Sequence record: GQ981382
Origin: Shigella phage SP18
Length of the DNA stretch: 64,000 nucleotides
Direction: 5' to 3' (one strand)
Part shown: positions 1 to 64,000 of the stretch, piece after piece
How the letters are laid out: each line of letters begins with the position of its first letter
How positions within the stretch are numbered: the stretch's first letter is position 1
Notes under the pieces: generated by a model
What the model was told of the DNA's origin: nothing
Database searches by the model: none
What the model saw: only the letters and a program-made list of their open reading frames with translations
Position numbers and translations under genes: made by a program

Positions 1-164
1 CAAAGGTAACCGCTTCAAGGAACGTAGATTTACCCGCGCCATTCTTACCGGTGACCAGAGTTTTTTGGACTTTATCCAGTTCAACAGTAATCGGTTGAGC
101 ACCAACCGACATAATATTTTTATAGATAACTTTCTTAAGCTTAAAAGTCTTCATCGTAATAAGC
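1..164 (-). CDS. 46: Recombination endonuclease subunit gp46 (SbcC/Rad50-like ATPase), N-terminal fragment; gene continues past window start
   Basis: Minus-strand ATG at 164; translation MKTFKLKKVIYKNIMSVGAQPITVELDKVQKTLVTGKNGAGKSTFLEAV with Walker A GKNGAGKST, matches recalled T4 gp46 N-terminus. Confidence 0.9.
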
Positions 165-404
165 ATCCTTGATACATGATTCAGCCATATGGATTAATGT
201 CTCTGGAGTATCATCTTCCATTACATTAAAGCTAAATTCCACGGCCCAATCGGTGACTACATAGACTTTGATAAGTTGACCAGTTTCCCGGTCAGTGATA
301 GCTTCAAACCAATACTTAATAGTATTCGGTTGATTATCGTCGTCAACCACATCACATTCGCGGATATGCTCAAGCCCCGCTTCATTAAAATCATAAAGTC
401 TCAT
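141..404 (-). CDS. Hypothetical protein between 47 and 46 (46.1-like position)
   Basis: 87-aa ORF, co-directional, abuts gp47 stop and overlaps gp46 start. Confidence 0.5.
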   Translation of the reverse strand: MRLYDFNEAGLEHIRECDVVDDDNQPNTIKYWFEAITDRETGQLIKVYVVTDWAVEFSFNVMEDDTPETLIHMAESCIKDAYYDEDF

Positions 405-1447
405 GGTTGCACCTCAAGATATAATTTGTTGGCCAATGCTTTGAGAGCTTTTGATTCTTTCTCATTGGCGTCAGGTAATGCATCGATATATTCTGCCATC
501 ATATCTGTTAAGCGTTTTATGTCTAACTCTTCATCAGAGTCTGACGTATCAACACTGTTATCAACCTTATTGACAACACGCAATTCGTGCACACGCTTTT
601 CTAATTCAGATTCGAACTTGGTCAGGTCTTTATCGACTTTTTCTACAATAACACGGACCGATAAGTCTTTGAAGTCGTCGTAGTTAATAGTTTCGTTTGG
701 ATAGAAAATCTTCCGATGCCAGGTGGTTTCATTCGGAATAAATTTCATCTCTTCGGTTTCGGTATCAAATTCCCAGAACCCGCGTGGGTCGTTCTCATCA
801 CCTGCTGTTAATGTCCATGGTGTTCCTATGTACTTAACGTTTGCAGCTTCTGAAATGGTATGGAAGTGACCAGACCAAACTTGCTTGTACTTCTTAAGGA
901 AATCAGGCTCAAGTCCGTGGGATTTCAATCCTTTATAGAAATAAAACCCGGTTAATTCCCAGTGACCGATGCAATATTCAGCACCAGAAGTTTTGATATG
1001 TTGGTGAATGTCAGTTGCGTTCTCGTCACACATCCATGGAATCATATCAATCTGACAACCGTCAAAATCAACAGTCGTTGGCTTATCGTAGATTTTAACA
1101 TGGTCATACTTATTCAGGAGTTCAGTGATAGCATTAGGATGAATCTTATTCTTCAGATTCATGTCATGGTTCCCGACTATCGTGTGCATAGTAATTCCTG
1201 CTTCACGAAGGAGTTCCATAATCTCACGGCTGAATTCCATCGTCTTATGCGTTACGGCCTTACGGACGTCAAAAATATCGCCATATTGAATCCAGACTTT
1301 AATCCCATTCGCTTTGGAATATGCAATCGCCTGTAAAATACCATCGCGTTGAATGTTTTGAGCCCATGGGTCGTCAGCTTTGACACCTAAGTGCCAATCA
1401 CCTAAATTTAAAATTTTCATAAGCCAAGCACCGTTATCGCAATGCAA
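401..1447 (-). CDS. 47: Recombination endonuclease subunit gp47 (SbcD/Mre11-like phosphoesterase)
   Basis: 348-aa ORF; N-terminus LGDWHLG and GDIFD, internal GNHD metallophosphoesterase motifs; synteny with 46. Confidence 0.92.
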   Translation of the reverse strand: MHCDNGAWLMKILNLGDWHLGVKADDPWAQNIQRDGILQAIAYSKANGIKVWIQYGDIFDVRKAVTHKTMEFSREIMELLREAGITMHTIVGNHDMNLKNKIHPNAITELLNKYDHVKIYDKPTTVDFDGCQIDMIPWMCDENATDIHQHIKTSGAEYCIGHWELTGFYFYKGLKSHGLEPDFLKKYKQVWSGHFHTISEAANVKYIGTPWTLTAGDENDPRGFWEFDTETEEMKFIPNETTWHRKIFYPNETINYDDFKDLSVRVIVEKVDKDLTKFESELEKRVHELRVVNKVDNSVDTSDSDEELDIKRLTDMMAEYIDALPDANEKESKALKALANKLYLEVQP

Positions 1448-1603
1448 AATAAAATTATTGAAATGAACCCGTCAGGAGTGGAAAAGAATCCTATCCAACA
1501 AGCTCGTGTGAATGTATAGAATGCCATGAATAGCACGACATATCCTAAAAATAATTCCATATGTTCTCCTCAGTTGGTTCATTTTATCATCCCGAATATA
1601 AAG

Positions 1604-1628
1604 CAAAAAAGGAAGCACTAGGCTTCCT
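1604..1628 (-). terminator. Rho-independent terminator (minus sense)
   Basis: Hairpin ggaagc-actag-gcttcc; plus-strand A-run 1604-1610 gives U-run after stem in minus sense. Confidence 0.5.
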
Positions 1629-1791
1629 TTCCAATTAATACACCGTACAGAGGTTCGTGAGAAGACCTGAACTTGATAGGCTTATAGGTAATAGTACCTT
1701 CATTTTCTGCTTTAATGCGAGCGGCTTCAAATTGAAGTATCATCTCATTTTTGTCAGATTTAATCTTATCAAAATCCGTCGAATTCGTCAT
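1618..1791 (-). CDS. Small hypothetical protein (about 57 aa)
   Basis: Hand-translated minus ORF MTNSTDFDKIKSDKNEM... ending inside the terminator hairpin; below ORF-track size cutoff. Confidence 0.3.
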   Translation of the reverse strand: MTNSTDFDKIKSDKNEMILQFEAARIKAENEGTITYKPIKFRSSHEPLYGVLIGKEA

Positions 1792-1947
1792 TCATACAGC
1801 CTCTTAAAAATCAGGATGTTCGTCTTGAAATATATTACCCAATCGTTTTAATTCATCAGAAGTAAGAATATCTACATCATCAATAGCCATAATATGCCTC
1901 TTAAACTTTTTCGTATTCGTCTTTCATTAGCCAACCTGTCCATGTTA

Positions 1948-2148
1948 TCATCTCTGCCACCACTTCTTAAGTTGATGAGAATCAACCCAAACCTTGGCTA
2001 CAGGCTCAATCTTAAAAATACCATCAGAATATTGGCCCATCATTTTGTATTCGGTTTCGGTCTGCTTAATACAGATATTACCGTATGAGCGAAGTCTGAA
2101 AGCGGCTCCAATAAGAAGCCGTTTAAAAGGTTTATTTACTAATGCCAT
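1948..2148 (-). CDS. Hypothetical protein (66 aa)
   Basis: ORF track; co-directional with flanking genes. Confidence 0.3.
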   Translation of the reverse strand: MALVNKPFKRLLIGAAFRLRSYGNICIKQTETEYKMMGQYSDGIFKIEPVAKVWVDSHQLKKWWQR

Positions 2149-2443
2149 TTACGATTTCCCAAATTTGTTTGCGAGTAGAATCCCACATCAACTTAATCAG
2201 GTCTTCCGTAACGGGTTGGCGGTAAATCCCACGCAGTTTAACTAAAGCGTATTTGTATGCTTCAAAATTGTTTTCCAGCACTGCGCCTTGAGCATGCTTA
2301 TTCAGTCGTGCAATTTCACGAGCATTCTTTTTCAGAATCTTCGCTGCTTGACTGGTTGCTTCAAGTGCGTTCGCTTCTTCGAGACGTTCCTGTGCTTCTT
2401 CAATCTGCTTATCGGTCAGTTGAGAAATATCTGGAGCTTGCAT
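2132..2443 (-). CDS. Hypothetical protein (103 aa)
   Basis: ORF in the 47-55 interval where T4 carries a-gt; no recognisable motif. Confidence 0.5.
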   Translation of the reverse strand: MQAPDISQLTDKQIEEAQERLEEANALEATSQAAKILKKNAREIARLNKHAQGAVLENNFEAYKYALVKLRGIYRQPVTEDLIKLMWDSTRKQIWEIVNGISK

Positions 2444-2444
2444 A

Positions 2445-2696
2445 TTAATCCTTGGGAGTTAACTCAATTGTAAAATATAGATTAGCATTATCCACATGAT
2501 AACGGTAATCAACGTTATTATCCGGTGAAGTAAATTCCAGATTCCGGACGTTTAAAGGGTCGATATCAATTGGAAGACCTTTTATGTCTCGCAGATAAAG
2601 TTTAATGAAATATGGGAGCGCAGTAAAGTCTTCCTCGATTTTATCTAAAAAATCGGTAATATCAAATTGATGTTTCATATAAAAAATCCAAATCAC
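2445..2696 (-). CDS. Hypothetical protein (83 aa)
   Basis: ORF immediately downstream of gene 55. Confidence 0.5.
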
Positions 2697-3219
2697 CTTC
2701 TTTATCTTTGGCGCTCTTATCAGACCCTGGCGCTTTAACTAAAGAGGATTCGTACTGTGTCATTTTGTCATAGATGTCCTGGATAAATGTTTCATCAGCC
2801 AGAGCCACCATATCGTCATCACGTGAATCGTATACGTTATGGACGAAGTAGCTATATTTCTTTGCCATTTCTTTACGTTCTTTTTTGATACGCTGAACGA
2901 AAGCATTGAAGCAAGCCATTGTTATGTAAGCATGTGGATTATCGTATTTTGTTTCGTCGAAGTTGTGAAGACCTTTTATTGCGGCCTCAATTCCGTCTGC
3001 TATCATTTCTTGCTTCCAGGATTGGGTATATCCGGAGAAGTTGAAACGTTTGCTAAGACCTTCGGCTATAAGCATAATCGCCAGACCAATAACATCGTTC
3101 TGGCGAATAATTTTGTTCGGGTCGGTGTTCGCATTCAGCTTCTGTTTCCACTCCGAAATAGCTTTCAAAAGCTCTTTATTATTTACATAGTTATTCTTGG
3201 TTAATTTAATTTCGTTCAT
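2662..3219 (-). CDS. 55: Late-transcription sigma factor gp55
   Basis: 185 aa; [45 protein letters not shown] and [20 protein letters not shown] match recalled T4 gp55. Confidence 0.93.
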
Positions 3220-3267
3220 ATCGCCTCACTTAGTATATGAATATTATATCATCCTTAATACAAAGCA

Positions 3268-3534
3268 TTAGCGAAGTAAACAGTACGCCTGAAAGACCTT
3301 CTCCATAATTGCCTTAAATTCATGGATGTCAATATAAGGGATAACCTCGGCATCACTAATGAATTCCATCAGACGGTCATGCTCGTTGCGGTATTGTCCT
3401 TCATTCAACATGCCGATATGGGACTCCCACGAGCCATACCCTTCTACGTGTGGGAAGAATGTTATTTTCATGAATTCATCCACCCAAAACGTTCCCAGGT
3501 CCTGGATGGATATCATTGTATGATTGATGTGCAT
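3268..3534 (-). CDS. Hypothetical protein (88 aa)
   Basis: ORF track; tightly packed co-directional early array. Confidence 0.45.
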   Translation of the reverse strand: MHINHTMISIQDLGTFWVDEFMKITFFPHVEGYGSWESHIGMLNEGQYRNEHDRLMEFISDAEVIPYIDIHEFKAIMEKVFQAYCLLR

Positions 3535-3821
3535 CAGTACACCAATTGAGCAGCTTCTAAAACATCATCAAGCTTATCAAACTGGTCAATATAATCAATC
3601 CCACCAACTTCATCTTTAGCATACAACCAATATTGGTGGAATTCATATTCAATAATAAAGTGGTCACCTTCAATCTGGAGAACCCCATCACCATTAAATT
3701 GAACTGCATAACCCGTAAAGCGGACATCATTCAGGAGTTCTTCTTTCATAGTAATCATTTCCAAGTTTTTATCGTAATTAGAGAGTTTTATTTTAATCAT
3801 TAAGATAATCCTCAAATTCAT
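3534..3821 (-). CDS. Hypothetical protein (95 aa)
   Basis: ORF track; stop/start junction with neighbour. Confidence 0.45.
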   Translation of the reverse strand: MNLRIILMIKIKLSNYDKNLEMITMKEELLNDVRFTGYAVQFNGDGVLQIEGDHFIIEYEFHQYWLYAKDEVGGIDYIDQFDKLDDVLEAAQLVY

Positions 3822-4047
3822 TTAATGTCATACCTTCGTTCCATGCTGTTTTCAGGTGCGGCATTCTGTTATACGTCGGCTCCGAGCTTATAGGAAATAT
3901 CCTGAAATCGCGATTACTTCCACCAAGCATATTGGCAGCTTTTATAATAGTTTCACTTTTATTCATTATAGTTGTACGTTGAACACCATGAATAAATGGA
4001 CCTTTAAAAACAATTATGGCTGATACACCTTCTGGTAAATTATTCAT
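3793..4047 (-). CDS. Hypothetical protein (84 aa)
   Basis: ORF track. Confidence 0.45.
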   Translation of the reverse strand: MNNLPEGVSAIIVFKGPFIHGVQRTTIMNKSETIIKAANMLGGSNRDFRIFPISSEPTYNRMPHLKTAWNEGMTLNEFEDYLND

Positions 4048-4370
4048 TTCGCACCCTTAATAATTTTCAGGTCAACAAAACCTTTCTTGCGCTGGGAATT
4101 CATACGCTTGATAGCTTTATCAGAAACTTCTTTGTTTTCACGCGGAAGCGGCAGACCAAACGCTACTACATCAAATTCATTCAGGATATACTGGACAAGG
4201 CTTTCACGAATACGCGCTTTACCCATTGTCTGACCTTCTGCAATAATCAACTTCTGTACATCGCCTTCCCACTGGTCCAGAATCTCAGGGGTAACGAAAC
4301 CAGATTTCATCAGAGTGTTAACTTTAGCAAATGCGAAATTAGTGATGATGTTAGTGATAGATGCAGTCAT
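4044..4370 (-). CDS. Hypothetical protein (108 aa)
   Basis: ORF track; hairpin-promoter cassette immediately upstream. Confidence 0.5.
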   Translation of the reverse strand: MTASITNIITNFAFAKVNTLMKSGFVTPEILDQWEGDVQKLIIAEGQTMGKARIRESLVQYILNEFDVVAFGLPLPRENKEVSDKAIKRMNSQRKKGFVDLKIIKGAK

Positions 4371-4403
4371 GATATATTCCTCAGTCTCATTAAATTAAAA
4401 TTT

Positions 4404-4440
4404 TATTATCCTAGGGTCATTATACCATGACCCCGTTGGT
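4404..4440 (-). promoter_or_regulatory. Early-promoter/stem-loop cassette (PeSL-like)
   Basis: Inverted repeat gggtcat/atgaccc whose loop carries minus-sense TATAAT; sits upstream of the 4370 start. Confidence 0.4.
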
Positions 4441-4442
4441 TT

Positions 4443-4688
4443 TTACTGCGCTTTAGCGCCTTTCCAGCCTTCGTACATCATTGCAACGGATAAAAGCAAT
4501 GCGCCTTCGCATGCAGCATACTTATTATTCCAAAACCAGTTCAGAAAAACTTCATCCTCAATGCCAGAGTGTTTCATGTTCTGGAAAAATTTGGCACGTT
4601 CTTCTGCAATACGTTGTGACAATTTAGATTGTGGATTCATTTTAAATTTTCCAGTTACCGTTTTCATCAATAAATTCAATCCAGTCAT
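4443..4688 (-). CDS. Hypothetical protein (81 aa)
   Basis: ORF track. Confidence 0.45.
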   Translation of the reverse strand: MTGLNLLMKTVTGKFKMNPQSKLSQRIAEERAKFFQNMKHSGIEDEVFLNWFWNNKYAACEGALLLSVAMMYEGWKGAKAQ

Positions 4689-4866
4689 TTACTGACCACT
4701 TGGTTGTATCGCCTTTTGGAGCAGAATTTAAAGCGTATAATCCTTGTTTAAAAAGCATTCGTTTGATATTCATGTTTTCCTCAGCTGTAACGATAGCACT
4801 CGTTTGATTTACGTTTTGCAACACGGTGAGAAGTATTATAATCAAAATCATCCTCAACGTATACAT
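4642..4866 (-). CDS. Hypothetical small protein with hydrophobic N-terminus; start uncertain (overlaps upstream ORF)
   Basis: ORF track; N-terminal LRMILIIILLTVL; possible internal start near 4773. Confidence 0.35.
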   Translation of the reverse strand: MYTLRMILIIILLTVLQNVNQTSAIVTAEENMNIKRMLFKQGLYALNSAPKGDTTKWSVNDWIEFIDENGNWKI

Positions 4867-5074
4867 CTTTTTTCAACTGACGAACTTCTTTACGCAGTTG
4901 ACGATTCATCTCATTCTTGACTTCTGAATCAACGCCACGCATACGCTTCCATTTGTCTGAACGGAAGATATTTTCTTCAACTTGTTCCTGACTTACACCA
5001 TCAGGCGCCTGACGACGCCCTGAATAATAAAAATCTTTTACAGACAATTCTTTGCGACGAATAGTTTTACCCAT
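4781..5074 (-). CDS. Hypothetical basic protein (97 aa)
   Basis: ORF track; Lys/Arg-rich. Confidence 0.4.
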   Translation of the reverse strand: MGKTIRRKELSVKDFYYSGRRQAPDGVSQEQVEENIFRSDKWKRMRGVDSEVKNEMNRQLRKEVRQLKKDVYVEDDFDYNTSHRVAKRKSNECYRYS

Positions 5075-5076
5075 AG

Positions 5077-5331
5077 TTACCTCAGCAGTTTGTATCCAAT
5101 AAGCTTTTTAATGTACTGGATATCTTTGACATCCAAATCCAACTTAAGGTCTTTCAGACGGTCACCCAGGGTCAAAAAGGTTACATGTTTCCAATTCTTC
5201 ACTGAGCAACAATAAGTCTTAGGCCCATTTGCAATTTCAATATTTTTATCTGTGACGGTGATAAAAATCAAACGTTCATCATCAAGATTAAGGGTGGCGA
5301 CATTTTTCATTGAATGTAATTTCAGGCTCAT
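5077..5331 (-). CDS. Hypothetical protein (84 aa)
   Basis: ORF track. Confidence 0.45.
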   Translation of the reverse strand: MSLKLHSMKNVATLNLDDERLIFITVTDKNIEIANGPKTYCCSVKNWKHVTFLTLGDRLKDLKLDLDVKDIQYIKKLIGYKLLR

Positions 5332-5510
5332 AATTTAGGTCCTTTTGCAACTGTATTGAACAAGCTACGGTCACACACCATCAACGGAGCATCAGGCCAT
5401 TTCAAAGGACGATACCATACATCTTGGTCCGTCACTTTGGTTACTTGCACAGGATAGCCATTTACTGAATAATACTGGTCGGCTTTAATTTCTTTATCTT
5501 CAATAACCAT
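5328..5510 (-). CDS. Hypothetical small protein; ATG start at 5510 preferred over the TTG-initiated track start at 5588
   Basis: GAGGAAAACAAA-ATG ribosome site; the longer track ORF begins with TTG and runs through the upstream promoter cassette. Confidence 0.4.
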   Translation of the reverse strand: MVIEDKEIKADQYYSVNGYPVQVTKVTDQDVWYRPLKWPDAPLMVCDRSLFNTVAKGPKL

Positions 5511-5570
5511 TTTGTTTTCCTCATCAGTAGTTGATGGGATAATGATACACCGTTCAAAGGGGCTTGTACA
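5511..5570 (-). promoter_or_regulatory. Early-promoter/stem-loop cassette (PeSL-like) plus gggg/cccc hairpin
   Basis: Shared core ctcatcagtagttgatgggataat and hairpin aaaggggcttgtacacccctttt. Confidence 0.4.
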
Positions 5571-5577
5571 CCCCTTT

Positions 5578-5895
5578 TTAATCTTCAATTAAGTCCTGGT
5601 CATACCCCAGGGATATCAGTTTTGTTTTAAAGGCAGGAATATTTGTCATTTTTTCATCATTGACAAAAATCACTGGGTAACGAATGTTAAGGGTAGGATA
5701 TCCAGCACGCTTAGCCAAAGACACGATTAATGGCCTGTCATAAGCGATTTCAGAGCCTTGTTTGTTAAGGACTGAATAGAATGTATAAGGAAGGTTTAAG
5801 GAGCCCAGAAGGCTCCTGACGTGCATACAACCTGGGCATCGACCGACTTCTTCGGGGATACCATAGATTTCAATCTTAGTCGAGTTTTGGTCCAC
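5578..5895 (-). CDS. Glutaredoxin/thioredoxin-fold protein (NrdH-like)
   Basis: 105 aa; CPGC redox motif near N-terminus; lies just upstream of nrdG/nrdD as NrdH does in T4. Confidence 0.5.
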   Translation of the reverse strand: MDQNSTKIEIYGIPEEVGRCPGCMHVRSLLGSLNLPYTFYSVLNKQGSEIAYDRPLIVSLAKRAGYPTLNIRYPVIFVNDEKMTNIPAFKTKLISLGYDQDLIED

Positions 5896-6175
5896 AGGAA
5901 ATCACTCCTTGGTAGTTCCAGGTTTTAATAACTTCTTCATCGCTGGCAGTTGCGTACGGGACATAAACCTGAATAAGGAAACCCGTGTCATCGAAAGAGA
6001 AATAAACCGTCGGTTTGATTCCATGAATCTCAGACAATGCATAGATGTCTTTAAGGTCTTCTTCCTTACCGACAAAGAATTCCGGGTCCAGGTCACAGTC
6101 GTGGAAGTACCATTCATCACCGAACTTGTCCCATGCGGTCCAATTAGTAGCTACATATTCTTCAAAACGTTTCAT
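5876..6175 (-). CDS. Hypothetical protein (99 aa)
   Basis: ORF track. Confidence 0.45.
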   Translation of the reverse strand: MKRFEEYVATNWTAWDKFGDEWYFHDCDLDPEFFVGKEEDLKDIYALSEIHGIKPTVYFSFDDTGFLIQVYVPYATASDEEVIKTWNYQGVISCGPKLD

Positions 6176-6411
6176 TCTTTCACCTTCAGCATTTTTGCAA
6201 TGGTACTATGAATAGTCTGGATTCTTTTGTTGAATTCAGAGCTTTCGAGGCCAGGATTGGTGCTTAACCAACCGATAATAACAAACAGCAAACCAAACGG
6301 GATAGCCAGAATAAGCAGACAAACGATGAACAACACAAGCGTTATGTTTGCCAGAATATCTGCTGTAGCATTACGAAATTTATTCATATTTACCCTTAAT
6401 TGATTAACCAA
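6172..6411 (-). CDS. Small membrane protein (79 aa)
   Basis: Hydrophobic stretch LVLFIVCLLILAIPFGLLFVIIGWL. Confidence 0.45.
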   Translation of the reverse strand: MVNQLRVNMNKFRNATADILANITLVLFIVCLLILAIPFGLLFVIIGWLSTNPGLESSEFNKRIQTIHSTIAKMLKVKE

Positions 6412-6501
6412 GCATTGATAAACACTAAACTATACTGCGAATAAAATTCTGGACCAAAACGAAAAATCATATCATTTATAGTATCCATAATGTAATTCAA
6501 T

Positions 6502-6972
6502 TTAATCATGTTTCCACACCCCATCGGTATTTGACCAAAGTCGCTGATTATCTGACCCTCGCCACAGTTTTTTGGTCGGAAGATTTTTCTCATACTTCCC
6601 ATCAATAATAACATCAACATATTTAAGCATTTCTAGTTGTTTAATATCTTCAAACTTATATCCCGTCCACATCCAAATGCTTTTATTGGGATAAAGATTT
6701 TTAATAGTTTGAACCACAGAGTGAATAACATCTCGGTTATCAGGATAGAGAGGGTCTCCTCCGGTTATAGTTAATCCTTCTATATAATCATTATTCAAAC
6801 ATTCAATTAATTGTTCTAGTGTTTTACCAGTAAATGGAACACCATTTCTAGCATTCCATGTTGATTTATTATAACACCCTTCGCATTTATGCAAACAACC
6901 TGTAACGAAAAGAACGACCCTACAACCAGGGCCATTCACAAAATCACAAGGATAAATTCTATCATAATTCAT
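6502..6972 (-). CDS. nrdG: Anaerobic ribonucleotide reductase activating protein NrdG (radical SAM)
   Basis: 156 aa; CxxxCxxC-type cluster CLHKCEGCYN; directly downstream of nrdD. Confidence 0.88.
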   Translation of the reverse strand: MNYDRIYPCDFVNGPGCRVVLFVTGCLHKCEGCYNKSTWNARNGVPFTGKTLEQLIECLNNDYIEGLTITGGDPLYPDNRDVIHSVVQTIKNLYPNKSIWMWTGYKFEDIKQLEMLKYVDVIIDGKYEKNLPTKKLWRGSDNQRLWSNTDGVWKHD

Positions 6973-8786
6973 TGATGTTTAACCCTATGCATGATTTCTT
7001 TATTTTTGCCGAGATTAAATCCACGTTCGTTCGGATTCCCCAAATAGCCGCATGTTCTTCTTATTGTGTTCATCTTTTTAGGGTCAGTTTCTCCACAAAT
7101 AGAACAAACAAATCCGTTTTCAGTAGGAGTCATTTCATGGGTACTTCCACACGTAAAACATTTATCTACTGGCATATTAACACCAAAATAATCTAAATGT
7201 TGTGCAGCATAATCCCATACAGCCTCAAGACCTTTTAAGTTATTTTTCATATCAGGAAGTTCAACATAAGAAATGTGACCACCTGTTGCAATGAAATGAT
7301 ACGGTGCTTCGCGAGAAATCTTTTCAAACGGAGTAATATTTTCTTCTACTGAAACGTGGAAACTATTAGTGTACCAGCCTTTATCAGTAACATCTTTTAC
7401 ACTTCCATATTTTTCGGTATCAAGTTTACAGAAGCGATAGCACAGGTTTTCAGCAGGAGTAGAATACAAACTAAAAGCAAATCCGGTTCTTTCAGTCCAC
7501 TGCTTAAGACGAGCATTCATTTTAGTCAAAATTTCTTGTCCAATATCACGACCGACAAGAATATTCAATTCGTGAATACCAATGTATCCTAAGGACACTG
7601 AACTTCTACCGTTTTTAAATAACTCAATTATATCGTCATCGGGTTTAAGACGAACCCCGAATGCACCTTCTTGATAAAGAATAGGAGCAACAGTCGCTTT
7701 AACTCCTTTTAAGGAACTAATTCTACACATCAAAGCTTCAAAACATAAATCCATTCGCTCATTGAACAATTCAGTAAATTTCTGTTCATTGAACTGTGTT
7801 CCAATATAAGAATCTAATGCAATGCGAGGAAGATTCAGTGTTACAACACCAAGATTATTACGTCCATCAAGAATTTCATTACCAGTCGAATCTTTCCATA
7901 CGCCCAAGAAACTACGACAACCCATTGGAGAAACAGGAATAGATGAACCAGTGATAGCTTTGTTATTCTTAGCTGAAATGATATCAGGATACATTCTTTT
8001 GCTTGCACACTCTAAAGCAAGCTGCTTAATATCATAGTTTGGGTCGTCTTTATAAAGATTAACACCTTCTTCAACGAACATAACAAGTTTAGGGAAAATA
8101 GGAGTTATCCCATCACGACCAAGACCTTTAATACGATTTTTCAGAATTGCTTTCTGAATCATTCGTTCGGTCCAGTCAGTTCCGGTACCAAATGTAATTG
8201 TCACAAAAGGAGTCTGACCATTTGAGCTAAAGAGAGTATTTACTTCATATTCATAAGCTTGGAATGCATCGTATACGTCTTTTTCTGTTTTAGATTGGGC
8301 ATAATTCAACGCATCAGTGATTTGCCATTTTTCCGCGTCCTCAATATGTTTCGCATAGGTACGTTTAACATAAGGAGAAAGTACTTTATCTACATTCGCA
8401 AAAGTCGTTCCGCCATATTGATGGGAAGCAACCTGCGCAGTAATTTGTGCCATAATTGCAGTAGCAACACTGATTGATTTAGGAGTTTCAATCTGTGCAT
8501 TACCGAGTTTAAATCCGTTCTCAAGCATTCCTTTTAAATCTACTAAACAGCAATTAGTAAATGGAAGAGCAGGGGAATAATCAATATCATGGAAATGAAT
8601 AATTCCGCTTTCATGTGCTTTCATAATAAAAGACGCGACCATATTTTTGGCAATATGTTTAGATACAATACCAGCCATAAGGTCACGTTGAGTTGGAAAA
8701 ACACGAGAATCTTTATTAGCATTCTCGTTTAAAAGGTCTTTATTAGTTTTATGAATCAATCCTTCAATTTCGTTTTCAATTGTCAT
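6969..8786 (-). CDS. nrdD: Anaerobic ribonucleoside-triphosphate reductase NrdD (class III)
   Basis: 605 aa, uninterrupted; C-terminal zinc ribbon CFTCGS...CSICG and glycyl-radical region RTCGYLG. Confidence 0.93.
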   Translation of the reverse strand: MTIENEIEGLIHKTNKDLLNENANKDSRVFPTQRDLMAGIVSKHIAKNMVASFIMKAHESGIIHFHDIDYSPALPFTNCCLVDLKGMLENGFKLGNAQIETPKSISVATAIMAQITAQVASHQYGGTTFANVDKVLSPYVKRTYAKHIEDAEKWQITDALNYAQSKTEKDVYDAFQAYEYEVNTLFSSNGQTPFVTITFGTGTDWTERMIQKAILKNRIKGLGRDGITPIFPKLVMFVEEGVNLYKDDPNYDIKQLALECASKRMYPDIISAKNNKAITGSSIPVSPMGCRSFLGVWKDSTGNEILDGRNNLGVVTLNLPRIALDSYIGTQFNEQKFTELFNERMDLCFEALMCRISSLKGVKATVAPILYQEGAFGVRLKPDDDIIELFKNGRSSVSLGYIGIHELNILVGRDIGQEILTKMNARLKQWTERTGFAFSLYSTPAENLCYRFCKLDTEKYGSVKDVTDKGWYTNSFHVSVEENITPFEKISREAPYHFIATGGHISYVELPDMKNNLKGLEAVWDYAAQHLDYFGVNMPVDKCFTCGSTHEMTPTENGFVCSICGETDPKKMNTIRRTCGYLGNPNERGFNLGKNKEIMHRVKHQ

Positions 8787-9256
8787 TTTAAACTCTTTCT
8801 AAGCTGCTTCTTAAATGAAGCCATTAATTGTGTTTTGGTGTCAGATTCATTATAAGTCATACCATTCAAAAGCATTTCCCGAATCATTTCTTCTTTTCCC
8901 AGGCGACCGAACTCTTTGGCTTTGTCTGTTACAAAATTGGGGTGAATATTGTTTTCGGTATAATCAGATTTCAGATAGACAAGCAAACTCTCTAACCATT
9001 CCAGGTAGTCAACATCGCGACTTTTTAGACCCGAACGGCTGAACTTATGCTTCATTTGTCCTTCTGTTCCATTGCACAGATTGCATAGTAACCCGCGAAC
9101 CTTACCGGCTTTTGGTCCGTTCAATTCGTGGTCATGGTCAAGATGGTTGGCCTGAACATCAGAGTCCAAATCACGGTGGCAAATTGGACACTTACCAGCT
9201 TGTGCATCATAAAGTTTTTGTTTTTCTTCTTTGTATAATTTGCCAGTCAACAACAT
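8783..9256 (-). CDS. 49: Endonuclease VII (Holliday junction resolvase) gp49
   Basis: 157 aa; near-identical to recalled T4 endo VII (MLLTGKLYKEEKQK..., HLDHDHELNGPKAGKVRGLLCNLCN, C-terminal KKQLRKSLK). Confidence 0.93.
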   Translation of the reverse strand: MLLTGKLYKEEKQKLYDAQAGKCPICHRDLDSDVQANHLDHDHELNGPKAGKVRGLLCNLCNGTEGQMKHKFSRSGLKSRDVDYLEWLESLLVYLKSDYTENNIHPNFVTDKAKEFGRLGKEEMIREMLLNGMTYNESDTKTQLMASFKKQLRKSLK

Positions 9257-9386
9257 AATAAAACCCTTACCATTATTAGATAAGGGTATTTATTAATATC
9301 CTAATAGTTTAGCAGTGCAACTTAGCACTAACAACAATCCGAATAAAGCAACTCCGGCCCAAAATACCGTAATAAGAGCATCCATA

Positions 9387-9563
9387 TCAGACCCCGTAGA
9401 ACGAGCGATGCAAACGTTTAAATTGACGAATCATCTTTTTAGTAGGACGGGTATATAATCCTACACAGGTGGCCATAAACTGGTCAGTAGGGCTTCCTTT
9501 GATAAGAAGTTTCCAGACCTTGTCACCGTTTAACTTTTCGGTATAGACTAATGCAGTTTTCAT
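9387..9563 (-). CDS. Small hypothetical protein (about 58 aa)
   Basis: Hand-translated minus ORF MKTALVYTEKLNGDKVW...; TAATG overlap with upstream ORF; below track cutoff. Confidence 0.3.
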   Translation of the reverse strand: MKTALVYTEKLNGDKVWKLLIKGSPTDQFMATCVGLYTRPTKKMIRQFKRLHRSFYGV

Positions 9564-9832
9564 TAAACAATCCTAAAACAAGGATAATGGCATTCAACGT
9601 TACCATTATCAATTATCATATACTCAGTGATACAGGTCCATGACCCTTCAATTTCTATGGTATCAAAAAGGTATTCATCTGTTTCAACAACGTCCCAAAC
9701 ATTACATTCAACGTCAGGGTCAAAACGTTGTCTTAACGCATGGATAACATCACCATTTTTAAATCCTGCGTCTTGAAGCTCTTTCATAAAACCTGATTGA
9801 GCAGCATGAATATTAACAATTTCTAAAAACAT
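9563..9832 (-). CDS. Hypothetical protein (89 aa)
   Basis: ORF track. Confidence 0.45.
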   Translation of the reverse strand: MFLEIVNIHAAQSGFMKELQDAGFKNGDVIHALRQRFDPDVECNVWDVVETDEYLFDTIEIEGSWTCITEYMIIDNGNVECHYPCFRIV

Positions 9833-10122
9833 TAAAAGACCTCATCAGAAAAGCGGAGTTGGGCTTCAAGCCAATGAATGTAGTCAGCTGCAGCAAAAAT
9901 TAAAGCAGATTCTTCATCGGGTAACTTACGAGAATCTGACAATTCGTAAAGCGAATGCTCAATCAGACGGCCTTTATGGCGGCCAACTTCAATTTTGGTA
10001 CTCATATCCAAACCCCATATCGATTAAATCATTGTTTGAAGGTTCATTATAATCTATTTCGGAATCGTTGTAAACAGGTTCCTCTGGCTCGACAGTTTCC
10101 CATCGAGCGGTATACCATGGTT

Positions 10123-10443
10123 TTATAGCGTAATCCATTCTCTGATAGTTTGGGTTACGACACGTTCTTGGAGCTTAACCAGTTCAACAGTCGGGACCAT
10201 ATGGTCCCAGTCAGTATGATAAGAGCCGGTACGAGTTTCGTTTACAGCCACATGCACATTATGTTTTTTGCTGAAATAAATTGCCTGGCGATATTGGTAT
10301 TTGCCGGTTTGTGTCCATTCGCCTAATTCAACCGGAACCAGGTAGTCCGAAAATTCAAACTCGTATGATTCAGTAAACGCATCATGGTCTTCAATGATTT
10401 CGCTTAAAACAGCATCAACATCTAATTCATTTTCAATAGTCAT
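10123..10443 (-). CDS. Hypothetical acidic protein (106 aa)
   Basis: ORF track. Confidence 0.45.
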   Translation of the reverse strand: MTIENELDVDAVLSEIIEDHDAFTESYEFEFSDYLVPVELGEWTQTGKYQYRQAIYFSKKHNVHVAVNETRTGSYHTDWDHMVPTVELVKLQERVVTQTIREWITL

Positions 10444-10748
10444 TGGTCACTCCAATAGCTTGATACTTCAAAATCAGGCTCGCCGTTTTCCCAGTACCAA
10501 GGACCAACCGGATGCCAATCACCATGCTTATCTTCTTCATATTCTTCAGATTCAAGCCCAACGTATTGCCATTGGACTTCATAAGCAGTGCCGCCGATTA
10601 CAACAGTGTTCTCACCATATGGATTAGCCACAGCAAAGTCAATACCTTCTGCTTTAGCCAGCCAAACCATATATTCGTATAGCTTATATTCCAGGTCATC
10701 TTCGGTACCATCACCTAGAAAAATGGTTTGTTCGTTTAATTCAATCAT
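10440..10748 (-). CDS. Hypothetical acidic protein (102 aa)
   Basis: ORF track. Confidence 0.45.
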   Translation of the reverse strand: MIELNEQTIFLGDGTEDDLEYKLYEYMVWLAKAEGIDFAVANPYGENTVVIGGTAYEVQWQYVGLESEEYEEDKHGDWHPVGPWYWENGEPDFEVSSYWSDQ

Positions 10749-11081
10749 AATTCCACCATAAATTCAAATAGCTGGTCACGTACACAAGTATCAGTCCAAC
10801 CCCATTCGTTGGCTTCTTCTTTTAACCAATCCGGGAGATTTGCCAATACGGTTTCTTTACTAGGCGCAGGAGTATCAAACTCTCTTGCGCAGGTTTCATA
10901 AGCTTTATCAAATTCGGTCATTTAAAGTTCCAGAATGAAGCACCAACCAGAAATAAAGGCCAACAAATCATAGACGTCAGCCACCAGCAAAAGTCACCTG
11001 CACCGAAATCATCTAATTTAGCTAGGGTCTTAGCATAACCAATACCGATGATAAGATACAAAACACCCAACAATAATTCAA

Positions 11082-11345
11082 TCATTTAAAATAAGCTCGC
11101 AGTTGGTCGAAGCCACCAATATGACTTCCATCAGGGGCAAATACCTGTGGCATGGTCAAACCAATTTGAGATTCACGACCAAGCGCAACCAGGAGTTGAG
11201 CAATCTTCTCATCATCAAACACACCTTTTTCAGGCATAACGTTAATGAATTCGTAAGGTTGTTTTTTAACGTCAAGTAAACGTTTTGCATTGTCACAGAA
11301 AACGCAACGATGAATGTTTGAATCGTAGCCATATACTTTAAACAT
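11082..11345 (-). CDS. nrdC: Glutaredoxin/thioredoxin NrdC
   Basis: 87 aa; MFKVYGYDSNIHRCVFCDNAKRLL and C-terminal QVFAPDGSHIGGFDQLRAYFK nearly identical to recalled T4 NrdC; CVFC active site. Confidence 0.9.
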   Translation of the reverse strand: MFKVYGYDSNIHRCVFCDNAKRLLDVKKQPYEFINVMPEKGVFDDEKIAQLLVALGRESQIGLTMPQVFAPDGSHIGGFDQLRAYFK

Positions 11346-11346
11346 A

Positions 11347-11604
11347 TTATTCCTTAATTCCTAATACTTGTTTGAAGGTCTCAGTATAATCGGAGTATTG
11401 ACCGGTTTGTTCTTTATGTTTGACCATAATACCATAAACTTCTGAACGCATATTATTATATGAACGAGTTAAAGCAGATTTCAATACTGAATAACTATCC
11501 GGAAGTTTACCGTGTTCTTTATAATAGGCCAGAGTTAATTCACGGACCGCCTTATCAGCAGTCTCAAGATATTCTTTACGCTTTGCCATTTTCTTCTCGC
11601 TCAA
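11347..11604 (-). CDS. Hypothetical protein (85 aa)
   Basis: ORF track. Confidence 0.45.
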
Positions 11605-11869
11605 ATTTGTGTTTGCAATGTCTGCATTTATAACGAAGATTACTAGTCTGCCAATGGACTAACTGGACCTGTTCAGTTCCACATTCTGGACAGTTTGGAA
11701 CGCTCTTAGAAGCACGTTCCCGGCGGCGAACCATAGCCATTACCATATCCCAATCAGGAACCTGACTATAATCATCAGTCCAGTTTATAAGACCTTTATT
11801 AACCCCCGCTGCGGGGGTCCATTCTGGAAATGCAGTTTCTGCAATATCTTCAGCTAAACGTTGTTTCAT
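11576..11869 (-). CDS. Hypothetical zinc-ribbon protein (97 aa)
   Basis: CPEC...CRHC Cys4 motif. Confidence 0.45.
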
Positions 11870-12855
11870 TTCAGCAGCTCCAGAGCCTGTTCCAGTTTAT
11901 CCAGACGATTAGTTGATTCTTCCCAAAGTCGCTTGGCTTTGGTATAGTCTTCAGTTGCCTTTTTATTAACAGCAAGAGCTTCATTATACGCCGTTTCCAG
12001 GGCAACAATTTCAGGCGCTTTTTGTTTCACCGGCTCGTTGTTCAGATTATCAATCAGGTCTTCAAGGGTGGTTTCTTGTGGTGCATTCATAATTTCCTCA
12101 CTTTTCTTTTTATAAATTTCTGCAACAGTTGGTTGTTTTGCACATTTAACTTCGTGTAATGTCACCACAATTTTCCAACCTTTCCAACCATGAGCACTGG
12201 TGATAGGGTCTACTTTAATTTTTTCAACAGTGCGCATATAGTTAAGGGCACACTGCATCTGTGAAGTAAGCGTGCTCGCAGCATCAAGATACTTTTTGAC
12301 ATTTTCTGGAGTAGCTACTGGAGTAAAGAACTCATGCTTAACTGTAATAATTACCTGGTTTTCCCCAGACTCTTTAACCTTGACCATGTGCTCAGCCAAA
12401 TGGGAGATAGTGCGATAATCACCATCCATCAATTTTGTCGCTGATTTTATGATAGACATTTTGTTATCTCTGAATTCACGCGCCCAGCGATGGGCGAATT
12501 CAGAAACAGTATAGCCTTGTTTATCAAGGTAGTATTTTTCAACGTCACCAAACCAATGATAGCCAATTGTACCTTTGCCGCGGTTGGATTCAACACCAAA
12601 CTTATGAAGAAGGTCTTTATTAACCAGGTATGACAGGACTCGGGAACCTTTAAAAGTTTTCTTGATATCATCGTTACCTGCACGACTCGCAATAGTTGCA
12701 ATGTCTTTCTTGAAGCGACCAGATGCAACAATCGTCGAGTCAATCTGATTTAACCAGAAATTGATAATCGAAAGGATAGACAATTCACCTGTTAATGGTT
12801 TTACTTTTGCGTCGATAGTGGTGTTAAAGGCCTGGATATATTCGTTACGTGTCAT
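11866..12855 (-). CDS. Hypothetical protein (329 aa) with C-terminal coiled coil
   Basis: Long ORF; no recognisable catalytic motif; hairpin-promoter cassette upstream at 12861-12913. Confidence 0.55.
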   Translation of the reverse strand: MTRNEYIQAFNTTIDAKVKPLTGELSILSIINFWLNQIDSTIVASGRFKKDIATIASRAGNDDIKKTFKGSRVLSYLVNKDLLHKFGVESNRGKGTIGYHWFGDVEKYYLDKQGYTVSEFAHRWAREFRDNKMSIIKSATKLMDGDYRTISHLAEHMVKVKESGENQVIITVKHEFFTPVATPENVKKYLDAASTLTSQMQCALNYMRTVEKIKVDPITSAHGWKGWKIVVTLHEVKCAKQPTVAEIYKKKSEEIMNAPQETTLEDLIDNLNNEPVKQKAPEIVALETAYNEALAVNKKATEDYTKAKRLWEESTNRLDKLEQALELLK

Positions 12856-12913
12856 AGTGTTCTCCTCATAAAGTAGGAATTCATTATACTCCCTCCATCC
12901 TTGGAAGTAAACA

Positions 12914-13291
12914 TTATTTTAATGCTAAAATCGCCGCCTGCAATTTATTGCGTTGTGTTTCCATGTTCTTGATGCGATTCAGAACATCCTGGATACCCTT
13001 TTTCTCATCTTCAATCAGACCATTTAAGCGGTTGACTGATTCCTGGATAGCATCAGCATGATGTTTCTCAATAGGCTTCATTGATGGGTTAAAGATTCCA
13101 AGAGAGCTAGCCGGTTTGACTTTCCATTGGTACATATTTTTAACGTCCAGCGGTGAAATAGGCTGTGTTTTATATTGACCTGCAAATGCTGGACCATATG
13201 ATGCGGATGATGCGATAGGGGTACGTTCTGTCATTTCTGGTTCCTTTTTCTCCTGATAAGGAGCGTAAGACAAAAGATATTCTTTAGTCAA
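12914..13291 (-). CDS. Hypothetical protein (125 aa)
   Basis: ORF track. Confidence 0.45.
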   Translation of the reverse strand: MTKEYLLSYAPYQEKKEPEMTERTPIASSASYGPAFAGQYKTQPISPLDVKNMYQWKVKPASSLGIFNPSMKPIEKHHADAIQESVNRLNGLIEDEKKGIQDVLNRIKNMETQRNKLQAAILALK

Positions 13292-13305
13292 TTTAATATC
13301 AATGG

Positions 13306-13818
13306 TTATAGTTTTAAGGAATTTTCCGTTTGGTGGATATAATTTGTATCTTCTTCAAACGTGTATGCTTCAACAGCATGGCGCATATAAAACAGCGCAA
13401 TACCCATAACCTCTTTAAAGGTATCACAAAGAGCAACATCACCCTTGGTGGTTGGCTTGAACTTAATCTGCACACCATCATTCTTGATATTGATAATCAA
13501 GTTACTGGAGGTAAAATTATAGTTCTTGATGTTAACTGGAGCTTTACGAATACGAAGTCCAGCTGCCAGGATTTCCTTGATACTCTTACGAACTGTGACA
13601 CCAAACAAAAACGCAGGGCGGCGGCAGTAATCATTCAGAGAGTTAATTCTTACAATACGTTGACCATACCCCTGGGTGGCAGAACCAGATTTGATTTTGC
13701 CAAAGTTAACCAGAGAATTCATCGCAATAAGACGGGTTGCACGTCCTTCACGCTGTTCAAATCGAGAATATTCTTTACGTGTTTTAATGTTCATATCAGA
13801 GTCCAAATAATTTTTCAT
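13306..13818 (-). CDS. Hypothetical protein (170 aa)
   Basis: ORF track. Confidence 0.5.
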   Translation of the reverse strand: MKNYLDSDMNIKTRKEYSRFEQREGRATRLIAMNSLVNFGKIKSGSATQGYGQRIVRINSLNDYCRRPAFLFGVTVRKSIKEILAAGLRIRKAPVNIKNYNFTSSNLIINIKNDGVQIKFKPTTKGDVALCDTFKEVMGIALFYMRHAVEAYTFEEDTNYIHQTENSLKL

Positions 13819-14011
13819 AGAGTTTAGCGATAGGCCACAGAATTAGCATACATAACCAGGCAAAGCAAAATACTGGCCATACAAATGTAATGAATACCGC
13901 ATCATAGCTTGATTCAATTTTAACCGGGTTCCATGCGCCTGTTTTATGCGCAATCAAAGCAGTAATAAATCCTATCACAAGATAAGCAAGAATAAAACCA
14001 ATAATTTCCAT
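13796..14011 (-). CDS. Small membrane protein (71 aa, two hydrophobic helices)
   Basis: IIGFILAYLVIGFITALIA and WPVFCFAWLCMLILWPIA segments. Confidence 0.45.
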   Translation of the reverse strand: MEIIGFILAYLVIGFITALIAHKTGAWNPVKIESSYDAVFITFVWPVFCFAWLCMLILWPIAKLYEKLFGL

Positions 14012-14013
14012 AA

Positions 14014-14859
14014 TTAATCCTTAAGAAGATTTAGGATATCGATATATTTCTGACGTTCAGCCTTGGCTTTAGCATTCAGACCGGAGAGTCGGAAAATCTC
14101 ATCATCTTGTTGTTGAATTGTAACATTCAAGCAAGTAAGCAAATTGCTAAAATACTCAATCTGGACTTGATGCTTCTCATTGCTTCGCACTGGAACAGGT
14201 TCCATTTTAGGAGCTTGTTCTGAAGAGTCTTCAGCCAGGTCTTTAATTTTATAAAGTTTAATACGCTGACCTGCTCCAGTTTCGGCATCACCAAAACTAA
14301 GAACACCGTGCTGTTCTAATTCAGACAAGGCCAATCGGAGATGGAACTTCCAGTTGTCGTATTGACATCCACTGTAATGGGAAATGGTATACTCATTTTC
14401 ATTTCTGGGGTGGTTAACAATACTAAAGATAATCCAATCACCCGAACCATTGGTCTTAAAGGTCATTTGTTTATCTTGACCTTTTGCAAGGCGAGCACCA
14501 AGAGCCAGTAAACGTCGTTGGTTGGCATGAAGGTCTTTAACCACTTCATCAAACGTCATGGTGCTAATCGCACGACCATAAAGGTCGTAACCTTTGTTAT
14601 AATTTTTAAGAATAATTCTGGCATTAGCACGAGACAACATACCTGTTTTACGAAGAGTTTTCATGACTCGGTCTTCTAACGTAAACGAACCTTTAGTCTT
14701 GTCAAAGATTTTAGTGAAGTCATTTTTAACAGTACAAACATTGAACTTGTCCCACATCATATATAGAACCTTTTCAACCACATCTTTAGTGCTTGGAATA
14801 CTGTTAAATTTAACAACTTTTTTAACTTCAGAACGAATTTCATTAATTGCTTGTGACAT
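14014..14859 (-). CDS. Hypothetical protein (281 aa)
   Basis: ORF track. Confidence 0.55.
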   Translation of the reverse strand: MSQAINEIRSEVKKVVKFNSIPSTKDVVEKVLYMMWDKFNVCTVKNDFTKIFDKTKGSFTLEDRVMKTLRKTGMLSRANARIILKNYNKGYDLYGRAISTMTFDEVVKDLHANQRRLLALGARLAKGQDKQMTFKTNGSGDWIIFSIVNHPRNENEYTISHYSGCQYDNWKFHLRLALSELEQHGVLSFGDAETGAGQRIKLYKIKDLAEDSSEQAPKMEPVPVRSNEKHQVQIEYFSNLLTCLNVTIQQQDDEIFRLSGLNAKAKAERQKYIDILNLLKD

Positions 14860-14922
14860 AATAATTTCCTCAATAGATTAATCAAAGGTCAGAACCATTA
14901 TACCATCCTTGGTATAAAGCGT

Positions 14923-15447
14923 TTATGCGAGAACCGTCTTTAAACGCTCTTCAAACTTCTGAAGGAGTACCTGGCGCTCTGCTCTTTGTTTGGTATAGGT
15001 TTCAATACGCTCTGAAGTGAGATTGTATTGTTCATTAACTGATTCCCTCATGAATTCAGGAATCTCTTTACACGCCTTGATTTCATTGAACTTATCAAGC
15101 ACCGCTTGTTGTTCAGCAATCAGACCATCATAATATTGGATATCTGATTTGATGTTTTGTACATCAGATTCAGTAGGCATATTTTTCTTTGCTCTTGTCG
15201 CTTGATATTCTGCATTAGTCTCTCTTGACCAGAACAAAGAACGGTTTTTGTTGGTGTTTTTATACACATCAACAATACCAACTGAATCAACAGTCACAAT
15301 CCAGTTCCAGGCGTTTTTATAAGTCTGACCACCTGATACTGTAATCTCACCTGCACAAGCAACATCATTAAAGAACTTACTTTGTGCTTCTGATTTAAAA
15401 TTACCATTATTGTAATTAATCAGATTAAAGATTGATTTGGCTTCCAT
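14923..15447 (-). CDS. Hypothetical protein (174 aa)
   Basis: ORF track; promoter cassette directly upstream. Confidence 0.5.
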   Translation of the reverse strand: MEAKSIFNLINYNNGNFKSEAQSKFFNDVACAGEITVSGGQTYKNAWNWIVTVDSVGIVDVYKNTNKNRSLFWSRETNAEYQATRAKKNMPTESDVQNIKSDIQYYDGLIAEQQAVLDKFNEIKACKEIPEFMRESVNEQYNLTSERIETYTKQRAERQVLLQKFEERLKTVLA

Positions 15448-15515
15448 TTTATTCTCCAGTATTTGGTAACTCAGTATGGGAACATTATACGTTTATCCCC
15501 ATACTATGTACACAT
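15448..15515 (-). promoter_or_regulatory. Early-promoter/stem-loop cassette (PeSL-like)
   Basis: tttattctcc...ggtaactcagtatgggaacattatacg...ccccatactatgtacac; near-identical copy at 16021-16092. Confidence 0.5.
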
Positions 15516-15818
15516 TTAATTAAAAGTTCTTTCAGTATTTTCACCGCTGAACCAGACGCTCTTAACGGCTTGCTGTGCGCGATGGAGCTGCTCTGCCATA
15601 TAAACACCAAGGGCCTCAGCTTTACGCGTCCTGTGGGCTTCTGCGGCGACCATTTGCAGCTTATCCATCATGATAAGAGCTTTACATTTCTCCTTCAGAG
15701 CATATCGCTTCTTCTCTTCTGGAGTTTTGACCATTCCTCTTAACTTGTGCATTTTCAGCTTAAAATGGTCAGCAGATTTCAGACATGCCTCAATCATGTC
15801 AAGTTCATACTTTTTCAT
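15516..15818 (-). CDS. Hypothetical protein (100 aa)
   Basis: ORF track. Confidence 0.45.
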   Translation of the reverse strand: MKKYELDMIEACLKSADHFKLKMHKLRGMVKTPEEKKRYALKEKCKALIMMDKLQMVAAEAHRTRKAEALGVYMAEQLHRAQQAVKSVWFSGENTERTFN

Positions 15819-15824
15819 AATTCC

Positions 15825-16019
15825 TCACTTGCGACGACGTTTTGGTAATGGCATTGCTTTACCTGCAGGGGTCAAAGTCACACGCAAAGCATTACCAATA
15901 CCAAGGGATGCTTTAACCAGACCTTTGGCTTTTAACTCACCAAATGCTTGACGTTGTTCAGGGTCACGAGTGTTAACCATCAGACCTTTTTCACCAGCAG
16001 CTTTGATTAATTCTAACAT
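15825..16019 (-). CDS. Hypothetical basic protein (64 aa)
   Basis: ORF track; promoter cassette directly upstream. Confidence 0.4.
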   Translation of the reverse strand: MLELIKAAGEKGLMVNTRDPEQRQAFGELKAKGLVKASLGIGNALRVTLTPAGKAMPLPKRRRK

Positions 16020-16020
16020 T

Positions 16021-16092
16021 TTATTCTCCGTTTGTTTATTTGGTAACTCAGTATGGGAACATTATACGTCTATCCCCATACTATGTACACTA
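16021..16092 (-). promoter_or_regulatory. Early-promoter/stem-loop cassette (PeSL-like)
   Basis: Repeat of the 15448-15515 element with minus-sense TATAAT in the hairpin loop and GGAGAATAAA before the ATG. Confidence 0.5.
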
Positions 16093-16320
16093 CTTTATAT
16101 AATTTTTAATATCAATCCTGCCCTGGTAGTGCTTGGCAGTTTCCTTCATCTTTTCTATGTCGATACCAACAATCACCTCACATGATTGACTTCCATGATG
16201 GCGTTTAAAATGTTCAATCGCTTCTTCTCGCGTTTGTTTGGATACGCGAGGTCTCATATGATTCATAATGGCTCCTTAGTAAAAATTCATTATGCATCAA
16301 CAGAGACAAGTTTGTACACC

Positions 16321-16350
16321 TTTAAAATAAAAAGGACCCCGAGGGGTCCT
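16321..16350 (-). terminator. Rho-independent terminator (minus sense)
   Basis: Hairpin aggacccc-gag-gggtcct followed in minus sense by a U-rich run. Confidence 0.55.
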
Positions 16351-16592
16351 TAGATTGCACTCCAAAAATTATGGAATCTTATAGTATTGATAGCCCAGTT
16401 AACAAACCTGCGAGTTTGCTTGGAAGTTGGTTTACATGTGTACTTGATATTGACCCGACGCCCAGTTTCCCGACAGACCGCTTCGAGATACCAGCGCCGA
16501 CCTTTATTGGGTCTTCCATATGATAAGAAGACCTTGATTTCCTGGTTATCGATAATAGGAATTGTGGTTGTCAAGATATACCTCTTCAACAA
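16350..16592 (-). CDS. Hypothetical basic protein (80 aa)
   Basis: ORF track; overlaps the 3' end of the nucleotidyltransferase ORF. Confidence 0.35.
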   Translation of the reverse strand: MLKRYILTTTIPIIDNQEIKVFLSYGRPNKGRRWYLEAVCRETGRRVNIKYTCKPTSKQTRRFVNWAINTIRFHNFWSAI

Positions 16593-17556
16593 ACTTGTCC
16601 CAGAACTTCATGTCCACCTTCTCAGGCATACCATTCTTAGCGGCCCAGATAGCATTAGTTTCGACTTCATCAACGATAGCTTCAAGTTCGGCCTGCACAT
16701 CTTTAAAAGCATGAAGCCCTTGTTTGATTTCAAGGATAAATGGTGCTGTACGTAAAGGATATTGGAGGTCGCCAGTCATATAGATTTCCTTCAACTGGTA
16801 TCCAGCCCGATAAGCATGGCTCAGAGCTTTCCAGTCGATACCTTCATTAGCTTCAGCCTTACGAGCGCGCTCGCCATATTCCGCATCGAGCTTATTCAGA
16901 GATTGCTTGAGCTCGATTAAAGACAAGGTGGTTTGGTACTTACGTCCAAGAACAGTATAGAACGTTTGAGGACCAGTTTTCTCGTGGTTATGGAATACCC
17001 ATTCACAAAACTCGTTTTCAGGGAGTCTGTGTTTGATATCTTCTACCTTAGTTCGACGTTGCTTAGTCGAACCGTCTTCTTGATAATCGACCCACTGTTC
17101 AGGAATCTGGTTAACGATTGCCAGTACACCACGTAGAGCGGCCAGTCGAGAACCTTTAACACCATATTTGGAAGCTTGCTTACGGACATACCCCAAATAG
17201 GCTTTCATGTTGGTTGTATAGAACCGCGAACGGTTATCCTGAATAAACTTCCATACATCTGGTAAATCGGATTTGACAACCAGGTCAGCCGGTGTGTGAA
17301 TCATGTCCAGGGCAACGGTTTCGCCATCGGCTGCCAGTTTAAAGAAATATTTCAGACTATAAAGTTCATGGTCAACATCATCTTTTGTATTTTTGGTAGC
17401 CGTGTTATTCGTGTTCAGGTTTGTATGGTTCATCGCGGTTCCGAGCAGGATATCTCGCGGATGAGGAACGAAGATTTCTTTAAAATCAACATCAGATTCC
17501 GGAGTACTTGTTCCATAAAGGTGGGAGCCAAAATATCCCTTCATAACAGTTCTCAT
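16546..17556 (-). CDS. Putative nucleotidyltransferase (Pol-beta-like fold)
   Basis: N-terminal GS-x10-DVD motif (YFGSHLYGTSTPESDVDF) and downstream acidic VALDMIH; start set at the MRTVMKGYF Met to avoid overlap. Confidence 0.55.
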   Translation of the reverse strand: MRTVMKGYFGSHLYGTSTPESDVDFKEIFVPHPRDILLGTAMNHTNLNTNNTATKNTKDDVDHELYSLKYFFKLAADGETVALDMIHTPADLVVKSDLPDVWKFIQDNRSRFYTTNMKAYLGYVRKQASKYGVKGSRLAALRGVLAIVNQIPEQWVDYQEDGSTKQRRTKVEDIKHRLPENEFCEWVFHNHEKTGPQTFYTVLGRKYQTTLSLIELKQSLNKLDAEYGERARKAEANEGIDWKALSHAYRAGYQLKEIYMTGDLQYPLRTAPFILEIKQGLHAFKDVQAELEAIVDEVETNAIWAAKNGMPEKVDMKFWDKFVEEVYLDNHNSYYR

Positions 17557-18005
17557 TTTTTGTCCTCGAAGTGGATTACAGGGCACATCTTAGATTTACG
17601 AGCTTTAATGTATTGAATAACGATGTTTTCTTTAGTTTCCTTTCCTTCACGTTTGGCTAGAATACGTTGCCATTCCTTTTCTTCTTTACGTAAATCATAC
17701 CAGGACCATAAATTCATTAGACCATACATTAAACCAAATGCTACCGCCAGAATAAGAGCCAGTGTAGCTAGTCCTAAAATAAACCCTAAACCTAAACCAA
17801 CCGGGGTACTTAATACAAAGAAATGCTCTAATACACCAGCCCCCGCGACAGTGAATCCAAAAACCACACTACCGATAAAAATGGCACAAACAAAACAGGC
17901 CCAAACCATTTTCCAAAAGTAAGCACACAATGAGTGTGGACGAGAATGGCGGTCATAAAATTTATCGTGGAAACGAGCATGCCAAGAGTTTGCATTGATA
18001 ATCAT
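17553..18005 (-). CDS. Multi-pass membrane protein (150 aa)
   Basis: Three or more hydrophobic helices; C-terminal basic tail. Confidence 0.5.
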   Translation of the reverse strand: MIINANSWHARFHDKFYDRHSRPHSLCAYFWKMVWACFVCAIFIGSVVFGFTVAGAGVLEHFFVLSTPVGLGLGFILGLATLALILAVAFGLMYGLMNLWSWYDLRKEEKEWQRILAKREGKETKENIVIQYIKARKSKMCPVIHFEDKK

Positions 18006-18015
18006 AATATTTTCC

Positions 18016-18576
18016 TTAAGAGTTCATAGTTGGGATAACCGAGTTCAGATAAGAGACTAAAACTTTTAGCTCGTCTTTAGTAAATACAACTTCACTTTCA
18101 CCGTCATGTCTTTGGACAATGGACAACAAGTCACGGCCGTTATGTTGATACACAGTCAGTTCAGTATTATAATCTAATTCCTCTTCATCGCCTTCAAACG
18201 TTTCGCTAGATCGAATCAGTGCGTCTTGACCAGGGACTTTCCATTCAACTTCTGGCTTGCATTCTTCCTGGAACAGTTTGAAAATACAATCAAAGAATTT
18301 ATCAGAATCGCTGATGCTCAGACATTTTTCATCTGTTTCAATATTAAACCCAGCGTCGTGCTTATAAATGCGAGCACATACATCGTCGGTAATATCAAAT
18401 ACACCACTAAAACTACCGTTAAGATATTCATCTTTATCCAAAACCATTAAATCATAAAGTGGTTTAATATCAGCGATAGTCAGTACGATTTTATCGTCTT
18501 CTTGACAAAGCTCAATTGCGTTATTAACTACTTCAGCGGTCAGTTCGCCAAACAATTCAGTTGTTTCAATAATCAT
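18016..18576 (-). CDS. Hypothetical acidic protein (186 aa)
   Basis: ORF track. Confidence 0.5.
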   Translation of the reverse strand: MIIETTELFGELTAEVVNNAIELCQEDDKIVLTIADIKPLYDLMVLDKDEYLNGSFSGVFDITDDVCARIYKHDAGFNIETDEKCLSISDSDKFFDCIFKLFQEECKPEVEWKVPGQDALIRSSETFEGDEEELDYNTELTVYQHNGRDLLSIVQRHDGESEVVFTKDELKVLVSYLNSVIPTMNS

Positions 18577-18586
18577 TTTCTGTTCC

Positions 18587-18877
18587 TCAACGGTTATGTT
18601 TTAAAATACTATAAAGCGCTTCTACTTGGCTTGCATCCAGGTAAATAACATCATCATCTTGCTCAATGGAAATCCCGCCAGTATTACCTTTAACAAAATT
18701 ACATTCGCACACTTCAACTGGGCGGTATACGTCACCAACTGGATGCTCAGGCTCCAGAACAATCACACCATTTTCAGAATTACCACTTGGGTCATATAAC
18801 ATTACAGTTTCCTCGCTAACCATGAAAAGAATAAACCAATTAAAACAGGCCCTACAGCCATTGTTAACCAAGCCCAA
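18587..18877 (-). CDS. Hypothetical protein (96 aa)
   Basis: ORF track. Confidence 0.45.
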   Translation of the reverse strand: MGLVNNGCRACFNWFILFMVSEETVMLYDPSGNSENGVIVLEPEHPVGDVYRPVEVCECNFVKGNTGGISIEQDDDVIYLDASQVEALYSILKHNR

Positions 18878-18893
18878 GGTTCAAGATAGTAAA

Positions 18894-19151
18894 TCATCTC
18901 ATGCTCCTGTGCCAGCAATTTCGTGGCTCACGTTTAAAAATTTTGTCGTGCATTGATTGACAACCAACACAATATATCACACCTTTAATCGCTTGTCTCC
19001 GCGCTTCAGGAATTTTTTCGTCGCAGTCAAAACAGAATTCAGCAGACTCCCTTTCAACTGCAACTTGCGCTCTCGCATGGGTGATAGCGGCTTGGACAAC
19101 CGCTTCCATCTCTAACTGTTCAGCACCATCTTTTGCAAATCCAACAGCCAT
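18894..19151 (-). CDS. Zinc-finger protein, DksA/TraR-like C4 type
   Basis: CFDC-x17-CVGC arrangement. Confidence 0.45.
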   Translation of the reverse strand: MAVGFAKDGAEQLEMEAVVQAAITHARAQVAVERESAEFCFDCDEKIPEARRQAIKGVIYCVGCQSMHDKIFKREPRNCWHRSMR

Positions 19152-19333
19152 TATTCTTTCAACTCATTCAGATACTCAACCAAGGCTGCTTTAGAGTTAG
19201 CCAAATCTCGTTTACACTGTTCTATTCCAGAATATGAATAACCTTCACAATATTCAACAGCCAGGTCATTGGATGCATTTTCAATGTGCCAGGCGAGTTT
19301 GATAATTTTTTCAATCTGTTCAGTAGTTAACAT
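19151..19333 (-). CDS. Hypothetical protein (60 aa)
   Basis: ORF track. Confidence 0.4.
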   Translation of the reverse strand: MLTTEQIEKIIKLAWHIENASNDLAVEYCEGYSYSGIEQCKRDLANSKAALVEYLNELKE

Positions 19334-19337
19334 AATA

Positions 19338-19574
19338 TCACCAGTATTTTTTGATGGTAGAAATTAATTCTTGGACTTGAGTGTTCTTCAGCTTGCACCC
19401 ACAACCTTTTAAGGTGTCTTTAAGGAGCCATGGTTCCTTGAGCTCGTCCTTTTCCAGGCGGATTCTATATCCTCTGTAATCAGCAAATATGCTTCCGTCA
19501 TCAAATATCTTAATTTCAAGAATATGATTATTGGTTTCATATTCCAATGAAACCATGGTATTTGTAAGTTTCAT
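19338..19574 (-). CDS. Hypothetical protein (78 aa)
   Basis: ORF track. Confidence 0.4.
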   Translation of the reverse strand: MKLTNTMVSLEYETNNHILEIKIFDDGSIFADYRGYRIRLEKDELKEPWLLKDTLKGCGCKLKNTQVQELISTIKKYW

Positions 19575-19777
19575 TATTCCACCACATATGATAATGAGAA
19601 AATTGCTGATGAAAGATGGGTAGCATCTTCTTCACACAGTTCAAATGGAGCTTTCTGTAAGAGTTCAACCACTTCTTCATCAGTGGCACTGTCCATAAAG
19701 ATTGCATAATCATTAAGATAGATAACAACCTCATCACCAGTATTAACTGCATCAATCTTGATATTTTTAATTCTCAT
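19574..19777 (-). CDS. Hypothetical acidic protein (67 aa)
   Basis: ORF track; ATG at 19777 preceded by GAGGAGAACAC and a promoter cassette at 19781-19810. Confidence 0.45.
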   Translation of the reverse strand: MRIKNIKIDAVNTGDEVVIYLNDYAIFMDSATDEEVVELLQKAPFELCEEDATHLSSAIFSLSYVVE

Positions 19778-19839
19778 TGTGTTCTCCTCAGTAGTTGATG
19801 GGATAATAGTACACCCTTTTTATGGTGTTGTAAACCCCC

Positions 19840-19872
19840 TAAATGAAAAAAGGTCCACCCGAAGGCAGACCT
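19840..19872 (-). terminator. Hairpin terminator, possibly bidirectional
   Basis: aaaaaaggtccacccgaaggcagaccttttg; A-run on one side and T-run on the other. Confidence 0.4.
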
Positions 19873-19878
19873 TTTGAA

Positions 19879-20262
19879 TTACTCTAATGTTAACAGATAC
19901 TTAGTCTGAAAGAAAACTCCAACGATATCGTCCAGGGTCGATTGAATAGCCTTGGGTACAACTTTATAGACTCTTTCCGAGCTTTTAATCATTTCATCTA
20001 AAAACAAAATTGTATCTTTCGGCAAGTCCGAGGCGGACGGTAATGCAGCTTTGTATTGTTTCCCGCTGTAACCTAACCATTGCTCACTGAACTGGTCGAG
20101 TGGACCTTGGATTTCTGTGAAGTAGAAATCATAAGCTTTATGGCGGGCGTAACTTTTGGTTTCAAGATGGGCGGACTTAAAATAAGCCAAAGAGACTAAC
20201 AACCACCCAATATATGAATCCACCTCAGACCCACGACCCGTTACGAAATCATCAAATTTCAT
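19879..20262 (-). CDS. Hypothetical protein (rI.-1 position)
   Basis: 127-aa ORF directly downstream of the rI-like gene. Confidence 0.45.
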   Translation of the reverse strand: MKFDDFVTGRGSEVDSYIGWLLVSLAYFKSAHLETKSYARHKAYDFYFTEIQGPLDQFSEQWLGYSGKQYKAALPSASDLPKDTILFLDEMIKSSERVYKVVPKAIQSTLDDIVGVFFQTKYLLTLE

Positions 20263-20545
20263 CTTCCAATTTTACCTTCATTAATTTAGCGTACTCTCTC
20301 GCCGCAGCTTTACCATCGCTTTTGCAGGTAATTTCAGTTTCGCATTGGCTTTTGTTGTTCCATTCAGTCTTGATAAACGCCCAGAACTGTTCGGATTGGT
20401 GTACGCTTGGTTCTTTGAATTGCGAATAAATCTTCATCGCACTATCTGCATATTGGGTAAACTTCCCATCTGTTGCAGAGGACAGATTTGGACCTAAACA
20501 GCCCAGGATTATTAGACTTAATGAAAGTCCTCGAATAAGGTCCAT
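20252..20545 (-). CDS. rI: Lysis inhibition regulator RI-like membrane protein
   Basis: 97 aa; N-terminal signal anchor; HQSEQFWAFIKTEW...CETEITC...AREYAKLMKVKLEDEI resembles recalled T4 RI; adjacent to tk as in T4. Confidence 0.65.
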   Translation of the reverse strand: MDLIRGLSLSLIILGCLGPNLSSATDGKFTQYADSAMKIYSQFKEPSVHQSEQFWAFIKTEWNNKSQCETEITCKSDGKAAAREYAKLMKVKLEDEI

Positions 20546-20617
20546 AAGGACTCCTATTGTTGGTCATGATTACGCTTTGCAGCCTTAACATAGCGGAATA
20601 CTAGTTAGTAACTGTAT

Positions 20618-20893
20618 TTATAGACGTTTAAAATTAAAGCAGTACTCTGAAAATAAACCTGCAAAATTACGTTCAACCCAGACCCGTTGTTTTGGACTGG
20701 TGACCGTTGACAAATAGTATGCTTGTTGCAGGCTTATTCCGTTTTTATTGGGGCACTCTTTGTTGAACGAGTGATAGGTACTTGCAACGATTTCGACTTC
20801 GCGCTCATACCTTTCCTGGTCCTGTTGCATAGGAACAAAAACCAAAACCAGGAATATCAAAATAGAGATATACGTCCAAACCTTGTATACCAT
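20618..20893 (-). CDS. Small membrane protein (rI.1 position)
   Basis: 91 aa; N-terminal hydrophobic helix; between tk and rI. Confidence 0.45.
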   Translation of the reverse strand: MVYKVWTYISILIFLVLVFVPMQQDQERYEREVEIVASTYHSFNKECPNKNGISLQQAYYLSTVTSPKQRVWVERNFAGLFSEYCFNFKRL

Positions 20894-20900
20894 GTGAACC

Positions 20901-21473
20901 TCAGCTTGTTAATTCGAGCCAATGTTTTCTGCACAAAGATACGTACGATTCATTCCCACCGACCAATACTTGCTCGCCGTCCTTTACAGCAGCACCGTCG
21001 ATTACTCGAGCGGTCATGGTTGCTTTCCGGCCGCAATGGCAGACGCCCTTTAATTCAACCAGTTTATCCGAAATAGCCAGAAGTCTGGCCGAACCGGGAA
21101 ATAATTGACCCCGAAAATCTGTTCTTAACCCGTAACACATAACGGGGATATTGTAATTATCAACCACTTGAGCTAACTGGTCAATTTGCTCTGGTAACAA
21201 AAATTGAGCTTCATCGACCAGGACACAATGGATATCCTTTTGAGACTCGGCCCATTTATAGAATTCAAACAGGTTCATGTCGGCCGTTACCAGGTTTGCT
21301 TCCTGGCTAATACCGATGCGTGATTTAATTTCGCCTTCCGAGTCCCGATTATCAATAACAGGTTTTAGCAAAAGCACACTCATTCCACGCTCTTTATAGG
21401 AATAAGCTGCAGTCAGCAATGAAGCTGTTTTGCCTGCATTCATTGCTGCGTAATGATAAATTAAACTCGCCAT
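20901..21473 (-). CDS. tk: Thymidine kinase
   Basis: 190 aa; P-loop NAGKTASLL, VDEAQFL and C-terminal CxxC zinc motif CHCGRKAT. Confidence 0.92.
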   Translation of the reverse strand: MASLIYHYAAMNAGKTASLLTAAYSYKERGMSVLLLKPVIDNRDSEGEIKSRIGISQEANLVTADMNLFEFYKWAESQKDIHCVLVDEAQFLLPEQIDQLAQVVDNYNIPVMCYGLRTDFRGQLFPGSARLLAISDKLVELKGVCHCGRKATMTARVIDGAAVKDGEQVLVGGNESYVSLCRKHWLELTS

Positions 21474-21482
21474 ATCACCTTC

Positions 21483-21668
21483 TTAAAGCGTATTCACATA
21501 AGCTATTAATTCGTTTTCTTTCGCATCAAATCGATTAGCAAATTCTTCCTGATGTTCGGCATCTATTGGACCGTATTCATCATAAAAGGCGTTTGCTTCT
21601 GTATGCTCATCCAAAAGCTCATGGATAAGCTCAAATAATCTACTTTTCTGACTAATGCTTAAACTCAT
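21483..21668 (-). CDS. Hypothetical acidic protein (61 aa)
   Basis: ORF track. Confidence 0.4.
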   Translation of the reverse strand: MSLSISQKSRLFELIHELLDEHTEANAFYDEYGPIDAEHQEEFANRFDAKENELIAYVNTL

Positions 21669-21892
21669 TTCGGTTCCCCATATCGCACAAATTTAGGATG
21701 TTCGCAATAACCAGAATGAAAACCTTCACCCTTATGATTGGAACACCCTTTATTGGAACAGTACCACCAGTAATCATATTCGCAATTCATTTCATCGTTG
21801 CATAAAGCTGCGATTACTGGCCATTCACATTTTTCACATTTGGCCGTTTTAAGAATTCGGGCTTGGCTCATAACCATTGCACCTTTAAGCAA
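21665..21892 (-). CDS. Cys-rich putative zinc-binding protein (75 aa)
   Basis: CEKCEW...CNDEMNCEYDYWWYCSNKGCSNHKGEGFHSGYCEH. Confidence 0.4.
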   Translation of the reverse strand: MLKGAMVMSQARILKTAKCEKCEWPVIAALCNDEMNCEYDYWWYCSNKGCSNHKGEGFHSGYCEHPKFVRYGEPK

Positions 21893-22080
21893 TATTCTTC
21901 TACGTGCTGTTTACGTTTATTTTTATCTATAAAAGTATATTCAACATATTCACCGATATACCATTTATCAGTGTTGTGTTGACTTTTTATAGGACATTTG
22001 GTTACTCGAGTTTCGGTCCAGCGTCGAATAATTTCCGCTTTGTTTTTAGGGTCAAACGGATGTGGGTAATGTGCTTTCAT
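21868..22080 (-). CDS. Hypothetical protein (70 aa)
   Basis: ORF track. Confidence 0.4.
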   Translation of the reverse strand: MKAHYPHPFDPKNKAEIIRRWTETRVTKCPIKSQHNTDKWYIGEYVEYTFIDKNKRKQHVEEYCLKVQWL

Positions 22081-22531
22081 AATCCACCACTATTAAATCA
22101 ATGTCAGGAGTAAACATATCAATTAATTGAGATACCTTATCCCAATCACCACCAGCAATACCACAACCAATACGTGGAATATAAATTACCGGTTTAAACA
22201 AAAGGGTTTCTGCTTGTAGATTTAATTCTATCATACAATTTACTAAAGCGCCATAATCAAGATTAGGGCCTGGTTCGTATTGCGTATACAAGTTATAGCA
22301 CATGCCAAAACCTGTAGGCTTATGTTTAAAAACAATAGACATATCGCCTAATTTATCACGAGAACCGTATTCAGTAGTGGTTTTATCTATTTCTAAAACT
22401 TTTGGATAAGCCTTCGCCAACTGTCCAGCTACACCGGAACCCATTGTATGAAAGCAGTTGCAACCATGTGCAATAATATTGCCTTGAAGAAAGAGGGCGA
22501 CGATATCGCCCTTAATATACTGGGTAATCAT
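22052..22531 (-). CDS. Macro-domain protein (ADP-ribose binding/processing)
   Basis: 159 aa; Gly-rich nucleotide-binding signature HGCNCFHTMGSGVAGQLA and GCGIAGGDW typical of macro domains. Confidence 0.6.
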   Translation of the reverse strand: MITQYIKGDIVALFLQGNIIAHGCNCFHTMGSGVAGQLAKAYPKVLEIDKTTTEYGSRDKLGDMSIVFKHKPTGFGMCYNLYTQYEPGPNLDYGALVNCMIELNLQAETLLFKPVIYIPRIGCGIAGGDWDKVSQLIDMFTPDIDLIVVDYESTLPTSV

Positions 22532-22887
22532 TTAGAGTTCAATCCTCTATTATATGAATCCACTAACCTGTCAACCATACTGGTGCAGGCCGCCTTGTAT
22601 TTTGCACTTGATAGAATGCAATCCATTTCAAATAATTTCTTTTCATATTTGTTGGATAATACATTCTTTTTCAAAAGCGTATGTTCAACATCATTTTGAC
22701 CATCTTTATAGGCTGCGGTGAGCTTGGCACTGAACTGGATTATACAATCCACATTGCTTGCTGCGCAATAATCTTTAGCCGTCCTCGTTGCATATTCTAT
22801 GATGCTGTTGTTGTCGTCGCTCTGTACTGAAGCTATTCCTCCCATGCTGAATACTAACCCTATGACTAAAGTGATAACTCTTACCAT
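22528..22887 (-). CDS. Secreted/periplasmic hypothetical protein (119 aa)
   Basis: N-terminal signal-like VITLVIGLVFSMGGIASV. Confidence 0.45.
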   Translation of the reverse strand: MVRVITLVIGLVFSMGGIASVQSDDNNSIIEYATRTAKDYCAASNVDCIIQFSAKLTAAYKDGQNDVEHTLLKKNVLSNKYEKKLFEMDCILSSAKYKAACTSMVDRLVDSYNRGLNSK

Positions 22888-22889
22888 TT

Positions 22890-23432
22890 TTAATCCACCG
22901 TTTTTAATAGGCCTCGTGATTTTAAGTAGTTAGCTTTTTCTAGGACCTGTGAAGCATACTTATTACCAGCTTTCACATTCCATCCTGCGTTATATGATGA
23001 TAGCGTTTTTCTTATATCCCCCTTATGAATATTCAACCAGTATGAAAGCTCAATATAAGCCCAGCGTGCACTGTTCTCTCTCTTGCTTATCATCTTGATT
23101 ATTTCTTTATCTGTCATTGTCCACCCAACCTGTTTCACTCGTTCGCGTACGGTTGGAAGATAATTTTGGAATATACCATATGCATGATGCTTATCTTTAT
23201 TTAATCCAGTATTAACCCCAGCAGAACTTTCCTGCCAGGTTAAACCAGCCATGATATATCCCAAACCATTACGTTGGTGTGGATTTTCTTTGTACTTGCC
23301 ATTTTTCTGGAACTGTTCTCCAAACGCATAAGCATATTGAAGGTTCTCCATTTGTTCATTACTGAAAGTAGGCTCTACGCTATGGGCAGACATACTAACT
23401 GTCAATAGTAAGGTGGCGATTACTTTTTTCAT
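22890..23432 (-). CDS. Secreted lytic-transglycosylase-like (SLT-domain) protein
   Basis: Signal peptide MKKVIATLLLTVSMSAHS; SLT-like motifs ES, GIFQ and YNAG. Confidence 0.45.
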   Translation of the reverse strand: MKKVIATLLLTVSMSAHSVEPTFSNEQMENLQYAYAFGEQFQKNGKYKENPHQRNGLGYIMAGLTWQESSAGVNTGLNKDKHHAYGIFQNYLPTVRERVKQVGWTMTDKEIIKMISKRENSARWAYIELSYWLNIHKGDIRKTLSSYNAGWNVKAGNKYASQVLEKANYLKSRGLLKTVD

Positions 23433-23442
23433 GAATTCCCCA

Positions 23443-23901
23443 TTAGATATAAATCACTTTTGTGCTAATTTTTCCTTCCAGACGATTAGAGTTAACAAAC
23501 GCCATACGACAACACATGGTTGGAGACTTCCCAGGAATAGCTGGATTAACTGTCATTCCTAACCATAGGTTCTTGTCTGTGATTTCCAGACGAAGTGGAC
23601 GGTAGTTCACATTCGGGTCAATTTGTGCTTCAACTTCCGGGAGTGGTTTCATCTCCAGGAATTCAACGATTTCTTTTACATGTGGTGTGATTTTTCCAAA
23701 CAAGTCAAAAACATATTGTTCATCAATTTCACGTTGGATTGCACGGTCCAATAGGTGTGGACTGTACTTAATGAAGAATACTTCAAGGCCTGCTTCTTTA
23801 CAAGCCTTGTTGATAGCATTATTAATTTTGAGGAACTCCGTTTCAAAAATGCGACGAAGTTTATTGCGGCGAATGTAAACACTTGAATCGATAGTAGTCA
23901 T
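23443..23901 (-). CDS. regB: RegB site-specific endoribonuclease
   Basis: From internal Met: MTTIDSSVYIRRNKLRRIFETEF...YSPHLLDRAIQREIDEQYVFDLF...RLEITDKNLWLG...CCRMA matches recalled T4 RegB; GGAG ribosome site before ATG 23901. Confidence 0.85.
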   Translation of the reverse strand: MTTIDSSVYIRRNKLRRIFETEFLKINNAINKACKEAGLEVFFIKYSPHLLDRAIQREIDEQYVFDLFGKITPHVKEIVEFLEMKPLPEVEAQIDPNVNYRPLRLEITDKNLWLGMTVNPAIPGKSPTMCCRMAFVNSNRLEGKISTKVIYI

Positions 23902-23950
23902 GATTATCTCCTTTTGTTTGATGGGATAATCATAACTCATTTCAATCTGC
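23902..23950 (-). promoter_or_regulatory. Early-promoter cassette (PeSL-like) upstream of regB
   Basis: gtttgatgggataatcat...cttgtacactac shared core. Confidence 0.4.
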
Positions 23951-23957
23951 TTGTACA

Positions 23958-24537
<580 letters not shown>

Positions 24538-24541
<4 letters not shown>

Positions 24542-24771
24542 TTCACTTCCTCGCCAGTTGCGATATCATATTCTACCAAACGAAGGCCTTCAGTCCAACC
24601 TTGCACGGAGATATAGGTAGACGGGTAAATCATTTCTTTACCATTCCACCGACCGCCATCCCAGACTTCCAGAAAGTCTTGTTCACCTGGTCCATTAAAC
24701 CATTCAACAAATCTTTTCAGAGCTTCATCAGAGCCTTCAATTGTCAATTTAGACATATTTTTTCCAGTCAC
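24538..24771 (-). CDS. Hypothetical protein (77 aa)
   Basis: ORF track. Confidence 0.45.
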
Positions 24772-25045
24772 TAATTAATCGCACATCCTGGTCATAGGTC
24801 AGGAGGCTACGAGTGATAATACCCTTACACGGTCCAGAAATAAATTCCAGAGTAAAGTAAGGAACCTGTTTCATTAATCGGATACTTGGAGCATGACATC
24901 TAAAACGAGAGCCCTTAAAGGGCCCTGACATGAATACATATTCTAATGGATAGAAATAAGCATATTCAAAATTTGTAGTAAGGTCCTCTCTTCGGACCTT
25001 ACGTGAGAAATAACAGAACTCAAAAAGTTCTTCATCAGTCATCAT
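24749..25045 (-). CDS. Hypothetical protein (98 aa)
   Basis: ORF track. Confidence 0.45.
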   Translation of the reverse strand: MMTDEELFEFCYFSRKVRREDLTTNFEYAYFYPLEYVFMSGPFKGSRFRCHAPSIRLMKQVPYFTLEFISGPCKGIITRSLLTYDQDVRLISDWKKYV

Positions 25046-25569
25046 TGCATTCCTATCACAAAGAACAGTGGCAGAGGTTTAGAACCTTGGCACATAAATT
25101 TATTCATCATTGTCTGATAAGCTTCATAGAACTTATCCATCGCTGGTAGGCGAATAGGCTCTTCAATAATAATCAATAATCGGGTAACAGACAGTCCACG
25201 ATATTTGTGAAAATGATCTTCATCTAAAAATGAACGAACAGTATCATATACAACAAAACCAGGTCGTTCAACATTAAGATGTGGCTGTGCTTTAGAAACC
25301 CGCTTTATTATATCACAGATTTCTCGTGAGCGATGCGAAGAACTCGACATAACAATCACATCATTACCTTTGGAAACCCAATCCGCAGCAAACTGTGCAA
25401 TGGCACTTGTTTTACCTGTTTGTCGCCCACCGTCAAGTCTCAGAGTGCCAAACTCTTGCATTCTTGAAGCGGGTTCATACCAGGTGTATTGGTCTGAATC
25501 TAAACGTTCAATGGCGCGTTCAGCGAAGGCGTGCATTAAGGTTAGATAAATGGGAGTTAAAAATTTCAT
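25042..25569 (-). CDS. Small P-loop NTPase-like protein (175 aa)
   Basis: Walker A-like GGRQTGKTS, hydrophobic-stretch-plus-acidic LLIIIEEP resembling Walker B. Confidence 0.45.
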   Translation of the reverse strand: MKFLTPIYLTLMHAFAERAIERLDSDQYTWYEPASRMQEFGTLRLDGGRQTGKTSAIAQFAADWVSKGNDVIVMSSSSHRSREICDIIKRVSKAQPHLNVERPGFVVYDTVRSFLDEDHFHKYRGLSVTRLLIIIEEPIRLPAMDKFYEAYQTMMNKFMCQGSKPLPLFFVIGMQ

Positions 25570-25730
25570 AATTGTCTCTTAGTTGGTGGGGCCGTTCCTT
25601 GGCACATAATTCATCCATGTATCCGTATGTAAACCCTTTACCGCACTTGGGCTCGACCTTATTACAGGTAGGGAAAGGTCCATCACTCAGAGGACGCGAC
25701 GTTCATGAGGAGAGGGCCGGCTTGCCTTTA

Positions 25731-26030
25731 TTAGAAAGAACCAGAGCCTTTAATTGTGTTCTGGCGACCTTTATTTTCTAATTCAGAATGGTCAATTTCA
25801 TATGCTTGTGCTACACCAAAAGCCTTTTTAACTTTAGCTAAAGAACCTTTAGATGTAACAATATTAAAAGTATTACCTTTGGTAAAATCAACCAAATCCA
25901 CTTGTACACCTTGTTTACCGAGGCTTGCGACAATAGCATCAACATATTGTTGGTCTAAATTGCCCTGGACTCCAATTTGGAATGCTTTAGGAGCTTTAGC
26001 TTCTGTGATAAATTCTTGATAAGTTTTCAT
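25731..26030 (-). CDS. Internal-protein-like capsid-targeted protein (MKTYQEFITE N-terminus)
   Basis: N-terminus MKTYQEFITEAK matches the T4 IPI/IPII/IPIII capsid targeting sequence with a protease-type ITE site. Confidence 0.7.
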   Translation of the reverse strand: MKTYQEFITEAKAPKAFQIGVQGNLDQQYVDAIVASLGKQGVQVDLVDFTKGNTFNIVTSKGSLAKVKKAFGVAQAYEIDHSELENKGRQNTIKGSGSF

Positions 26031-26038
26031 TTATTCTC

Positions 26039-26078
26039 TCCAAGTTGATGGGATAATTATGCACTATCCCATCAAAAA
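26039..26078 (-). promoter_or_regulatory. Early-promoter/stem-loop cassette (PeSL-like)
   Basis: 9-bp inverted repeat gatgggata/tatcccatc with minus-sense TATAAT-like loop. Confidence 0.45.
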
Positions 26079-26086
26079 GTAAACAG

Positions 26087-26350
26087 TTATGCTTTACCGC
26101 CAGAAACAATACCAAAGGTCTCAAAGTCCCATTCAATATCGTCAACATCAACTTTCTTACCAGCAACCACGAATGCGATTTCGCGACGTTTTGCATAGGT
26201 GACAATTTCTTTACCGTCACCACCAAAGAAAGAATAACCATTGCGCTTCATGGTGCCAAAGTCTTCAGCATCACCAGCAAACGCGCGGACTTTAAAGGAA
26301 CCGGCAGGAGCTTTAGTAGATTCAGTAATAAATTCTTGATAAGTTTTCAT
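26087..26350 (-). CDS. Internal-protein-like capsid-targeted protein
   Basis: N-terminus MKTYQEFITESTKA. Confidence 0.7.
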   Translation of the reverse strand: MKTYQEFITESTKAPAGSFKVRAFAGDAEDFGTMKRNGYSFFGGDGKEIVTYAKRREIAFVVAGKKVDVDDIEWDFETFGIVSGGKA

Positions 26351-26363
26351 AATGTCTCTTTAA

Positions 26364-26678
26364 TTACTCTTTAGGGAAATCGCGCAAAAACGCATCATAA
26401 AGTTTATTACCAATGCGACGGAATGCTTTTGCCGCATGAACGTTATCCGGATTTGCAATTTTAATTTGCATTACATGACTACCGGCCCATGATTTGGCTT
26501 CATCATAATAGCCTTTAATTTCTTTAATAGTCTTACGTTTTCCGCCAGGACCATCAACAGTAATTTTCCACGAACCGGTGCTTGTTTCACTTGGTGGGGT
26601 TAATTGTTCAATCCAGACATAACCGCCTTCAACACGTTTTTGGGTAGATTCAGTAATAAATTCTTGATAAGTTTTCAT
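26364..26678 (-). CDS. Internal-protein-like capsid-targeted protein
   Basis: Start moved to internal Met giving MKTYQEFITESTQ; conserved leader DNA cagtaataaattcttgataagttttcat. Confidence 0.65.
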   Translation of the reverse strand: MKTYQEFITESTQKRVEGGYVWIEQLTPPSETSTGSWKITVDGPGGKRKTIKEIKGYYDEAKSWAGSHVMQIKIANPDNVHAAKAFRRIGNKLYDAFLRDFPKE

Positions 26679-26726
26679 TTTATATTCCATTGTTTGGTTG
26701 ATAAAATCATTATACAACCTTTTTAG

Positions 26727-27143
26727 TTAAGCGTACACAGCTTTCCCATAGTATTTGTACCAGGTAGGCTTTTGAGAAATTTTCTCATTCAGTCTGGCTT
26801 GACTGATTTTAATTGACCAGATTGATGGTTGATAATCATTCTTCCATTCATCAGGAATATCATTTAAATCTTGGGTAGAAATATCTTTTATGTTAAACCC
26901 TCGCTTTAAACATTCCGCAATAAGTTCTTGATGACGGTTTTTAAGGAACAAAAGTTTATCATAAAAGAAGGTGACATGACCAGTCCCTAGAAGAAAAGAT
27001 GATGGGATTTTAAAGTCAGAAACCTTTTTACCATTTTGTACATGCTTACGAACAGCACCAAAAACGCGAGGAAGCTCACGATATTCAGCCATAAGATGTT
27101 GGTCAGCAAGTTCAGATACCAGAGTTAAATTAATGCGAGTCAT
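26727..27143 (-). CDS. denV: Endonuclease V (pyrimidine-dimer DNA glycosylase) DenV
   Basis: 138 aa; [35 protein letters not shown]...[13 protein letters not shown] nearly identical to recalled T4 DenV. Confidence 0.93.
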
Positions 27144-27150
27144 GTTTGTT

Positions 27151-27198
27151 CTCCGTAGTTGATAGGGTCATTATAACCCTACCATTTGGAGATGTACA
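27151..27198 (-). promoter_or_regulatory. Early-promoter/stem-loop cassette (PeSL-like) upstream of denV
   Basis: gtagttgatagggtcattataaccct...gatgtacactaat. Confidence 0.4.
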
Positions 27199-27687
27199 CT
27201 AATATGCGTCAAAAGTTCCAGTACGGAAAGTTTCGATAACTCGTTTGGCTCGGTTCGGAGTCTGGACTTTATACCATCTCGAGTCGGCCAGTTCCTTAGC
27301 GGCGGCTTCCCATGATTTAGCCTTCAGCAATCGCATACCCTTAGGAAAACCAGCAACACCAGCAACACCCATCTGGAATACCATATTAATGAGCGCACAC
27401 CGACGGACTTCATCCAGTACATCATAAACAGGTTTTAAGACAGGATGCCTCAAGATTCCAGCTTTAGCCTTTTCGACCGAACGGTTAAACAGTGTTTCAG
27501 CTTCGTGCTGGGTTATACGGCCATTACAGACACGACCCATGAGCTTGTCGAGCTCGGCACGAGCAACATCTTTTGATGGGTTCTTAGTTATCAGTTGCCC
27601 GATACCAATGGTCCAAAAGCCTTCGGTATCTTTATACAAATCCAACTTACAACCTTCATCTATGCGTAACATTTCGAATATATTCAT
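27199..27687 (-). CDS. e: Endolysin (T4 lysozyme e)
   Basis: 162 aa; [58 protein letters not shown] match recalled T4 lysozyme. Confidence 0.93.
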
Positions 27688-27713
27688 AATACCCCCTTAT
27701 ATAGGGGTATTTA

Positions 27714-28172
27714 TTATCCGAAAATTTGAGTCAGTACCTTATACATCGATTTGCCCATCACGTACTGCCATTGGCTCGGTTTAATCAGAGCAAACGCATC
27801 AAACTCTGGGACCGAACTGCCATCCGGGAAGGTATGATAGGCAGAGCATTTACTATGTCTGAACTGCTCATGCTCGACCGGAACCGTGTACAAAAACAGG
27901 TGAAGGTTTTTATTATCTGAATAACGGAACTCACCGAGGTCTTTTAAGAATGCTGGGTCATATTGGGTAAACCCGGTTTCTTCTTCGGTTTCACGGATAG
28001 CAGCTTCAATCGGGGATTCATCAGCTTCAACATGACCCTTAGGGATGTCCCATTTGTGCGCAGGCATACCTGGTTTACGAGAACCGGTCACACGACCCAT
28101 GAATAACTCTTTATCTTCAGTCATGAAAATAATGCCAGCAGATAATTCTTTCACCTTGTTTTTCTTACTCAT
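27714..28172 (-). CDS. nudE: Nudix hydrolase NudE
   Basis: Nudix box GHVEADESPIEAAIRETEEETG; position next to e as in T4. Confidence 0.85.
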   Translation of the reverse strand: MSKKNKVKELSAGIIFMTEDKELFMGRVTGSRKPGMPAHKWDIPKGHVEADESPIEAAIRETEEETGFTQYDPAFLKDLGEFRYSDNKNLHLFLYTVPVEHEQFRHSKCSAYHTFPDGSSVPEFDAFALIKPSQWQYVMGKSMYKVLTQIFG

Positions 28173-28401
28173 CGTCTCGTTTCCATGATTGGTTAAAAAT
28201 ATCGCTCATTAAAAATTCAAGTCTATTTTCCAATGAAGGGCTTTCACTATCAGAAACTTGAATCATATAATCAGAAATAGGTCGGAACATATCCAAGTCG
28301 CTTTCTAAATCTTCTTTGATTTTCTCTTCTGATGTTCCGGTGTCATAGGAATACAGATAAGAATCACACGACTCAGATTTAATATAAATTGCAATACTCA
28401 T
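28165..28401 (-). CDS. Hypothetical acidic protein (78 aa)
   Basis: ORF track. Confidence 0.45.
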   Translation of the reverse strand: MSIAIYIKSESCDSYLYSYDTGTSEEKIKEDLESDLDMFRPISDYMIQVSDSESPSLENRLEFLMSDIFNQSWKRDDE

Positions 28402-28982
28402 TTACGGCATTCCTCAATAAAAGAATTTAATGTATTTTTCTTAGCGATATCGTCGTATACCTTTTTAACTTTAGAAATACGAAAAGGTACTTCAATAGTC
28501 ATAGTCCATAAAAATGATGCAATAAGTCCAACAGCAGCAGAAGAAATGCACGCGCCCATTACAGCCACAGGCGCTTCATTTTTACCTGTCAGGAAAAACC
28601 ACAGGATTGGTAAAAATAAGATTCCAGACCAAGCATAAAACCTGGAACAAATTAACTTATCAAATTCATCTTTCCAGGTACGAAATCCATATTTCTTGCT
28701 ATAAGAAATTAATGGGTCGGGCGTCTGTTCTTTGAGTGGTTCTGGTTGATACCCATTAATGATGTATCCCATTTTATATTCCTTAATTAAAAGCTCTTTC
28801 ACATGACGATTGCATCGCGACCAATCAACATTTTCCACCTTGATTCCTTCATCACCATCATCAAGGTTCGCCCAATATTTTTTGGTAATCATAAATTCAT
28901 CTCTTGATACAATTATACCTGCATTTTCTGCCCGACGGATGAAGTTTACATCAACACCCATACAACCAGGTTCATACAGCAT
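28398..28982 (-). CDS. Membrane protein with C-terminal FIEEC motif (194 aa)
   Basis: Two hydrophobic helices; C-terminal NSFIEECRK shared with other ORFs in the window. Confidence 0.5.
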   Translation of the reverse strand: MLYEPGCMGVDVNFIRRAENAGIIVSRDEFMITKKYWANLDDGDEGIKVENVDWSRCNRHVKELLIKEYKMGYIINGYQPEPLKEQTPDPLISYSKKYGFRTWKDEFDKLICSRFYAWSGILFLPILWFFLTGKNEAPVAVMGACISSAAVGLIASFLWTMTIEVPFRISKVKKVYDDIAKKNTLNSFIEECRK

Positions 28983-29667
28983 TACCAGCCCTCCATAGGA
29001 AATTCCAGATATACTTGAGCATTAACGCGGATTTCATTGGTGATTTTATTAACGCGGTCAGTTTTACGAGATACACGACCAAACCAGCGCCAACCATTAC
29101 CAACTGTTTTTGTTCCAGTATGCCAGGTCTGCCAGTTGAATTCACACAACGTGCGGTCAGGAGCTTCTTGAACTAAAAGTTCACCCGCCTTGATTTTTTC
29201 CAGAACTTCCTGGTGCCACTGGCGATAGATAAGTTCGCCATCAGGAATCTGACTGAATTCTGAAGTTCCCAGAGCAAAATGAGTAGGGCAAACAGAAGCG
29301 TTAACCAGACCCAGGATGTGTTCAGAATGGTAACGAGGGTTATCATAATCAGGTTGTCCTGCTGTAATAAAATGTTGTCCTGCTGGAATATCTGGACGTG
29401 GTACATCATCATGGTGATACCCAGGGATAGCAGGATACCAACCAGGCATCAACATATGGACGCGAGAGTCAAATACAACATCACGATTGGTCCAGTCCAG
29501 TGGTAATGCAGCAATAAAGCTACGGGTAATTAAACCGCCTTTATCCCAGGCAAAACTTAAATCACAATTAAAGAACATCGGTTCATTTTTGATTTCGTCA
29601 TTACTGACATATTGAGCAAATTGACCAACTTCACGCATTTGACTATTAAAAGTTTTTGAGCTATTCA
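28982..29667 (-). CDS. Hypothetical protein (about 228 aa from internal Met)
   Basis: Track ORF 28982-29806 trimmed to the MNSSKTF Met so it does not overlap the upstream ORF. Confidence 0.5.
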
Positions 29668-29678
29668 TGATATTTTCC

Positions 29679-29903
29679 TCAGTATTCTTCATCATATTCA
29701 AAGTCTTCATCAAACTCGGGTTCCAGAGAAATTTCTTCTTCTGGGTGGAATTCACAAGGGAAATATTCCACTTCACCACAATCGGCGTCATAGGACTGGA
29801 AATCAATTTGGATTACGGTTTCGGATACAACAATAACTTCAGCAACCAAGTCACCTGCAATTTCCATTCCAACTTTAACATCTTTAGCTTTGATAGTATT
29901 CAT
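29679..29903 (-). CDS. Hypothetical acidic protein
   Basis: Start set at MNTIKAKDV Met preceded by GGAGAATAAA; promoter cassette upstream. Confidence 0.45.
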   Translation of the reverse strand: MNTIKAKDVKVGMEIAGDLVAEVIVVSETVIQIDFQSYDADCGEVEYFPCEFHPEEEISLEPEFDEDFEYDEEY

Positions 29904-29968
29904 TTTATTCTCCAATTTGGTAACTCAGTATGGAATCATTATGCACTGACTCCATACTGATGTACACA
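29904..29968 (-). promoter_or_regulatory. Early-promoter/stem-loop cassette (PeSL-like)
   Basis: ttttattctcc...ggtaactcagtatggaatcattatgcac...gatgtacacac. Confidence 0.45.
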
Positions 29969-29969
29969 C

Positions 29970-30929
29970 TTATTTTGTGAAAGGACGAATTAAATGTTGG
30001 TTAGCCTTAAAGCGTTTAACATAGTCTTCGCGCCCCAGGGTGTTGTACATATTAACCACTTCCTGGTAATGTTCCCAGGCATACTCACGGAACCATCCAG
30101 ACGTAATGGAGGTGCAGACTTTTTCCAGCGCAATATGGAAGCTCACAGATGGAGAGATATTGAACTCATTAGGAACCTGCGAACGCTCCAGAGCGAGCAC
30201 ACATGCTTCTTCATAAACCCCTGCCAGTTTAATAACATCAGGGAGCGCTTCAAATTTTTCACGCGAGGTCATGACTTCTGAATCATCCTTCATATAGAAC
30301 TTATATGCAGGCTTATCAGCAAGCGCCACGGCCTCGTGGATGGAGTCATGGTCAAGGGTATAGATTGTATCATTAAAGAAAGTTTTCTTGCCCACGTCTA
30401 GTTTAGGGTGACTGTATGACAGTGTTTCTGTCTGACGATGCAGCATGATTTTCTGCAGTTCATCATTAAGAACAATACCCTTATTGCGAAGGTAATTAAT
30501 ATGACTCATGGTCTTCAGGAAGAATGGATTGTTCTTCAGGTAACGATGAGACAATTTGATTGCCAAACAAATATCAGGGGTCGCCCAGTAAAAACCAGAT
30601 AGACGGTCTCTCTGAATATTTGCCTTCGCATATTTGAGCAGACGATAACTGGAGGTAAAATCTTCGTCTTGAAGCTCATCAGTCAACTCACGAACACTTG
30701 TCAGTGCGCGGACGATGTACGCTTCAAAATAGGTTTCTTTACCATTGTGCATACATTTAAAAGCTTGAACATCTGGGTTATCCACATGCACGTGCTGCCC
30801 CATCATCTGGGTTTTAAAACTGTTCCAAGAACCCTGGTCAGCGATAAAGTCCCAATCAGAGTTTTCAATTTTCTGACTTTCAATCAGACCAGCGTTATGT
30901 AATGCACGAGAACCAATAACTAACATCAT
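29970..30929 (-). CDS. Hypothetical protein (319 aa), possible nucleotidyltransferase-like N-terminus
   Basis: N-terminal VIGSRAL...SDWDF loosely resembles GS...DxD; otherwise unrecognised. Confidence 0.5.
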   Translation of the reverse strand: MMLVIGSRALHNAGLIESQKIENSDWDFIADQGSWNSFKTQMMGQHVHVDNPDVQAFKCMHNGKETYFEAYIVRALTSVRELTDELQDEDFTSSYRLLKYAKANIQRDRLSGFYWATPDICLAIKLSHRYLKNNPFFLKTMSHINYLRNKGIVLNDELQKIMLHRQTETLSYSHPKLDVGKKTFFNDTIYTLDHDSIHEAVALADKPAYKFYMKDDSEVMTSREKFEALPDVIKLAGVYEEACVLALERSQVPNEFNISPSVSFHIALEKVCTSITSGWFREYAWEHYQEVVNMYNTLGREDYVKRFKANQHLIRPFTK

Positions 30930-30942
30930 AATATTTTCCTCA

Positions 30943-31110
30943 TTAGTAAAGACGAGTTACTTCATATTTTCCAAGTGCCGATTTTTTCGCTTCAATTCGT
31001 GAGGCAGCAAGATTGGCGGCCTCTAGTGAAGAAAATTGAACCACTTGAGAAGTATTCTGTCTTACTCCGCCTTGCGGGTGAGTGACAAAAACAATAAGAA
31101 CATTATACAT
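30943..31110 (-). CDS. Small hypothetical protein (about 55 aa)
   Basis: Hand-translated MYNVLIVFVTHPQGG...; coordinates approximate. Confidence 0.3.
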   Translation of the reverse strand: MYNVLIVFVTHPQGGVRQNTSQVVQFSSLEAANLAASRIEAKKSALGKYEVTRLY

Positions 31111-31120
31111 AATATTTTCC

Positions 31121-31321
31121 TCAAATAATACCGTATGCGTAAATATCTTTTTTAATGCAGGAAACTACTTCTTCCAGAGAATCACAAACACGTTCTGTGA
31201 CGCCTGCGTAATCACCACTGATGGTTACTTTAATGCCATCAGAAACTTCCTGGAGATTAACCTCCAGTTGGTTGACTTTGGCTTCGTTCAGAACTTTGAT
31301 TAATTCGTTTGCGATAGACAT
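31121..31321 (-). CDS. Hypothetical protein (66 aa)
   Basis: ORF track. Confidence 0.4.
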   Translation of the reverse strand: MSIANELIKVLNEAKVNQLEVNLQEVSDGIKVTISGDYAGVTERVCDSLEEVVSCIKKDIYAYGII

Positions 31322-31385
31322 TTTTATTCTCCTGTTCTGATAACGTGATTGTCATCAGTTGATAGGAGTATAGTAACACAGTTTT

Positions 31386-31730
31386 TTAGACTTGTATACT
31401 GCTTCTACAATATTCTAAAAATAATTTATCGTTGTCTACCTTATCCCAACGACGACAAGATGGATTCCAGACCAGAGCGTTGTCACCACAACCATTGAGT
31501 TTAAAATGGTCGTAGTACATAACTATATGCCTGGTTTCGTCACTGGAGAACCCCGGTATAGGTTCTCCGTGGGTGTGATACCTATGATGATGCATTGAGA
31601 GGTCGCATTTGTAAAACATCTCACGTTTACCGCGAACGAACAAGAAAGCTTGCCCATTCATATAGAATTCTTTATCTGTTTTCAAAAGATATTTGAATAC
31701 CGAATCTTTATGCATAATTCCTCCTACCAC
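31386..31730 (-). CDS. Hypothetical His/Cys-containing protein (114 aa)
   Basis: ORF track. Confidence 0.45.
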   Translation of the reverse strand: MVGGIMHKDSVFKYLLKTDKEFYMNGQAFLFVRGKREMFYKCDLSMHHHRYHTHGEPIPGFSSDETRHIVMYYDHFKLNGCGDNALVWNPSCRRWDKVDNDKLFLEYCRSSIQV

Positions 31731-31745
31731 ATCCTTGTGATTAAA

Positions 31746-31973
31746 TTATTTTCCTAACGAAATGCGAGTAGGTTTTTTACCGAAATATTCTTCATAGGAA
31801 CCATCTAAACGACCCGCTTTAGACCGACAATACGAATCATACTTTTTGTAATAAGTCAACTCGGTATTGTAACGTGGATGTCTATCAGCCATAATAATAC
31901 TTAACGGCCAACCTTTGGCGTAATCACGAAGACCATTTATTTTACGAATATATCTTTTCTTTAATTTTAACAT
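31746..31973 (-). CDS. Hypothetical basic protein (75 aa)
   Basis: ORF track. Confidence 0.4.
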   Translation of the reverse strand: MLKLKKRYIRKINGLRDYAKGWPLSIIMADRHPRYNTELTYYKKYDSYCRSKAGRLDGSYEEYFGKKPTRISLGK

Positions 31974-32200
31974 GAACTTGGGTACCAGATTTTACCATCG
32001 GCACTAGCAACGAAGGTGCGACCAGCTTCTTCCCCATAACAAGAGCTGTTCAACCAGTCTTCAAGACGGACTTCGCCGTCATAATCATCAAGCTCAACAC
32101 CAAAATCTTGAGCAGAAGCCATATCTTTTACTTTCTTATACAGTGCAGCCAGTTCAAGGGCGGCTTTTTCTAATTCAGCACGTTCAACAGCAGTAGTCAT
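31967..32200 (-). CDS. Small paralog family member, C-terminal ...WYPSSC
   Basis: 77 aa; ends GKIWYPSSC; one of five tandem paralogs. Confidence 0.5.
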   Translation of the reverse strand: MTTAVERAELEKAALELAALYKKVKDMASAQDFGVELDDYDGEVRLEDWLNSSCYGEEAGRTFVASADGKIWYPSSC

Positions 32201-32209
32201 TTTATCACC

Positions 32210-32437
32210 TTAGCAAGACATAGAGGAGTTAAACCAGAAACCTTTACCATCTGGGATACCGTAATCACCACGAATCCAGTCATACTCTTCGTATTCTGGA
32301 CAACCCGCAGGAATATATCGTTGAAGACTGTCAGCATACACATGAAAGTATTCACCAGTTTTATCGGCCAGTTGTTCACCTTCACAGATTAGTGCACGGA
32401 TTTGGTCTTCAATTTCTTTAACAGTTTTAGCAGTCAT
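32210..32437 (-). CDS. Small paralog family member, C-terminal ...FWFNSSMSC
   Basis: 75 aa; ends GKGFWFNSSMSC. Confidence 0.5.
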   Translation of the reverse strand: MTAKTVKEIEDQIRALICEGEQLADKTGEYFHVYADSLQRYIPAGCPEYEEYDWIRGDYGIPDGKGFWFNSSMSC

Positions 32438-32446
32438 TTTATTTCC

Positions 32447-32644
32447 TTAGCATTCATAAGAGGAGGACACCCAGGAGCCACCCGTAATTGTAATACAGCC
32501 ATTGTAAATCGTGATATGACGGTCCAGATGGTTTTCACCTTCGATATAGATGTCGGCTTCTTCACGTTCTTCTTTACAAATCTGGATAACGTTTTCAATA
32601 GCTGCCGCGGCAGTACGGATTGCACAATCTAATTCACGAGACAT
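32447..32644 (-). CDS. Small paralog family member, C-terminal ...WVSSSYEC
   Basis: 65 aa; ends GGSWVSSSYEC. Confidence 0.5.
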   Translation of the reverse strand: MSRELDCAIRTAAAAIENVIQICKEEREEADIYIEGENHLDRHITIYNGCITITGGSWVSSSYEC

Positions 32645-32653
32645 AATAATTCC

Positions 32654-32935
32654 TTAACATTCAGAAGAGGAGGACACCCAACCACCTTTTTCCAGGTCAG
32701 TTGTATAGTCATGAGTATTAACAATAGCCCATTCAGGATGACCATGTTCTTCCCAATGGGCAAGGTCTGCTTTCAGGGCGCCAGGAGAATAATAGTCACC
32801 GCCCATACCGCGAGCAGGGTATATATTAAAATGAGTCTCATATTTGTCTGCAATTTCCTCGGCACGACGAATAGCTTTATGGATGTCATTTACTGCGTTA
32901 GCCAGTTCTTTATTTTTACGGTAATCATTCATCAT
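32654..32935 (-). CDS. Small paralog family member, C-terminal ...WVSSSSEC
   Basis: 93 aa; ends KGGWVSSSSEC. Confidence 0.5.
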   Translation of the reverse strand: MMNDYRKNKELANAVNDIHKAIRRAEEIADKYETHFNIYPARGMGGDYYSPGALKADLAHWEEHGHPEWAIVNTHDYTTDLEKGGWVSSSSEC

Positions 32936-32944
32936 AACGTTTCC

Positions 32945-33235
32945 TTAGCACATTGCCGAAGAGGAGACCCAAGCACCAACTGTAACGACACCGTTTTCAA
33001 CTTCACCGCCGTTGTTTTCAATTTCATTTTTAAACCACTGGGAGCATTCATAACCGACAGGATAATATGTACGGCCCGAACCATAATCACCGGTACCAAA
33101 TTGGATACCATATTCATCTGCGATTTCTTCACAGTGTTTTTCAATTTCAGAGGTCTTATTTAGAAGAGAATAGATAGCTTTTTCTGCAGATTTCTCATCA
33201 TAATACTTGGGGATAGCAATTTCAATTTTATTCAT
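32945..33235 (-). CDS. Small paralog family member, C-terminal ...WVSSSAMC
   Basis: 96 aa; ends VGAWVSSSAMC. Confidence 0.5.
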   Translation of the reverse strand: MNKIEIAIPKYYDEKSAEKAIYSLLNKTSEIEKHCEEIADEYGIQFGTGDYGSGRTYYPVGYECSQWFKNEIENNGGEVENGVVTVGAWVSSSAMC

Positions 33236-33585
33236 GATTTACATTCCTTAATAAAGGTTTCAAGTTCATTGCGTTTTGTTTTGTCTAGGAACTTATTATA
33301 CTCAGCCATTGCTGAAGCATATCTCTTCCGACTAGGAGCATTCACGGCATTTGTGTGACAGATATCATACACAACAGGGATAAAATAAGACACAACAGCC
33401 GGAGCGATTATCATAAAGAAGCCCATCTCAATAGGCATCACTCCCTCGATTGCAGCCATAACCGTGGTCATTACCAGACCAACCAGGCCGCCAAGCATGG
33501 CGGTGACAATCCCTAATAATAAATTGGCACCAATATCATATTCAGCCAATTGATAAACATGTGATGCAAGACTAGGCCGTTCCAT
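33232..33585 (-). CDS. Membrane protein with C-terminal FIKEC motif
   Basis: Start moved to the MERPSLASHV Met; hydrophobic helices; C-terminal ETFIKECKS. Confidence 0.45.
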   Translation of the reverse strand: MERPSLASHVYQLAEYDIGANLLLGIVTAMLGGLVGLVMTTVMAAIEGVMPIEMGFFMIIAPAVVSYFIPVVYDICHTNAVNAPSRKRYASAMAEYNKFLDKTKRNELETFIKECKS

Positions 33586-33967
33586 TACGAACCTCCTTAA
33601 TAAATTCTTCGGCGCATTTAATTTTGTGCTCTTCTTGTAGGGAAACACATTTTTGTTCCCACTCTTTAACTCGTCCACGATATCCTTTATTCATATGATT
33701 TTGATGCCACACATTTATCAATATCATACACAGGACCGTAATAAAAGGAGCTGCAATTACTAGCGTCCAGGCGACTCCAACACTAATGATATTCATATCC
33801 CCACAAAGCACCATCATTATAACCCCAACGATGCACATGGACAGAGCCCCAAATGGAGGCATAAGGTCTTTATCAATCTTGTCCGCGTACACAAATTTTT
33901 CTGGTTTACTTGGCAGATATAACGTTCGCATTTTGAACCCCTTTAGCATATTCACGACATTCAGCAA
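33572..33967 (-). CDS. Membrane protein (131 aa; start uncertain)
   Basis: Two hydrophobic helices; C-terminal EEFIKEV. Confidence 0.45.
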   Translation of the reverse strand: MLNVVNMLKGFKMRTLYLPSKPEKFVYADKIDKDLMPPFGALSMCIVGVIMMVLCGDMNIISVGVAWTLVIAAPFITVLCMILINVWHQNHMNKGYRGRVKEWEQKCVSLQEEHKIKCAEEFIKEVRNGTA

Positions 33968-34460
33968 TAAAACGATTAAGCTTACGTTTCCGTTTACGAC
34001 TCTCTAATGTGTACTCAGCCGCCAAATCAAGAAGCTCATCTTTATCATAATTTTTAATATCAGTATAAGTTGGACGACGGTCAACCATTCCAAAGTGGTC
34101 ACCATTTTCTAACATCAAATAACATACCAAATGGTCATCATCATCCGCATTAATAAGTTGTTTATAATCGCTAGGGTCGTTTAAAGCATATACTGAATAA
34201 CTCAGCCCAGCGAATTCCACTCGTTGAATACCCAGATTTACGTCAATAATTTCCAGGGCATCTGTGAAAGAAAGGTCTTCAGCTAAAGCAAAAATAAAAG
34301 GCAATTTTGTAGTATCACCGCGGCTAGTTGTTCTTCTTAAGAAATCATTGGAATAACCCAAGTCACCGCGGATTCTATAAAGAACTGTGTTAGTTTCAGT
34401 GGCAAGACCACTACCGCCAAACCAGTCTACATTTGATAGAAGGTCAGTATATAAGCTCAT
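33906..34460 (-). CDS. Hypothetical protein with C-terminal FIAEC motif
   Basis: Start at the MSLYTDLL Met (ATG 34460); C-terminal RKRKRKLNRFIAECRE. Confidence 0.5.
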   Translation of the reverse strand: MSLYTDLLSNVDWFGGSGLATETNTVLYRIRGDLGYSNDFLRRTTSRGDTTKLPFIFALAEDLSFTDALEIIDVNLGIQRVEFAGLSYSVYALNDPSDYKQLINADDDDHLVCYLMLENGDHFGMVDRRPTYTDIKNYDKDELLDLAAEYTLESRKRKRKLNRFIAECREYAKGVQNANVISAK

Positions 34461-34503
34461 AATATTCTCCTCTCCCAATTAGGGGGCAAAGCCCCCTTTT
34501 ATC

Positions 34504-35097
34504 TTACTTAAGCGAATTGATATATTCTTCAATGTCAGCGGACGTGGTATCCACACCAACCTGTGGGCCTTTGAAGGTTTCAACACGCATCAGAGTGTCT
34601 TCAATATCAATCTTAGTCAATGCAGCGATTTCAACAACATCATCTGCGGTTGCAATACCCAGTGCAGACACCTTACGGGTTTCGCGGATGTATTCCAGTT
34701 TAACAGCTAGTTCCTGACGAGAGTCATCCAGCTCTTTAACTTTCAATTTAATTTCATTACGCATTTCAACATAATCATCTGCCTTCTTACGAAGTTGTTT
34801 AGCAGTGCGACGATACAGGAGACCCAGTTTAGCATGGACCTGGACATCTGCACCATCAGCAATCAGTTTTCGGATTTCACGCTCTTTTGAAGCGGCGAGC
34901 TGGTCTTTTTCATTCGCTAACTCGCGGATGCGTTTTTCTTCATTAACAGACTTAACGTGGGCAGTCTGGAGCTCAGTAATCTTATCAATCAGGGTAGAAG
35001 CAGCTTTAGTATATTGGTCTTCAATAGACAGGTTTTGCGCCATTGCAGTACCCAGTTTGGAGCGGATGAATTCAACAAGTTTCTTTAAAGTATTCAT
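34504..35097 (-). CDS. Coiled-coil protein (197 aa)
   Basis: Heptad-rich, Glu/Lys/Arg-rich sequence throughout. Confidence 0.5.
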
Positions 35098-35169
35098 GGT
35101 ATTTCCTTCAGTTAGTTAATGTTTTATTATCCCGGGAACATACTATCATGTTCCCGTTAAAGCACTAAT

Positions 35170-35475
35170 TTAGATTTTGTTTTCCTGCACACCATAATAA
35201 AGTTCATCAGACACAATATCCAGGATGCGGCGAACATATTCATCATGGTATTGACAGTCAAAATCAAATGTAACAGTAGTTTCCGCTTCACGAGTGAATT
35301 TAACTTGCACATTCAGGTGATTAACAACGTTAGTTAATTTATCAGTAAAGAACTCTTTTGCTACCGCCTGTTGGACTTGCACTTTGAACTTGGTGTTACG
35401 AATCATATTTTCAGCAGATGCGAAATTACCAGTTTTATCAAAGTCAACAAGCGCCATGTTGATGATGAATTTCAT
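35170..35475 (-). CDS. Hypothetical protein (101 aa)
   Basis: ORF track; ATG at 35475 after GGAGAATAAA. Confidence 0.5.
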   Translation of the reverse strand: MKFIINMALVDFDKTGNFASAENMIRNTKFKVQVQQAVAKEFFTDKLTNVVNHLNVQVKFTREAETTVTFDFDCQYHDEYVRRILDIVSDELYYGVQENKI

Positions 35476-35556
35476 TTTATTCTCCAGTGTTTTATTGTGT
35501 AACTCAGTATGGAATCATTATGCCTTAAAGCAGGGGGCTTGTATACCCCCTTTTTG
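35476..35556 (-). promoter_or_regulatory. Early-promoter/stem-loop cassette (PeSL-like) with gggg/cccc hairpin
   Basis: ttttattctcc...gtaactcagtatggaatcattatgcc...cagggggcttgtataccccctttttg. Confidence 0.45.
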
Positions 35557-35558
35557 AA

Positions 35559-36002
35559 TTAAATTTCAAATTCTTTGCGGAAGTTGGAAGCATAAGACTG
35601 AACTGATGCTTTGTTGAATCCAAACTCACGCACAATCATATCAATAACAGCCCTACGAGCGGCACCATTAGACATATTGACAGTTTTGAACATATCATAG
35701 CATAAATCTTTGTTGCTCATACCGGAGCGTTTAGGTGTCTTACGTTCAGTTTTTGGTTCAGTCTTAGGAGTAGGTTTAACTTCTGGTTTAACCTGTCCAT
35801 CATTCAGACCTTTAAAAATTTTACCTGCCAGAGTTGCCAGTTTAGCAGCTTCGCCACGAGTGATACCAAATACTGCCGGGTTAAATGAAATACCTTCAGC
35901 TGTCAGACGTTTAAAGAACATACGTGCGGCGGATTGTGCTTCAGCTTCAGAAGAGTTGTTTAATGCCAGTTTAACATACTTAACCAGTTTTGAAGTTTTC
36001 AT
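35559..36002 (-). CDS. Hypothetical protein, paralog A with conserved C-terminal domain (...AARRAVIDMIV...VQSYASNFRK)
   Basis: Start at the MKTSKLVKY Met; C-terminal 50 aa closely similar to the 36086-36511 product. Confidence 0.55.
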   Translation of the reverse strand: MKTSKLVKYVKLALNNSSEAEAQSAARMFFKRLTAEGISFNPAVFGITRGEAAKLATLAGKIFKGLNDGQVKPEVKPTPKTEPKTERKTPKRSGMSNKDLCYDMFKTVNMSNGAARRAVIDMIVREFGFNKASVQSYASNFRKEFEI

Positions 36003-36060
36003 TTTATTATCCCGTTTGTTTATTTGGTAACTCAATATGGGATAATTATACACTATCCCA
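36003..36060 (-). promoter_or_regulatory. Early-promoter/stem-loop cassette (PeSL-like)
   Basis: ttttattatcccgtttgtttatttggtaactcaatatgggataattatacactatccc. Confidence 0.45.
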
Positions 36061-36085
36061 CCTGGAAGTAAAACACTTTTCTCAA

Positions 36086-36511
36086 TTATTTTTGAGCTTT
36101 GCGGAAGTTGGATGCATATGACTGAACAACAGTCTTTTTGATATCATGGGTGGTAACCAGAACATCAATCAGAGCGCGACGAGCTGCATTATCATTCATA
36201 TCAATTTCTGAAAATGCCTGGAAGCAAATGTCACGAGCGTTACCAGATTTGGACTGGATTTTTTCTTCTTTAACTTCTTCAATTGGGAATTCAATCATTT
36301 CAGCTTGGATTAATTCAATGATAGATTCTTTTGACTGTTTGGTGTTTACCTTCAGTTCAGAATTAAGGGACTTGGCGATGGCAACAATCTGGGTTGAAGT
36401 CAGATGAATAAGTGCATCTTCACGAATGCAGATTTCACATACTTCGTCAGCAACCATTTTGTTGGTGATGCGGGTAACAGAGAATGCAGAGGTCAGGGTC
36501 AGGAAGTTCAT
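36086..36511 (-). CDS. Hypothetical protein, paralog B with conserved C-terminal domain (...AARRALIDVLV...VQSYASNFRK)
   Basis: Start at the MNFLTLTSAF Met; shared C-terminal domain with paralog A. Confidence 0.55.
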   Translation of the reverse strand: MNFLTLTSAFSVTRITNKMVADEVCEICIREDALIHLTSTQIVAIAKSLNSELKVNTKQSKESIIELIQAEMIEFPIEEVKEEKIQSKSGNARDICFQAFSEIDMNDNAARRALIDVLVTTHDIKKTVVQSYASNFRKAQK

Positions 36512-36600
36512 TTTATTTCTCCAAAGTTTTGTTTGATTCAGTGTGTAACTCAGTATGGAATCATTATGCACCCGGTCAATTCGGATGTACACTACTTTTT
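36512..36600 (-). promoter_or_regulatory. Early-promoter/stem-loop cassette (PeSL-like)
   Basis: ttttatttctcc...gtgtaactcagtatggaatcattatgcac...gatgtacactac. Confidence 0.45.
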
Positions 36601-36628
36601 GAAGAAAATTTCAAATTTATTCGGGGTA

Positions 36629-36659
36629 TAAAAAAAGCCCCAACCTTTCGGAAGGGGCT
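36629..36659 (-). terminator. Rho-independent terminator (minus sense) ending the tRNA/ncRNA region
   Basis: Hairpin gcccc-aacctttcggaa-ggggc; plus-strand A7 gives U-run in minus sense. Confidence 0.55.
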
Positions 36660-36665
36660 ATACCT

Positions 36666-36960
36666 TGTCGGGGTTCCACCTGCAAGGCAAGTGTTTGTAC
36701 GAAACGCCGGGATTCGAACCCGGTTATTAAGCAGTTGACGCTACTCAATATTTTTAAAAGGCCATATCTCGACCATATCCGAACGTTCCGTCAAAAACGC
36801 TACTCGGCTTACGGCAAAGATATTTCCTCGAATCGATAATTCGGTGCGCCGTTTCAGCTGTGAGATAAGGGACTTTAAGAGGTCAACTCATGTACGCCTT
36901 AAAGTCGGGTCTTATTCAGGGAACTTCAGTCCGACGACTTACCGGTAGCGACCCGGTTTC
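36666..36960 (-). ncRNA. Structured non-coding region with tRNA-like T-arm; candidate stable RNA(s) (T4 rnaC/rnaD-like position)
   Basis: About 290 nt without an ORF next to the tRNA cluster; minus-sense CCGGG-TTCGAAT-CCCGG T-arm at 36700-36724 but no canonical cloverleaf found by eye. Confidence 0.3.
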
Positions 36961-37200
36961 TCATTCAATTGTAATAGCTAATTTGACTTTAACAACCTTA
37001 TAATTGGAATCAAGGTCATTGAATTCCATAAAATTTGTTGCTAATCTGCGAGTCGGGAAACTTAGATATTTATTATGCTCAGGTGGAGCAGTTAATGCAA
37101 ACCATGGGACTTGTTTATCATTTTCATCAAACTCATCAAAGCTATAAACCAGCTCGTTGCTGGTTATATCCATAACTGCATATGATTCACTAATAACCAT
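36961..37200 (-). CDS. Hypothetical protein (79 aa)
   Basis: ORF track; between tRNA-Arg and the non-coding region. Confidence 0.4.
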   Translation of the reverse strand: MVISESYAVMDITSNELVYSFDEFDENDKQVPWFALTAPPEHNKYLSFPTRRLATNFMEFNDLDSNYKVVKVKLAITIE

Positions 37201-37214
37201 AATATCCTCAGTAA

Positions 37215-37290
37215 TTGGTCGAGACAGTAGGGATCGAACCTACGACCTAGGACTTAGAAGGTCCTTGCTCTTCCTTCTGAGCTATGCCTC
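37215..37290 (-). tRNA. tRNA-Arg (anticodon UCU)
   Basis: Minus-sense cloverleaf CGAGGCA...CTTCTAA...GTAGGTTCGATCCCTAC...TGTCTCGACCA; anticodon loop CU-UCU-AA. Confidence 0.8.
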
Positions 37291-37295
37291 GTAAT

Positions 37296-37369
37296 TTGCG
37301 GACACACATGGATTCGAACCATGGACCAATTGATTAACAGTCAACTGCTCTACCACTGAGCTATGCATC
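37296..37369 (-). tRNA. tRNA-Asn (anticodon GUU)
   Basis: Minus-sense GGATGCATAGCTCAGTGGTAGAGC...CTGTTAA...CATGGTTCGAATCCATG; anticodon GTT. Confidence 0.75.
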
Positions 37370-37373
37370 CAAA

Positions 37374-37448
37374 TTGGTGGCCCTTGCTGGTTTCGATCCA
37401 GCTACCTATCAGTTATGAGCTGACAGCTCTCCCATTGAGCTAAAGGGC
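37374..37448 (-). tRNA. tRNA with CAU anticodon (Met or lysidine-modified Ile)
   Basis: Minus-sense GGCCCTTTAGCTCAATGGGAGAGC...CTCATAA...GCTGGATCGAAACCAGC AAGGGCC ACCA; T-loop reads AUCGAAA. Confidence 0.75.
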
Positions 37449-37542
37449 CAATTCTATTATGAAAGGCTCTTTGAGGGAAGAACCTTTGGTAATAGAGGGT
37501 ACTTATTAATAATAACACATAACTCTTAAAGCATATTACTTG

Positions 37543-37944
37543 TTAACCTTCATCAACAATAGTATGTGTATTGGCATTGACAATCTGCCACCAGTCAAAA
37601 CGGTTGGAACCATAACAAGGCTTCTTCTCGTTTTCTTTAATGATAACGCGCAGTTCATCTTCAGTCGCAGCCTTTGCGATTAAGTCAGCATAACCGCCAC
37701 GAGGATAATAGCTATCACCCGCGAACAAAAGGAAATTTACCTTCCCAGAAGGGATATAGGCTTCCTTTGGATACTTGTTTCCTGCATGGTCTACCACTTC
37801 AATATAACGATAAGGAATATCAGTATTTTCAATCCATTGCCACGCCGCGGCAGGAGAATCAAAAGCATCTACACCTAAACGGTTATCTTCATCTTTAGAC
37901 GGGTTATTTTCATAATCCGCATATACATAATATTCAACGTTCAT
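37543..37944 (-). CDS. Hypothetical protein (133 aa)
   Basis: ORF track. Confidence 0.5.
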   Translation of the reverse strand: MNVEYYVYADYENNPSKDEDNRLGVDAFDSPAAAWQWIENTDIPYRYIEVVDHAGNKYPKEAYIPSGKVNFLLFAGDSYYPRGGYADLIAKAATEDELRVIIKENEKKPCYGSNRFDWWQIVNANTHTIVDEG

Positions 37945-38140
37945 TATTCACCTTTAGAGATTTTATCCATAACGAAAGAGATTGAACCAATTAAAAATGC
38001 AACTACTAAAGAGATTATATTCTCAGAAGTTGAAAGCATATTCAACATAAAGCCAGCAAACATGCTAAAACCAAAAAGCGGTAACAGCAACAAGGGCAGT
38101 AACATTTCTAATTAATTCGCAACGTTTCATTTTATTCTCC

Positions 38141-38187
38141 TCAGTAGTTGATGGGATAATCATACTACAGTTATCCCATCACGTACA
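38141..38187 (-). promoter_or_regulatory. Early-promoter/stem-loop cassette (PeSL-like)
   Basis: ctcctcagtagttgatgggataatcatactacagttatcccatcacgtacact; 10-bp inverted repeat. Confidence 0.45.
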
Positions 38188-38466
38188 CTAAATTTTTGTA
38201 TATTGTCCAGCTTTAACTTTTTTCAGTTCACGAGGGCTTACCGCGTAAGTGAATGGAGCATTCCAGGAAGAACTGACTTTGTAACCTTTAGTCAACATCA
38301 TTGCTGAAACTTTCTTGTTATCAGGACCGTTTTCGCCTTTAACAAGAAACAACTCAAATGCGCCACCATCAACCGGTTTGGCCTTAACCATCAGATATCC
38401 TTTCAGGTCTTCCAGCATATCCGGGTGACTAATTGATTCGTTAATAAATTCTTGATAAGTTTTCAT
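38188..38466 (-). CDS. Internal-protein-like capsid-targeted protein
   Basis: N-terminus MKTYQEFINES. Confidence 0.7.
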   Translation of the reverse strand: MKTYQEFINESISHPDMLEDLKGYLMVKAKPVDGGAFELFLVKGENGPDNKKVSAMMLTKGYKVSSSWNAPFTYAVSPRELKKVKAGQYTKI

Positions 38467-38470
38467 TAGT

Positions 38471-38520
38471 AGCTCCAGTAGTTGATGGGATAATTATACT
38501 GCAACTATCCCATCACGTAC
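38471..38520 (-). promoter_or_regulatory. Early-promoter/stem-loop cassette (PeSL-like)
   Basis: agtagttgatgggataattatactgcaactatcccatcacgtacat. Confidence 0.45.
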
Positions 38521-38529
38521 ATTACATTT

Positions 38530-38812
38530 TTACATTTTTGAACCACGAATTACACCATAAGCGGCGAAGTCGTCAGAAATATCTTTAGGAGAGTTCTTAC
38601 CAGTTTCAATGAAGGCAATGCTTGACTTCTGACTAAAAGAGGTAATTTTGTTATAGTTGGAGTCAAGGAAGGTATAACCATTTTTACGCAGCTGGTCAAA
38701 GTCTTCAGCGTCGCCTTTACCTTTGAAGTCAACCCATTTGTAGGTGTTTTTCTTCTGAAGACCCAGAGGCCAGGTAATTGTTTTCTACCAAAAATTCATG
38801 AAAAGTTTGCAT
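38530..38812 (-). pseudogene. Internal-protein-like gene interrupted by a +1 frame change at an A5 run
   Basis: N-terminal frame MQTFHEFLVENNYLASGSSEEKHLQMG stops; the adjacent frame continues ...WVDFKGKGDAEDFDQLRKNGY...IAFIETGKN... paralogous to the 26087-26350 product; removing one A restores a 93-aa ORF. Confidence 0.5.
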
Positions 38813-38820
38813 TTGAAATC

Positions 38821-39093
38821 CTATTTTAGATAAATTGCGTATTTTTTATAACCAGCCGTCTCATGACGGAGACCCTTGTCATTGGCAAAACGCTCAATGT
38901 TATTAATTTGGTTCTGGTCAAGTTCTGAAATGTCAAACGCGAAAAAGTTGCGTTTGTTACCAATTGTTATATGGTCAGTCAAGTCAATGCTATACAAGTG
39001 ATTGATATTGTCAATCATAGCTTTGACTGCTTTACTAATTTTTACTTCTTCGTTCAGTTGGGACTCGTTGAAAAATTCATTGAAAGTTTTCAT
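38821..39093 (-). CDS. Internal-protein-like capsid-targeted protein
   Basis: N-terminus MKTFNEFFNES; late-promoter motif TATAAATA 11 nt upstream. Confidence 0.65.
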   Translation of the reverse strand: MKTFNEFFNESQLNEEVKISKAVKAMIDNINHLYSIDLTDHITIGNKRNFFAFDISELDQNQINNIERFANDKGLRHETAGYKKYAIYLK

Positions 39094-39101
39094 AAGAAAC
39101 C

Positions 39102-39434
39102 TTATTTATAAAGTTTTGCCAGTTCTTTACGTCCACGAGCAGACATAATAAATTGTTCATCGCCAATTTTAAAATAAGCCATACCACCGTCAACAGCGAT
39201 ACCAATTTCTTTAGTACCTTCTTTGCCTTTCCACTTGCCACCAGATTTCAGGACAGCTTCAACTGCAGCTTTGGAATATTTGGACGTTTGAAAACGTTCA
39301 TTACCAATCTGAAAGAAAACACCATCTGCATTTTTGGTTAAACCAAATTTCAGAGAGCCTTCACTATCATCAATTGATTTGGTCTCATTGATGGCGGATT
39401 CGGCTAAAAACTCGTTGTAAGTTTTGACGCTCAT
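39102..39434 (-). CDS. Internal-protein-like capsid-targeted protein
   Basis: Start at internal Met giving MSVKTYNEFLAES. Confidence 0.6.
   Translation of the reverse strand: MSVKTYNEFLAESAINETKSIDDSEGSLKFGLTKNADGVFFQIGNERFQTSKYSKAAVEAVLKSGGKWKGKEGTKEIGIAVDGGMAYFKIGDEQFIMSARGRKELAKLYK
39103..39110 (-). promoter_or_regulatory. T4-type late promoter TATAAATA (minus sense)
   Basis: Plus-strand tatttata is TATAAATA in minus sense, upstream of ATG 39093. Confidence 0.5.
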
Positions 39435-39494
39435 TTTAACTCCGTTTGTTCGTTGGTGTAGGAACATATTACTGCACCTACACTCATTTGTACA

Positions 39495-40182
<688 letters not shown>

Positions 40183-40183
<1 letters not shown>

Positions 40184-40860
40184 TATATTACCTTATTAAT
40201 TTTATCAAAAAGTTCATCGAGTGTGCCATCGTTTTTAATAACAATGTCACTAGCTAGTGGTGGAAGTCCAGCTTCCGTAATGTGTGTATCAGTAGAATGA
40301 TTTGCTTCATCGCGTTCTACAAAGATTATTGTAGCACCCATCGCCCGAAGCGAATCAAGTTCGTTCTTTTGGCGAACATCTGGGACAACGTAATATTTAT
40401 ATCCAGAATAGAGGTTGTCAAGATAGTTGCATGCAAAAGTTTTAATCCAAAACATGCTGTCGAACTCTGTACAAACGATGTCAGTTCCAAGGGTCTGCAT
40501 GAAACGTCTAACTGTCCAGGGCTCAACATTATTTAGTGTGTGAAATTCAATAATTTTACGAACCATATCTGGATTCGGAAGGTCAAGATTGTATTGTTGT
40601 TTCAACCATTCAAGAGCATCAACCAGAAGAATATAAGCTTCGGTGTTGTTCATTATCAAGGTTTTTTCACGGTCATAACCTTGTCCATCAAAATTTTCCA
40701 GGGTCAAATTGTGTGGCAGGTCTTGACGAATCCACGCGTTATAAAGCGCTTCTTTAATCGGACCTGCAAGCTGCCACTTTGTTCCATTTTGACTAATAAC
40801 ATAATCAGCAGTCGTATCTTTACCACTGCGTTTTTTACCCACAATCGCAATTAATTTCAT
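40183..40860 (-). CDS. 1: Deoxynucleoside monophosphate kinase gp1
   Basis: 225 aa; P-loop GKKRSGKDTTADY, QLAGPIKEAL, DTHITEAGLP match recalled T4 gp1. Confidence 0.9.
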
Positions 40861-41457
40861 ACGTTTCTCATAGATGGATGCATTGACTTAGACCTGATTT
40901 CCTGTTGCATTGCTGCATTACTATCAATCTGTGGTCTACCTTCTATTATTATACCATCAATTTCTACAGCAAAAGACTTAAAGTTGAAAGTTGCTGTTGC
41001 GTTGATAGCGGGGTCAGAATCTTCTTTATATGAATACTGAATCTCTGACAGGTCGGACGGCCATGCTCCATAGTAATGGATTGACATGACAATTTTGTCC
41101 TTGTTGTTATCTAAGATATGAAGCGTAACCGCTTCAGGACGACCCTTTGGATGCCATGCTTTTGATTCGTGTGTGATGTAGTTGTTGAGCGAGAGCATCC
41201 ATTTATAGATATCAAGCCATGCTCTTAAGTCTTTGTCGCACAGAAAGTTAACAATCAACGGGTCGAATTCTATTGTACTACCAGGAAGACTGGAGCGATT
41301 TATACCTTGTGTTCCCCCAGGGACATCCGTCACAGGAATGTGAACTCCTGGAAGGGTAACGTCTTGAACGTTGAGTTTAAAGGTCTGTGTGAGGTTTGAA
41401 TCGCTTACCTCTAATATAAAGTTAGTCGTGTTAGTTTGATTATATAAACCTGACATA
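40857..41457 (-). CDS. 3: Tail completion/sheath stabiliser gp3
   Basis: Position between genes 1 and 2; start set at the MSGLYNQTNTTNF Met (track ORF has an unlikely 59-aa extension). Confidence 0.7.
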
Positions 41458-41541
41458 GTGCACCTTGTTTGCTTTAAAACAATCAGTGTTATAATGGTTC
41501 TAGACCTTTTGTCCTTACCAATAACACTGACCGATAATAGA

Positions 41542-42375
41542 TTATGAATTTCTCCAAACTTTTTGTGCAGAGAATTTTTTGCCTTTGCTGTAAAAAGCTT
41601 GCAACGGAAGCATAACAACGTTTGCCCAGTCACTGGGCTTGATTTCAGTGATAGTACCTTTTATATTGCCAGGTATATATGCTTTAATCATCTGGTCAGC
41701 CCCTTTAAATCCCTTCACCTTTGACCAATCAATTTTCAGATGAGTCTTGTTCGTAATCGTAGGAGTATTAGCATATTGCTTAAGAAGTTCCTCAAGGAAC
41801 TCTTGACGCGCCTTCGGCGGAATATAGTGCAAGTTCAAACCATACATCAAATTGTGCTTACCTAGCCCAAGATAAATGATTAACGGATATTTGTCCCAGT
41901 ACGGAAGAGTATCCTTATGCTTTGCATCATAGATATAAGCATAAATTTTACCCGGTTGAGGTTTAGCCGTTACGTGGCCACGAACTGATTTCTTAATTGT
42001 CTCAGCGAACCATCTGGCAGATTTGGTGTTGCTTGCTGCACCTTCGTTAGCAATCTTATCTCTTATGCTCTTTCTAAAGCTATTCACCATTATCAGCTGG
42101 CGTTCAGCCTTCGTAAGTTTACCAGCAGGTTTCTTTTTGAGTTTGGATACTTTATAAGCAGTCTGAATTCTCGAATTGTATCTTGACATGCTTTTGGTAA
42201 AGGTCGAATAGTTGATTCCTTTCTCTTCAGCAAACTTCTTCGAAGTCATTCCCTTTTCTTTTGCTGTATAAAATTCAACCCCTATCTCAACCCATTGTTG
42301 TTCGGATTTACTGGGTTTTGGACCTGGTTTATCTGCAGATTCATTGATAAATGTAAAAATACTCATCCTTTCCAT
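41542..42375 (-). CDS. 2: DNA end protector protein gp2
   Basis: 277-aa basic protein; synteny 4-2-3 as in T4. Confidence 0.75.
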
Positions 42376-42812
42376 CCTAATTTTTTCAGTGAGTTTTCAG
42401 TGATTATCCTGAACGTTATACCCATCTTATCCGCGGTAGCTTGTGCAGCTTTCCATTTGTCAGAGTTAACGCTCCAGGTGTACATTTCGTTAATAAATCT
42501 CTTTTTACTCGCAGTGGTATTATTGGCCGGTTTGGTTGGGGGTCTTGTTTCTTTTAATGGCTTAACTTCGAAAAAGAACTGCTGTCCTGTATCGAACTTA
42601 ACCCAGAAATCCATATAATATCTGCGCTTTTTACCTTCAGCATTGCAGAAGTATGGAATAATCACAGTCTCAGAGCCCCATTGAACAACGTTCGGATGGT
42701 TGTCGAGCCATCTCATCAACCAAGCCTCCCAGCTTGACCGGTATTGTATTTTCTTCCAGTCGCCCTTATATTTTTCTATGTTGGTGGGCTTGAATTTCCC
42801 GGAGTATGCCAT
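42363..42812 (-). CDS. 4: Head completion protein gp4
   Basis: 149 aa; synteny; late promoter and GGAGG immediately upstream. Confidence 0.8.
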
Positions 42813-42840
42813 ATAGCCTCCTAATAAATATTGATATACT

Positions 42841-42848
42841 TATTTATA
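42841..42848 (-). promoter_or_regulatory. T4-type late promoter TATAAATA (minus sense) for gene 4
   Basis: Minus-sense TATAAATA-AGTATATCAATATTTATTA-GGAGG-CTAT-ATG. Confidence 0.6.
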
Positions 42849-42852
42849 AATG
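42845..42852 (+). promoter_or_regulatory. Late-promoter-like TATAAATG (plus sense) for gene 53
   Basis: tatttataaatGGAGGctttATG; 7 of 8 match to TATAAATA. Confidence 0.45.
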
Positions 42853-42860
42853 GAGGCTTT

Positions 42861-43463
42861 ATGCTTTTTTCATTTTTTAACCCTATTGATTATGATGCGA
42901 AAACAATCAGAAAAAACTCGGCATCATTGACGAAAGAAGATGTCTTAAGCATTCCAATGACTGACATCTTCAGAAACTACCGCGCTTATTTCGATAAGGT
43001 CGCTGCTAATTATACACCCAAAACCTATTACATTGCAGGAGCTCCGAGACCCGAAGAATTGGCATATCAGCTCTATGGTAACACACAACTCTATTGGGTT
43101 CTCCTGATGATTAATGACATCTATGACCCTTATTATGGTTGGCTTGGTTCTCAGGAATCATCCTATCAGGCATCTATTCAGAAATATTCGAATGTCGGTG
43201 GTAACCAGGTCCTTTATCATGTGAATGAAGATGGTGAGAAGTTCTGGAACCTTGTATCTTATCCTGATAATCCATACACCTGGTACGATAAAGGTGATAA
43301 GAACAAATTATACCCGCAGTATGAAGGTCCATTAGCTGCAGTGGATATCTATGAAGATGCTATCCGTAAAAATGAATACAAACGCGAAATAAAAATAATT
43401 GACCCGGAAGACATTGAGTCATTTATTTCCGCGCTTATCCGTGAAATGGAGAAGGCTTTATGA
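42861..43463 (+). CDS. 53: Baseplate wedge protein gp53
   Basis: MLFSFFNPIDYDAKTI...MTDIFRNYRAYF...GNTQLYWVLLMINDIYDPYYGW matches recalled T4 gp53; ATG at 42861 rather than the TTG at 42831. Confidence 0.88.
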   Translation: MLFSFFNPIDYDAKTIRKNSASLTKEDVLSIPMTDIFRNYRAYFDKVAANYTPKTYYIAGAPRPEELAYQLYGNTQLYWVLLMINDIYDPYYGWLGSQESSYQASIQKYSNVGGNQVLYHVNEDGEKFWNLVSYPDNPYTWYDKGDKNKLYPQYEGPLAAVDIYEDAIRKNEYKREIKIIDPEDIESFISALIREMEKAL

Positions 43464-45247
43464 TTAATATGTCAGATAATGTAAGTTGGTTCGTCGGGGT
43501 TGTCGAAGACCGAATGGACCCACTTCAGCAAGGTCGTGTGCGTGTTCGTGTATGGGGTATGCATCCATATGAGAAAGCACAAGGGCCTGTTAAAGGTATC
43601 AGAACCGAAGACCTTCCTTGGATGTCTGTATTGATGCCGACATCATCTGCATCAGTTTCTGGGATTCAAACTGCCATGACTGGTATGGTCCCAGGTACTC
43701 AAGTATATGGTCACTTTTTAGACAAGTGGAAGCTCAACGGTCTTGTTATTGGTACGTATGGTTCAGCCTCAAGACAAAAGGCAAATCCTAACGAAGGCTT
43801 CTCTGACCCTACAGGACAATACCCGCTTTATGTTGGTAATGATGCTGCAGCGCTTAACCGTGGCGGTGAAGTCGGTTATGATGCAACTTCGAACGTAATT
43901 CAGGATGCGAACCTTGACCTTGGTATTAACCCAGATGGTCTTGATTTGAGCCAGGTTAAGCCTGATGATAATCCTAATTTCACAATTGAAAATATGCTCC
44001 ACCGTGATGAAGGTCTTCGACTGAAGGTATATTGGGACACCGAAGGTTATCCTACTATAGGCATAGGACACTTAATTGCACCACAACCTATTAGAGATAT
44101 GAATCAGATAAACAAAATATTATCTAATCAAATAGGCCGTGAAGTTAAAGGTAACCCTGGTGCAATATCAATGGACGAGGCTTCTAAGTTATTCCAAGAA
44201 GACCTTAAAAAAGTCCAAAACGATATAGGTAGGCATAGTGTTGTGGGTCCGGTTTATAATAAAGAAAACCGTTCGAGACAAATGGCTCTTGAAAACATGG
44301 CTTTCCAAATGGGATTAGGTGGATTGGCTAAATTCCGTGGAATGCTTAGCGCAATGTTAGTAGGTGATTATAAAAAAGCATTTGAGGAAGCTCGTAATTC
44401 AGTATGGTTTAACCAAACTAAAGGACGTGCATCAAGGGTATCAATGATTATCCTTACCGGTAATATGGAATCATATGGTATTATGGCTCCTAAAGAAAGG
44501 TCATTTAAAGGGCGTTCATATAGGATGATTCAAACCTTTGCAGCCCCTGCAAATTCTGACCCAGCCGACCCATGGACTCCAGAAGATACACGGATTCTAT
44601 TTAAAGAGCCAGAATCAAGTTACAAGGGCGAATATCCTTACGTGCAGACAATGCAAACTGAAGGCGGTCATATTCAGGAATTCGATAACACCCCTGGACA
44701 AGAACGTTATCGACTGATTCACCCAACCGGTTCCTACGAGGAAGTTGCACCAGATGGTCGTAAGACTTCGAAGACAGTGGCCGATGGTTATTATATGACC
44801 CAGGGTGATTCGAGTACTTACGTTGGTGGTAATAATAAAGTCAACGTTGGCGGTGATGAAACCTATTATAATATGGCTAATGTTCGTCGTCAGACCGATG
44901 GAAACGAAAGCATTCATATTCGTGGGAATGAAACCAAAACTGTAGAAGGTAATGGAACTTTGCTTGTTAAAGGAAATGTTAAAATAGTTATTATGGGTAC
45001 TGCTGATATAACTGTTGAACAAGAAGCATATATTACGGTTGAAAAAGATACAACAGTTAATGTCAACCAGAATGCAGATATAAGTGTTAAACAAAAGGCC
45101 ACAATCAATGCTCAAAATATGGATGTAAATGTCGAACAAGATTTAAATTTTGCAGCGACGAACATTAATTTAAACGCATCAAATACTGTGCATATGGATG
45201 GTGGTTCATTAGCTAAAGTATCTGGTGGCAACGTACAGGTCGGTTAA
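43460..45247 (+). CDS. 5: Baseplate hub subunit and tail lysozyme gp5
   Basis: 595 aa; N-terminal VGVVEDRMDPLQQGRVRVRVWGMHPYEKAQGP, lysozyme domain DEGLRLKVYWDTEGYPTIGIGHLI, C-terminal repetitive beta-helix region. Confidence 0.93.
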   Translation: MINMSDNVSWFVGVVEDRMDPLQQGRVRVRVWGMHPYEKAQGPVKGIRTEDLPWMSVLMPTSSASVSGIQTAMTGMVPGTQVYGHFLDKWKLNGLVIGTYGSASRQKANPNEGFSDPTGQYPLYVGNDAAALNRGGEVGYDATSNVIQDANLDLGINPDGLDLSQVKPDDNPNFTIENMLHRDEGLRLKVYWDTEGYPTIGIGHLIAPQPIRDMNQINKILSNQIGREVKGNPGAISMDEASKLFQEDLKKVQNDIGRHSVVGPVYNKENRSRQMALENMAFQMGLGGLAKFRGMLSAMLVGDYKKAFEEARNSVWFNQTKGRASRVSMIILTGNMESYGIMAPKERSFKGRSYRMIQTFAAPANSDPADPWTPEDTRILFKEPESSYKGEYPYVQTMQTEGGHIQEFDNTPGQERYRLIHPTGSYEEVAPDGRKTSKTVADGYYMTQGDSSTYVGGNNKVNVGGDETYYNMANVRRQTDGNESIHIRGNETKTVEGNGTLLVKGNVKIVIMGTADITVEQEAYITVEKDTTVNVNQNADISVKQKATINAQNMDVNVEQDLNFAATNINLNASNTVHMDGGSLAKVSGGNVQVG

Positions 45248-45248
45248 T

Positions 45249-47312
45249 ATGAATTACTACGATAAAGTTGATGAAGTGGTAGGGACTGTAACAAGTCCCT
45301 GTGATGACGCAGTAGGACCCGGTGAATATCGCCGGGTTAAATGGGAATTATATAACCCAACAGGTGCTTTTATTCAACCTGGGAATGGCGTTGAATGGGA
45401 TACCGAGATTATTCCACTAGCTACACATTTATACACACAAAATCCATTTGGTAATAAGTCCGAAACTTTTCCTGCACCTCCGCCGCCGGAAGATGGAACA
45501 AGTCAAGGTATCTGGTGTGCTAAACTCGGAATATTCTTTATTACGCAATTGGATTTAGAAAATTATGTAGAATCGATTGGTGCAACTCTTTTGTCCGGTA
45601 ATGATTGGTACGGTGCTGATTTATCAAAATCCGTATTGTATAAAACATCTATTGAATATGATATGTATCGCATCGAAAACTGTGGCGGTGTATGGACGTC
45701 ACAAGGCCCTAGAATGGACCCCAGGACGATGATTGCAGTTACGGCTGATTATCATATGTATGTCAACTTTAACGGCCTTGGTGACTCCCGCAGGGCTTAT
45801 TTGAAGTACTATGAGACAAAACCTTGTACTTATGTTGGACTGGTATTAAATCTAGATGTTGATATGAGTATCCCAGGAACTCCGATTCCGGGACCGGTAT
45901 CCATTGGGTCTTTACCGCCAGAAATAACCGGGCGAGCCAGGGCAATAAGCTGTGTTCCTTTTACAGCGGAATTCCCTTACAACGGATTGACCAATGCGAT
46001 TATGGCTTCATGGAATACATCTAGGAATTCATTCAAATTATATTGGGATATGCTCCCTGGATGGCCATCATCTGGTGGAACCGATTGGGAAAAATTCTTC
46101 GATTCTGGTTATAGTAAGCTATCGGTCGCAATGGAAGAGCTAGGCAACTCAGCTGTTGCTATGTGTCAATATGTTCAGCAAATGGCTTTTCTTGCATTTA
46201 AAGATGCCATATCACAGGTCTTGAATATTGTTGGCGGTGGGTGGGACTTACTTAAAAGCTTTTTACCCTCGATTACTATTATGGGCATGACTATTGACCT
46301 GGAAGACCTCTGCACTTCAGGTGATGGTGTACAGAAATTAAAAGAAGCATGGAAAAACTTTAATTTAGAAGAAACCATCCAATCGATTTATTCTGCCATT
46401 GGGTCGGCATACGATTATTCGGTTGAACGCGTCAAGATGTATTCGCGTGACCTTATTGATGCAATTACAGACTTGTATGACTGGGCCTGGTCTCAATTGC
46501 TTATGGCTGGTGTTGCATTATCAAAACTGTGTGTAGACCTCGCTCAAATATGGAGTATGCCTCCTATAGTTCCGAACCCAGTTTGGAGCGTTATTACTGC
46601 GGTCAAGGAAATGATGAAGCAAGTTAAACCACTGGACATGATAATGAGCGGTAACTTTCCAGGATTCACAGCATCAGATGTTTATCAAATGGTTATGGAA
46701 AAGGTAGACCAGAAAATAGACGAAGCTTATGCAATGATTGAGGCTCTTAAAACCAAGGCACTCAATCTGTGGAATGAGATTAAGCTCAAAAAGCAAGAAG
46801 TACAAAAACAAGCTATTGAATTTAAACAATATCTTTCAGGAATGTACGAAAAAGTTACAGACGAGCTAACTGCTCAGAAGGAAGCCGCATTATCACAAGC
46901 TGAAGCTGCACTTGAACTTTTAAAGAATAAATATAATCAGATTAAGAACTCTATTACCGAAAGTCAAACCTCTGTTTCTGATGTATTAGATATGGCTTTA
47001 GAAGAATTCAAAAAACTTCCTATTGTGGCTCAAATGGAAGAACTTCTCGGTATGCTCGGAGCTACTGTAGATGATATCATGGTTATATACGAGAACTCAG
47101 TAACTAAAGCAAAATCTTTATATCACGAATTTACTGATGGTTCCAGGTCAATGAAAGACTTGTGCAAATCAATGTATAACCAAATATCAACATTATCCTT
47201 AAGTAAGGTGGTACAATGGATTAATAAGATGCTGGGAATATTCGGTTTAACGATTGCATTTCCATCCCTTTCCATTTGCATACCTTGTTTAGAATCTCCT
47301 ACTAGGAATTAA
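45249..47312 (+). CDS. Large hypothetical protein (687 aa) in the gene 5 to gene 6 interval; coiled-coil and C-terminal hydrophobic segment
   Basis: Single uninterrupted ORF from ATG 45249 (MNYYDKVDEV) to 1 nt before gene 6; no PAAR-like Gly-rich repeats recognised. Confidence 0.7.
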   Translation: MNYYDKVDEVVGTVTSPCDDAVGPGEYRRVKWELYNPTGAFIQPGNGVEWDTEIIPLATHLYTQNPFGNKSETFPAPPPPEDGTSQGIWCAKLGIFFITQLDLENYVESIGATLLSGNDWYGADLSKSVLYKTSIEYDMYRIENCGGVWTSQGPRMDPRTMIAVTADYHMYVNFNGLGDSRRAYLKYYETKPCTYVGLVLNLDVDMSIPGTPIPGPVSIGSLPPEITGRARAISCVPFTAEFPYNGLTNAIMASWNTSRNSFKLYWDMLPGWPSSGGTDWEKFFDSGYSKLSVAMEELGNSAVAMCQYVQQMAFLAFKDAISQVLNIVGGGWDLLKSFLPSITIMGMTIDLEDLCTSGDGVQKLKEAWKNFNLEETIQSIYSAIGSAYDYSVERVKMYSRDLIDAITDLYDWAWSQLLMAGVALSKLCVDLAQIWSMPPIVPNPVWSVITAVKEMMKQVKPLDMIMSGNFPGFTASDVYQMVMEKVDQKIDEAYAMIEALKTKALNLWNEIKLKKQEVQKQAIEFKQYLSGMYEKVTDELTAQKEAALSQAEAALELLKNKYNQIKNSITESQTSVSDVLDMALEEFKKLPIVAQMEELLGMLGATVDDIMVIYENSVTKAKSLYHEFTDGSRSMKDLCKSMYNQISTLSLSKVVQWINKMLGIFGLTIAFPSLSICIPCLESPTRN

Positions 47313-47313
47313 A

Positions 47314-49272
47314 ATGGCTACTCCTACGAATTACCAATTAACAAGAACCGTTAACGCAATCCCAAAAGTATTTGTGGGAGCTACGTTTGAAGAAATTAAA
47401 AAGAACATCATTGACTGGTTATCAAGCCAGGATGAATTTAAGGATTATGATTTCGTAGGTTCGCGAATGAATATCCTGATTGATATGCTTGCATACAATA
47501 CATTGTATATGCAACAGTTTGCTAACACGGCAGTTTACGAATCATTTATCGGAACTGCAAACCTAAGGTCTTCGGTTGTTCAAGCTGCACAGGATAATGG
47601 TTATCTTCCATCTTCGCGTTCGGCCGCAAAGACTTCGGTTATGCTGACATGTTCTCACGCTCTCCAACCATCGAATATTGAAATCCCGCGTGGGACTAAG
47701 TTCCTGGCTTATGCTCGTGATACATCAGCTGACCCTTATATGTTTGTCACAACGGATAATGTAATCGCGGTAAAAGACATTAACAACCAATATCTGCCGA
47801 TTGTATCCCTTGCACAAGGTCGTATTATTCGTACTGAACTTTTGTATGACCCGAAACAACCTATTCTTATTCGTGACCCGGATATTGACCGAAAAGAAGT
47901 TAAGCTTTTTGTGAACGGTATCGAGTGGACTGACTGGACAAACAAATCAATGGTTCATGCTGGCTCAACGTCCACCATTTTCTATATGCGTGAAACTGTT
48001 GATGGTAATACCGAATTCTTCTTCGGTGAAGGTGAATCGACCAAATCTGTTGCCGGTGGCGTATTGGAAGCCAACTATATTGGTGGATTGAAACCCGTAC
48101 AGGATTCGACAATTGTTATCGAATATCTTCGCACATCAGGGGCCGATGCAAATGGTGCAGTTGATTTCAGCTATGCAGACTCCTTGACTTATATCACTGT
48201 TGACAAGATTACAGAAAACTACAATAACGATAAAGATTACGTTGGAGCTGATGGCGGTGGTGACCCGGAAGATATTGAACGAATCCGTGAACTGGCTGTA
48301 GTTAAACGTGAAGCGCAGATGCGTGCTGTCACCGGGACCGATTATGATACATTCGTATCAGAAAGATTCGGCTCAATCGTACAAGCCGTACAGACGTTTA
48401 CAGACCCAAATAAACCTGGATATGCGTTTATATCAGTTAAACCTAAATCGGGCTTGTATCTCACCGCAGTGCAGCGTGAGGACATCAAAAACTACCTTAG
48501 TGAGTTCAACGTATCGACAATTACACCATCAGTTATTTCTCCTGATTATTTGTTCCTTAAACACAATATCAAAGTGTCTTATGCGCTGAATAAATTACAG
48601 GAATCTGAACAGTGGTTGCAAGCACAAATCATTAACCAGATTGACCGCTATTATATTGATGAAGTTGAATTGTTTAACCACAGTTTTGCTAAATCGAAAC
48701 TGCTCACTTATGTAGATAATACCGACCATAGTATTTTGGGTTCGTCTGCAACGGTGACAATGGTTCGCGAGGTCTTGAACTTCTTTAAGACTCCAGAATC
48801 CGGCATTAAATATTATAATCAATATACTAATAGGTCGGTGGAATCAAGCGAATTTGAATTCGTTCCAACAAACCAAAGCGATACCGTTACCTCATATAAC
48901 GTCCGTATTGTAGCGACTGACCGCAACTCATCTGGTGATGGTAAAATGGTCATTGGTCCGTTCCGTCCAGGTGATGTTCAGCTTAATGCGAATATTCAAC
49001 CTTACACAGGTAATGACTTTAATAAGATGGTTGCACCAGCTGACCAGACTCAATACTTTGTAATCGGTGAAATCGATTATTGGTCTGATTATATCTTCTG
49101 GGACATTGCCGCGATTGGTTTGACTTCGGACCGTTTTGAAGTGCAATCAATCGAACTGTATGCGGGTCCAGACCAGGACAACATCTACACAAAAGACGGT
49201 TCGCTTATCGTATTCGAAAATGACCTTCGTCCACAGTATACGACTATTAATTTAGAACCAATTACATTATAA
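47314..49272 (+). CDS. 6: Baseplate wedge protein gp6
   Basis: 652 aa; long collinear match to recalled T4 gp6 (NYQLTRT, GADGGGDPEDIERIREL, PGYAFI, LIVFENDLRPQY). Confidence 0.93.
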   Translation: MATPTNYQLTRTVNAIPKVFVGATFEEIKKNIIDWLSSQDEFKDYDFVGSRMNILIDMLAYNTLYMQQFANTAVYESFIGTANLRSSVVQAAQDNGYLPSSRSAAKTSVMLTCSHALQPSNIEIPRGTKFLAYARDTSADPYMFVTTDNVIAVKDINNQYLPIVSLAQGRIIRTELLYDPKQPILIRDPDIDRKEVKLFVNGIEWTDWTNKSMVHAGSTSTIFYMRETVDGNTEFFFGEGESTKSVAGGVLEANYIGGLKPVQDSTIVIEYLRTSGADANGAVDFSYADSLTYITVDKITENYNNDKDYVGADGGGDPEDIERIRELAVVKREAQMRAVTGTDYDTFVSERFGSIVQAVQTFTDPNKPGYAFISVKPKSGLYLTAVQREDIKNYLSEFNVSTITPSVISPDYLFLKHNIKVSYALNKLQESEQWLQAQIINQIDRYYIDEVELFNHSFAKSKLLTYVDNTDHSILGSSATVTMVREVLNFFKTPESGIKYYNQYTNRSVESSEFEFVPTNQSDTVTSYNVRIVATDRNSSGDGKMVIGPFRPGDVQLNANIQPYTGNDFNKMVAPADQTQYFVIGEIDYWSDYIFWDIAAIGLTSDRFEVQSIELYAGPDQDNIYTKDGSLIVFENDLRPQYTTINLEPITL

Positions 49273-49288
49273 GCCTCTTCGGAGGCTT
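49271..49288 (+). other. UUCG-tetraloop hairpin between genes 6 and 7
   Basis: aagcctc-ttcg-gaggctt; no T-run follows. Confidence 0.35.
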
Positions 49289-49300
49289 TAAGGAATCTTA

Positions 49301-52300
49301 ATGACTGTTAAAGCCCCTTCTGTTACTAGCTTGCGGATTGATAAACTATCTGCTAACCAGGTTAGTATTAAATGGGATGATGTAGGCTCCAACTTTTACT
49401 ATTTTGTGGAGATTGCCCAAATCACAGAAAATGGAGTACGCATCCCAACTAGAGATTTAATTTGGCGCGACCTTGGTTATACCGCAGACAATGAATGGTT
49501 CGAGCAGGAATATATTCGTCCGTTGACAAGTTATCAGATGCGTGTGTCTGTTGCGGCAATGGGCTTCGAACGGTCTGATTGGGAATATACCGAGGAATTT
49601 GAAACCTTTGCAACGAACGCATATACTTTTGAACATATGCGCGAATTTAGTTTGGCCAATAAATTCATTGAAGAAAAATTCACCAATAAAAATCAGAGCT
49701 ATATCAACTTTAACAATGATATTATTATGGCTTCATTGATGTCCGAAGACTTTACATGGACTTCTGCTTATTCTCATTTGTCTTCAATTTCGAACTATGT
49801 TTTGCAAGAAGACCAATATCATGAAATCCAGGGACCGATTCAAGCAGTTTGTGTTGACCAAAACCGTACGATGCTTGCTGAACTTGGTGGCGTGCTTTAT
49901 CTGTTCGAACGCTTTCAGCCGATGGTTAAAGTCTCCAATGACAAAGGTCAGAACTGGTATTATATAAGACTCTTTAATGAGCGTATCGGTAACCCTGTGT
50001 CAAGGACTGTATATTATCAGACTGATACCACAACTTACGTTCTGGGCTATGACCGCATATTCTATGGTCGCCAATCAAGCGATATAAGATGGTCTGCGGA
50101 TGATGTTCGATTCAGTTCTGAAGACATTACATTTGCTAAAGTCGGTTCAGATATTAACCTTGGATTTGATATTGAAATCTTCGGGAACTATGCAAGACTT
50201 CCGGCCTATATTTCACAAATAGCTGAAGCTATCACGGTTTCGGATGAATTCATTTATGTTGCGGCGCGCGGTCGTGTATATAAAGCAAAAACCTCTGATG
50301 CACCGATTGATACAACTCCAGGGTCTCCGACCTTCGGTGAAAAACTATTTGAAACTGGTTACAGTACAATTACGACAAACCCTAAAGCAGTTTGTTATAA
50401 AATGGATTCAGTTCAAGGTCATACGTTTGCATTAATTACGGGTGAAGTTAAAGAAGAAAGACAAGACCCAACTAAACCTGAAAACGTTGTTGACTCTCTG
50501 GATAAAGGCGTTTATAAATTAGACCCCGATACTGATACATGGACGAGAGTTTTTGGCAATACAGAAGAAGAACGTCGTCGAATCGAACATGGTTATGCGA
50601 GCATGTCAACTGATGGCATCGAAGTGTTCTTTAGCTCCAGTAACTTCAAATATTCGGTTGAGCCTGATACTGAACTACCTCTTAAATATCCTGATGAAGT
50701 TAATGAAGCAGTCAAATACGTTTACGATGAGCAATGGATACATGATAAGCATTACCTGATGATGAGCTTCAGAGCTGGCGAAGATTCTGGCTTCGAAGAG
50801 TTCAAACCAGGCCGTATGACTTACTATGCAGAGCCGTTCTTTAACTGGTCAAGACGTGACGATACTCGTTGTTGGATTACGACTTCAGACCGAGCAATGG
50901 TTGTCTATAACGATATTCTTTATCAGTACATCATCGATACATTTGGTGGAACTTCCCCGGAACGTATCGTGCATGAATATTGGAACAAAGGTCGAGTAAC
51001 GATTACTGCACCTAACATCGAATTCAACGGCTTTAAAAAATATGCGTCCGGGATTATGCTTCATAAAAATACCGGGGAATTAATTGGCTATTTTGAATTT
51101 GACTATCGCGTGCGTGATGAAGTGCGTATCATCTGGAAGCCAAAAGAAATTATGCTTATGGCTGAACTACAAAATCAGGAACATGATATTCCGTGGACTC
51201 CGGAAAATGAGAATAAGGAAAAAGACCCGGACTTGCAACCACTGTTAACGAAGATGATTCCAGATAGTTATCTTTTACAGGATAGTAAATTTGAAAAATT
51301 CTGTGAATACTATTTGCAGTTCATCAGTGATGGTTCCGGTACATATTATAACAACCTGTTGAATCTTATTCGTAATCAATATCCGCGCGAGGAAGATGCA
51401 TGGGAATATCTCTGGAGCGAAATGTACAAACGCAACATTTACCTCTCCAAGGAAAAACGTGACGAAGCTGTTCGATTCTTCCAGGCCCGACAGTCTGATT
51501 TTTGGGCAACAAAAGGTACAGAAGCGTCTTATAAATTCCTGTTCAAATTACTGTATAATGAAGATGTTGAAATTGACATCGAATCCAAGAACGGAACCGA
51601 GTATGATATCGTAGTTGAATCTGATAATATCAGTGAAGACATTGTAGGCCAAACCATTTATACCGCAACTGGGCGCAGTAATGTGACTTATATGGAGCGC
51701 GATTATAAAGATGGTAAATTAAGATGGCGTATTACTATTCATAACCTCCTGGGACGTTTTATTGTTGGACAAGAAATTAAATCAGAAAGAACCTCATTCG
51801 AGGGGATGATTGTACAAGGTGTTCGTGGTAAAGAGTTGTTGAGTAACAACATCGATTATATTAACCGTAATCGCTCTTATTACGTAATGACAATTAAGTC
51901 AAACCTTCCGACCTCCCGTTATCGTAATGACGTTTTGAGATTCGTTCACCCGGTTGGATTTGGATTCATCGGTATCACGTTGCTGACAATGTTTGTTAAC
52001 GTTGGTTTGACTCTTAAACATACCGAGACAATCATTAATAAATTAAGTAACTATAGATGGTCTTCTGGTATTCCATCAGAATGGAATGACCGAGTTGCGG
52101 TGATTGGTGTTGATGGCACTATTGAGAAAAACCCTATCACAGGTGAAGCAATATATAACATCGCTCCTAATGCTGGCCAGCCTTTCCCGTTACCAGCCGA
52201 TTATGACGCCGAGAACGATTTCTCTATGTTCTATGGATTGTTACCGTCACAACGTCGTGGAAAATATAGTCCACTGTTTGACCAGTCAGCTGTTACATTC

Positions 52301-52396
52301 TCGAACTGGAGAGCATTAGTTGACCAACGTCTTAAAGATGATATTGGTAATCCAAGAGACCCGGTTAATCCTACACAGGTAAATGTAAATGAATAA
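49301..52396 (+). CDS. 7: Baseplate wedge protein gp7
   Basis: 1031 aa (T4 gp7 is about 1032 aa); synteny 6-7-8. Confidence 0.9.
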   Translation: MTVKAPSVTSLRIDKLSANQVSIKWDDVGSNFYYFVEIAQITENGVRIPTRDLIWRDLGYTADNEWFEQEYIRPLTSYQMRVSVAAMGFERSDWEYTEEFETFATNAYTFEHMREFSLANKFIEEKFTNKNQSYINFNNDIIMASLMSEDFTWTSAYSHLSSISNYVLQEDQYHEIQGPIQAVCVDQNRTMLAELGGVLYLFERFQPMVKVSNDKGQNWYYIRLFNERIGNPVSRTVYYQTDTTTYVLGYDRIFYGRQSSDIRWSADDVRFSSEDITFAKVGSDINLGFDIEIFGNYARLPAYISQIAEAITVSDEFIYVAARGRVYKAKTSDAPIDTTPGSPTFGEKLFETGYSTITTNPKAVCYKMDSVQGHTFALITGEVKEERQDPTKPENVVDSLDKGVYKLDPDTDTWTRVFGNTEEERRRIEHGYASMSTDGIEVFFSSSNFKYSVEPDTELPLKYPDEVNEAVKYVYDEQWIHDKHYLMMSFRAGEDSGFEEFKPGRMTYYAEPFFNWSRRDDTRCWITTSDRAMVVYNDILYQYIIDTFGGTSPERIVHEYWNKGRVTITAPNIEFNGFKKYASGIMLHKNTGELIGYFEFDYRVRDEVRIIWKPKEIMLMAELQNQEHDIPWTPENENKEKDPDLQPLLTKMIPDSYLLQDSKFEKFCEYYLQFISDGSGTYYNNLLNLIRNQYPREEDAWEYLWSEMYKRNIYLSKEKRDEAVRFFQARQSDFWATKGTEASYKFLFKLLYNEDVEIDIESKNGTEYDIVVESDNISEDIVGQTIYTATGRSNVTYMERDYKDGKLRWRITIHNLLGRFIVGQEIKSERTSFEGMIVQGVRGKELLSNNIDYINRNRSYYVMTIKSNLPTSRYRNDVLRFVHPVGFGFIGITLLTMFVNVGLTLKHTETIINKLSNYRWSSGIPSEWNDRVAVIGVDGTIEKNPITGEAIYNIAPNAGQPFPLPADYDAENDFSMFYGLLPSQRRGKYSPLFDQSAVTFSNWRALVDQRLKDDIGNPRDPVNPTQVNVNE

Positions 52397-53393
52397 CTCT
52401 ACCGTAGTTTACCGTTCGATTGTTACATCAAAATTCAGAACGGAAAAAATGTATAACTTCTACAGCGTCATCGGAGATGGCGCCAATGAAAATACAATGT
52501 ATGTCACGTTCGGTCGTGCAGAACCATGGGCTGCAAACGAGAACGACCCGGGCTTTGCTCCACCTTATCCGGTTGATGATGCCCAAGGTGTTGAAGATGT
52601 TTGGACTAATATGATGGGTGCAGTCAAGGTGTATAAATCCATGCTTGACTGCGTGGTTCCTCGTAAGGATTGGGGTGATGTTCGTTATCCTAACCCGCTG
52701 AACTTTCAGATTGGCGAAATCGTCGTAAGTAATACCGCACCATATAACCGAACTGATGTTGGTAAAGGTTGGATGGTTTATCGTTGTGTGGATGTTCCTG
52801 AATCTGGGACCTGTTCGATTTATTCCATCACTAATAAGCAAGAATGTCTTAAGCTTGGTGGTAAATGGACTTCAGACTATGCTTCCAGCCGAGCACCATC
52901 AGGGACTGGTGATACTGAAGGACGTGTTGATATGGGTGATGGTTATCTCTGGGAATATCTCTATGAGATTCCACCTGACGTATCCATTAACCGTTGTACA
53001 AACGAATATATCGTTGTCCCATGGCCAGAAGAAATTGCAGAAGACCCTGAACGTTGGGGATACAAAGATAACCTGACATGGCAGCAAGATGATTATGGTT
53101 TAATCTATCGTATCAAGGGAAATACAATTCGATTCAAGGCTTTCATGGATTCGATTTATTTCCCTCAGTTCAGTCTTCCAGGTAACAAAGGTTTTAGACA
53201 AATTTCAATTGTCGCTAACCCTCTGGAAATTAAAGCTGCTCCTAATGACCCGAATATCAAAGCAACAAAAGAATATTACGATGCTATTGATTTGAGTCGA
53301 CATTCTGGTGAAATGATTTACATGGAAAACAGACCACCTGTTTATCGTGCGATGGACCAAACCGAAGAAGTAAATATTATTTTTGAATTCTAA
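52389..53393 (+). CDS. 8: Baseplate wedge protein gp8
   Basis: 334 aa; N-terminus VVYRSIVTSKFRTEKMYNFY...FGRAEPW...GFAPPYP matches recalled T4 gp8. Confidence 0.92.
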   Translation: MNNSTVVYRSIVTSKFRTEKMYNFYSVIGDGANENTMYVTFGRAEPWAANENDPGFAPPYPVDDAQGVEDVWTNMMGAVKVYKSMLDCVVPRKDWGDVRYPNPLNFQIGEIVVSNTAPYNRTDVGKGWMVYRCVDVPESGTCSIYSITNKQECLKLGGKWTSDYASSRAPSGTGDTEGRVDMGDGYLWEYLYEIPPDVSINRCTNEYIVVPWPEEIAEDPERWGYKDNLTWQQDDYGLIYRIKGNTIRFKAFMDSIYFPQFSLPGNKGFRQISIVANPLEIKAAPNDPNIKATKEYYDAIDLSRHSGEMIYMENRPPVYRAMDQTEEVNIIFEF

Positions 53394-53396
53394 CTA

Positions 53397-53420
53397 GGGA
53401 CCTTCGGGTCCCTTTTTATT
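53397..53420 (+). terminator. Rho-independent terminator
   Basis: gggacc-ttcg-ggtccc followed by ttttta. Confidence 0.65.
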
Positions 53421-53422
53421 TT

Positions 53423-53430
53423 ATAAATAT
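53423..53430 (+). promoter_or_regulatory. T4-type late promoter TATAAATA upstream of gene 9
   Basis: tataaata followed by GAGG ribosome site and ATG 53457. Confidence 0.65.
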
Positions 53431-53456
53431 AGCTATATCAATAATGAGGCTTACCT

Positions 53457-54326
53457 ATGATTAATCAAACCCCAAAACTTTTAATAGATGTCGGCGAAAT
53501 TGGTAACGCCAGCACCGGCGATATCTTATATGATGGTGGTCGTAAAATTAACGAAGATTTTAATAACGTCTATAATACCTTCGGTGACCAACGTCTTTAT
53601 TCAATCGATAACGGCCAGAACTCTCAGGTCTTGCATGCTACAGGTTATTATCAAAAAGCAACAAACATAATCGAATGGAACACTCCTGTTGCGCTTGGTT
53701 CTCTCCGCGATGTCGATACCTCCAAGGGTGTTGTTACTGCCAGGATTGCCCGCGGTAAAATGGGTGAAGGTATTATCTTCATTAACTCTAACGGGACTTT
53801 ATCACCAACTCAATCTCTGGAAATCGAACTTCAAGGCACAGATACTTTCGTTTCGGCTCCGACCAACAAAATTCGCTTCACAAGCCCTTATACAAAGATT
53901 ACTCTTTGGTGTATCGATGACGCAAACGGCGTTGGCACCTGGGATTATTCAATCGAAAATATGTTTGGTGTAAAACATATTCCTTTGGACCGAACTTATA
54001 ATATCGGTCTGAACGCAAGAGATATTCCGATTGCATTGCGCGGTGATTTCAAAACAATGAAACTTTTGTTAACCGCTATATCTACTGATGAAACTAAATA
54101 CAAAGCATCAGAGGTCATGCTCTTTGTAGACACTCAAGCTAACCAAGTGTATAGCACAGAATACGGTGTATTGCGTCGTGGTCACGTGGATGACGATGAT
54201 GAGTTATATACCATTAACTTTAAAATAGGCGCTGACAACTTCGTTACGGCGACCGTAAGCGCACCAGTCTCCATGAAGCTCGCCATTAAGGTAGCCGAGA
54301 CACAAACCATTGGGGTAGCAATCTAA
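53457..54326 (+). CDS. 9: Baseplate wedge / long-tail-fibre socket protein gp9
   Basis: 289 aa; GEIGNASTGDIL, HATGYYQK, YSIENMFG, VSAPVSMKLAIKV resemble recalled T4 gp9. Confidence 0.9.
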   Translation: MINQTPKLLIDVGEIGNASTGDILYDGGRKINEDFNNVYNTFGDQRLYSIDNGQNSQVLHATGYYQKATNIIEWNTPVALGSLRDVDTSKGVVTARIARGKMGEGIIFINSNGTLSPTQSLEIELQGTDTFVSAPTNKIRFTSPYTKITLWCIDDANGVGTWDYSIENMFGVKHIPLDRTYNIGLNARDIPIALRGDFKTMKLLLTAISTDETKYKASEVMLFVDTQANQVYSTEYGVLRRGHVDDDDELYTINFKIGADNFVTATVSAPVSMKLAIKVAETQTIGVAI

Positions 54327-56136
54327 TGAAACAAAATTTAAAAATAGGCGTGATGGTCGATGATGGTACCGGCGATTATCTTCGTCTCGGCGGCCAAAAA
54401 TTAATAATAACTTTGATGACCTTTACTACCAGCTCGGTGATGGAGAAAATCCTCATGCTGCTGGTGCATGGAAAACATGGTCAGTAGCCGACGGTACAAC
54501 TCTGGAAGCCGTTATGGGTCGTAGCTATGCAGTGAATACCTCAAATGGTATGATTACTGTTAAGCTTCCTAAAGGAACTCCGTCTGAATATAATTACGTT
54601 ATTCGTTTGCGTGATGTGTTTGCAACTTGGCAAGTCTCCCCGGTGACGATTGTTCCGGCTGTTGGCGACACAATGAAAGGTTCTCCTGACCCTGTTGTTA
54701 TCCGTCGTAACCTGGCAGATATCGAACTGGTTTATTGCTCTCCTGGCCGTTGGGAATATATTGACAACAAACAGATTGACAAGATTTCGAATAACGACGT
54801 GGCAACTGTTGAGACCCAGCAATTCATCGCAACAGAAGGTCAAACGGACTTCCTGGATGTGTTTAATGGTCGTCCTTATAACATTGCAAGTCTCGAAGTT
54901 AAACATCGTGGTAACGACCTGTTTTATGGCAAAGATGATATTTTCGACCCGGTGAATGCTGAATTCGGTTCGCCTGGTGCAGCGCCTGGTGAAATTGTAA
55001 CCCTTGACGGTCGCAATATTCGTTTACGTATGCCTTGTGCAGCTGGTGACACGGTTATTGTCAGAACATTCAACGATGGTATTGCTCAGTATCGTAGTTC
55101 TTATAACCGTCGAGATGTTCAAATCCGTGATTCGAAATTTACTCTTGAAACCCCGGTCGAAGGCTCTTTGGTTGTAGCTGATTTATCTACTAAACACACA
55201 TTTATGGTTACTGAACTTGCGGTATCTCCTAGCAGTCCAATTAACCCGAATGCATGTGAAGTTTATATCAACAGCATATTACAGCACGAAGCAGGAACTG
55301 CAAACTATCCAGCTTATACATGCGAAGGTGCTAATGGTGACACTGCAGAAGAGTGTACAGATAATGGTGGTCAATGGGCTAAATCAAAAGAAGACTATAT
55401 AACAACCTTTGATGAAGACAACCGTATTGAATCTTTTGAGTTTGCTCGCACATTTGAAGATGGTGATATTCTGTCTATCGTTTGGTATAATAACGATATT
55501 GGCACCACAATGACTCTTGATGAAATTACAGATGAAACAAATAACATCTATGTTTCCCAGGGTCCAGAAGTTTCAATCACCGGTGATATAAGAATTACGG
55601 ATTACGATAATCCATTTGCTCCTAACCTGGAACCGGTTGACCCGAGCGAAATTAAACCATCTGCTGTTTCGATTCTCTTTAATATGTTCCATCCAATTGG
55701 CACAATTTACGAGAATACGACTAACCCAAATAACCCTGCGACATATATGGGTATGGGAACATGGAAGCGACTTGAAGAGCGTGTTTTGATTGGTTGGTCT
55801 GCTGACCCAGCCTCAAACTTCCATACAAACAATAACGACCTGGATTCTTCTGGTGTTCCGCAGGCAACCGCAGGGGGTACTGGTGGTAATGTACAAATTC
55901 ACATTAAACCAACCAATATTCCTAAAATTCAGACCGATGAAAAAGTATTGGTAGCTGATGCAACTGGCCCAATTATTGTTGGTGGTTGCCTGATTGACCC
56001 GGATGCACAAGGTCCTGCTTATACAAACTATCGCGAAGATTATGCGACTATTAATGAAGCTCTTGACCCACTGGCACAGCCAATAGATACGCTTCCTCCA
56101 TATTTGATTGTTTACCGTTGGGTAAGGATTGCATAA
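54326..56136 (+). CDS. 10: Baseplate wedge protein gp10; reading frame interrupted at an A5 run near 54393-54397
   Basis: Frame from ATG 54326 gives MKQNLKIGVMVDDGTGDYLRLGG then stops at 54485; the adjacent frame continues NNNFDDLYYQLGDGENPHAAGAWK...YLIVYRWVRIA collinear with recalled T4 gp10; one extra A would restore a 603-aa ORF. Confidence 0.85.
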
Positions 56137-56801
56137 TGACTACGTTGACAAATAAAAAGGCGAGTGTAATATCTCGCCATGCTGGTTACCTCCAGTTTGA
56201 TTATACCACTACCGATTCCACTGCTGTAGCGGGTAACCGCTATATCGGTGGTCCATCTGCTAACCAGACAAATGACGGTGTATTCTATCCGACAGTCCAG
56301 AGCGCAATTGATGATATTGCATTTCGTGCAGAACTTCCTGTCGGGTCGATAATTACTCGTCATGAGAATACTGCTCCTGGATTTATTAGTCAGTCAGATA
56401 AGATTAAGTTCACCGGGTCTATTTCTGGCGAAAACCTTGGCGAAACGGTTCTTATTAAAGTATTCGGTTTCCCGGTAGAAGTTATTGTCGGTGACTCGAG
56501 CGTGCTGGTTGCATCGAAAGTCAATGACGTTCTTTTGACTGCAATTTCACAGGGAATGATTATTTCTGCGACTGCTATCGATGCACTGGACCAGTCTATA
56601 TTAAATATTACATATAACGACTATCAGAATCACATCTTTGCTCCCATGACTCAATATGGTTGTGTTATGGAACAAACTATTGTTCAACAACCACGTGCCG
56701 GGTATGGGCAATGGGAATATCTTGGTTTACAAGATGTAACATTGCAAGGCGGTTCGGTTAATGGTCCAACATCTCTTTACTACTATAAGCGAGTCTACTA
56801 A
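56136..56801 (+). CDS. 11: Baseplate wedge protein gp11
   Basis: From ATG 56136 (TAATG overlap with gene 10): KASVISR, ITYNDYQNHI, PRAGYGQWEYLG resemble recalled T4 gp11. Confidence 0.88.
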   Translation: MTTLTNKKASVISRHAGYLQFDYTTTDSTAVAGNRYIGGPSANQTNDGVFYPTVQSAIDDIAFRAELPVGSIITRHENTAPGFISQSDKIKFTGSISGENLGETVLIKVFGFPVEVIVGDSSVLVASKVNDVLLTAISQGMIISATAIDALDQSILNITYNDYQNHIFAPMTQYGCVMEQTIVQQPRAGYGQWEYLGLQDVTLQGGSVNGPTSLYYYKRVY

Positions 56802-58333
56802 TGACAACGACTAACACGCTAAAACATATTAGCGATAAATCCGAATATAAAACATTTGACCCGGTGGGAACTTCATTTCCTCCGTCGGTAACAAATGTTC
56901 AGGAAGCATTGGGAGCTTTGGCTCCTATTGCTATTGATGGATTTATCCCAGAATCTACGGTTGCAGTACCAGGTATTATTCGCCTGGCGACCGAACAAGA
57001 AGTTATTGATGGCATAGGCAATAACACTGCGGTAACCCCCGAAACTCTTAAAGCTCGTTTGAATATTCCAACTCAGGCCACAGAGACTGTTGTCGGAATT
57101 ACCCGTTACGCAACCGATGTAGAAGCTATTGATGGCACAGTAACCGATGCAGCTATTGTCCCATCAAGTCTTAAAGCTTCTATTGATAATACATTTAATA
57201 CCCGCACTTCTACAGAAGACCGTAATGGTGTAATTAAGATTTCGACTCAAGCCGCTGCTCTGGCAGGAACAGATGATACAACGGCAATGACTCCTTTGAA
57301 GGTTTCATTGGCCATCGGTGCAGCAACTGCAGCTCTTCCAACTTATAGCACAGCAACAACCACTGTACAGGGGATTGTTAAAATTGCAACCCCAGCCGAG
57401 GTTCAAGCCGGTGCAATGAATAACGGTGTGGCAGTTTCTCCACTTGGACTTATTTCATTGACTGCAAATGCCTCTCGCAGAGGGTTGGTCCAATTGGCTT
57501 CCAGTGCTGAAGCAATTACAGGTACGGATGCAACAAAAGCAATTACCCCACAAGCTCTTCAGGCAAAAACTGGTAATACCGGACGACTTGGTATTGTCAA
57601 ACTGACAACTACCGTTGGTTCAGGGGATGGTAACACTGCTCTTGCATATAATGCAAACGTAATTTCAACCACTGGTGGTACAATTACTGGAACTCTTAAC
57701 GTCAACGGAACTTTACGTAGAAATGGCCAGGACGTTGTAACCCGCAATGAAATTAAAGATGATGTTCCAATCGGAACTATTATTATGTGGGGTGGACAGA
57801 CAGGAAATATTCCTTCTGGTTGGGAAATTTGTGACGGTGGTAATGTCGGTGATGCTGGTTTCCGAAATGTCGTTGGTAGTAAATGGGGCGCAACTGGTAA
57901 TAAGCCAGATTTTCGTGGATTATTCCCTCGCGGTTCCAATAGCTCTAACGATGGCGCTATGAAGGAATGGGAAACAAACATTAATATAAGAAACGCCAAG
58001 GGAAATGATTCCAAACAAAAACCTAAATTGGGTCAAGGTGTTGGTTCATATGGCCATGGTACAGTGCAGGCACAACAACTCCGTTTCCACAAGCACGCAG
58101 GTGGGTTTGGTGAATTTTCTGATGACGGCTCTTTTGGTAATAGCATACGTTCTAATTTTGTAGGGACTAGCAAAAAAATAGACTGGGATAACCGCTCATA
58201 TTATACCAACGAGGGATATGAAATAGATGGTAATAATCGCACCCCTAAAAGTACATTAAACAGCGAAGGTCTGATAGGTAATGAAAGCCGCCCATGGTCC
58301 ATGTCCATTCTTTTTATTATTAAGGTCAGATAA
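56801..58333 (+). CDS. 12: Short tail fibre protein gp12
   Basis: 510 aa; KTFDPVGTSFPP, IRLATEQEVIDG, GVIKISTQAAALAGTDDTTAMTPLK, QQLRFHKHAGGFGEF, NESRPWSMSILFIIKVR match recalled T4 gp12. Confidence 0.93.
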   Translation: MTTTNTLKHISDKSEYKTFDPVGTSFPPSVTNVQEALGALAPIAIDGFIPESTVAVPGIIRLATEQEVIDGIGNNTAVTPETLKARLNIPTQATETVVGITRYATDVEAIDGTVTDAAIVPSSLKASIDNTFNTRTSTEDRNGVIKISTQAAALAGTDDTTAMTPLKVSLAIGAATAALPTYSTATTTVQGIVKIATPAEVQAGAMNNGVAVSPLGLISLTANASRRGLVQLASSAEAITGTDATKAITPQALQAKTGNTGRLGIVKLTTTVGSGDGNTALAYNANVISTTGGTITGTLNVNGTLRRNGQDVVTRNEIKDDVPIGTIIMWGGQTGNIPSGWEICDGGNVGDAGFRNVVGSKWGATGNKPDFRGLFPRGSNSSNDGAMKEWETNINIRNAKGNDSKQKPKLGQGVGSYGHGTVQAQQLRFHKHAGGFGEFSDDGSFGNSIRSNFVGTSKKIDWDNRSYYTNEGYEIDGNNRTPKSTLNSEGLIGNESRPWSMSILFIIKVR

Positions 58334-58342
58334 GGAATAAAA

Positions 58343-59920
58343 ATGATTAACAAATTAGAATTAGCGAATCTTCCGTTTGTCGATGGTGTACCAGAAGCTG
58401 ACCAGAAACGAATTGAATGGATTCGCAATGGTGATTGCTTAACTGCAGCCACTACCAAATATGGGCACGATGGTGCCCTTAACGCCGCAGCTTTTGGCGT
58501 ACAGACCAACGTTGAAACTCTGGAAAAGAATGACACAACCACTAAGGACAAAGTAAACGAAATTGTCGATAGTGTTAACCAGATTAAAGAAGCTCTGGAT
58601 ATTTCCACTGATGCAAGCGTTATCCAACAGATTGAAACCAACCGTCTTAATATTGTAAGTCTCCAGACGGGTTTAGCCGAAACTGATATTGCTTTACTTG
58701 ATACCAGCACAAATCTCGGTGAATTACAGGAAGATGTTGGTTATTATAACCCACTGGAAGATGGACCATATTTGACCGTTCGTGCTAATATTAACCGTAT
58801 TAAGCATGAAATGGGCCATTATGCAAACCAAGATATCAATGGTGACCCATTGCCTGAAGGCGAAACTAATGATGCCACCGGGATGAAACGTATTATCATC
58901 GATAACAGTACAGCAATTGCAACTACGCAACGTCGTCTTACTATTCTCGAGGAAAATTACAATGATTCTGATGTAGGTGGGCTCACGATTAAATTAAATG
59001 AGATACGCGAAGAATTAGGTCCGCGTACAGAAGGTATTGGTAAATCTCCTGTTTATACTCGTTTAACTGCAGTCGAAGCTAAAGCCGGAACTAATGAAAC
59101 TGATATAGGGAATATCAAAACCGCAATTGGTTTTGGCCAAGGTCAAAGTATCGCAAACCGTGTCGGGACTCTGGAAACCAAGGCAACAAATTTAGAAAAT
59201 ACCACTTCTGGTATGAATACAAGATTGTCGAAAGTTGAAACAGATATTGGTACTGATGCCGAACCGACTTCCATTAATGGTCGTCTAAAAACGTTGCGTG
59301 ATGACATGACAGGTGTTCGTGTTGTTATCGGGGAAAATACAAGCAGTGGTTTACAGGGACAAGTTGTTGCCCTTAACGTTGCAGTAGGTATTAGTGATAG
59401 CCCGGCACCGACTTCCTTAATTCCTCGTATGCGTGAAGTCGAAACTTCTAGTCGTGCGAACGCTGCAGCTATTCAGGATATTCAGGCTGAAATCGGTAAC
59501 AATCAGTCAGGCATCAAAGGTTCTATCCTGACTATTAAATCACAAATCGATGGGACCAACCCAAACGGTTCGACTGTTGCTGAAAAAGGTATTCTCCCGA
59601 CTGTTGAAGGTCTGGTCAATGAAATGCTGACTAAGCTCAGTGATGCACCATCTGATACGAAGATTTACGGTCGCCAAGACGGTGCTTGGGCCGAAATCGT
59701 TGGTGGTGATATTCCTGCTCTAGTATCACGTGTGGATGGTATCGAATCGCGCACCAGTGGAGCCGAGATACTGATAACTGAACTTGAAGGTAAAGTATCA
59801 GCCTTAGAAACAGAGCTCGCCAAAAGGCCTCCTGTCGCTCCTACGACTGACGGACTTCCTTATGTGCTCGTTGATAATGCATGGGTTCCTTTGTCGACAT
59901 TCGTGACTGTTGGACCATAA
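58343..59920 (+). CDS. wac: Fibritin (whisker protein) wac
   Basis: 525 aa; N-terminal LANLPFVDGVPEADQKRIEWIRNG; GENTSSGL, IQAEIGNNQSGIKG; C-terminal foldon-like YVLVDNAWVPLSTF. Confidence 0.9.
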   Translation: MINKLELANLPFVDGVPEADQKRIEWIRNGDCLTAATTKYGHDGALNAAAFGVQTNVETLEKNDTTTKDKVNEIVDSVNQIKEALDISTDASVIQQIETNRLNIVSLQTGLAETDIALLDTSTNLGELQEDVGYYNPLEDGPYLTVRANINRIKHEMGHYANQDINGDPLPEGETNDATGMKRIIIDNSTAIATTQRRLTILEENYNDSDVGGLTIKLNEIREELGPRTEGIGKSPVYTRLTAVEAKAGTNETDIGNIKTAIGFGQGQSIANRVGTLETKATNLENTTSGMNTRLSKVETDIGTDAEPTSINGRLKTLRDDMTGVRVVIGENTSSGLQGQVVALNVAVGISDSPAPTSLIPRMREVETSSRANAAAIQDIQAEIGNNQSGIKGSILTIKSQIDGTNPNGSTVAEKGILPTVEGLVNEMLTKLSDAPSDTKIYGRQDGAWAEIVGGDIPALVSRVDGIESRTSGAEILITELEGKVSALETELAKRPPVAPTTDGLPYVLVDNAWVPLSTFVTVGP

Positions 59921-59924
59921 CAAA

Positions 59925-59945
59925 AGGGCTTCGGCCCTTTTTTCG
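59925..59945 (+). terminator. Rho-independent terminator
   Basis: agggc-ttcg-gccct followed by ttttt. Confidence 0.65.
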
Positions 59946-59953
59946 TATAAATA
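59946..59953 (+). promoter_or_regulatory. T4-type late promoter TATAAATA upstream of gene 13
   Basis: tataaata then AAGAGG and ATG 59972. Confidence 0.65.
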
Positions 59954-59971
59954 CAGTAAAGAGGAAAACAT

Positions 59972-60910
59972 ATGGCAACTGAATCATACAACCCGAAACA
60001 ATTAAAAGATGCAATCCTTCGTCGTCTTGGTGCTCCAATCACGAATATCGAAGTTACGACCGAACAGGTTTATGATTGTATCCAGCGCGCATTAGAATTA
60101 TATGGCGAATATCATTATAATGGCTATAACAAAGGTTATCAGGCTTTTTATATCGGTCATGATGAAGTTTCACAACAGAAATTCCGTGATGGTGTTTTCG
60201 ATTTAAAAGGTCGTAATATTTTTGCAGTAACGCAGATTATTCGTACTAACGTCGGTTCATTAACTTCGATGGATGGTCAAGCAACATATCCATGGTTCAC
60301 AGATTTCGTTCTGGGGCTGGCTGGTATTAATGGTGGAATGGGTAGTTCGTGTAATAGTTTTGGTCCAAATGCTTTTGGGGCAGACCTTGGTTATTTTACA
60401 CAGCTTATGCAATATCGTTCGATGATGCAAGACCTGATGGTTCCACTTCCAGATTACTGGTATAATGACGATACGGAACAACTTAAAATTATGGGCAACT
60501 TCCGTCAGGGAGATGTTATTGTAATTGAAGTTTACACCAAATCCTTTAATGGTGTTGATGCAATGGCCAGCAATACTGCGGGTTACGGTTATGCTTCTGG
60601 TGATTGTTCAAATCCATGGAATGCTGGTGCACAGTGGGATAACCCTGCACGCAGAATAAGCGGTATGAGAGCCGGTGAGGACTTCGGACTTCAAGATGGC
60701 GCATACAACAACCGTTGGGTGAAAGACTATGCCACGGCACTCGTTAAGGAAGTTAACGGCAACGTATTGGCTAAACACCAGGGAATGATGATGCCAGGTG
60801 GTGTCACAGTTGATGGTGTCCGTTTAATCGAAGAAGCTCGCATGGAAAAAGAACGTCTTCGCGAAGAACTTGACCTGCTGGATGCACCGGCTGGAATACT
60901 AATTGGGTGA
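59972..60910 (+). CDS. 13: Neck protein gp13
   Basis: 312 aa; synteny wac-13-14. Confidence 0.85.
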
Positions 60911-60913
60911 TTA

Positions 60914-61549
60914 ATGACTACATACTATAGACTTTATGTATCAACATTTGAAACATCTAATGGGATAATGGTATATGGCGGTAAACGCCATTCACATTAT
61001 GAAGATTCTAAAGCGGATAGTTATTTCGGTTCTGGTACTATTGTCAAGCGAGCTAAACAAAAATACGGAAGGAAATGTTTAGTCGACATTACATGGTCTA
61101 AACCTTTTGAATCGCCTGCTCTATTAAAAGAAGCCGAAGCCTTACTAGTCAGTGAGCTTTTAGAAAGTTTCGATAATTGTGCAAATTTACATCCAACAGG
61201 GGGAGGTGGACCAGAAGGTTATAGTTGTCCAGAAGATTCCCCTGCCTTTGGTAAAAAGAGAACAGCAGAATCAAGAAAACGAATGTCAGACGCAGCAAAA
61301 CAAAGGGAATGGTCAGAAGAAGGATTAAAACGTCGTAAAGAATCAACAGCTCGAATGTGGATTGATTTTAAGGACAGACATCCAGATTTTTCTGATGATA
61401 AAAATCCGGCCGCGCGTAAAATTATTACCGGCGACCTAGAATTTTGTACCGGAAGAAAATGTGCAGAATATTATTCGATAACACCGGCGACGGTCATTTA
61501 CAGATGTAAAAGTACAGCCGAAAAATGGAAATTATGGAATTATGCGTAA
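60914..61549 (+). CDS. Putative GIY-YIG homing endonuclease (Seg-like), free-standing between genes 13 and 14
   Basis: 211 aa; N-terminal YYRLYV...GIMVYGGKR...YFGSG...E-rich helix...N fits GIY-YIG spacing; basic repeats [33 protein letters not shown] resemble NUMOD3-type DNA-binding modules. Confidence 0.6.
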
Positions 61550-62330
61550 TTCTTATGATGCAAGCTTATTCGCTCGGCTCGAAGATGGAACCGGGTATGA
61601 CAATACAAACTCGTCAGAGATACTCAACCAATATGTAAACTTTATGCATCATGAAAATACCCAGACTTTAGCAGATGCTATTGTTGCTGAAAGTATTCAG
61701 ATGCGCGGAATGTCTCTCTATTATATCCCAAGACAATTCGTTAAACCAGATTTGTTATTCGGTGAAGACCTCCAGAGTAAATTTGATAAAGCATGGAAAT
61801 TTGCTGGTTATCTGGATACGTTCGATGCTTATCAGGGTGATGGTTCTATCTTTAGTAAATGGGGTATGTCTGTGAACGATGAAATCACAATATCGATTAA
61901 CCCTAATCTGTTTAAACACCAATGCAATGGAACTGAACCTATTGCCGGGGATTTGATTTATTTCCCTCTTGATAACAGCCTGTTCGAGATAACCTGGGTG
62001 CAACCTTATGACCCGTTCTATCAGGTAGGTCAAAACGCCATTCGTAAAATAACTGCGAGCAAATACATTTACTCCGGGGAAGAGCTTAAACCTGAATTAC
62101 AACGAAATGAAGGTATTAATATTTCAGAATTCAGTGAGCTCGATTTGCAACCAATCCACAATATCGATGGCCTTACAGATATCAGCGATATCCCTTATGC
62201 AGAATCCGATGAGATTAACGCAGAAGCGGCTGAATATGTTAAACCATATTTTGTGCAGAACGGTCGTGGACTTGAGTCTCCTCCTAAGGCAAAACAGGAT
62301 AGCTTTGACGATAGTTTCTTTGACGAATAA
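61542..62330 (+). CDS. 14: Neck protein gp14
   Basis: 262 aa; synteny; start overlaps the endonuclease gene end. Confidence 0.85.
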
Positions 62331-62344
62331 ATACATTTATTAAT

Positions 62345-62361
62345 GCGCCCGAACTGGGCGC
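62345..62361 (+). other. Hairpin between genes 14 and 15
   Basis: gcgccc-gaact-gggcgc directly followed by GGAGG of gene 15. Confidence 0.35.
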
Positions 62362-62373
62362 CTGGAGGTTACT

Positions 62374-63249
62374 TTGTTTGGGCATTTTTATAATTCGTCT
62401 CTGCGTCGCTATATCGTTTTAATGGGCGATTTATTTTCCCATGTACAAGTGGCCAGAACCAGAGAAGACACTGGACTTAAATATATTAAGGTCCCTATTT
62501 CTTATGCGTCAAAAGAAAAATTCATGATGCAGCTTGGAAAATGGACCGCTATTCAGAATACACCGACTCCTGACATGTCGCCACAAGAACGTGCTGCTCA
62601 GAAGGCTAAAATCGAGACCGTATTGCCCCGTATGAACCTACATATGGTTGACTTGATGTATAACGGACAATATAAAACGGCTCTCCAGAATCACACACAG
62701 GCGCGATTTGCTAATAACGACCCTCGCAAGCAGATATCTCAATATTCTCCTGTGCCGGTCAAAATGATTTTCGAGCTTGGAATATATACAAGGCATCAAG
62801 ATGATATGTTCCAGATTATCGAACAAATCATGCCTTACTTCCAGCCACACTTTAATACAACCATCACCGAACTTTATACGAATGAAATTACGTTCGAACG
62901 TGATATAAGAATTGTATTGCAGTCCATAGCAATGGATGAGCAAATTGAAGGTGATGCAATGACTCGTCGTAGACTCGAATGGTCCATTATGTTCGAAGTT
63001 AACGGTTGGTTATATCCACCGGTCAAGGAAGTAGCCGGGGAAATCCGTACTATCTATCTTGACTTCTTTGCAAATTCCAGAGAGCTTGCACCGGAAGGTA
63101 ATTTCGAATCTGTTGACTCGGAAGCCGTTCCACGAGACGTCGACCAAGAAGACTGGCAAGGCGAATCTGTTCAAACCTATTCGCAGGATATTCCTGTACC
63201 GGTTGACCCAGCACCTCCAGCTCCAAGAAAAAATAGGGTACCATTATGA
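62374..63249 (+). CDS. 15: Tail sheath stabiliser / tail completion protein gp15 (apparent TTG start)
   Basis: [21 protein letters not shown]...[11 protein letters not shown]...[16 protein letters not shown] matches recalled T4 gp15; first codon TTG 5 nt after GGAGG; no in-frame ATG upstream. Confidence 0.88.
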
Positions 63250-63737
63250 GTGAACTTGATATTAACAAATTGATGGATATAACAGACCTTCCCGGGATTG
63301 CCGGGGAGGAAGTTACTGCATACGAACCATTAGTATTAAAAGAAGTCGAAAGTAATCCAAATAACCGTACTCCAGACCTCGAGGACGACTATTCTGTTGT
63401 TCGTAAAAACTTACACTTCCAACAACAGATGTTGATGGATGCGGGTAAGATATTCCTTGAAGCAGCTAAGAATGCCGAATCACCGCGGCATATGGAAGTC
63501 TTTGCAACTCTTATGGGGCAAATGACTACCACGAACAAAGAGCTGTTAAAACTTCATAAAGAAATGAAAGAAATCACCGCTGAACAAATCGGCACAAAAG
63601 GTGGTGCACCATCACAGACAAATATTGAAAATGCAACTATTTTCATGGGGTCTCCTGCTGATTTGATGGATGAGGTTGGTGACTCATACGAAGCTCAGGA
63701 AAGACAAGAGAAAATAATTAATGGAACAGCCGGTTAA
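63246..63737 (+). CDS. 16: Terminase small subunit gp16
   Basis: 163 aa; [45 protein letters not shown] match recalled T4 gp16. Confidence 0.93.
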
Positions 63738-64000
63738 CGTATTAAGCGACGACCATCCGCTGAATATAGGCGATAACATTGCAATCCGTCCTCCCGGTTC
63801 ATTGGAGACAAAAGTTGAGGACGGAATACACTGGATTAAATCGCAGTGGGATGGTAAGTGGTATCCGGAGAAGTTTGATGAATATCTTAAAATTAATAAA
63901 ATTGTAAAAATTCCATCGAACGCGGATAAGCCAGAATTATTTCAAACCTTTAAAGATAAGAATAACCCACGCACCCGTTATAATGCGTTTCCTAACCTGA
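63721..64000 (+). CDS. 17: Terminase large subunit gp17, N-terminal fragment (continues beyond window)
   Basis: [15 protein letters not shown]...[20 protein letters not shown]...KIVKIP...[14 protein letters not shown] matches recalled T4 gp17 N-terminus. Confidence 0.92.

What the first reader, a model, noticed from the sequence alone, without database searches (positions are those of the whole stretch)
29970..30929. Second possible nucleotidyltransferase-like protein (319 aa) downstream of the nudE block
The N-terminus LVIGSRALHNAGLIESQKIENSDWDFIAD loosely fits a GS...DxD nucleotidyltransferase core with longer than usual spacing. If real, the phage encodes two distinct nucleotidyltransferase-fold proteins in its accessory region. 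This call is weak and based on motif resemblance only.
Basis: inference. Interest (0 to 1): 0.4.

Follow-up and report, generated by a model that had tools for sequence, protein, structure and literature searches.

The report
Phage nucleotidyltransferase with tail-tagged partner proteins
The 319-residue gene is predicted to fold like a nucleotide-transferring enzyme and keeps its catalytic residues; it belongs to a large family seen almost only in phages, and in most of them it sits just downstream of small proteins that end in the same W-x-x-S-S-x-x-C tail, a pairing I found no description of.

Summary
The ORF is real: minus strand 29970-30929, 319 aa, with a Shine-Dalgarno sequence 7 nt upstream.

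- **Catalytic signature.** G6-S7, D25-x-D27 and E69 are 97-100% conserved across 262 diverse relatives.
- **Not a member of those families.** No Pfam hit other than DUF7277 + DUF7275. The C-terminal 200 residues, the most conserved part, match no solved fold.
- **Distribution.** The family is large (1555 clusters at 50% identity, 730 phage records) and found almost only in phages.
- **New finding.** In 90 of 105 loci, covering 18 of 26 lineages, one to four small proteins (PHROG 899/4882) ending in W-x-x-S-S-x-x-C lie on the same strand within 3 kb upstream. In this window they form a five-gene tandem array at 31967-33235.
- **Second enzyme.** An RlaP-type nucleotidyltransferase lies at 16546-17586, so the phage does encode two such enzymes.

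My best reading is an active nucleotidyltransferase that acts on, or is controlled by, these tails. The acceptor is not established.

The parts
29970..30929 (-). Gene for the 319-aa DUF7277 + DUF7275 protein, the nucleotidyltransferase-like enzyme (stop codon 29970-29972).
   Evidence: ORF. Pfam DUF7277 aa 2-101 (E 2e-27) and DUF7275 aa 120-305 (E 2.5e-75). PHROG 2141. 95-98% identical to Gaprivervirus VR25 gp134, annotated 'hypothetical protein'.
30615..30929 (-). N-terminal catalytic domain (aa 1 to about 105), a minimal pol-beta nucleotidyltransferase core. Motif codons: G6-S7 at 30909-30914, D25-W-D27 at 30849-30857, E69 at 30723-30725.
29973..30596 (-). C-terminal all-helical domain (aa 112-319, DUF7275), the most conserved part. 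Residues kept throughout the family: K125, S127, H128, K139, H194, D195, H198, E240, E241, E248, R249, T273, S274. Residues kept only in the subfamily that has tail proteins: R165, Y172, H174, P175, C272, S277, F280, R281.
30937..30941 (-). Shine-Dalgarno sequence GAGGA, 7 nt upstream of the ATG. The preceding 55-aa ORF stops at 30943-30945.
   Evidence: Read directly from the sequence. The tight spacing fits translation from a polycistronic transcript. No convincing promoter or terminator lies between the array and the gene (counts at shuffle level).
32945..33235 (-). Tail protein 1 (96 aa), ending ...GAWVSSSAMC.
   Evidence: PHROG 899, E 5e-23. No Pfam family.
32654..32935 (-). Tail protein 2 (93 aa), ending ...GGWVSSSSEC.
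   Evidence: PHROG 899, E 1.9e-20.
32447..32644 (-). Tail protein 3 (65 aa), ending ...GSWVSSSYEC.
   Evidence: PHROG 4882, E 3.3e-36.
32210..32437 (-). Tail protein 4 (75 aa), ending ...GFWFNSSMSC.
   Evidence: PHROG 899, E 3.5e-15.
31967..32200 (-). Tail protein 5 (77 aa), with a shortened tail ...KIWYPSSC.
   Evidence: PHROG 899, E 6.9e-10. It does not match the strict tail pattern used.

Best explanation
The gene encodes a catalytically competent nucleotidyltransferase of the DNA-polymerase-beta superfamily, from a family seen almost only in phages.

**Architecture.** A very small N-terminal catalytic core (aa 1 to about 105) is joined to a large helical lobe. The first helices of that lobe resemble the helical lobe of MenT/AbiEii-type enzymes. 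The remaining 150 residues or so are a fold with no solved relative.

**Proposed mechanism.**
1. D25, D27 and E69 hold two Mg2+ ions.
2. The G6-S7 turn, together with the invariant K125, H128 and K139 of the helical lobe, binds the triphosphate of an NTP.
3. The NMP is transferred to a hydroxyl group held in the cleft between the lobes.

**Partner.** The enzyme works as a two-part module with the small proteins encoded just upstream, whose only invariant feature is the C-terminal tail W-x-x-S-S-x-x-C. The acceptor I think most likely is a serine hydroxyl of that tail, which would make this protein nucleotidylylation. The tail would be read by the conserved C-terminal domain.

**Shown versus inferred.**
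- Shown: the predicted fold, motif conservation, near-exclusive occurrence in phages and the gene linkage.
- Inferred: enzymatic activity, the roles of individual residues and the identity of the acceptor.

**Rough probabilities.** Pol-beta fold 0.9; active enzyme 0.75; functional coupling to the tail proteins 0.8; a tail serine as the acceptor 0.3-0.35.

For: **Active site.** G6 99%, S7 97%, D25 99%, D27 100% and E69 97% (E or D) in 262 sequences down to 36% identity. They persist in relatives at 24-29% identity from actinophage and roseophage.

**Linkage to tail proteins.**
- An all-against-all clustering of ORFs from 105 loci, blind to the tail pattern, found one recurrent neighbour family. 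94 of its 96 members end in the tail.
- A scan for the tail pattern on both strands over +/-10 kb found 205 ORFs among about 19,700 open segments. 201 are on the enzyme's strand and 194 lie within 3 kb upstream.
- They occur in 90 of 105 loci and 18 of 26 lineages.
- The gap to the enzyme gene is often only 4-80 nt.
- In the whole 64-kb window the pattern occurs only in the array at 32210-33235.

**Reciprocal test.** Starting from two small proteins, the DUF7275 gene lies 0.7 and 2.2 kb downstream.

**Co-distribution.** 358 phage records carry the small protein, in the same genera as the enzyme.

**No other partner.** No downstream gene family is conserved.

**Candidate tail-reading surface.** Four divergent lineages without tail proteins keep the catalytic set but lose R165, Y172, H174, P175, C272, S277, F280 and R281.
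Against:
- The characterised closest neighbours add nucleotides to tRNA 3' ends (MenT1/3/4; PMC10435456, PMC7450476) or to small molecules (ANT(2''), LnuA), not to proteins.
- I did not test whether any pol-beta-fold enzyme is known to modify a serine in a C-terminal peptide tail, and I cannot name one.
- About a quarter of the lineages lack tail proteins yet keep the catalytic residues, so the tail cannot be the only substrate or a universal requirement.
- In this window four unrelated small ORFs separate the array from the enzyme gene, and the linkage could in principle reflect shared regulation rather than direct contact.
- Family pI is about 6.1, which says little either way.
Confidence: 0.4

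Rival explanations
1. Toxin-antitoxin-like module. The enzyme works like MenT/AbiEii and adds nucleotides to the 3' ends of tRNA or other RNA. The upstream small proteins are its inhibitors or timers, and their invariant tail plugs the active site.
For: - The best structural neighbour is MenT1.
- MenT1's antitoxin MenA1 is also a short protein (68 aa) encoded directly upstream, and it blocks the active site (PMC10435456, PMC7450476).
- The gene order here is the same: small gene upstream, same strand, often only 4-80 nt away.
- A tail that is invariant while the rest of the protein drifts fits a plug for an invariant active site.
Against: - No Pfam match to AbiEii/DUF1814 at E up to 10.
- One to five tandem paralogues of an antitoxin would be unusual.
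- The enzyme occurs without any tail protein in several lineages, which an unrestrained toxin should not tolerate.
- These are large phages that depend on translation, so a general tRNA poison would hurt them.
- The small proteins do not resemble MenA1 or AbiEi: no Pfam family matched.
Confidence: 0.25
2. RNA-repair enzyme. It restores nucleotides at damaged RNA or tRNA 3' ends alongside phage RNA ligase and polynucleotide kinase-phosphatase, much like RlaP or CCA-adding enzymes. The tail proteins would be incidental neighbours.
For: Homologues lie within a few kb of RNA-repair genes in several unrelated lineages:
- roseophage DSS3_VP1: RNA ligase 2 and a phosphoesterase;
- Streptomyces phage Annadreamy: RNA ligase;
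- Salmonella jumbo phage SE_PL: RNA ligase, a confirmed Pnkp and phosphoesterases;
- L018: an ATP-dependent ligase;
- L020: RlaP, an RNA-ligase-like gene and Pnkp;
- L111-L113: Pnkp and a Metallophos phosphoesterase;
- Gordonia phage JonJames: tRNA genes 1.5 kb away.

RlaP has been shown to add one or two NMPs to damaged RNA (PMC12776372).
Against: - The association is loose (1-8 kb) and absent from most lineages, including this window.
- Large phages bunch their accessory nucleic-acid genes together, so the chance expectation is not small. I did not test it formally.
- The phage already has an RlaP.
- This reading leaves the much tighter link to the tail proteins unexplained.
Confidence: 0.12
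3. Small-molecule nucleotidyltransferase. It would act on NAD/ADP-ribose metabolites or on host immune signalling nucleotides, or work like the antibiotic-modifying enzymes ANT(2'') and LnuA.
For: - NAMPT-like genes lie within 6 kb in 6 lineages, PRPP-synthase-like genes in 4 and a Nudix/phosphatase family in 5.
- In Vibrio phages K406 and RYC these genes lie directly upstream.
- Sir2 is nearby in rV5-like phages, an ADP-ribosyltransferase in Acinetobacter phage Lazarus, and nudE is 1.8 kb away in this window.
Against: - No profile similarity to ANT(2'') (hhalign probability 0.2%).
- The metabolic neighbours vary and are not adjacent in most lineages.
- It does not explain the tail proteins.
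Confidence: 0.1
4. An inactive nucleotidyltransferase fold used as a scaffold or binding protein for the tail proteins, with no catalysis.
For: No activity data exist. The C-terminal domain is more conserved than the catalytic domain: tblastn to distant phages often covers only aa 110-319.
Against: Pseudo-enzymes usually lose the catalytic residues. Here all three acidic residues and the GS turn are 97-100% conserved across 262 sequences and in the most distant relatives.
Confidence: 0.05

Closest known systems
MenT1/MenT3 (TglT)/MenT4 and AbiEii: DUF1814 nucleotidyltransferase toxins of Mycobacterium tuberculosis and Streptococcus
   Same: - Both have two lobes, a minimal pol-beta core plus a helical lobe carrying invariant lysines.
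- Both have a GS/T-x-D-x-D active site.
- MenT1, like this gene, follows a short upstream ORF.
   Different: - 10-12% identity and no Pfam AbiEii/DUF1814 hit.
- About 150 extra C-terminal residues with their own invariant His/Asp/Glu cluster and no solved fold neighbour.
- Found almost only in phages rather than in cellular genomes.
- The upstream partners are tandem paralogues with a W-x-x-S-S-x-x-C tail and did not match any Pfam family.
- No evidence of toxicity or of tRNA as the target.
ANT(2'')-Ia (AadB), LnuA and JHP933: small two-lobed nucleotidyltransferases acting on antibiotics or unknown substrates
   Same: - Similar motif spacing: 15 residues between GG and DxD in AadB against 17 here, and 40 against 42 residues to the third acidic residue (AadB sequence verified; its catalytic residue numbers are from my own knowledge).
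   Different: - No sequence-profile similarity.
- Those enzymes are 160-225 aa and lack the DUF7275 extension.
- They have no partner proteins.
RlaP (PF10127; T4 NrdC.11): RNA-ligase-associated pol-beta nucleotidyltransferase
   Same: Both are phage-encoded pol-beta-superfamily enzymes. Both are sometimes found near RNA ligase and Pnkp genes.
   Different: - A separate family. This window has its own RlaP at 16546-17586, with no profile similarity to the gene under study.
- RlaP adds one or two NMPs to damaged RNA (PMC12776372).
- I found no tail-protein partner reported for RlaP in the papers read.
Pfam DUF7277 + DUF7275 / PHROG 2141
   Same: Full-length member with strong scores.
   Different: Both are catalogue entries with no assigned function, and the Pfam descriptions returned say only 'Domain of unknown function'. 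Only a few GenBank records (Acinetobacter phages Lazarus, Apostate and DLP2) call the protein 'putative nucleotidyltransferase'.

Membership tests
DNA polymerase beta-like nucleotidyltransferase superfamily | Minimal alpha/beta core fold shared with solved members | tested here: met
   [not shown]
DNA polymerase beta-like nucleotidyltransferase superfamily | hG[GS] turn between the first strand and the following helix | tested here: met
   I5-G6-S7 at the end of strand 2-5 and start of helix 6-12. G 99%, S 97% of 262 sequences.
DNA polymerase beta-like nucleotidyltransferase superfamily | [DE]h[DE]h on the second strand | tested here: met
   D25-W-D27-F at the start of strand 26-30. D25 99%, D27 100%.
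DNA polymerase beta-like nucleotidyltransferase superfamily | Third acidic residue (h[DE]h) on a neighbouring strand | tested here: inconclusive
   F68-E69-A70 lies on strand 64-72, with E 92% and D 5%. Its spacing from D27 (42 residues) matches ANT(2'') (40).
DNA polymerase beta-like nucleotidyltransferase superfamily | Mg2+-dependent transfer of NMP from NTP to a hydroxyl | not testable with these tools
   Needs biochemistry.
DUF1814 / AbiEii / MenT toxins | Sequence-profile membership (Pfam AbiEii/DUF1814 model) | tested here: not met
   No hit at E up to 10 for the query or for any of 40 family members. The only nucleotidyltransferase hit was one weak match to DUF6036 (E 0.045, 1 of 40).
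DUF1814 / AbiEii / MenT toxins | C-terminal-lobe motifs needed for toxicity (MenT3 K189 and D211; MenT1 K137 and D152) | tested here: inconclusive
   Invariant K125 and K139 sit on the first helices of the helical lobe, but no residue-level superposition was available. An equivalent invariant aspartate at the expected spacing was not seen.
DUF1814 / AbiEii / MenT toxins | Cognate antitoxin gene immediately upstream, and toxicity when expressed alone | tested here: inconclusive
   A conserved upstream small-protein family exists, but it matched no Pfam family. The enzyme also occurs without it. Toxicity was not tested.
RlaP (PF10127) | Pfam PF10127 match | tested here: not met
   No hit. The window's RlaP is a different gene with no hhalign similarity.
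RlaP (PF10127) | Operonic association with RNA ligase genes | tested here: inconclusive
   Ligase, Pnkp or RlaP genes lie within 10 kb in some lineages. They are not adjacent, are absent from most lineages, and no chance model was computed.
HD-domain phosphohydrolase (considered for the C-terminal domain because of H...HD...H...E residues) | HD-domain helical fold | tested here: not met
   [not shown]
Pfam DUF7277 + DUF7275 / PHROG 2141 | Profile matches above the curated cut-off over both domains | tested here: met
   DUF7277 96.1 bits and DUF7275 252.9 bits, both against a cut-off of 27. PHROG 2141 E 2.5e-147, full length.

The most novel reading that the evidence does not exclude
The enzyme and the tail proteins form a phage-encoded protein-modification system of a kind not yet described. 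The enzyme would nucleotidylate a tail serine at position -3 or -4 from the C-terminal cysteine.

Two outcomes are possible:
- The nucleotide stays attached, giving a protein-nucleotide or protein-primed oligonucleotide conjugate that acts as a decoy for host immunity.
- The nucleotide serves as a leaving group. The serine becomes dehydroalanine, and the invariant terminal cysteine attacks it to close a lanthionine-like S-x-x-C ring. The His/Asp/Glu cluster of the C-terminal domain would act as lyase and cyclase.

The S-x-x-C-COOH spacing is the one used for C-terminal rings in epidermin-type peptides (my own knowledge, not tested here).
Probability: 0.1. Interest if true: 0.9.

Novelty: new variant of a known kind. 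Interest (0 to 1): 0.62.

Why it matters
- **Scale.** The family has 1555 clusters at 50% identity and 730 phage records. It includes many coliphages used in the laboratory and in therapy (Gaprivervirus, Dhakavirus, Mosigvirus, rV5-like and jumbo phages), yet nearly every record calls it 'hypothetical'.
- **A concrete hypothesis.** Assigning a fold, an intact active site and a conserved partner turns two 'domains of unknown function' and two function-less PHROGs into something a bench experiment can test.
- **Possible new chemistry.** If the tails are substrates, this would be a virus-encoded protein nucleotidylation or ring-forming system. If they are inhibitors, it would be a MenT-like enzyme carried by phages together with a new class of regulator.
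- **Relevance to host conflict.** Either reading bears on how large phages deal with host translation and immunity. Related enzymes (MenT, RlaP, and Gad2, which I cite from memory) are already known to matter there.

Tried and rejected
- **PDB sequence searches.** With the protein and with the family profile: only chance hits to photosystem I PsaB and RNase L, E at least 0.3.
- **NCBIfam and PADLOC.** No hits.
- **Pfam at E up to 10 on 40 members.** No nucleotidyltransferase family apart from one weak DUF6036 hit.
- **hhalign of the family profile.** Against ANT(2'') and against the window's RlaP: no similarity. A single-sequence target limits sensitivity.
- **C-terminal domain as HD or HEPN.** Rejected on fold for HD. 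The R281-x5-H287 pair is not conserved, since position 287 is mostly N.
- **Conserved downstream partner.** The 228-aa protein next door (28982-29668) and the roughly 227-243-aa proteins downstream in other phages are not homologous. No downstream family recurs.
- **tRNA linkage.** The window's tRNA genes are 6 kb away, and tRNA genes are adjacent only in one actinophage.
- **Promoter and terminator scan.** Counts at shuffle level, so uninformative.
- **Literature.** Nothing on DUF7275/DUF7277. Nothing linking a nucleotidyltransferase to C-terminal-cysteine peptides in phages.
- **Big-database search with the small-protein profile.** Only 30 hits, all unnamed, because the proteins are short.
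- **Cellular homologues.** Only five loci in 185,579 species genomes. All five are on contigs of metagenome-assembled or uncultured-isolate genomes, and four carry the tail ORF. That scan used two exact peptide patterns, so distant cellular relatives could have been missed.
Full report
**1. Observation**

The window carries an ATG-initiated ORF of 319 codons at 29970-30929 on the minus strand. A GAGGA Shine-Dalgarno sequence (30937-30941) sits 7 nt before the start codon. The preceding 55-aa ORF ends 13 nt upstream, which suggests translation from a polycistronic message.

The phage is a T4-like Gaprivervirus. The gene is 95-97% identical in DNA to phages P479, VR25 and relatives. In VR25 it is gp134, 'hypothetical protein', lying between the E.2/nudE/e block and a run of small ORFs. 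On the transcribed strand the gene is upstream of nudE, not downstream.

**2. Is the motif more than chance?**

Taken alone, no. G[GS]-x9-20-D-x-[DE] occurs in 8.8% of shuffles of this protein and in 11 of 73 window ORFs of at least 100 aa. Taken across the family, yes.

| Residue | Conservation in 262 relatives (down to 36% identity) |
|---|---|
| G6 | 99% |
| S7 | 97% |
| D25 | 99% |
| D27 | 100% |
| E69 | 92% E + 5% D |

The family has 2057 hits in the 5.8-billion-protein collection. It has 1555 clusters at 50% identity in the exhaustive search, 538 of them with E at most 1e-30. The GS and DxD motifs survive in relatives at 24-29% identity from a Gordonia phage and a roseophage.

**3. Fold**

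The AlphaFold2 model built on a 40-sequence alignment is confident (pLDDT 89.8, pTM 0.83).

- GS lies at the turn between strand 2-5 and helix 6-12.
- DxD opens strand 26-30.
- E69 lies on strand 64-72.

These are the canonical positions for pol-beta-type nucleotidyltransferases.

| Search | Best matches |
|---|---|
| Foldseek vs PDB | MenT1 (E 1.5e-3, probability 1.00), the 5uvd nucleotidyltransferase-like protein, TM1012 |

The 'long' spacing is normal for this subgroup. ANT(2'')-Ia has 15 residues between GG and DxD and 40 residues to its third acidic residue. This protein has 17 and 42. I verified the AadB sequence; its catalytic residue numbers are from my own knowledge.

**4. What it is not**

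- No Pfam family matches other than DUF7277 (aa 2-101) and DUF7275 (aa 120-305), even at E up to 10 and across 40 members.
- NCBIfam, PADLOC and PDB sequence searches give nothing.
- It is therefore not a sequence-level member of AbiEii/DUF1814, RlaP, or the ANT/Lnu families.

Only the first helices (about 118-170) can account for the part of the MenT alignment beyond the N-terminal core. That is my inference from the 147 aligned residues.

**5. Distribution**

tblastn finds the protein in 730 phage records:

- many T4-like genera on Escherichia, Klebsiella, Enterobacter, Serratia, Aeromonas and Acinetobacter;
- rV5-like phages;
- Pseudomonas Otagovirus;
- jumbo phages;
- Vibrio phages;
- Streptomyces and Gordonia phages;
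- a roseophage.

Almost all records say 'hypothetical protein'. Three Acinetobacter phage records say 'putative nucleotidyltransferase'. VR25's annotators, who flagged T4 homologues wherever they saw them, gave none for this gene or for the small ORFs upstream. T4 itself therefore probably lacks both, though I did not verify this directly.

A scan of one genome from each of 185,579 bacterial and archaeal species returned five loci. All five are on contigs of metagenome-assembled or uncultured-isolate genomes. The family thus appears to be largely confined to phages, with the caveat that the scan used two exact peptide patterns.

**6. The conserved partner**

I collected 105 loci: 80 from IMG/VR, the earlier loci, and the window. 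I called ORFs and clustered them all-against-all.

- **Only one widely recurrent family.** Only one neighbour family recurs widely, in 11 lineages and 65 loci by BLAST linkage. It consists of small proteins with a median length of about 86 aa.
- **The tail was not a search criterion.** Without the tail having been used to find them, 94 of the 96 members end in the same tail, W-x-x-S-S-x-x-C, with cysteine as the last residue.
- **Position.** A pattern scan on both strands over +/-10 kb found 205 such ORFs among about 19,700 open segments of at least 40 aa. 201 are on the enzyme's strand and 194 lie within 3 kb upstream of its start.
- **Breadth.** They occur in 90 of 105 loci and 18 of 26 lineages.
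- **Copy number.** One to four copies per locus match the strict pattern.
- **Spacing.** Gaps to the enzyme gene are often only 4-80 nt.
- **Variant tails.** A profile search adds ...WTSSSQN...WQSSTKCW and ...KWAGSSC in three further loci.
- **Additional loci.** Four of the five loci from the bacterial and archaeal genome collection also carry a tail ORF just upstream.

In this window the pattern occurs nowhere in 64 kb except the tandem array at 32210-33235. A fifth, shortened paralogue lies at 31967-32200.

The reciprocal test agrees. Starting from two small proteins found by profile search, a DUF7275 gene lies 0.7 and 2.2 kb downstream. tblastn with one small protein finds 358 phage records in the same genera as the enzyme.

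The small proteins have a helical N-terminal part ending in ...AD-E-x-x-[IL]-x-F. Often there is then a YG-x-G-x-x-Y stretch, followed by an acidic linker and the tail. They belong to PHROG 899 and PHROG 4882 (unknown function) and to no Pfam family. No downstream partner is conserved.

**7. Looser context**

In several unrelated lineages the gene lies a few kb from RNA-repair genes (RNA ligase, Pnkp, RlaP, phosphoesterases). In others it lies near NAD-related genes (NAMPT-like, PRPP-synthase-like, Nudix, Sir2).

These links are not adjacent and vary between lineages. They were not tested against a chance model. I read them as showing an accessory, host-conflict region rather than a specific pathway.

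The four most divergent lineages that lack tail proteins are Vibrio phages K406 and RYC, Streptomyces phage Annadreamy and Gordonia phage JonJames. They keep the catalytic and core invariant residues but have lost R165, Y172, H174, P175, C272, S277, F280 and R281. That set is a candidate surface for reading the tail. The inference is confounded by their overall divergence.

**8. Mechanism**

Shown:
- a predicted pol-beta nucleotidyltransferase fold;
- an intact, strongly conserved catalytic signature;
- occurrence almost only in phages;
- a tight, reciprocal, same-strand linkage to proteins whose only invariant feature is a C-terminal W-x-x-S-S-x-x-C tail.

Inferred:
- the enzyme binds NTP-Mg2+ through G6-S7, D25, D27 and E69, with help from K125, H128 and K139;
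- it transfers NMP to a hydroxyl;
- the tail enters the cleft.

I put a tail serine first as the acceptor (0.3-0.35). The tail is the conserved element, it offers two invariant hydroxyls, and multiple paralogues fit a set of substrates better than a set of inhibitors.

The main rival (0.25) is a MenT-like RNA or tRNA 3'-end enzyme held in check by the small proteins. This mirrors MenA1-MenT1, where a 68-aa upstream protein blocks the active site (PMC10435456, PMC7450476). Lesser rivals are an RlaP-like repair role, a small-molecule acceptor, and an inactive scaffold.

**9. The 'two enzymes' claim**

The ORF at 16546-17586 (-) matches Pfam RlaP (PF10127, E 6.6e-11, above the curated cut-off). 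That is the family of T4 NrdC.11, recently shown to add one or two NMPs to damaged RNA (PMC12776372). It has no profile similarity to the gene studied here. The window does encode two distinct pol-beta-fold enzymes.

**10. Novelty and verdict**

The fold assignment itself is modest. It places a new family in a well-known superfamily, and a few annotators had already guessed it.

What looks new is the architecture and the module. The catalytic core is fused to a large conserved domain with no solved fold relative. The enzyme is coupled to tail-bearing small proteins across many phage groups. I found no paper on either.

I rate it a new variant of a known kind, interest about 0.6. The finding is widespread, sits in experimentally tractable coliphages, and can be settled with a labelling assay and a mass spectrum.

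Noticed in passing
window 31967-33235 (-): Tandem array of five paralogous small genes (65-96 aa) ending in ...W-x-x-S-S-x-x-C (PHROG 899/4882, no Pfam family). The same family lies just upstream of the enzyme gene in most phage lineages that have it.
   Followed up: yes
window 16546-17586 (-): A 346-aa ORF matching Pfam RlaP (PF10127, E 6.6e-11), the RNA-ligase-associated pol-beta nucleotidyltransferase family of T4 NrdC.11. It is the window's other nucleotidyltransferase-fold gene.
   Followed up: partly
window 29679-29915 (-): A 78-aa acidic ORF (PHROG 22890) lies between the enzyme gene and the next gene. VR25 has only a 60-nt gap there and no annotated gene, so this looks like a small lineage-specific insertion.
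   Followed up: no
window 28982-29668 (-): A 228-aa protein (PHROG 1843, VR25 gp133-like) with no Pfam family, containing ...MPGWYPAIPGYHHDDVP.... A 218-aa neighbour of the roseophage DSS3_VP1 homologue has a similar-looking ...PGWHIDGF... stretch. I did not compare the two properly.
   Followed up: no
window 25731-26717 (-): Three consecutive small ORFs contain MKTYQEFITE, at the N-terminus in two and 13 residues in for the third as listed. It resembles the capsid-targeting leader of T4 internal head proteins (my own knowledge). VR25 annotates them as ip7, an internal head protein and ip10.
   Followed up: no
window 37216-37449 (-): Three tRNA genes: Arg-TCT, Asn-GTT and Met-CAT, about 6.3 kb upstream of the enzyme gene on the same strand.
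   Followed up: partly
L014 4216-7169 (Vibrio phage K406) and L016 4419-7396 (Vibrio phage RYC): In these tail-less lineages the homologue lies directly after a PRPP-synthase-like gene, a small phosphatase and a NAMPT-like gene. That trio resembles the phage NAD-reconstitution pathway NARP1 (my own knowledge).
   Followed up: partly
L015 2991-10449 (Salmonella jumbo phage SE_PL); L020 6628-16900; L111 1-6651: RNA-repair-type genes cluster around the homologue in some lineages: RNA ligase, Pnkp (AAA_33 + HAD_PNKP), RlaP and Metallophos phosphoesterases.
   Followed up: partly
L018 3834-4430: A 198-aa protein with a weak Pfam Gad2 hit (Gad2 is a phage anti-Gabija protein) lies three genes downstream of a homologue, after an ATP-dependent ligase.
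   Followed up: no
window 6969-8786 (-): Anaerobic ribonucleotide reductase NrdD (Pfam NRDD, E 5e-171). Ordinary for a T4-like phage, and it helps place the window on the T4 map.
   Followed up: no

Follow-up and report, generated by a model that had tools for sequence, protein, structure and literature searches.

Tandem Small Proteins with an Invariant C-Terminal Tail Adjoin a MenT-Like Nucleotidyltransferase Gene in Lytic Phages

INTRODUCTION

MenT1 of the Mycobacterium tuberculosis MenAT1 system is a tRNA-modifying toxin (PMC10435456, PMC11375011), whose phosphoacceptor, T39, lies two residues before D41 (PMC10435456). Its antitoxin, MenA1, is a helical protein of 68 aa that is encoded upstream of MenT1 and blocks the MenT1 active sites (PMC10435456, PMC11375011); the C-terminus of MenA1 is dispensable for antitoxicity (PMC10435456). 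In the AbiE system (i.e., AbiEi/AbiEii, DUF1814), which acts in host defense, the antitoxin AbiEi is a large protein of the COG5340 family (PMC10435456). MenT/AbiEii nucleotidyltransferases are known as bacterial toxins and abortive-infection effectors that disable tRNA. Here we describe a conserved relative of these enzymes in lytic phages, the gene for which adjoins arrays of small proteins with a common C-terminal tail. The window (i.e., the whole stretch of 64,000 nucleotides that was analyzed, from record GQ981382) is DNA of a T4-like E. coli phage (Gaprivervirus).

RESULTS

The array occupies positions 31967 to 33235 on the minus strand and consists of five ORFs on one strand and in one frame (Table 1). 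The first-pass annotation had reported five tandem minus-strand ORFs with a common tail and Cys as the final residue; all five are present exactly as listed, and in each of them the Cys codon directly precedes TAA. A six-frame scan of the window for W..SS.{0,2}C-stop returned five matches, all within the array (200 mononucleotide shuffles of the window: mean, 0.075; maximum, 2). Comparison with phage dhaeg gave dN/dS values of 0.08 to 0.57 over whole genes, indicating purifying selection on orthologs. The values were 0.12 for copy 1 and 0.08 for copy 3, and copy 4 is the fastest evolving of the five (dN/dS = 0.57; 53% identity to dhaeg). At the two Ser positions of the motif, all six Ser codons, AGY included, are used among 78 non-redundant relatives. 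These dN/dS values and the codon usage show that the five ORFs are real genes, which we predict to be translated and co-transcribed. The tail motif is under selection at the protein level.

Each junction within the array carries a member of a 42-nt direct repeat family. The layout is tail codons, TGY, TAA, GGA/GGT, 6 more nt, and then ATG, and the next gene takes its Shine-Dalgarno sequence from the preceding stop codon plus GGA. The spacers in the array are 9 nt long; those in other phages are 10 to 11 nt, or the junctions overlap. The ATG of copy 1 overlaps the stop codon of an upstream e.3-like gene (ATGA). Promoter and terminator scans showed no enrichment, and no internal terminator was detected in the array. 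Two further ideas were set aside: production of a polyprotein by readthrough, since we attribute the single frame of the five ORFs to the 9-nt length of the spacers, and pairing of UCCUCC in the tail codons with the next Shine-Dalgarno sequence, for which only ~4 bp are possible and the codons vary.

TABLE 1 Features of the array and its surroundings in the window
Feature	Position(s)	Strand	Description
Copy 1	32945..33235	-	96 aa; GDYGSGRTYYP class; tail GAWVSSSAMC
Copy 2	32654..32935	-	93 aa; YGMGG-YY class; tail GGWVSSSSEC
Copy 3	32447..32644	-	65 aa; tail GSWVSSSYEC
Copy 4	32210..32437	-	75 aa; tail GFWFNSSMSC
Copy 5	31967..32200	-	77 aa; double-motif class; terminal KIWYPSSC
Junction repeats (four)	32195-32236, 32432-32473, 32639-32680, 32930-32971	-	42-nt direct repeat family; 64-86% identity
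Intervening ORFs (four small)	31746-31973, 31386-31730, 31121-31321, 30943-31110	-	30943..31973; between array and nucleotidyltransferase
Nucleotidyltransferase gene (putative partner)	29970..30929	-	319 aa; DUF7277+DUF7275; MenT/AbiEii-like nucleotidyltransferase fold

An exhaustive profile search delineated a family of 51 representative clusters at 50% identity, all of 60 to 120 aa. The consensus of the tail is G-x-W-x-x-S-S-x-x-C-COOH. The Trp, one Ser, and the Cys are invariant in 56 diverse members, and 78 of the 91 non-redundant members end in the strict form W-x-x-S-S-x(0-3)-C-stop. The bodies also have motifs in common: the helix at the N-terminus closes with IAD-x-x-G-x-x-F and is followed by YG-GG-YYP and, after that, by a central Trp. 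What stays constant across the family is an amphipathic helix, the short beta-strand IAD-x-x-G-x-x-F, and, at the C-terminus, a strand with the tail. With a median pI of ~4.4 and a median net charge of -8, the family is acidic; all five proteins of the array share this acidity, the helix at the N-terminus, the strand with IAD-x-x-G-x-x-F, and a tail no more than 2 residues from the stop codon. Some relatives bear an extra variable N-terminal domain of 70 to 80 aa atop the constant helix-strand-tail module. In several members, W-x-S-S-x-C also occurs a second time, within the protein. Copy 5 is one of them, with DWLNSSCYGEE beside the terminal motif; this double-motif class is also found in phages phi1_175008, phiAS4, SF1-1, and PhiKpNIH-6. 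Copy 2, which matched 280 phage records (tblastn), has a single Cys in the whole protein. In its AF2 model (pLDDT 84), GGWVS forms the third beta-strand of a small sheet with good confidence, and the last 3 residues are modeled as flexible with low confidence (pLDDT 45).

The five bodies had been described as divergent. Their N-terminal parts do vary, but homology runs over the full length and the bodies are not unrelated. The copies matched their counterparts in other phage genera or families at 53 to 108 bits (53 to 67 bits for copy 1 with phiAS4, SF1-1, and phi1_175008) and their neighbors in the window at 16 to 28 bits. Since each copy is nearer to a counterpart in a distant genus than to its own neighbors, the array paralogs are ancient, and the earlier picture of diversifying, rapidly evolving proteins gives way to one of old lineages with orthologs under purifying selection.

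The view that the motif does not belong to a described family was borne out. The five proteins had no match above noise in Pfam, NCBIfam, or PADLOC, and the family profile, searched against the PDB, drew matches to its N-terminal helix alone, all from designed helical bundles, which we rejected. The proteins belong to the same family as PHROGs 899 and 4882 (E = 7e-10 to 3e-36): copies 1, 2, 4, and 5 matched PHROG 899 (E = 5e-23, 1.9e-20, 3.5e-15, and 6.9e-10, respectively), and copy 3 matched PHROG 4882 (E = 3.3e-36) and the family profile (E = 5.5e-5). These PHROGs have no assigned function, split off copy 3 (i.e., as PHROG 4882), and record neither the tail motif nor the link to the enzyme. 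A lipidation-like or generic processing signal, as once suggested, finds no support: the Cys is the final residue and not the fourth from the C-terminus as in CaaX-type prenylation signals, and no enzyme for either modification is encoded nearby. The capsid-targeting sequence of T4 internal head proteins (MKTYQEFI..E) is absent from the five N-termini; genuine examples of it occur elsewhere in the window.

The gene for the enzyme lies 1,037 nt downstream of the array on the same strand, and its product has a Pol-beta nucleotidyltransferase fold like that of MenT structures. Across 22 diverse homologs, G6, S7, the D25-x-D27 pair, and E69 do not vary, and G6, S7, D25, and D27 are kept even in a divergent subfamily of the enzyme. 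The residues R129, R148, R165, S277, R281, W285, and E286 are specific to the subfamily of the enzyme in the window. Two positions ahead of D25, the alignment of the 22 homologs varies (N, K, P, V, L, M, C, Q, and others) and offers no conserved Ser/Thr phosphoacceptor. The enzyme also has a large, highly conserved additional C-terminal helical region. Pfam searches at E values up to 0.1 returned only DUF7275 and DUF7277, with no AbiEii/DUF1814 match, and PADLOC (AbiE) gave no match. A search against PDB sequences was uninformative (best hit, RNase L; E = 0.31; rejected as noise). The enzyme family matches 730 phage records, the divergent versions included.

The first-pass annotation had proposed a profile search of phage and metagenome proteins; the exhaustive profile search yielded the 51 clusters. 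The neighboring enzyme had gone unnoticed. Loci were collected with a profile based on a 13-sequence subset of the family alignment. The enzyme is the only widely shared neighbor of the array, being present at 41 of 48 loci (next best neighbor, 14). It adjoins the array on the same strand at 35 of the 39 IMG/VR loci, and at three of the four exceptions the contig ends less than 1 kb past the array; at the locus L030, a family member occurs with no nucleotidyltransferase within 8 kb. In a reciprocal test, tail-bearing small genes were adjacent in all seven phages chosen solely via the enzyme (Stephanstirmvirinae phi1_175008, Pseudomonas vB_PseuGesM_254 and 16Q, Stenotrophomonas Marzo, Aeromonas phiAS4, Shigella SF1-1, and Acinetobacter Konradin), and in none of the five phages with the short, divergent version of the enzyme. 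Linkage between the family and the enzyme is near-universal within one enzyme subfamily. For each of the four ORFs between the array and the enzyme gene in the window, the only match is to a PHROG with no assigned function. Most other loci are without them, and the enzyme is often within tens of bases of the array; the four ORFs are lineage specific and lie outside the conserved module.

DISCUSSION

Since the small-protein family adjoins the enzyme across many phage lineages, the two gene types probably work together. The reading that we tentatively prefer, at somewhat less than an even chance, is that the small proteins are partner subunits (i.e., regulators or adaptors, possibly substrates) of the enzyme and that the tail is their shared engagement determinant; we infer the physical interaction, the part of the tail in it, and the direction of regulation. 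The invariant tail and the helix would dock with the enzyme, which is just as conserved, either on it or inside it, the variable heads would give each paralog a separate input or target, and the paralogs would act as regulators or adaptors, as MenA1 controls MenT1. The adaptor-like build of the relatives in which a 70- to 80-aa domain is added to the constant module counts in favor of partner subunits. Counting against them are the locus L030 and the number of paralogs, since five or six different "antitoxins" per enzyme in a lytic phage would be unusual. The tail had earlier been proposed as a shared recognition or modification determinant; it is real and selected at the protein level, and the neighboring enzyme makes partner binding or modification likely, but for a partner that is encoded by the phage and not necessarily by the host.

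Like MenA1, the tail proteins are small and helical and are encoded directly upstream of a MenT-fold enzyme. No homology to MenA1 (Rv0078B) was found when the family profile was searched against all PDB chains, among which the MenA1:MenT1 structure is expected (PMC10435456). MenAT1 has one antitoxin per enzyme and resides on a bacterial chromosome, whereas the module has up to five or six divergent paralogs and resides in lytic phages; the phage enzyme differs from MenT1 in its additional conserved C-terminal helical region and in having no conserved Ser/Thr phosphoacceptor. The analogy is incomplete because the C-terminus is dispensable in MenA1 and is the most conserved element, at the extreme end of the protein, in the tail family. 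With AbiE, the phage enzyme shares the nucleotidyltransferase fold class and the catalytic motif. It differs in matching neither the AbiEii Pfam model nor PADLOC, in being a phage gene and not a host defense gene, and in having a small tail-bearing protein as the putative partner in place of the large AbiEi.

The same genomic linkage would be seen if the tail proteins were substrates (i.e., if the enzyme covalently nucleotidylylated or phosphorylated either the exposed Ser-Ser pair or the terminal Cys, and the paralogs so altered acted on separate targets), an explanation that we consider possible but doubtful. In HEPN-MNT MntA/HepT and in GlnD/PII, the hydroxyl that a Pol-beta-type nucleotidyltransferase modifies belongs to a small partner protein, namely to a Tyr in a loop; we know of no homology of the tail proteins to HepT or PII. 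The invariant feature of the tail includes hydroxyl acceptors, and its final residues are modeled as flexible. An active-site Ser/Thr is the phosphorylation target of MenT toxins (PMC11375011); the phage enzyme has no conserved Ser/Thr two residues before D25, so that an acceptor in trans is conceivable. However, characterized MenT enzymes modify tRNA 3' ends and not other proteins, and the model would leave unexplained why the Trp and the terminal Cys match the serines in their invariance. Less likely is that the tail engages a conserved component of the host (e.g., a translation or defense factor) without the enzyme, adjacency then reflecting only a shared pathway or co-regulation. The acidity of the family is typical of nucleic acid mimics and of early phage proteins for host takeover, T4 lacks the plastic accessory region in which the array is found, and Acb1 and internal-protein genes share the window; against this, the family tracks one enzyme subfamily across Escherichia, Pseudomonas, Stenotrophomonas, Acinetobacter, and Aeromonas hosts, is missing from phages with the divergent enzyme, and has no other co-conserved gene.

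Because the Trp and the first motif residues are modeled inside a beta-strand, part of the motif conservation may be purely structural. That W-x-x-S-S-x-x-C is nothing but a folding, oligomerization, or metal/disulfide element with no recognition role is, in our judgment, improbable. The confident third strand in the copy 2 model fits such a role, and the second motif of several members is suggestive of a duplication within the protein, the Cys residues of which would pair; yet the lone Cys of copy 2 means that an intramolecular pair is not required, the final S-x-x-C is invariant though modeled as disordered, and a purely structural element would give no reason to expect that the family strictly accompanies one enzyme subfamily. 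Far less probable still is an artifact, in which untranslated ORFs carry a DNA repeat or translational-coupling signal in frame, or in which the products are RiPP-like (lanthionine/AviCys) precursors. The junction repeat and the ribosome-binding site formed by the stop codon plus GGA agree with the first version, and the S-x-x-C near the C-terminal Cys presumably has a superficial likeness to lanthipeptide/AviCys motifs. However, the W, S, S, and C are fixed while the Ser codons span both codon families, the motif is kept in the last copy with no gene junction after it, dN/dS is below 1 over whole genes, and copy 2 has a confident folded model. Codon variation and dN/dS effectively refute the artifact, including the chance reading of a DNA repeat that the first-pass annotation had raised. 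As for the precursors, a Pfam scan of neighboring products found no Lan-type dehydratase/cyclase or flavoprotein (HFCD) decarboxylase domains, and the proteins model as folded domains of 65 to 96 aa and not as short leader-core peptides.

What had been "hypothetical proteins" become a defined two-component module, and the pairing of a toxin-type fold with small-protein arrays suggests that phages have put this chemistry to use in host takeover or counter-defense under a new kind of control. A literature search for the small-protein/enzyme module, including phage-encoded MenT-like nucleotidyltransferases, found no description. In a bolder form, to which we attach a rather low probability, the tail would be a covalent acceptor or an active-site plug for the enzyme in an undescribed multi-paralog system of hundreds of lytic phages: one toxin-type enzyme would nucleotidylylate, phosphorylate, or be gated by small proteins, the heads of which would direct its activity to host targets (e.g., tRNAs and defense proteins). 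A direct link of the tail Cys to C243 or C272 of the enzyme was dropped, since C243 is a Tyr in Marzo, which keeps the small-protein family; neither Cys passed a subfamily-specificity test. Among the carriers of the module are RB69 and phages that were isolated with E. coli K-12 as the host.

Organization of the tandem array

The source phage is a T4-like E. coli phage, and positions 31500 to 34000 exhibited 98.8% identity to Escherichia phage P896 (Straboviridae, Tevenvirinae, Gaprivervirus) and were matched by 83 phage records. The five minus-strand open reading frames (ORFs; copies 1 to 5) have exactly the positions and C-terminal ends given in the first-pass annotation, with TAA directly after the Cys codon in each. 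In a six-frame translation of the window, W..SS.{0,2}C-stop occurred five times, always in the array (shuffled mean, 0.075); copy 5 carries an additional internal motif copy (DWLNSSCYGEE). The four junctions share a pattern (TGY-TAA-GGA/GGT and 6 bases, then ATG; 9 nt from stop to ATG) in which the stop codon and GGA form the ribosome-binding site of the next gene; the pattern gives rise to a 42-nt DNA repeat family at these sites. The ATG of copy 1 overlaps the stop of an upstream e.3-like gene. Since a terminator scan revealed no terminator-like site inside the array, copies 1 to 5 look like a single polycistron.

All five ORFs lie in one reading frame with a single TAA and 9 nt between them, such that readthrough would fuse them. 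In other phages, the spacers are 10 to 11 nt or the junctions overlap; on this basis, we judged the shared frame to be a by-product of the conserved spacer length. Elsewhere, the scan detected two similar terminator-like hairpins, one of which, between the e.6-like and e.5-like genes, is a perfect GC-rich palindrome (AGGGGGCAAAGCCCCCT) followed by a T-run.

Coordinates of the array, the enzyme gene, and other features (window positions unless a locus is named)
Feature	Position	Strand	Length	C-terminus or note
Copy 1	32945-33235	-	96 aa	GAWVSSSAMC
Copy 2	32654-32935	-	93 aa	GGWVSSSSEC
Copy 3	32447-32644	-	65 aa	GSWVSSSYEC
Copy 4	32210-32437	-	75 aa	GFWFNSSMSC
Copy 5	31967-32200	-	77 aa	KIWYPSSC
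DUF7277+DUF7275 gene	29970-30929	-	319 aa	
His/Cys-rich ORF	31386-31730	-	109-114 aa	phrog_9796
Split copy 1, RB69	L004 2679-2985			ORF139c + ORF138c
Other small-protein family	L051 4387-4857			
Other small-protein family	L052 4109-4441, 4441-4776			
Other small-protein family	L053 4120-4485			
Other small-protein family	L054 4453-4848			
Palindromic hairpin	34481-34497			
Similar hairpin	35532-35551			
Paralogous ORF pair	35559-36053, 36086-36592	-		
Three tRNA genes	37219-37449	-		RF00005
tRNA-Arg, vB_PseuGesM_254	L049 597-669			
MKTYQEFITE/MKTFNEFFNE genes	25731-26717, 38188-38466, 38821-39467	-		
Acb1	39498-39950	-		PF23474

A widespread family with an invariant C-terminal tail

The motif had not been recognized as a described family, and the family proteins had no match in Pfam, NCBIfam, or PADLOC. 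The family is already catalogued without annotation: four copies belong to phrog_899 and copy 3 belongs to phrog_4882, neither with an assigned function. A tblastn search with copy 2 matched 280 phage records, mostly of enterobacterial Tevenvirinae (including RB69ORF137c) and including a 366-kb Erwinia phage. A family profile, searched exhaustively against 1.84 billion representative proteins, yielded 51 clusters, all but one of 60 to 120 aa; the exception, a 1,929-aa protein, matched over the N-terminal helix only. Across 56 diverse aligned members, the tail Trp, one Ser, and the Cys are invariant, and the second tail Ser and a Tyr are nearly so.

Of the proposed divergent bodies with a shared tail, the tail stands, but the bodies are related along their entire length: they share an amphipathic helix at the N-terminus, which ends in E-A-E-x-I-A-D-x-x-G-x-x-F and is followed by Y-G-(M/S)-G-G-T-Y-Y-P, by a variable acidic segment with a central Trp, and by G-x-W-[VI]-S-S-S-x-x-C. 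The proteins are acidic (median pI, 4.4; net charge, -8). Some relatives have an extra unrelated N-terminal domain (70 to 80 aa) and a shortened middle, which indicates that the helix, strand, and tail are the constant module. For copy 2, AlphaFold modeled (pLDDT, 84; pTM, 0.72) a long helix, a sheet of three strands of which GGWVS is the last, and two short helices, the last three residues being of low confidence.

Conservation of the tail acts at the protein level. Among 78 nonredundant relatives fitting the pattern, the Trp and the Cys never vary, whereas TCN and AGY codons are used freely for the two Ser residues. Copy 5, the last in the array, keeps the motif with no family gene after it, and the dN/dS values relative to the Dhakavirus phage dhaeg are 0.12, 0.35, 0.08, 0.57, and 0.08 for copies 1 to 5, respectively. 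On these three grounds, we rejected both alternatives raised in the first-pass annotation, i.e., a DNA repeat read in frame and ORFs that are not translated.

Each copy scored 53 to 108 bits against its counterpart in other genera or families (e.g., in RB69, Klebsiella phage PhiKpNIH-6, Aeromonas phage phiAS4, the Stephanstirmvirinae phage phi1_175008, and Erwinia phage Kaldavass), compared with only 16 to 28 bits against the other copies. The double-motif class, to which copy 5 belongs, is also found in four or more distant phages. These results, combined with the dN/dS values, contradict the suggestion that the paralogues are rapidly diversifying; the copies are long-maintained, sub-functionalized classes. 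Copy number is variable (four in RZ, three in RB69), and T4 has no family copies between e.2 and e.3. In RB69, the copy 1 counterpart is divided between RB69ORF139c (the family-matching N-terminal part, ending VSQWYEK) and ORF138c (the tail-bearing C-terminal part, carrying EGAWVSSPALC); the intact form is found in Shigella phage phi25-307. The split looks like a frameshift: either the gene is a pseudogene or the change arose in sequencing or in the laboratory strain.

Association with a MenT-like nucleotidyltransferase

In 39 IMG/VR loci, which were fetched via the family and scanned with its HMM, the family genes usually form arrays of one to five same-strand copies, and a DUF7277+DUF7275 protein is encoded just downstream on the same strand in 35, often tens of bases away. 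Of the four loci without it, three lie on contigs that end <1 kb from the array, leaving one true exception (L030). When all neighboring ORFs were clustered, this protein was the sole broadly common neighbor (41 of 48 loci, versus 14 for the runners-up, genes that simply reflect T4-type synteny). In the window, four lineage-specific small ORFs separate it from the array. A lineage-specific His/Cys-rich ORF in this interval (HHHRYHTHGE, NGCGDN..NPSCRRW) may be a metal binder.

For the enzyme family, there are 2,057 homologues at E ≤1e-5, and the family occurs in 730 phage records. Reciprocally, all seven phages picked only via the enzyme (Klebsiella phi1_175008, Pseudomonas vB_PseuGesM_254 and 16Q, Stenotrophomonas Marzo, Aeromonas phiAS4, Shigella SF1-1, and Acinetobacter Konradin), which represent lineages different from that of T4, carry adjacent tail-bearing small genes, located downstream of the enzyme in Marzo. 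Such genes were found in none of five phages with a shorter, divergent enzyme (Gordonia Cucurbita, Mycobacterium prophiGD54-2, Vibrio K408 and PVA8, and DSS3_VP1). The family-associated enzyme subfamily is marked by R129, F137, T140, R148, R165, T169, P175, A208, L245, I275, S277, R281, W285, and E286. Four of the five divergent-enzyme phages encode another small-protein family directly downstream (G-I-G-x-A-T-L-V-E...G-G-E-G...Y-F...G-Y-x-x-S-Y-x-G-x-x-Y-D-G; tandemly duplicated in prophiGD54-2), suggesting that partners have been swapped within the enzyme superfamily.

The Pol-beta nucleotidyltransferase signature (G6, S7, D25, D27, and E69) is invariant across 22 diverse homologues; after it come a K-x-S-H-R-x-x-K...K-T stretch and a C-terminal helical region that is very strongly conserved. 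MenT toxins extend the 3' ends of tRNA with nucleotides, and MenT1 is neutralized by MenA1. This helical protein of 68 aa, whose gene lies upstream, blocks the active sites of MenT1 and induces T39 autophosphorylation (PMC10435456, PMC11375011). Neither the Pfam nor the PADLOC models of AbiEii matched the phage enzyme, and no Ser/Thr is conserved among its homologues at the site corresponding to T39; therefore, we filed the enzyme as MenT-like by fold, outside that family. The pairing of a small protein with a MenT-fold nucleotidyltransferase resembles known MenT systems, whereas the lytic phages, multi-paralogue arrays, and invariant C-terminal W-x-x-S-S-x-x-C set it apart. Among the papers searched, none names these ORFs, the PHROG, or the DUFs, and none describes phage MenT-like modules.

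Possible roles of the tail

The analysis establishes that the small genes and the enzyme gene are coupled in genomes and that selection on the tail acts at the protein level, along with the enzyme fold and the integrity of its catalytic residues. By analogy with MenA1, we favor the view that the small proteins are regulator or adaptor subunits; confidence in tail engagement of the enzyme as a whole is somewhat less than even. The small proteins would bind the enzyme physically through the invariant tail, with the helix, while the variable heads may provide a diversified input or target. In the main rival, which is distinctly less probable, the exposed Ser-Ser or Cys would serve as a covalent acceptor; hydroxyls are the transfer targets of this fold, and MenT enzymes phosphorylate a Ser/Thr. 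That the tail binds a host target is unlikely, and a purely structural motif is the least likely of these readings.

Other features of the window

Another pair with a constant tail on variable heads consists of adjacent paralogous ORFs that have divergent N-terminal halves, near-identical C-terminal ends (AARRA(V/L)ID..V(Q)SYASNFRK), and no Pfam match. At least six small genes carry MKTYQEFITE or MKTFNEFFNE, which we take to be the T4 internal-protein capsid-targeting sequence, either at the listed start or a few residues further on. These genes fall into two clusters of varied paralogues that resemble internal head proteins. An anti-CBASS protein, Acb1 (E, 1.3e-59), is encoded at the place of T4 gene 57B. 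Three adjacent tRNA genes (61 to 72 bits) lie ~4 kb upstream of the array, and in Pseudomonas phage vB_PseuGesM_254 a tRNA-Arg directly precedes the first family gene.

What the first reader, a model, noticed from the sequence alone, without database searches (positions are those of the whole stretch)
36666..37448. tRNA cluster (Arg-UCU, Asn-GUU, CAU) with an unusual T-loop and an adjacent 290-nt structured non-coding stretch
Three minus-strand tRNAs are clearly foldable. The CAU-anticodon tRNA has a T-loop reading AUCGAAA, meaning A rather than U at the position normally occupied by ribothymidine, which is uncommon for bacterial-type elongator tRNAs and could influence how it is used (initiator-like or a lysidine-modified Ile decoder). 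Downstream, 36666-36960 has no ORF but contains a canonical tRNA T-arm (CCGGG-TTCGAAT-CCCGG) without an obvious complete cloverleaf. This could be stable RNAs like T4 species 1 and 2, a degenerate or intron-containing tRNA, or a tRNA-like regulatory element. The 2H phosphoesterase 57B and the nucleotidyltransferase elsewhere in the window could relate to tRNA repair.
Basis: partly seen in the sequence, partly recalled or inferred. Interest (0 to 1): 0.5.

Follow-up and report, generated by a model that had tools for sequence, protein, structure and literature searches.

The report
Phage tRNAs plus T4 RNAs C/D
This piece of a T4-like phage genome holds three real tRNA genes followed by the phage's long-known "species 2" and "species 1" stable RNAs (rnaD, rnaC), whose function is still unknown; so the feature is already known, although comparison across phages shows that RNA C is a tRNA-shaped molecule whose two hairpin loops pair with each other.

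Summary
Three minus-strand tRNAs (Arg-UCU, Asn-GUU, CAU) are found by ARAGORN and Rfam. The CAU tRNA really has the T-loop AUCGAAA (A54). It was the only one of 139 distinct T4-like phage tRNAs checked with A54, and the loop is conserved in three related phages aligned here, from two other genera. Its acceptor stem and its E. coli relatives mark it as the lysidine-type tRNA-Ile2 (AUA decoder), not an initiator.

The 290-nt non-coding stretch is orthologous to T4 rnaD (species 2 RNA, 36843-36964) plus rnaC (species 1 RNA, 36698-36836). A conserved trailer and a terminator follow. These RNAs have long been annotated in T4. Papers from 2010 to 2025 still call their function unknown, and Rfam has no model for them.

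Twenty-three distinct rnaC sequences from at least nine phage genera support a four-way junction. It has a tRNA-like acceptor stem and T arm but no anticodon arm, and an invariant 3' tail, U-ACAA (U-CCAA in Marfavirus). Two hairpin loops, UUGACG and CGUCAA, are complementary in every sequence and co-vary once.

rnaD is a separate rod-like RNA. rnaC and rnaD can each occur without the other. My best guess at function, a non-chargeable tRNA mimic that acts as a decoy, is inference only.

Novelty: already known.

The parts
37375..37449 (-). tRNA with anticodon CAU, of the tRNA-Ile2 (lysidine, AUA-decoding) type, with the unusual T-loop AUCGAAA (A54, A60) and an encoded CCA
   Evidence: 61.4 bits. 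A54 is unique among 139 phage tRNAs. The same T-loop occurs in S16, PhAPEC2 and Shf125875, with a compensatory 7-66 change. The sampled E. coli relatives are annotated tRNA-Ile. C4-G69 and C5-G68 are TilS determinants.
37298..37370 (-). tRNA-Asn (GUU)
   Evidence: 71.8 bits.
37216..37291 (-). tRNA-Arg (UCU), an AGA decoder
   Evidence: 66 bits. AGA occurs at 7.4 per 1000 codons in minus-strand ORFs of the window.
36961..37200 (-). 79-aa ORF of unknown function lying between tRNA-Arg and rnaD. Its stop codon overlaps the start of rnaD. T4 and JS10 lack it; there rnaD directly follows tRNA-Arg.
   Evidence: Full-length match to phrog_33509, E 5e-57. T4 and JS10 layouts.
36843..36964 (-). rnaD homologue (T4 species 2 RNA). 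It is a rod-like fold. Hairpin hp1 is at 36941-36957 (ACCGG-GUCGCUA-CCGGU). A long-range helix pairs GUCGUCG (36932-36938) with CGGCGCAC (36844-36851). Inner helices follow, capped by a lineage-variable apical hairpin.
   Evidence: Alignment to T4 rnaD. RNAalifold and pair counts on 13 sequences give 97.8% of cells paired against 31-53% for slid controls, with 6 pairs changed on both sides.
36837..36842 (-). Spacer GAAUUA between rnaD and rnaC; the A/U-rich leader 5' of the rnaC acceptor stem
36698..36836 (-). rnaC homologue (T4 species 1 RNA). It is a four-way junction. The acceptor-like stem pairs 36829-36835 with 36700-36706. AGG/CCU plus a long hairpin ends in loop UUGACG (36789-36794). 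Hairpin H3 (36725-36750) carries loop CGUCAA (36735-36740). The T arm is at 36707-36723. The 3' tail is U-ACAA.
   Evidence: About 98% identical to T4 rnaC. MFE -50.1 kcal/mol, z -4.06. Pair counts on 23 sequences give 92% of cells paired against 32-44% for slid controls, with 16 pairs changed on both sides. An independent RNAalifold run on 9 divergent sequences gives the same fold.
36661..36697 (-). Conserved 3' trailer (CAAACACUUGCCUUGCAGGUGGAACCCCGACAAGGUA). It is near-identical in T4 and JS10, and in JS10 it is retained although rnaC is deleted.
36629..36659 (-). Intrinsic-terminator-like hairpin AGCCCC..GGGGCU followed by U7; the end of the tRNA operon
   Evidence: Sequence and fold. The consensus scanner missed it because the stem is interrupted. 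T4 transcription is reported to terminate after the species I gene (PMC2330249).

Best explanation
This is the tRNA operon of a T4-like (Gaprivervirus-type) coliphage.

Shown here:
- The three tRNAs are genuine. They supply decoders for AUA (tRNA-Ile2 type, CAU anticodon presumably converted to lysidine by host TilS), AAY (Asn) and AGA (Arg).
- The 290-nt 'non-coding stretch' is the orthologue pair of T4 rnaD (species 2 RNA) and rnaC (species 1 RNA), followed by a conserved trailer and a terminator.

Inferred from the anatomy and from the T4 literature: both RNAs are transcribed as part of the tRNA-operon precursor and released by the same enzymes that mature the tRNAs. RNase P would cut at the tRNA-like acceptor stem of rnaC, and 3' exonucleases would trim back to the closing helices.

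Shown by comparison: RNA C keeps the 'top half' of a tRNA, a 7-bp acceptor-like stem stacked on a canonical T arm. It has no anticodon arm. Its 3' tail is U-ACAA rather than N-CCA. Its two remaining hairpins carry loops that are perfectly complementary over 6 bp (UUGACG and CGUCAA).

Inferred, and the weakest step: RNA C is a non-chargeable tRNA mimic that binds and occupies a factor recognising the acceptor/T-arm end or elbow of tRNAs. That factor could be a host tRNA-targeting defence toxin or a tRNA-processing enzyme. RNA D is an independent rod-shaped accessory RNA. Both would be conditionally useful, host-specific accessories rather than essential genes.

Confidence by step: identity about 0.95, processing route about 0.75, decoy function about 0.3. 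The overall figure of 0.55 weighs these together.
For: Identity:
- T4 annotates rnaD and rnaC immediately after tRNA-Arg.
- The window aligns to them. rnaC is about 98% identical, and rnaD matches in its core with a replaced apical hairpin.
- About 800 T4-like records hold the region, and some annotate rnaC and rnaD there.

Processing:
- In Karamvirus, Gelderlandvirus and Kagamiyamavirus, rnaC sits inside the tRNA array, 6 nt after a tRNA's CCA and 5-9 nt before the next tRNA.
- RNAC and RNAD were detected by Northern blot in T4 infection (PMC9697503).

Structure:
- Single-sequence folding gives z -4.06.
- On 23 distinct sequences, 92% of cells pair against 32-44% for slid controls, and 16 pairs change on both sides. 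These include acceptor pair 3-70 (A-U to G-C) and one T-stem pair (G-C to U-A).
- The same fold is predicted independently for the divergent subfamily.
- The loop-loop pairing holds in 23 of 23 sequences. The only substitutions in either loop are complementary: UUGGCG with CGCCAA in the Marfavirus clade.

Selection and function:
- rnaC is near-invariant while its neighbours diverge.
- The adaptive SNP reported in all evolved lines of phage BW-1 (PMC12685909) maps, in my alignment, to an A-to-G change that repairs a C.A mismatch in the rnaD apical hairpin.

Restriction to phages: no match in 185,579 bacterial and archaeal genomes.
Against: No experiment or database gives a function. The 2010, 2022 and 2025 papers all say it is unknown.

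The decoy idea rests only on shape. No binding partner is known.

rnaC is precisely deleted in JS10, so it is dispensable at least in that lineage.

The acceptor-like stem has two invariant U.U mismatches, which is untypical of a tRNA.

One copy, in phage CIP9, has lost the canonical T-loop.

The loop-loop covariation is one evolutionary event in one clade. My rough estimate is about 3% by chance.

The T4 GenBank 3' end (..GUA) would leave a shorter tail than the conserved UACAA.

rnaD alone does not fold better than shuffled sequence (z -0.93).
Confidence: 0.55

Rival explanations
1. rnaC and rnaD act in cis. They would be processing, stability or termination modules of the tRNA operon: entry sites for RNase P or RNase E, or 3' protection of the precursor. 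Their accumulation as stable RNAs would then be a by-product.
For: They are always found inside or at the end of tRNA operons. In T4-type phages they sit just upstream of the terminator. rnaC offers an RNase P-type acceptor/T-arm substrate.
Against: The position varies: rnaC lies mid-array in Karamvirus, at the operon end in T4, and after a protein gene in Kanagawavirus. rnaC and rnaD occur independently. JS10 keeps its tRNAs, rnaD and the trailer without rnaC. A processing signal does not explain the conserved, co-varying loop-loop pairing or the invariant single-stranded motifs (GGCC, AAAAU, UACAA).
Confidence: 0.15
2. rnaC is a decayed or aberrant tRNA gene (class II, long variable arm, or intron-containing). 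It would be an evolutionary relic with no function of its own.
For: tRNA finders sometimes call part of it a tRNA. PG7 annotates a 95-nt 'tRNA-Met', and G4507 has a 'tRNA-Lys' over the match. There is a weak tRNA-Sec-like match at 16.6 bits. In T4-type sequences an internal CGGAACG could pair perfectly with the 3' acceptor strand.
Against: The RNA is about 98% conserved between T4 and the window while its flanks diverge. Compensatory changes occur in four helices and in the loop-loop pairing across at least nine genera. No anticodon stem exists. The internal alternative acceptor is broken (A-C) in EcS1-type sequences and absent from Kanagawa-type sequences. Neither RF00005 nor ARAGORN calls it in the window.
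Confidence: 0.08
3. The two complementary loops pair between molecules rather than within one. RNA C would then form closed dimers or rings 'hand in hand', as phi29 pRNA does, and act as a multimeric scaffold.
For: The two loops are exactly complementary over 6 nt in every sequence and show one covariation. The two stems differ greatly in length (about 21 bp against 10 bp), and H3 is tied to the T arm by only 2 nt. That makes an intramolecular kiss geometrically demanding; this is my reasoning from the fold.
Against: There is no evidence of multimers. From my own knowledge, T4 DNA packaging works in vitro without RNA. The 13-16-nt single-stranded linker could allow the intramolecular contact. 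Covariation cannot distinguish pairing in cis from pairing in trans.
Confidence: 0.07
4. The stretch encodes small proteins, as several GenBank records annotate ('hypothetical protein' over the region).
For: Mechanical ORFs of 34-43 aa exist. Many records place CDS features there, for example F48 vBKpnF48_274.
Against: The substitutions are RNA-type compensatory pairs. Indels occur in the linker and in hairpins. T4 annotates RNAs here and a Northern blot detects them. No ORF spans 36666-36960.
Confidence: 0.02

Closest known systems
Bacteriophage T4 rnaC (species 1 RNA, 139 nt) and rnaD (species 2 RNA, 119 nt), NC_000866 70908-71171
   Same: The sequence matches: rnaC is about 98% identical and the rnaD core is conserved. 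The order (rnaD then rnaC), the strand, the position at the 3' end of the tRNA operon, the conserved trailer and the terminator are all the same.
   Different: In the window a 79-aa ORF separates tRNA-Arg from rnaD, whereas in T4 rnaD starts 2 nt after tRNA-Arg. The tRNA set is Ile2/Asn/Arg instead of T4's eight. The apical hairpin of rnaD has a different sequence; the window's version is the JS10-type hairpin (97% identical).
tRNA-like domains of tmRNA and viral tRNA-like structures (tRNA 'top-half' mimics)
   Same: A 7-bp acceptor-type stem is contiguous with a canonical T arm (UUCGAAU). There is no anticodon arm. The RNA is embedded among RNase P substrates.
   Different: There is no G3.U70, no encoded CCA (U-ACAA in most, U-CCAA only in Marfavirus), no tag reading frame and no pseudoknot series. 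The RNA is 139 nt. ARAGORN finds no tmRNA. There are two invariant U.U mismatches in the stem.
phi29 pRNA (phage RNA that multimerises through two complementary loops)
   Same: Both are small phage-encoded structured RNAs with two hairpin loops complementary to each other. The comparison is from my own knowledge of pRNA.
   Different: There is no sequence or fold homology. Whether the loops of RNA C pair in cis or in trans is unknown. T4 packaging has no known RNA requirement.
E. coli tRNA-Ile2 (ileX/ileY) and the prophage-borne CAU tRNAs annotated tRNA-Ile
   Same: The window's CAU tRNA shares the CAU anticodon, the GGCCC../..GGGCC acceptor stem with C4-G69 and C5-G68, and 79-84% identity to genes annotated tRNA-Ile.
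   Different: The T-loop is AUCGAAA (A54, A60) instead of UUCAAGU. The anticodon stem also differs.
Eukaryotic cytoplasmic initiator tRNA-Met T-loop (A54, A60)
   Same: The T-loop sequence AUCGAAA is identical. This is a resemblance recalled from my own knowledge of the yeast initiator tRNA.
   Different: The phage tRNA has none of the bacterial initiator marks: it has G1-C72, C11-G24 and U12-A23, and no GGG/CCC in the anticodon stem. The resemblance is probably convergent or incidental.

Membership tests
T4 rnaC (species 1 RNA) | Full-length sequence homology to T4 rnaC | tested here: met
   98% identity over 156 nt including flanks, shown base by base.
T4 rnaC (species 1 RNA) | Location in the tRNA operon, downstream of rnaD and upstream of the operon terminator | tested here: met
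T4 rnaC (species 1 RNA) | Accumulates as a discrete stable RNA of about 140 nt in infected cells | not testable with these tools
   Shown for T4 itself by Northern blot (PMC9697503), not for this phage.
T4 rnaD (species 2 RNA) | Sequence homology to T4 rnaD, with conserved 5' and 3' cores | tested here: met
   77% identity to T4 and 97% to JS10. Both cores are invariant, and the apical hairpin is replaced but still pairs.
tRNA (Rfam RF00005), applied to 36698-36964 | Complete cloverleaf with an anticodon arm that scores above the gathering threshold | tested here: not met
   No RF00005 hit there at the gathering score. The relaxed scan gives only tRNA-Sec at 16.6 bits, E 2.4. ARAGORN finds nothing. 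The consensus fold has no anticodon stem.
tmRNA | tRNA-like domain with G3.U70 and a CCA end, plus a tag-peptide reading frame | tested here: not met
   ARAGORN, which detects tmRNA, reports none. Pair 3-70 is A-U or G-C and the tail is UACAA.
tRNA-Ile2 (lysidine type, anticodon CAU) | CAU anticodon with acceptor pairs C4-G69 and C5-G68, which E. coli TilS requires | tested here: met
   Sequence GGCCCUU../..AAGGGCC. The criterion is taken from PMC1635315.
tRNA-Ile2 (lysidine type, anticodon CAU) | Closest cellular relatives are tRNA-Ile(CAU) genes rather than tRNA-Met genes | tested here: met
   4467 E. coli records match. All 12 rows sampled evenly down the ranking are annotated tRNA-Ile.
tRNA-Ile2 (lysidine type, anticodon CAU) | C34 is actually converted to lysidine and the tRNA is charged with isoleucine | not testable with these tools
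   Needs mass spectrometry or TilS and IleRS assays.
Bacterial initiator tRNA-fMet | 1-72 mismatch, A11-U24 and G12-C23, and GGG/CCC at 29-31/39-41 | tested here: not met
   The window tRNA has G1-C72, C11-G24, U12-A23 and the anticodon stem GUCAG/CUGAU. The D-stem and anticodon-stem criteria are from PMC1635315. The 1-72 mismatch criterion is from my own knowledge.

The most novel reading that the evidence does not exclude
RNA C (T4 species 1 RNA) is a purpose-built dead-end tRNA mimic. In this reading it works as an RNA-based counter-defence or regulatory decoy against a host factor that attacks or processes the acceptor end or elbow of tRNAs. The hypervariable linker, which reads like different anticodon loops in different lineages (CUUUUAA, UUCAUAA, CUUUGAA and others), may tune which tRNA is imitated.
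Probability: 0.15. Interest if true: 0.75.

Novelty: already known. Interest (0 to 1): 0.3.

Why it matters
As an annotation result it is ordinary. The region is the T4-type tRNA operon with rnaD and rnaC, both long annotated in T4.

It matters in three smaller ways.

1. These two abundant phage RNAs still have no known function and no Rfam family. As a result they are routinely annotated as 'hypothetical protein' or as odd tRNAs, for example a 95-nt 'tRNA-Met' in PG7 and a 'tRNA-Lys' in G4507.

2. The comparative model obtained here gives concrete, mutable targets for finally testing what RNA C does. The model comprises a tRNA top half, an ACA tail and a co-varying loop-loop pairing. The family is spread over at least nine genera and is absent from bacterial genomes.

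3. A published convergent adaptive SNP in a T4-like phage maps to a change that repairs a stem in rnaD. That hints that these RNAs affect host-specific fitness.

The conserved A54 T-loop in a phage tRNA-Ile2 is a small, unexplained curiosity.

Tried and rejected
- Rfam, at gathering score on the whole window and relaxed on 36500-37250, gave nothing credible for the 290-nt stretch. PrrF on the plus strand, snoRNAs, NsiR1 and tRNA-Sec are chance or terminator matches.
- tmRNA, SRP 4.5S and 6S readings have no model hits and none of the defining motifs.
- Two-piece tRNA: the rnaD 5' end GAAACCGGG looked complementary to the rnaC 3' end. I rejected this because the two RNAs occur independently (JS10 has rnaD only; Karam-, Kanagawa- and Gelderland-type phages have rnaC only) and the complementarity is not maintained in F48.
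- Intron-containing or class II tRNA, using the internal CGGAACG as the acceptor strand: broken in EcS1-type sequences and absent from Kanagawa-type sequences.
- My first rnaD model is not conserved. It had an outer helix UGAG/CUCA and a hairpin AGUC-GUCG-GACU. RNAalifold and the pair counts favour the long-range helix GUCGUCG/CGGCGCAC instead.
- A search for more distant family members with a relaxed gapped pattern in IMG/VR found only known members plus one chance hit in a coding region (L077).
- In the metagenome scan, 35 of 45 hits lacked all three rnaC signature motifs and were set aside as unrelated (probably ordinary tRNA T arms; not examined further).
- Literature searches for a reported function of RNAC or RNAD, or for phage tRNA-like decoys, found none.
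- The consensus terminator scan missed the real terminator because its stem is interrupted. Its only hit is the opposite strand of rnaD hairpin hp1.
Full report
**1. The observation**

ARAGORN reports exactly three tRNA genes in the 64-kb window, all on the minus strand: tRNA-Arg(tct) at 37216-37291, tRNA-Asn(gtt) at 37298-37370 and a CAT-anticodon tRNA at 37375-37449. Rfam's tRNA model scores them 66, 71.8 and 61.4 bits against a gathering score of 29, and nothing else in the window reaches any Rfam gathering score.

The sequence shows the T arm of the CAU tRNA as GCUGG-AUCGAAA-CCAGC, so position 54 is A and position 60 is A.

Downstream, 36666-36960 contains only mechanical ORFs of 43 aa or fewer. 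It does contain CCGGG-TTCGAAT-CCCGG, at 36707-36723.

**2. The CAU tRNA**

The A54 loop is not a sequencing accident.
- The same tRNA, with the same AUCGAAA loop, occurs in Salmonella phage S16 (Gelderlandvirus) and in PhAPEC2 and Shf125875 (Mosigvirus). The BLAST match to VR7 and VR26 is 100% identical across the tRNA.
- PhAPEC2 carries a compensatory change in acceptor pair 7-66 (U-A to G-C), as expected for a tRNA under selection.
- Among 139 distinct tRNAs with a parseable T arm that ARAGORN finds in the T4-like loci I fetched, 138 have T54 and only this one has A54. The feature really is rare.

On identity, the acceptor stem is GGCCCUU/AAGGGCC, which gives C4-G69 and C5-G68. E. coli TilS requires these pairs in tRNA-Ile(CAU). 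The D-stem pairs are C11-G24 and U12-A23, not the A11-U24 and G12-C23 that mark initiators. The anticodon stem is GUCAG/CUGAU, with no GGG/CCC. These criteria come from PMC1635315.

A BLAST against 5,426 complete E. coli genomes finds 4,467 matching records. All 12 rows sampled evenly down the ranking are annotated tRNA-Ile. The tRNA is therefore of the lysidine-dependent, AUA-decoding Ile2 type and not initiator-like.

In minus-strand ORFs of the window, AUA occurs at 8.3 and AGA at 7.4 per 1000 codons, and the window is 39.9% G+C. From memory, both codons are rare in E. coli, which fits the usual codon-supplement role for phage tRNAs.

Why A54 and A60 are kept is unexplained. The loop sequence equals that of eukaryotic initiator tRNAs (my recollection), but no bacterial initiator feature accompanies it.

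**3. The 290-nt stretch is T4 rnaD plus rnaC**

A BLAST of 36600-37000 against 50,697 phage records hits 803 records, nearly all T4-like phages of enterobacteria. The best matches are Escherichia phages P479, 212 and DCP80, at 99.8%.

The T4 reference genome annotates two misc_RNA features immediately after tRNA-Arg: rnaD ('species 2 RNA', 71053-71171) and rnaC ('species 1 RNA', 70908-71046). The window aligns to them base for base. rnaC is about 98% identical. rnaD is conserved in its 5' and 3' parts, with a replaced central hairpin: 77% identity to T4 and 97% to phage JS10.

By homology with the T4 ends, rnaD occupies 36843-36964 and rnaC occupies 36698-36836. A 37-nt trailer (36661-36697) is near-identical in T4 and JS10. 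A hairpin followed by U7 (36629-36659) is the likely operon terminator.

In T4 the tRNA cluster is reported to be transcribed as one primary transcript of about 1.75 kb. That transcript is the precursor of the eight tRNAs and of species I and II RNAs, and it ends after the species I gene (PMC2330249).

Reviews and recent papers state that the roles of RNAC and RNAD are unknown:
- PMC3014915, 2010.
- PMC9697503, 2022, which also confirms them by Northern blot.
- PMC12685909, 2025.

The finding is therefore a known feature with an unknown function.

**4. Distribution**

rnaC-like sequences occur in Tequatrovirus, Mosigvirus, Gaprivervirus, Karamvirus, Kanagawavirus, Gelderlandvirus, Kagamiyamavirus, Moonvirus and Marfavirus.

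In Karam-, Gelderland- and Kagamiyama-type phages, rnaC lies inside the tRNA array, a few nucleotides after one tRNA and before the next, and there is no rnaD.

In JS10 (Dhakavirus) the reverse holds. rnaD follows tRNA-Arg, and rnaC is precisely deleted while the trailer is kept.

Marfavirus F48 has a divergent rnaD about 400 nt upstream of its rnaC.

The two RNAs are therefore independent modules.

Pattern scans gave these results:
- IMG/VR: 14 loci.
- Metagenomes: 45 loci. Ten of them carry all three rnaC signature motifs and 35 carry none.
- 185,579 bacterial and archaeal genomes: no match.
- A relaxed gapped pattern in IMG/VR: only one more member, plus one chance hit.

**5. Structure of RNA C**

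The single-sequence MFE of the window copy is -50.1 kcal/mol. Shuffled sequences average -34.5, giving z = -4.06. The fold is a four-way junction with four arms:
- An acceptor-like stem, CGAUUCG/CGUUUCG.
- A three-pair AGG/CCU stem continuing into a long irregular hairpin.
- A 10-bp hairpin, H3.
- A canonical T arm.

I aligned 23 distinct sequences and counted pairs for the helices that align in register.
- 92.0% of cells form standard pairs, against 32-44% when the 3' partners are slid by 1-3 columns.
- 16 of 33 pairs show changes on both sides.
- The covariation score is 0.383, against 0.03-0.11 for the slid controls.
- Acceptor pair 3-70 switches between A-U (9 sequences) and G-C (14 sequences).
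- One T-stem pair switches between G-C (10) and U-A (12).
- Nine of the ten H3 pairs co-vary.
- Two central acceptor positions are invariant U.U mismatches.

RNAalifold, run separately on the nine most divergent (Kanagawa/Marfa-type) sequences, predicts the same junction although their long hairpin has a different sequence. It finds 44 pairs, 13 with compensatory changes.

**6. The loop-loop pairing**

The terminal loop of the long hairpin is UUGACG and the loop of H3 is CGUCAA. They are perfect complements over all six positions in 23 of 23 sequences.

The only substitutions seen in either loop anywhere in the family occur together in the Marfavirus clade and are complementary: UUGGCG with CGCCAA (A-U in 19 sequences, G-C in 4). 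This is one evolutionary event. Two of the 12 otherwise invariant loop positions changed on that branch. The chance that they are pairing partners with the complementary bases is roughly 1/11 times 1/3, or about 3%. This is my estimate, not a tool result.

Fully paired 6-nt kissing loops have structural precedent (my knowledge of the TAR-TAR* complex).

Covariation cannot say whether the pairing is within one molecule or between molecules.

**7. Other features of RNA C**

- The 3' tail after the acceptor stem is invariant U-ACAA in all clades except Marfavirus, where it is U-CCAA. It looks like a tRNA N-CCA end with C74 replaced by A.
- Invariant single-stranded motifs (AGGA, GGCC, AAAAU) flank a short hypervariable linker. 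In T4-type phages the linker reads CUUUUAA and in PG7 it reads UUCAUAA. This is evidently why tRNA finders have labelled homologues 'tRNA-Lys' (G4507) or a 95-nt 'tRNA-Met' (PG7).
- There is no stem around this linker, so it is not an anticodon arm.

**8. Structure of RNA D**

RNAalifold on 13 sequences and the pair counts support a rod. In the pair counts, 97.8% of cells are paired against 31-53% for slid controls, and 6 pairs change on both sides. The rod has these parts:
- A 5' hairpin, RCCGG-GUCGCUA-CCGGY, whose closing pair switches between A-U and G-C.
- A long-range helix, GUCGUCG/CGGCGCAC, that ties the body to the 3' end. It is invariant, so it is untested by covariation.
- Inner helices, with an A-U to U-A switch and a co-varying GUAAG/CUUAC helix.
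- A lineage-specific apical hairpin.

The single-sequence fold is not more stable than shuffled sequence (z -0.93).

One piece of external evidence bears on function. In the evolution experiment with phage BW-1, the single SNP shared by all lines adapted to host ECOR34 lies in rnaD (PMC12685909). Mapping record position 164264 onto the RNA strand (L075 position 673) shows an A-to-G change. It converts CACAG-UUUUA-CUAUG into ..CUGUG. That repairs a C.A mismatch in the apical hairpin and restores the sequence found in related phages. The mapping and this interpretation are mine.

**9. How it most likely works**

Shown:
- Identity with rnaD and rnaC.
- Membership of the tRNA operon.
- Conserved, co-varying folds.
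- A tRNA-like acceptor/T-arm in RNA C without an anticodon arm and, in most lineages, without CCA.

Inferred with fair confidence: both RNAs are released from the operon precursor by the tRNA-maturation machinery. RNase P would cut at the rnaC acceptor stem, and exonucleases would trim back to the closing helices. Their compact folds then keep them stable.

Inferred with low confidence (about 0.3): RNA C acts in trans as a non-chargeable tRNA mimic. It would occupy a factor that recognises the acceptor end or elbow of tRNAs, such as a host tRNA-directed toxin or a processing or modification enzyme. RNA D would be a separate accessory RNA with host-dependent benefit.

I weigh them in the rival section. 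The evidence excludes none of the first three.

**10.

The '57B' ORF (39495-39950) matches Pfam Acb1, the anti-CBASS protein, at E 1e-59. PHROGs labels the same family 'RNA ligase'. It is a 2H phosphodiesterase directed at cyclic-nucleotide immune signals, so a tRNA-repair role is not supported.

The nucleotidyltransferase is a 336-aa RlaP-family protein at 16546-17556 ('RNA repair pathway DNA polymerase beta family', E 1e-10). It lies 20 kb away. I did not test whether it acts on tRNA-like 3' ends.

**11. Verdict**

The feature is already known as T4 species 1 and 2 RNAs, so novelty is low.

What is left is a half-century-old open question about function, now with a sharper structural hypothesis, and a rare, conserved A54 T-loop in a phage tRNA-Ile2.

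Noticed in passing
PHROGs labels the same family 'RNA ligase'. It is an immune-signal nuclease, not a tRNA-repair enzyme.
   Followed up: partly
window 16546-17556 (-): A 336-aa protein matches Pfam RlaP (RNA-repair-pathway Pol-beta nucleotidyltransferase, E 1.4e-10). It lies 20 kb from the tRNAs. I did not examine whether it acts on tRNA or RNA C 3' ends.
   Followed up: no
window 35559-36053 (-) and 36086-36592 (-): Two adjacent genes just downstream of the terminator share a C-terminal domain (..AARRA.ID..V....K..VQSYASNFRK..). Each cross-matches the other's PHROG family (phrog_18416 and phrog_9997). They are tandem paralogues of unknown function.
   Followed up: partly
L002 2554-2648 (Enterobacter phage PG7); H90 (phage G4507); L015 3016-3153 (Klebsiella phage F48): rnaC homologues are mis-annotated in public records: as a 95-nt 'tRNA-Met' in PG7, as 'tRNA-Lys' in G4507, and as hypothetical-protein CDS in F48 and many others. 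There is no Rfam family to prevent this.
   Followed up: partly
L004 2501-2650 (Escherichia phage JS10): rnaC is precisely excised in this Dhakavirus. rnaD runs straight into the conserved trailer ACACUUGCC..GACAAGG, so the trailer is maintained independently of rnaC.
   Followed up: partly
window 36661-36697 (-): The 37-nt trailer between rnaC and the terminator is almost identical in T4, JS10 and the window, while the sequence beyond it diverges. It may be a third small conserved element or a processing site.
   Followed up: no
L018 about 2918-3068 (Enterobacter phage CIP9): This rnaC copy has a non-canonical T-loop (UGCAUGC instead of UUCGAAU). In the same copy the invariant GGCC motif has become CGCC. 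This could be decay of the copy or a hint of a T-loop/GG tertiary contact.
   Followed up: no
L075 position 673 (Escherichia phage BW-1, record position 164264): The convergent adaptive SNP reported in PMC12685909 maps to an A-to-G change on the RNA strand. The change repairs a C.A mismatch in the apical hairpin of rnaD (CACAG-UUUUA-CUAUG becomes CUGUG).
   Followed up: yes
rnaC alignment A3 columns 81-95; window about 36751-36764 (-): The only hypervariable part of rnaC is a short linker between the invariant GGCC and AAAAU motifs. In different lineages it reads like different anticodon loops: CUUUUAA, UUCAUAA, CUUUGAA, CUUACAA, CUUAUAA and CUCAUAA. This may be mere A/U-rich drift, or it may be meaningful.
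   Followed up: partly
window 36968-36995 (-): A sigma-70-like promoter match (TTGTTA-16 nt-TACAAT, 9 of 12) lies inside the 3' end of the 79-aa ORF, just upstream of rnaD. It could give rnaD and rnaC their own transcript in phages where an ORF separates them from the tRNAs. It is only a consensus match.
   Followed up: no
L003 1808-1883 (Proteus phage ABTNLPp2): One CAU tRNA of this phage is, as far as I recall the sequence, identical to E. coli tRNA-Ile2 (ileX). That suggests recent capture of a host-type gene.
   Followed up: no
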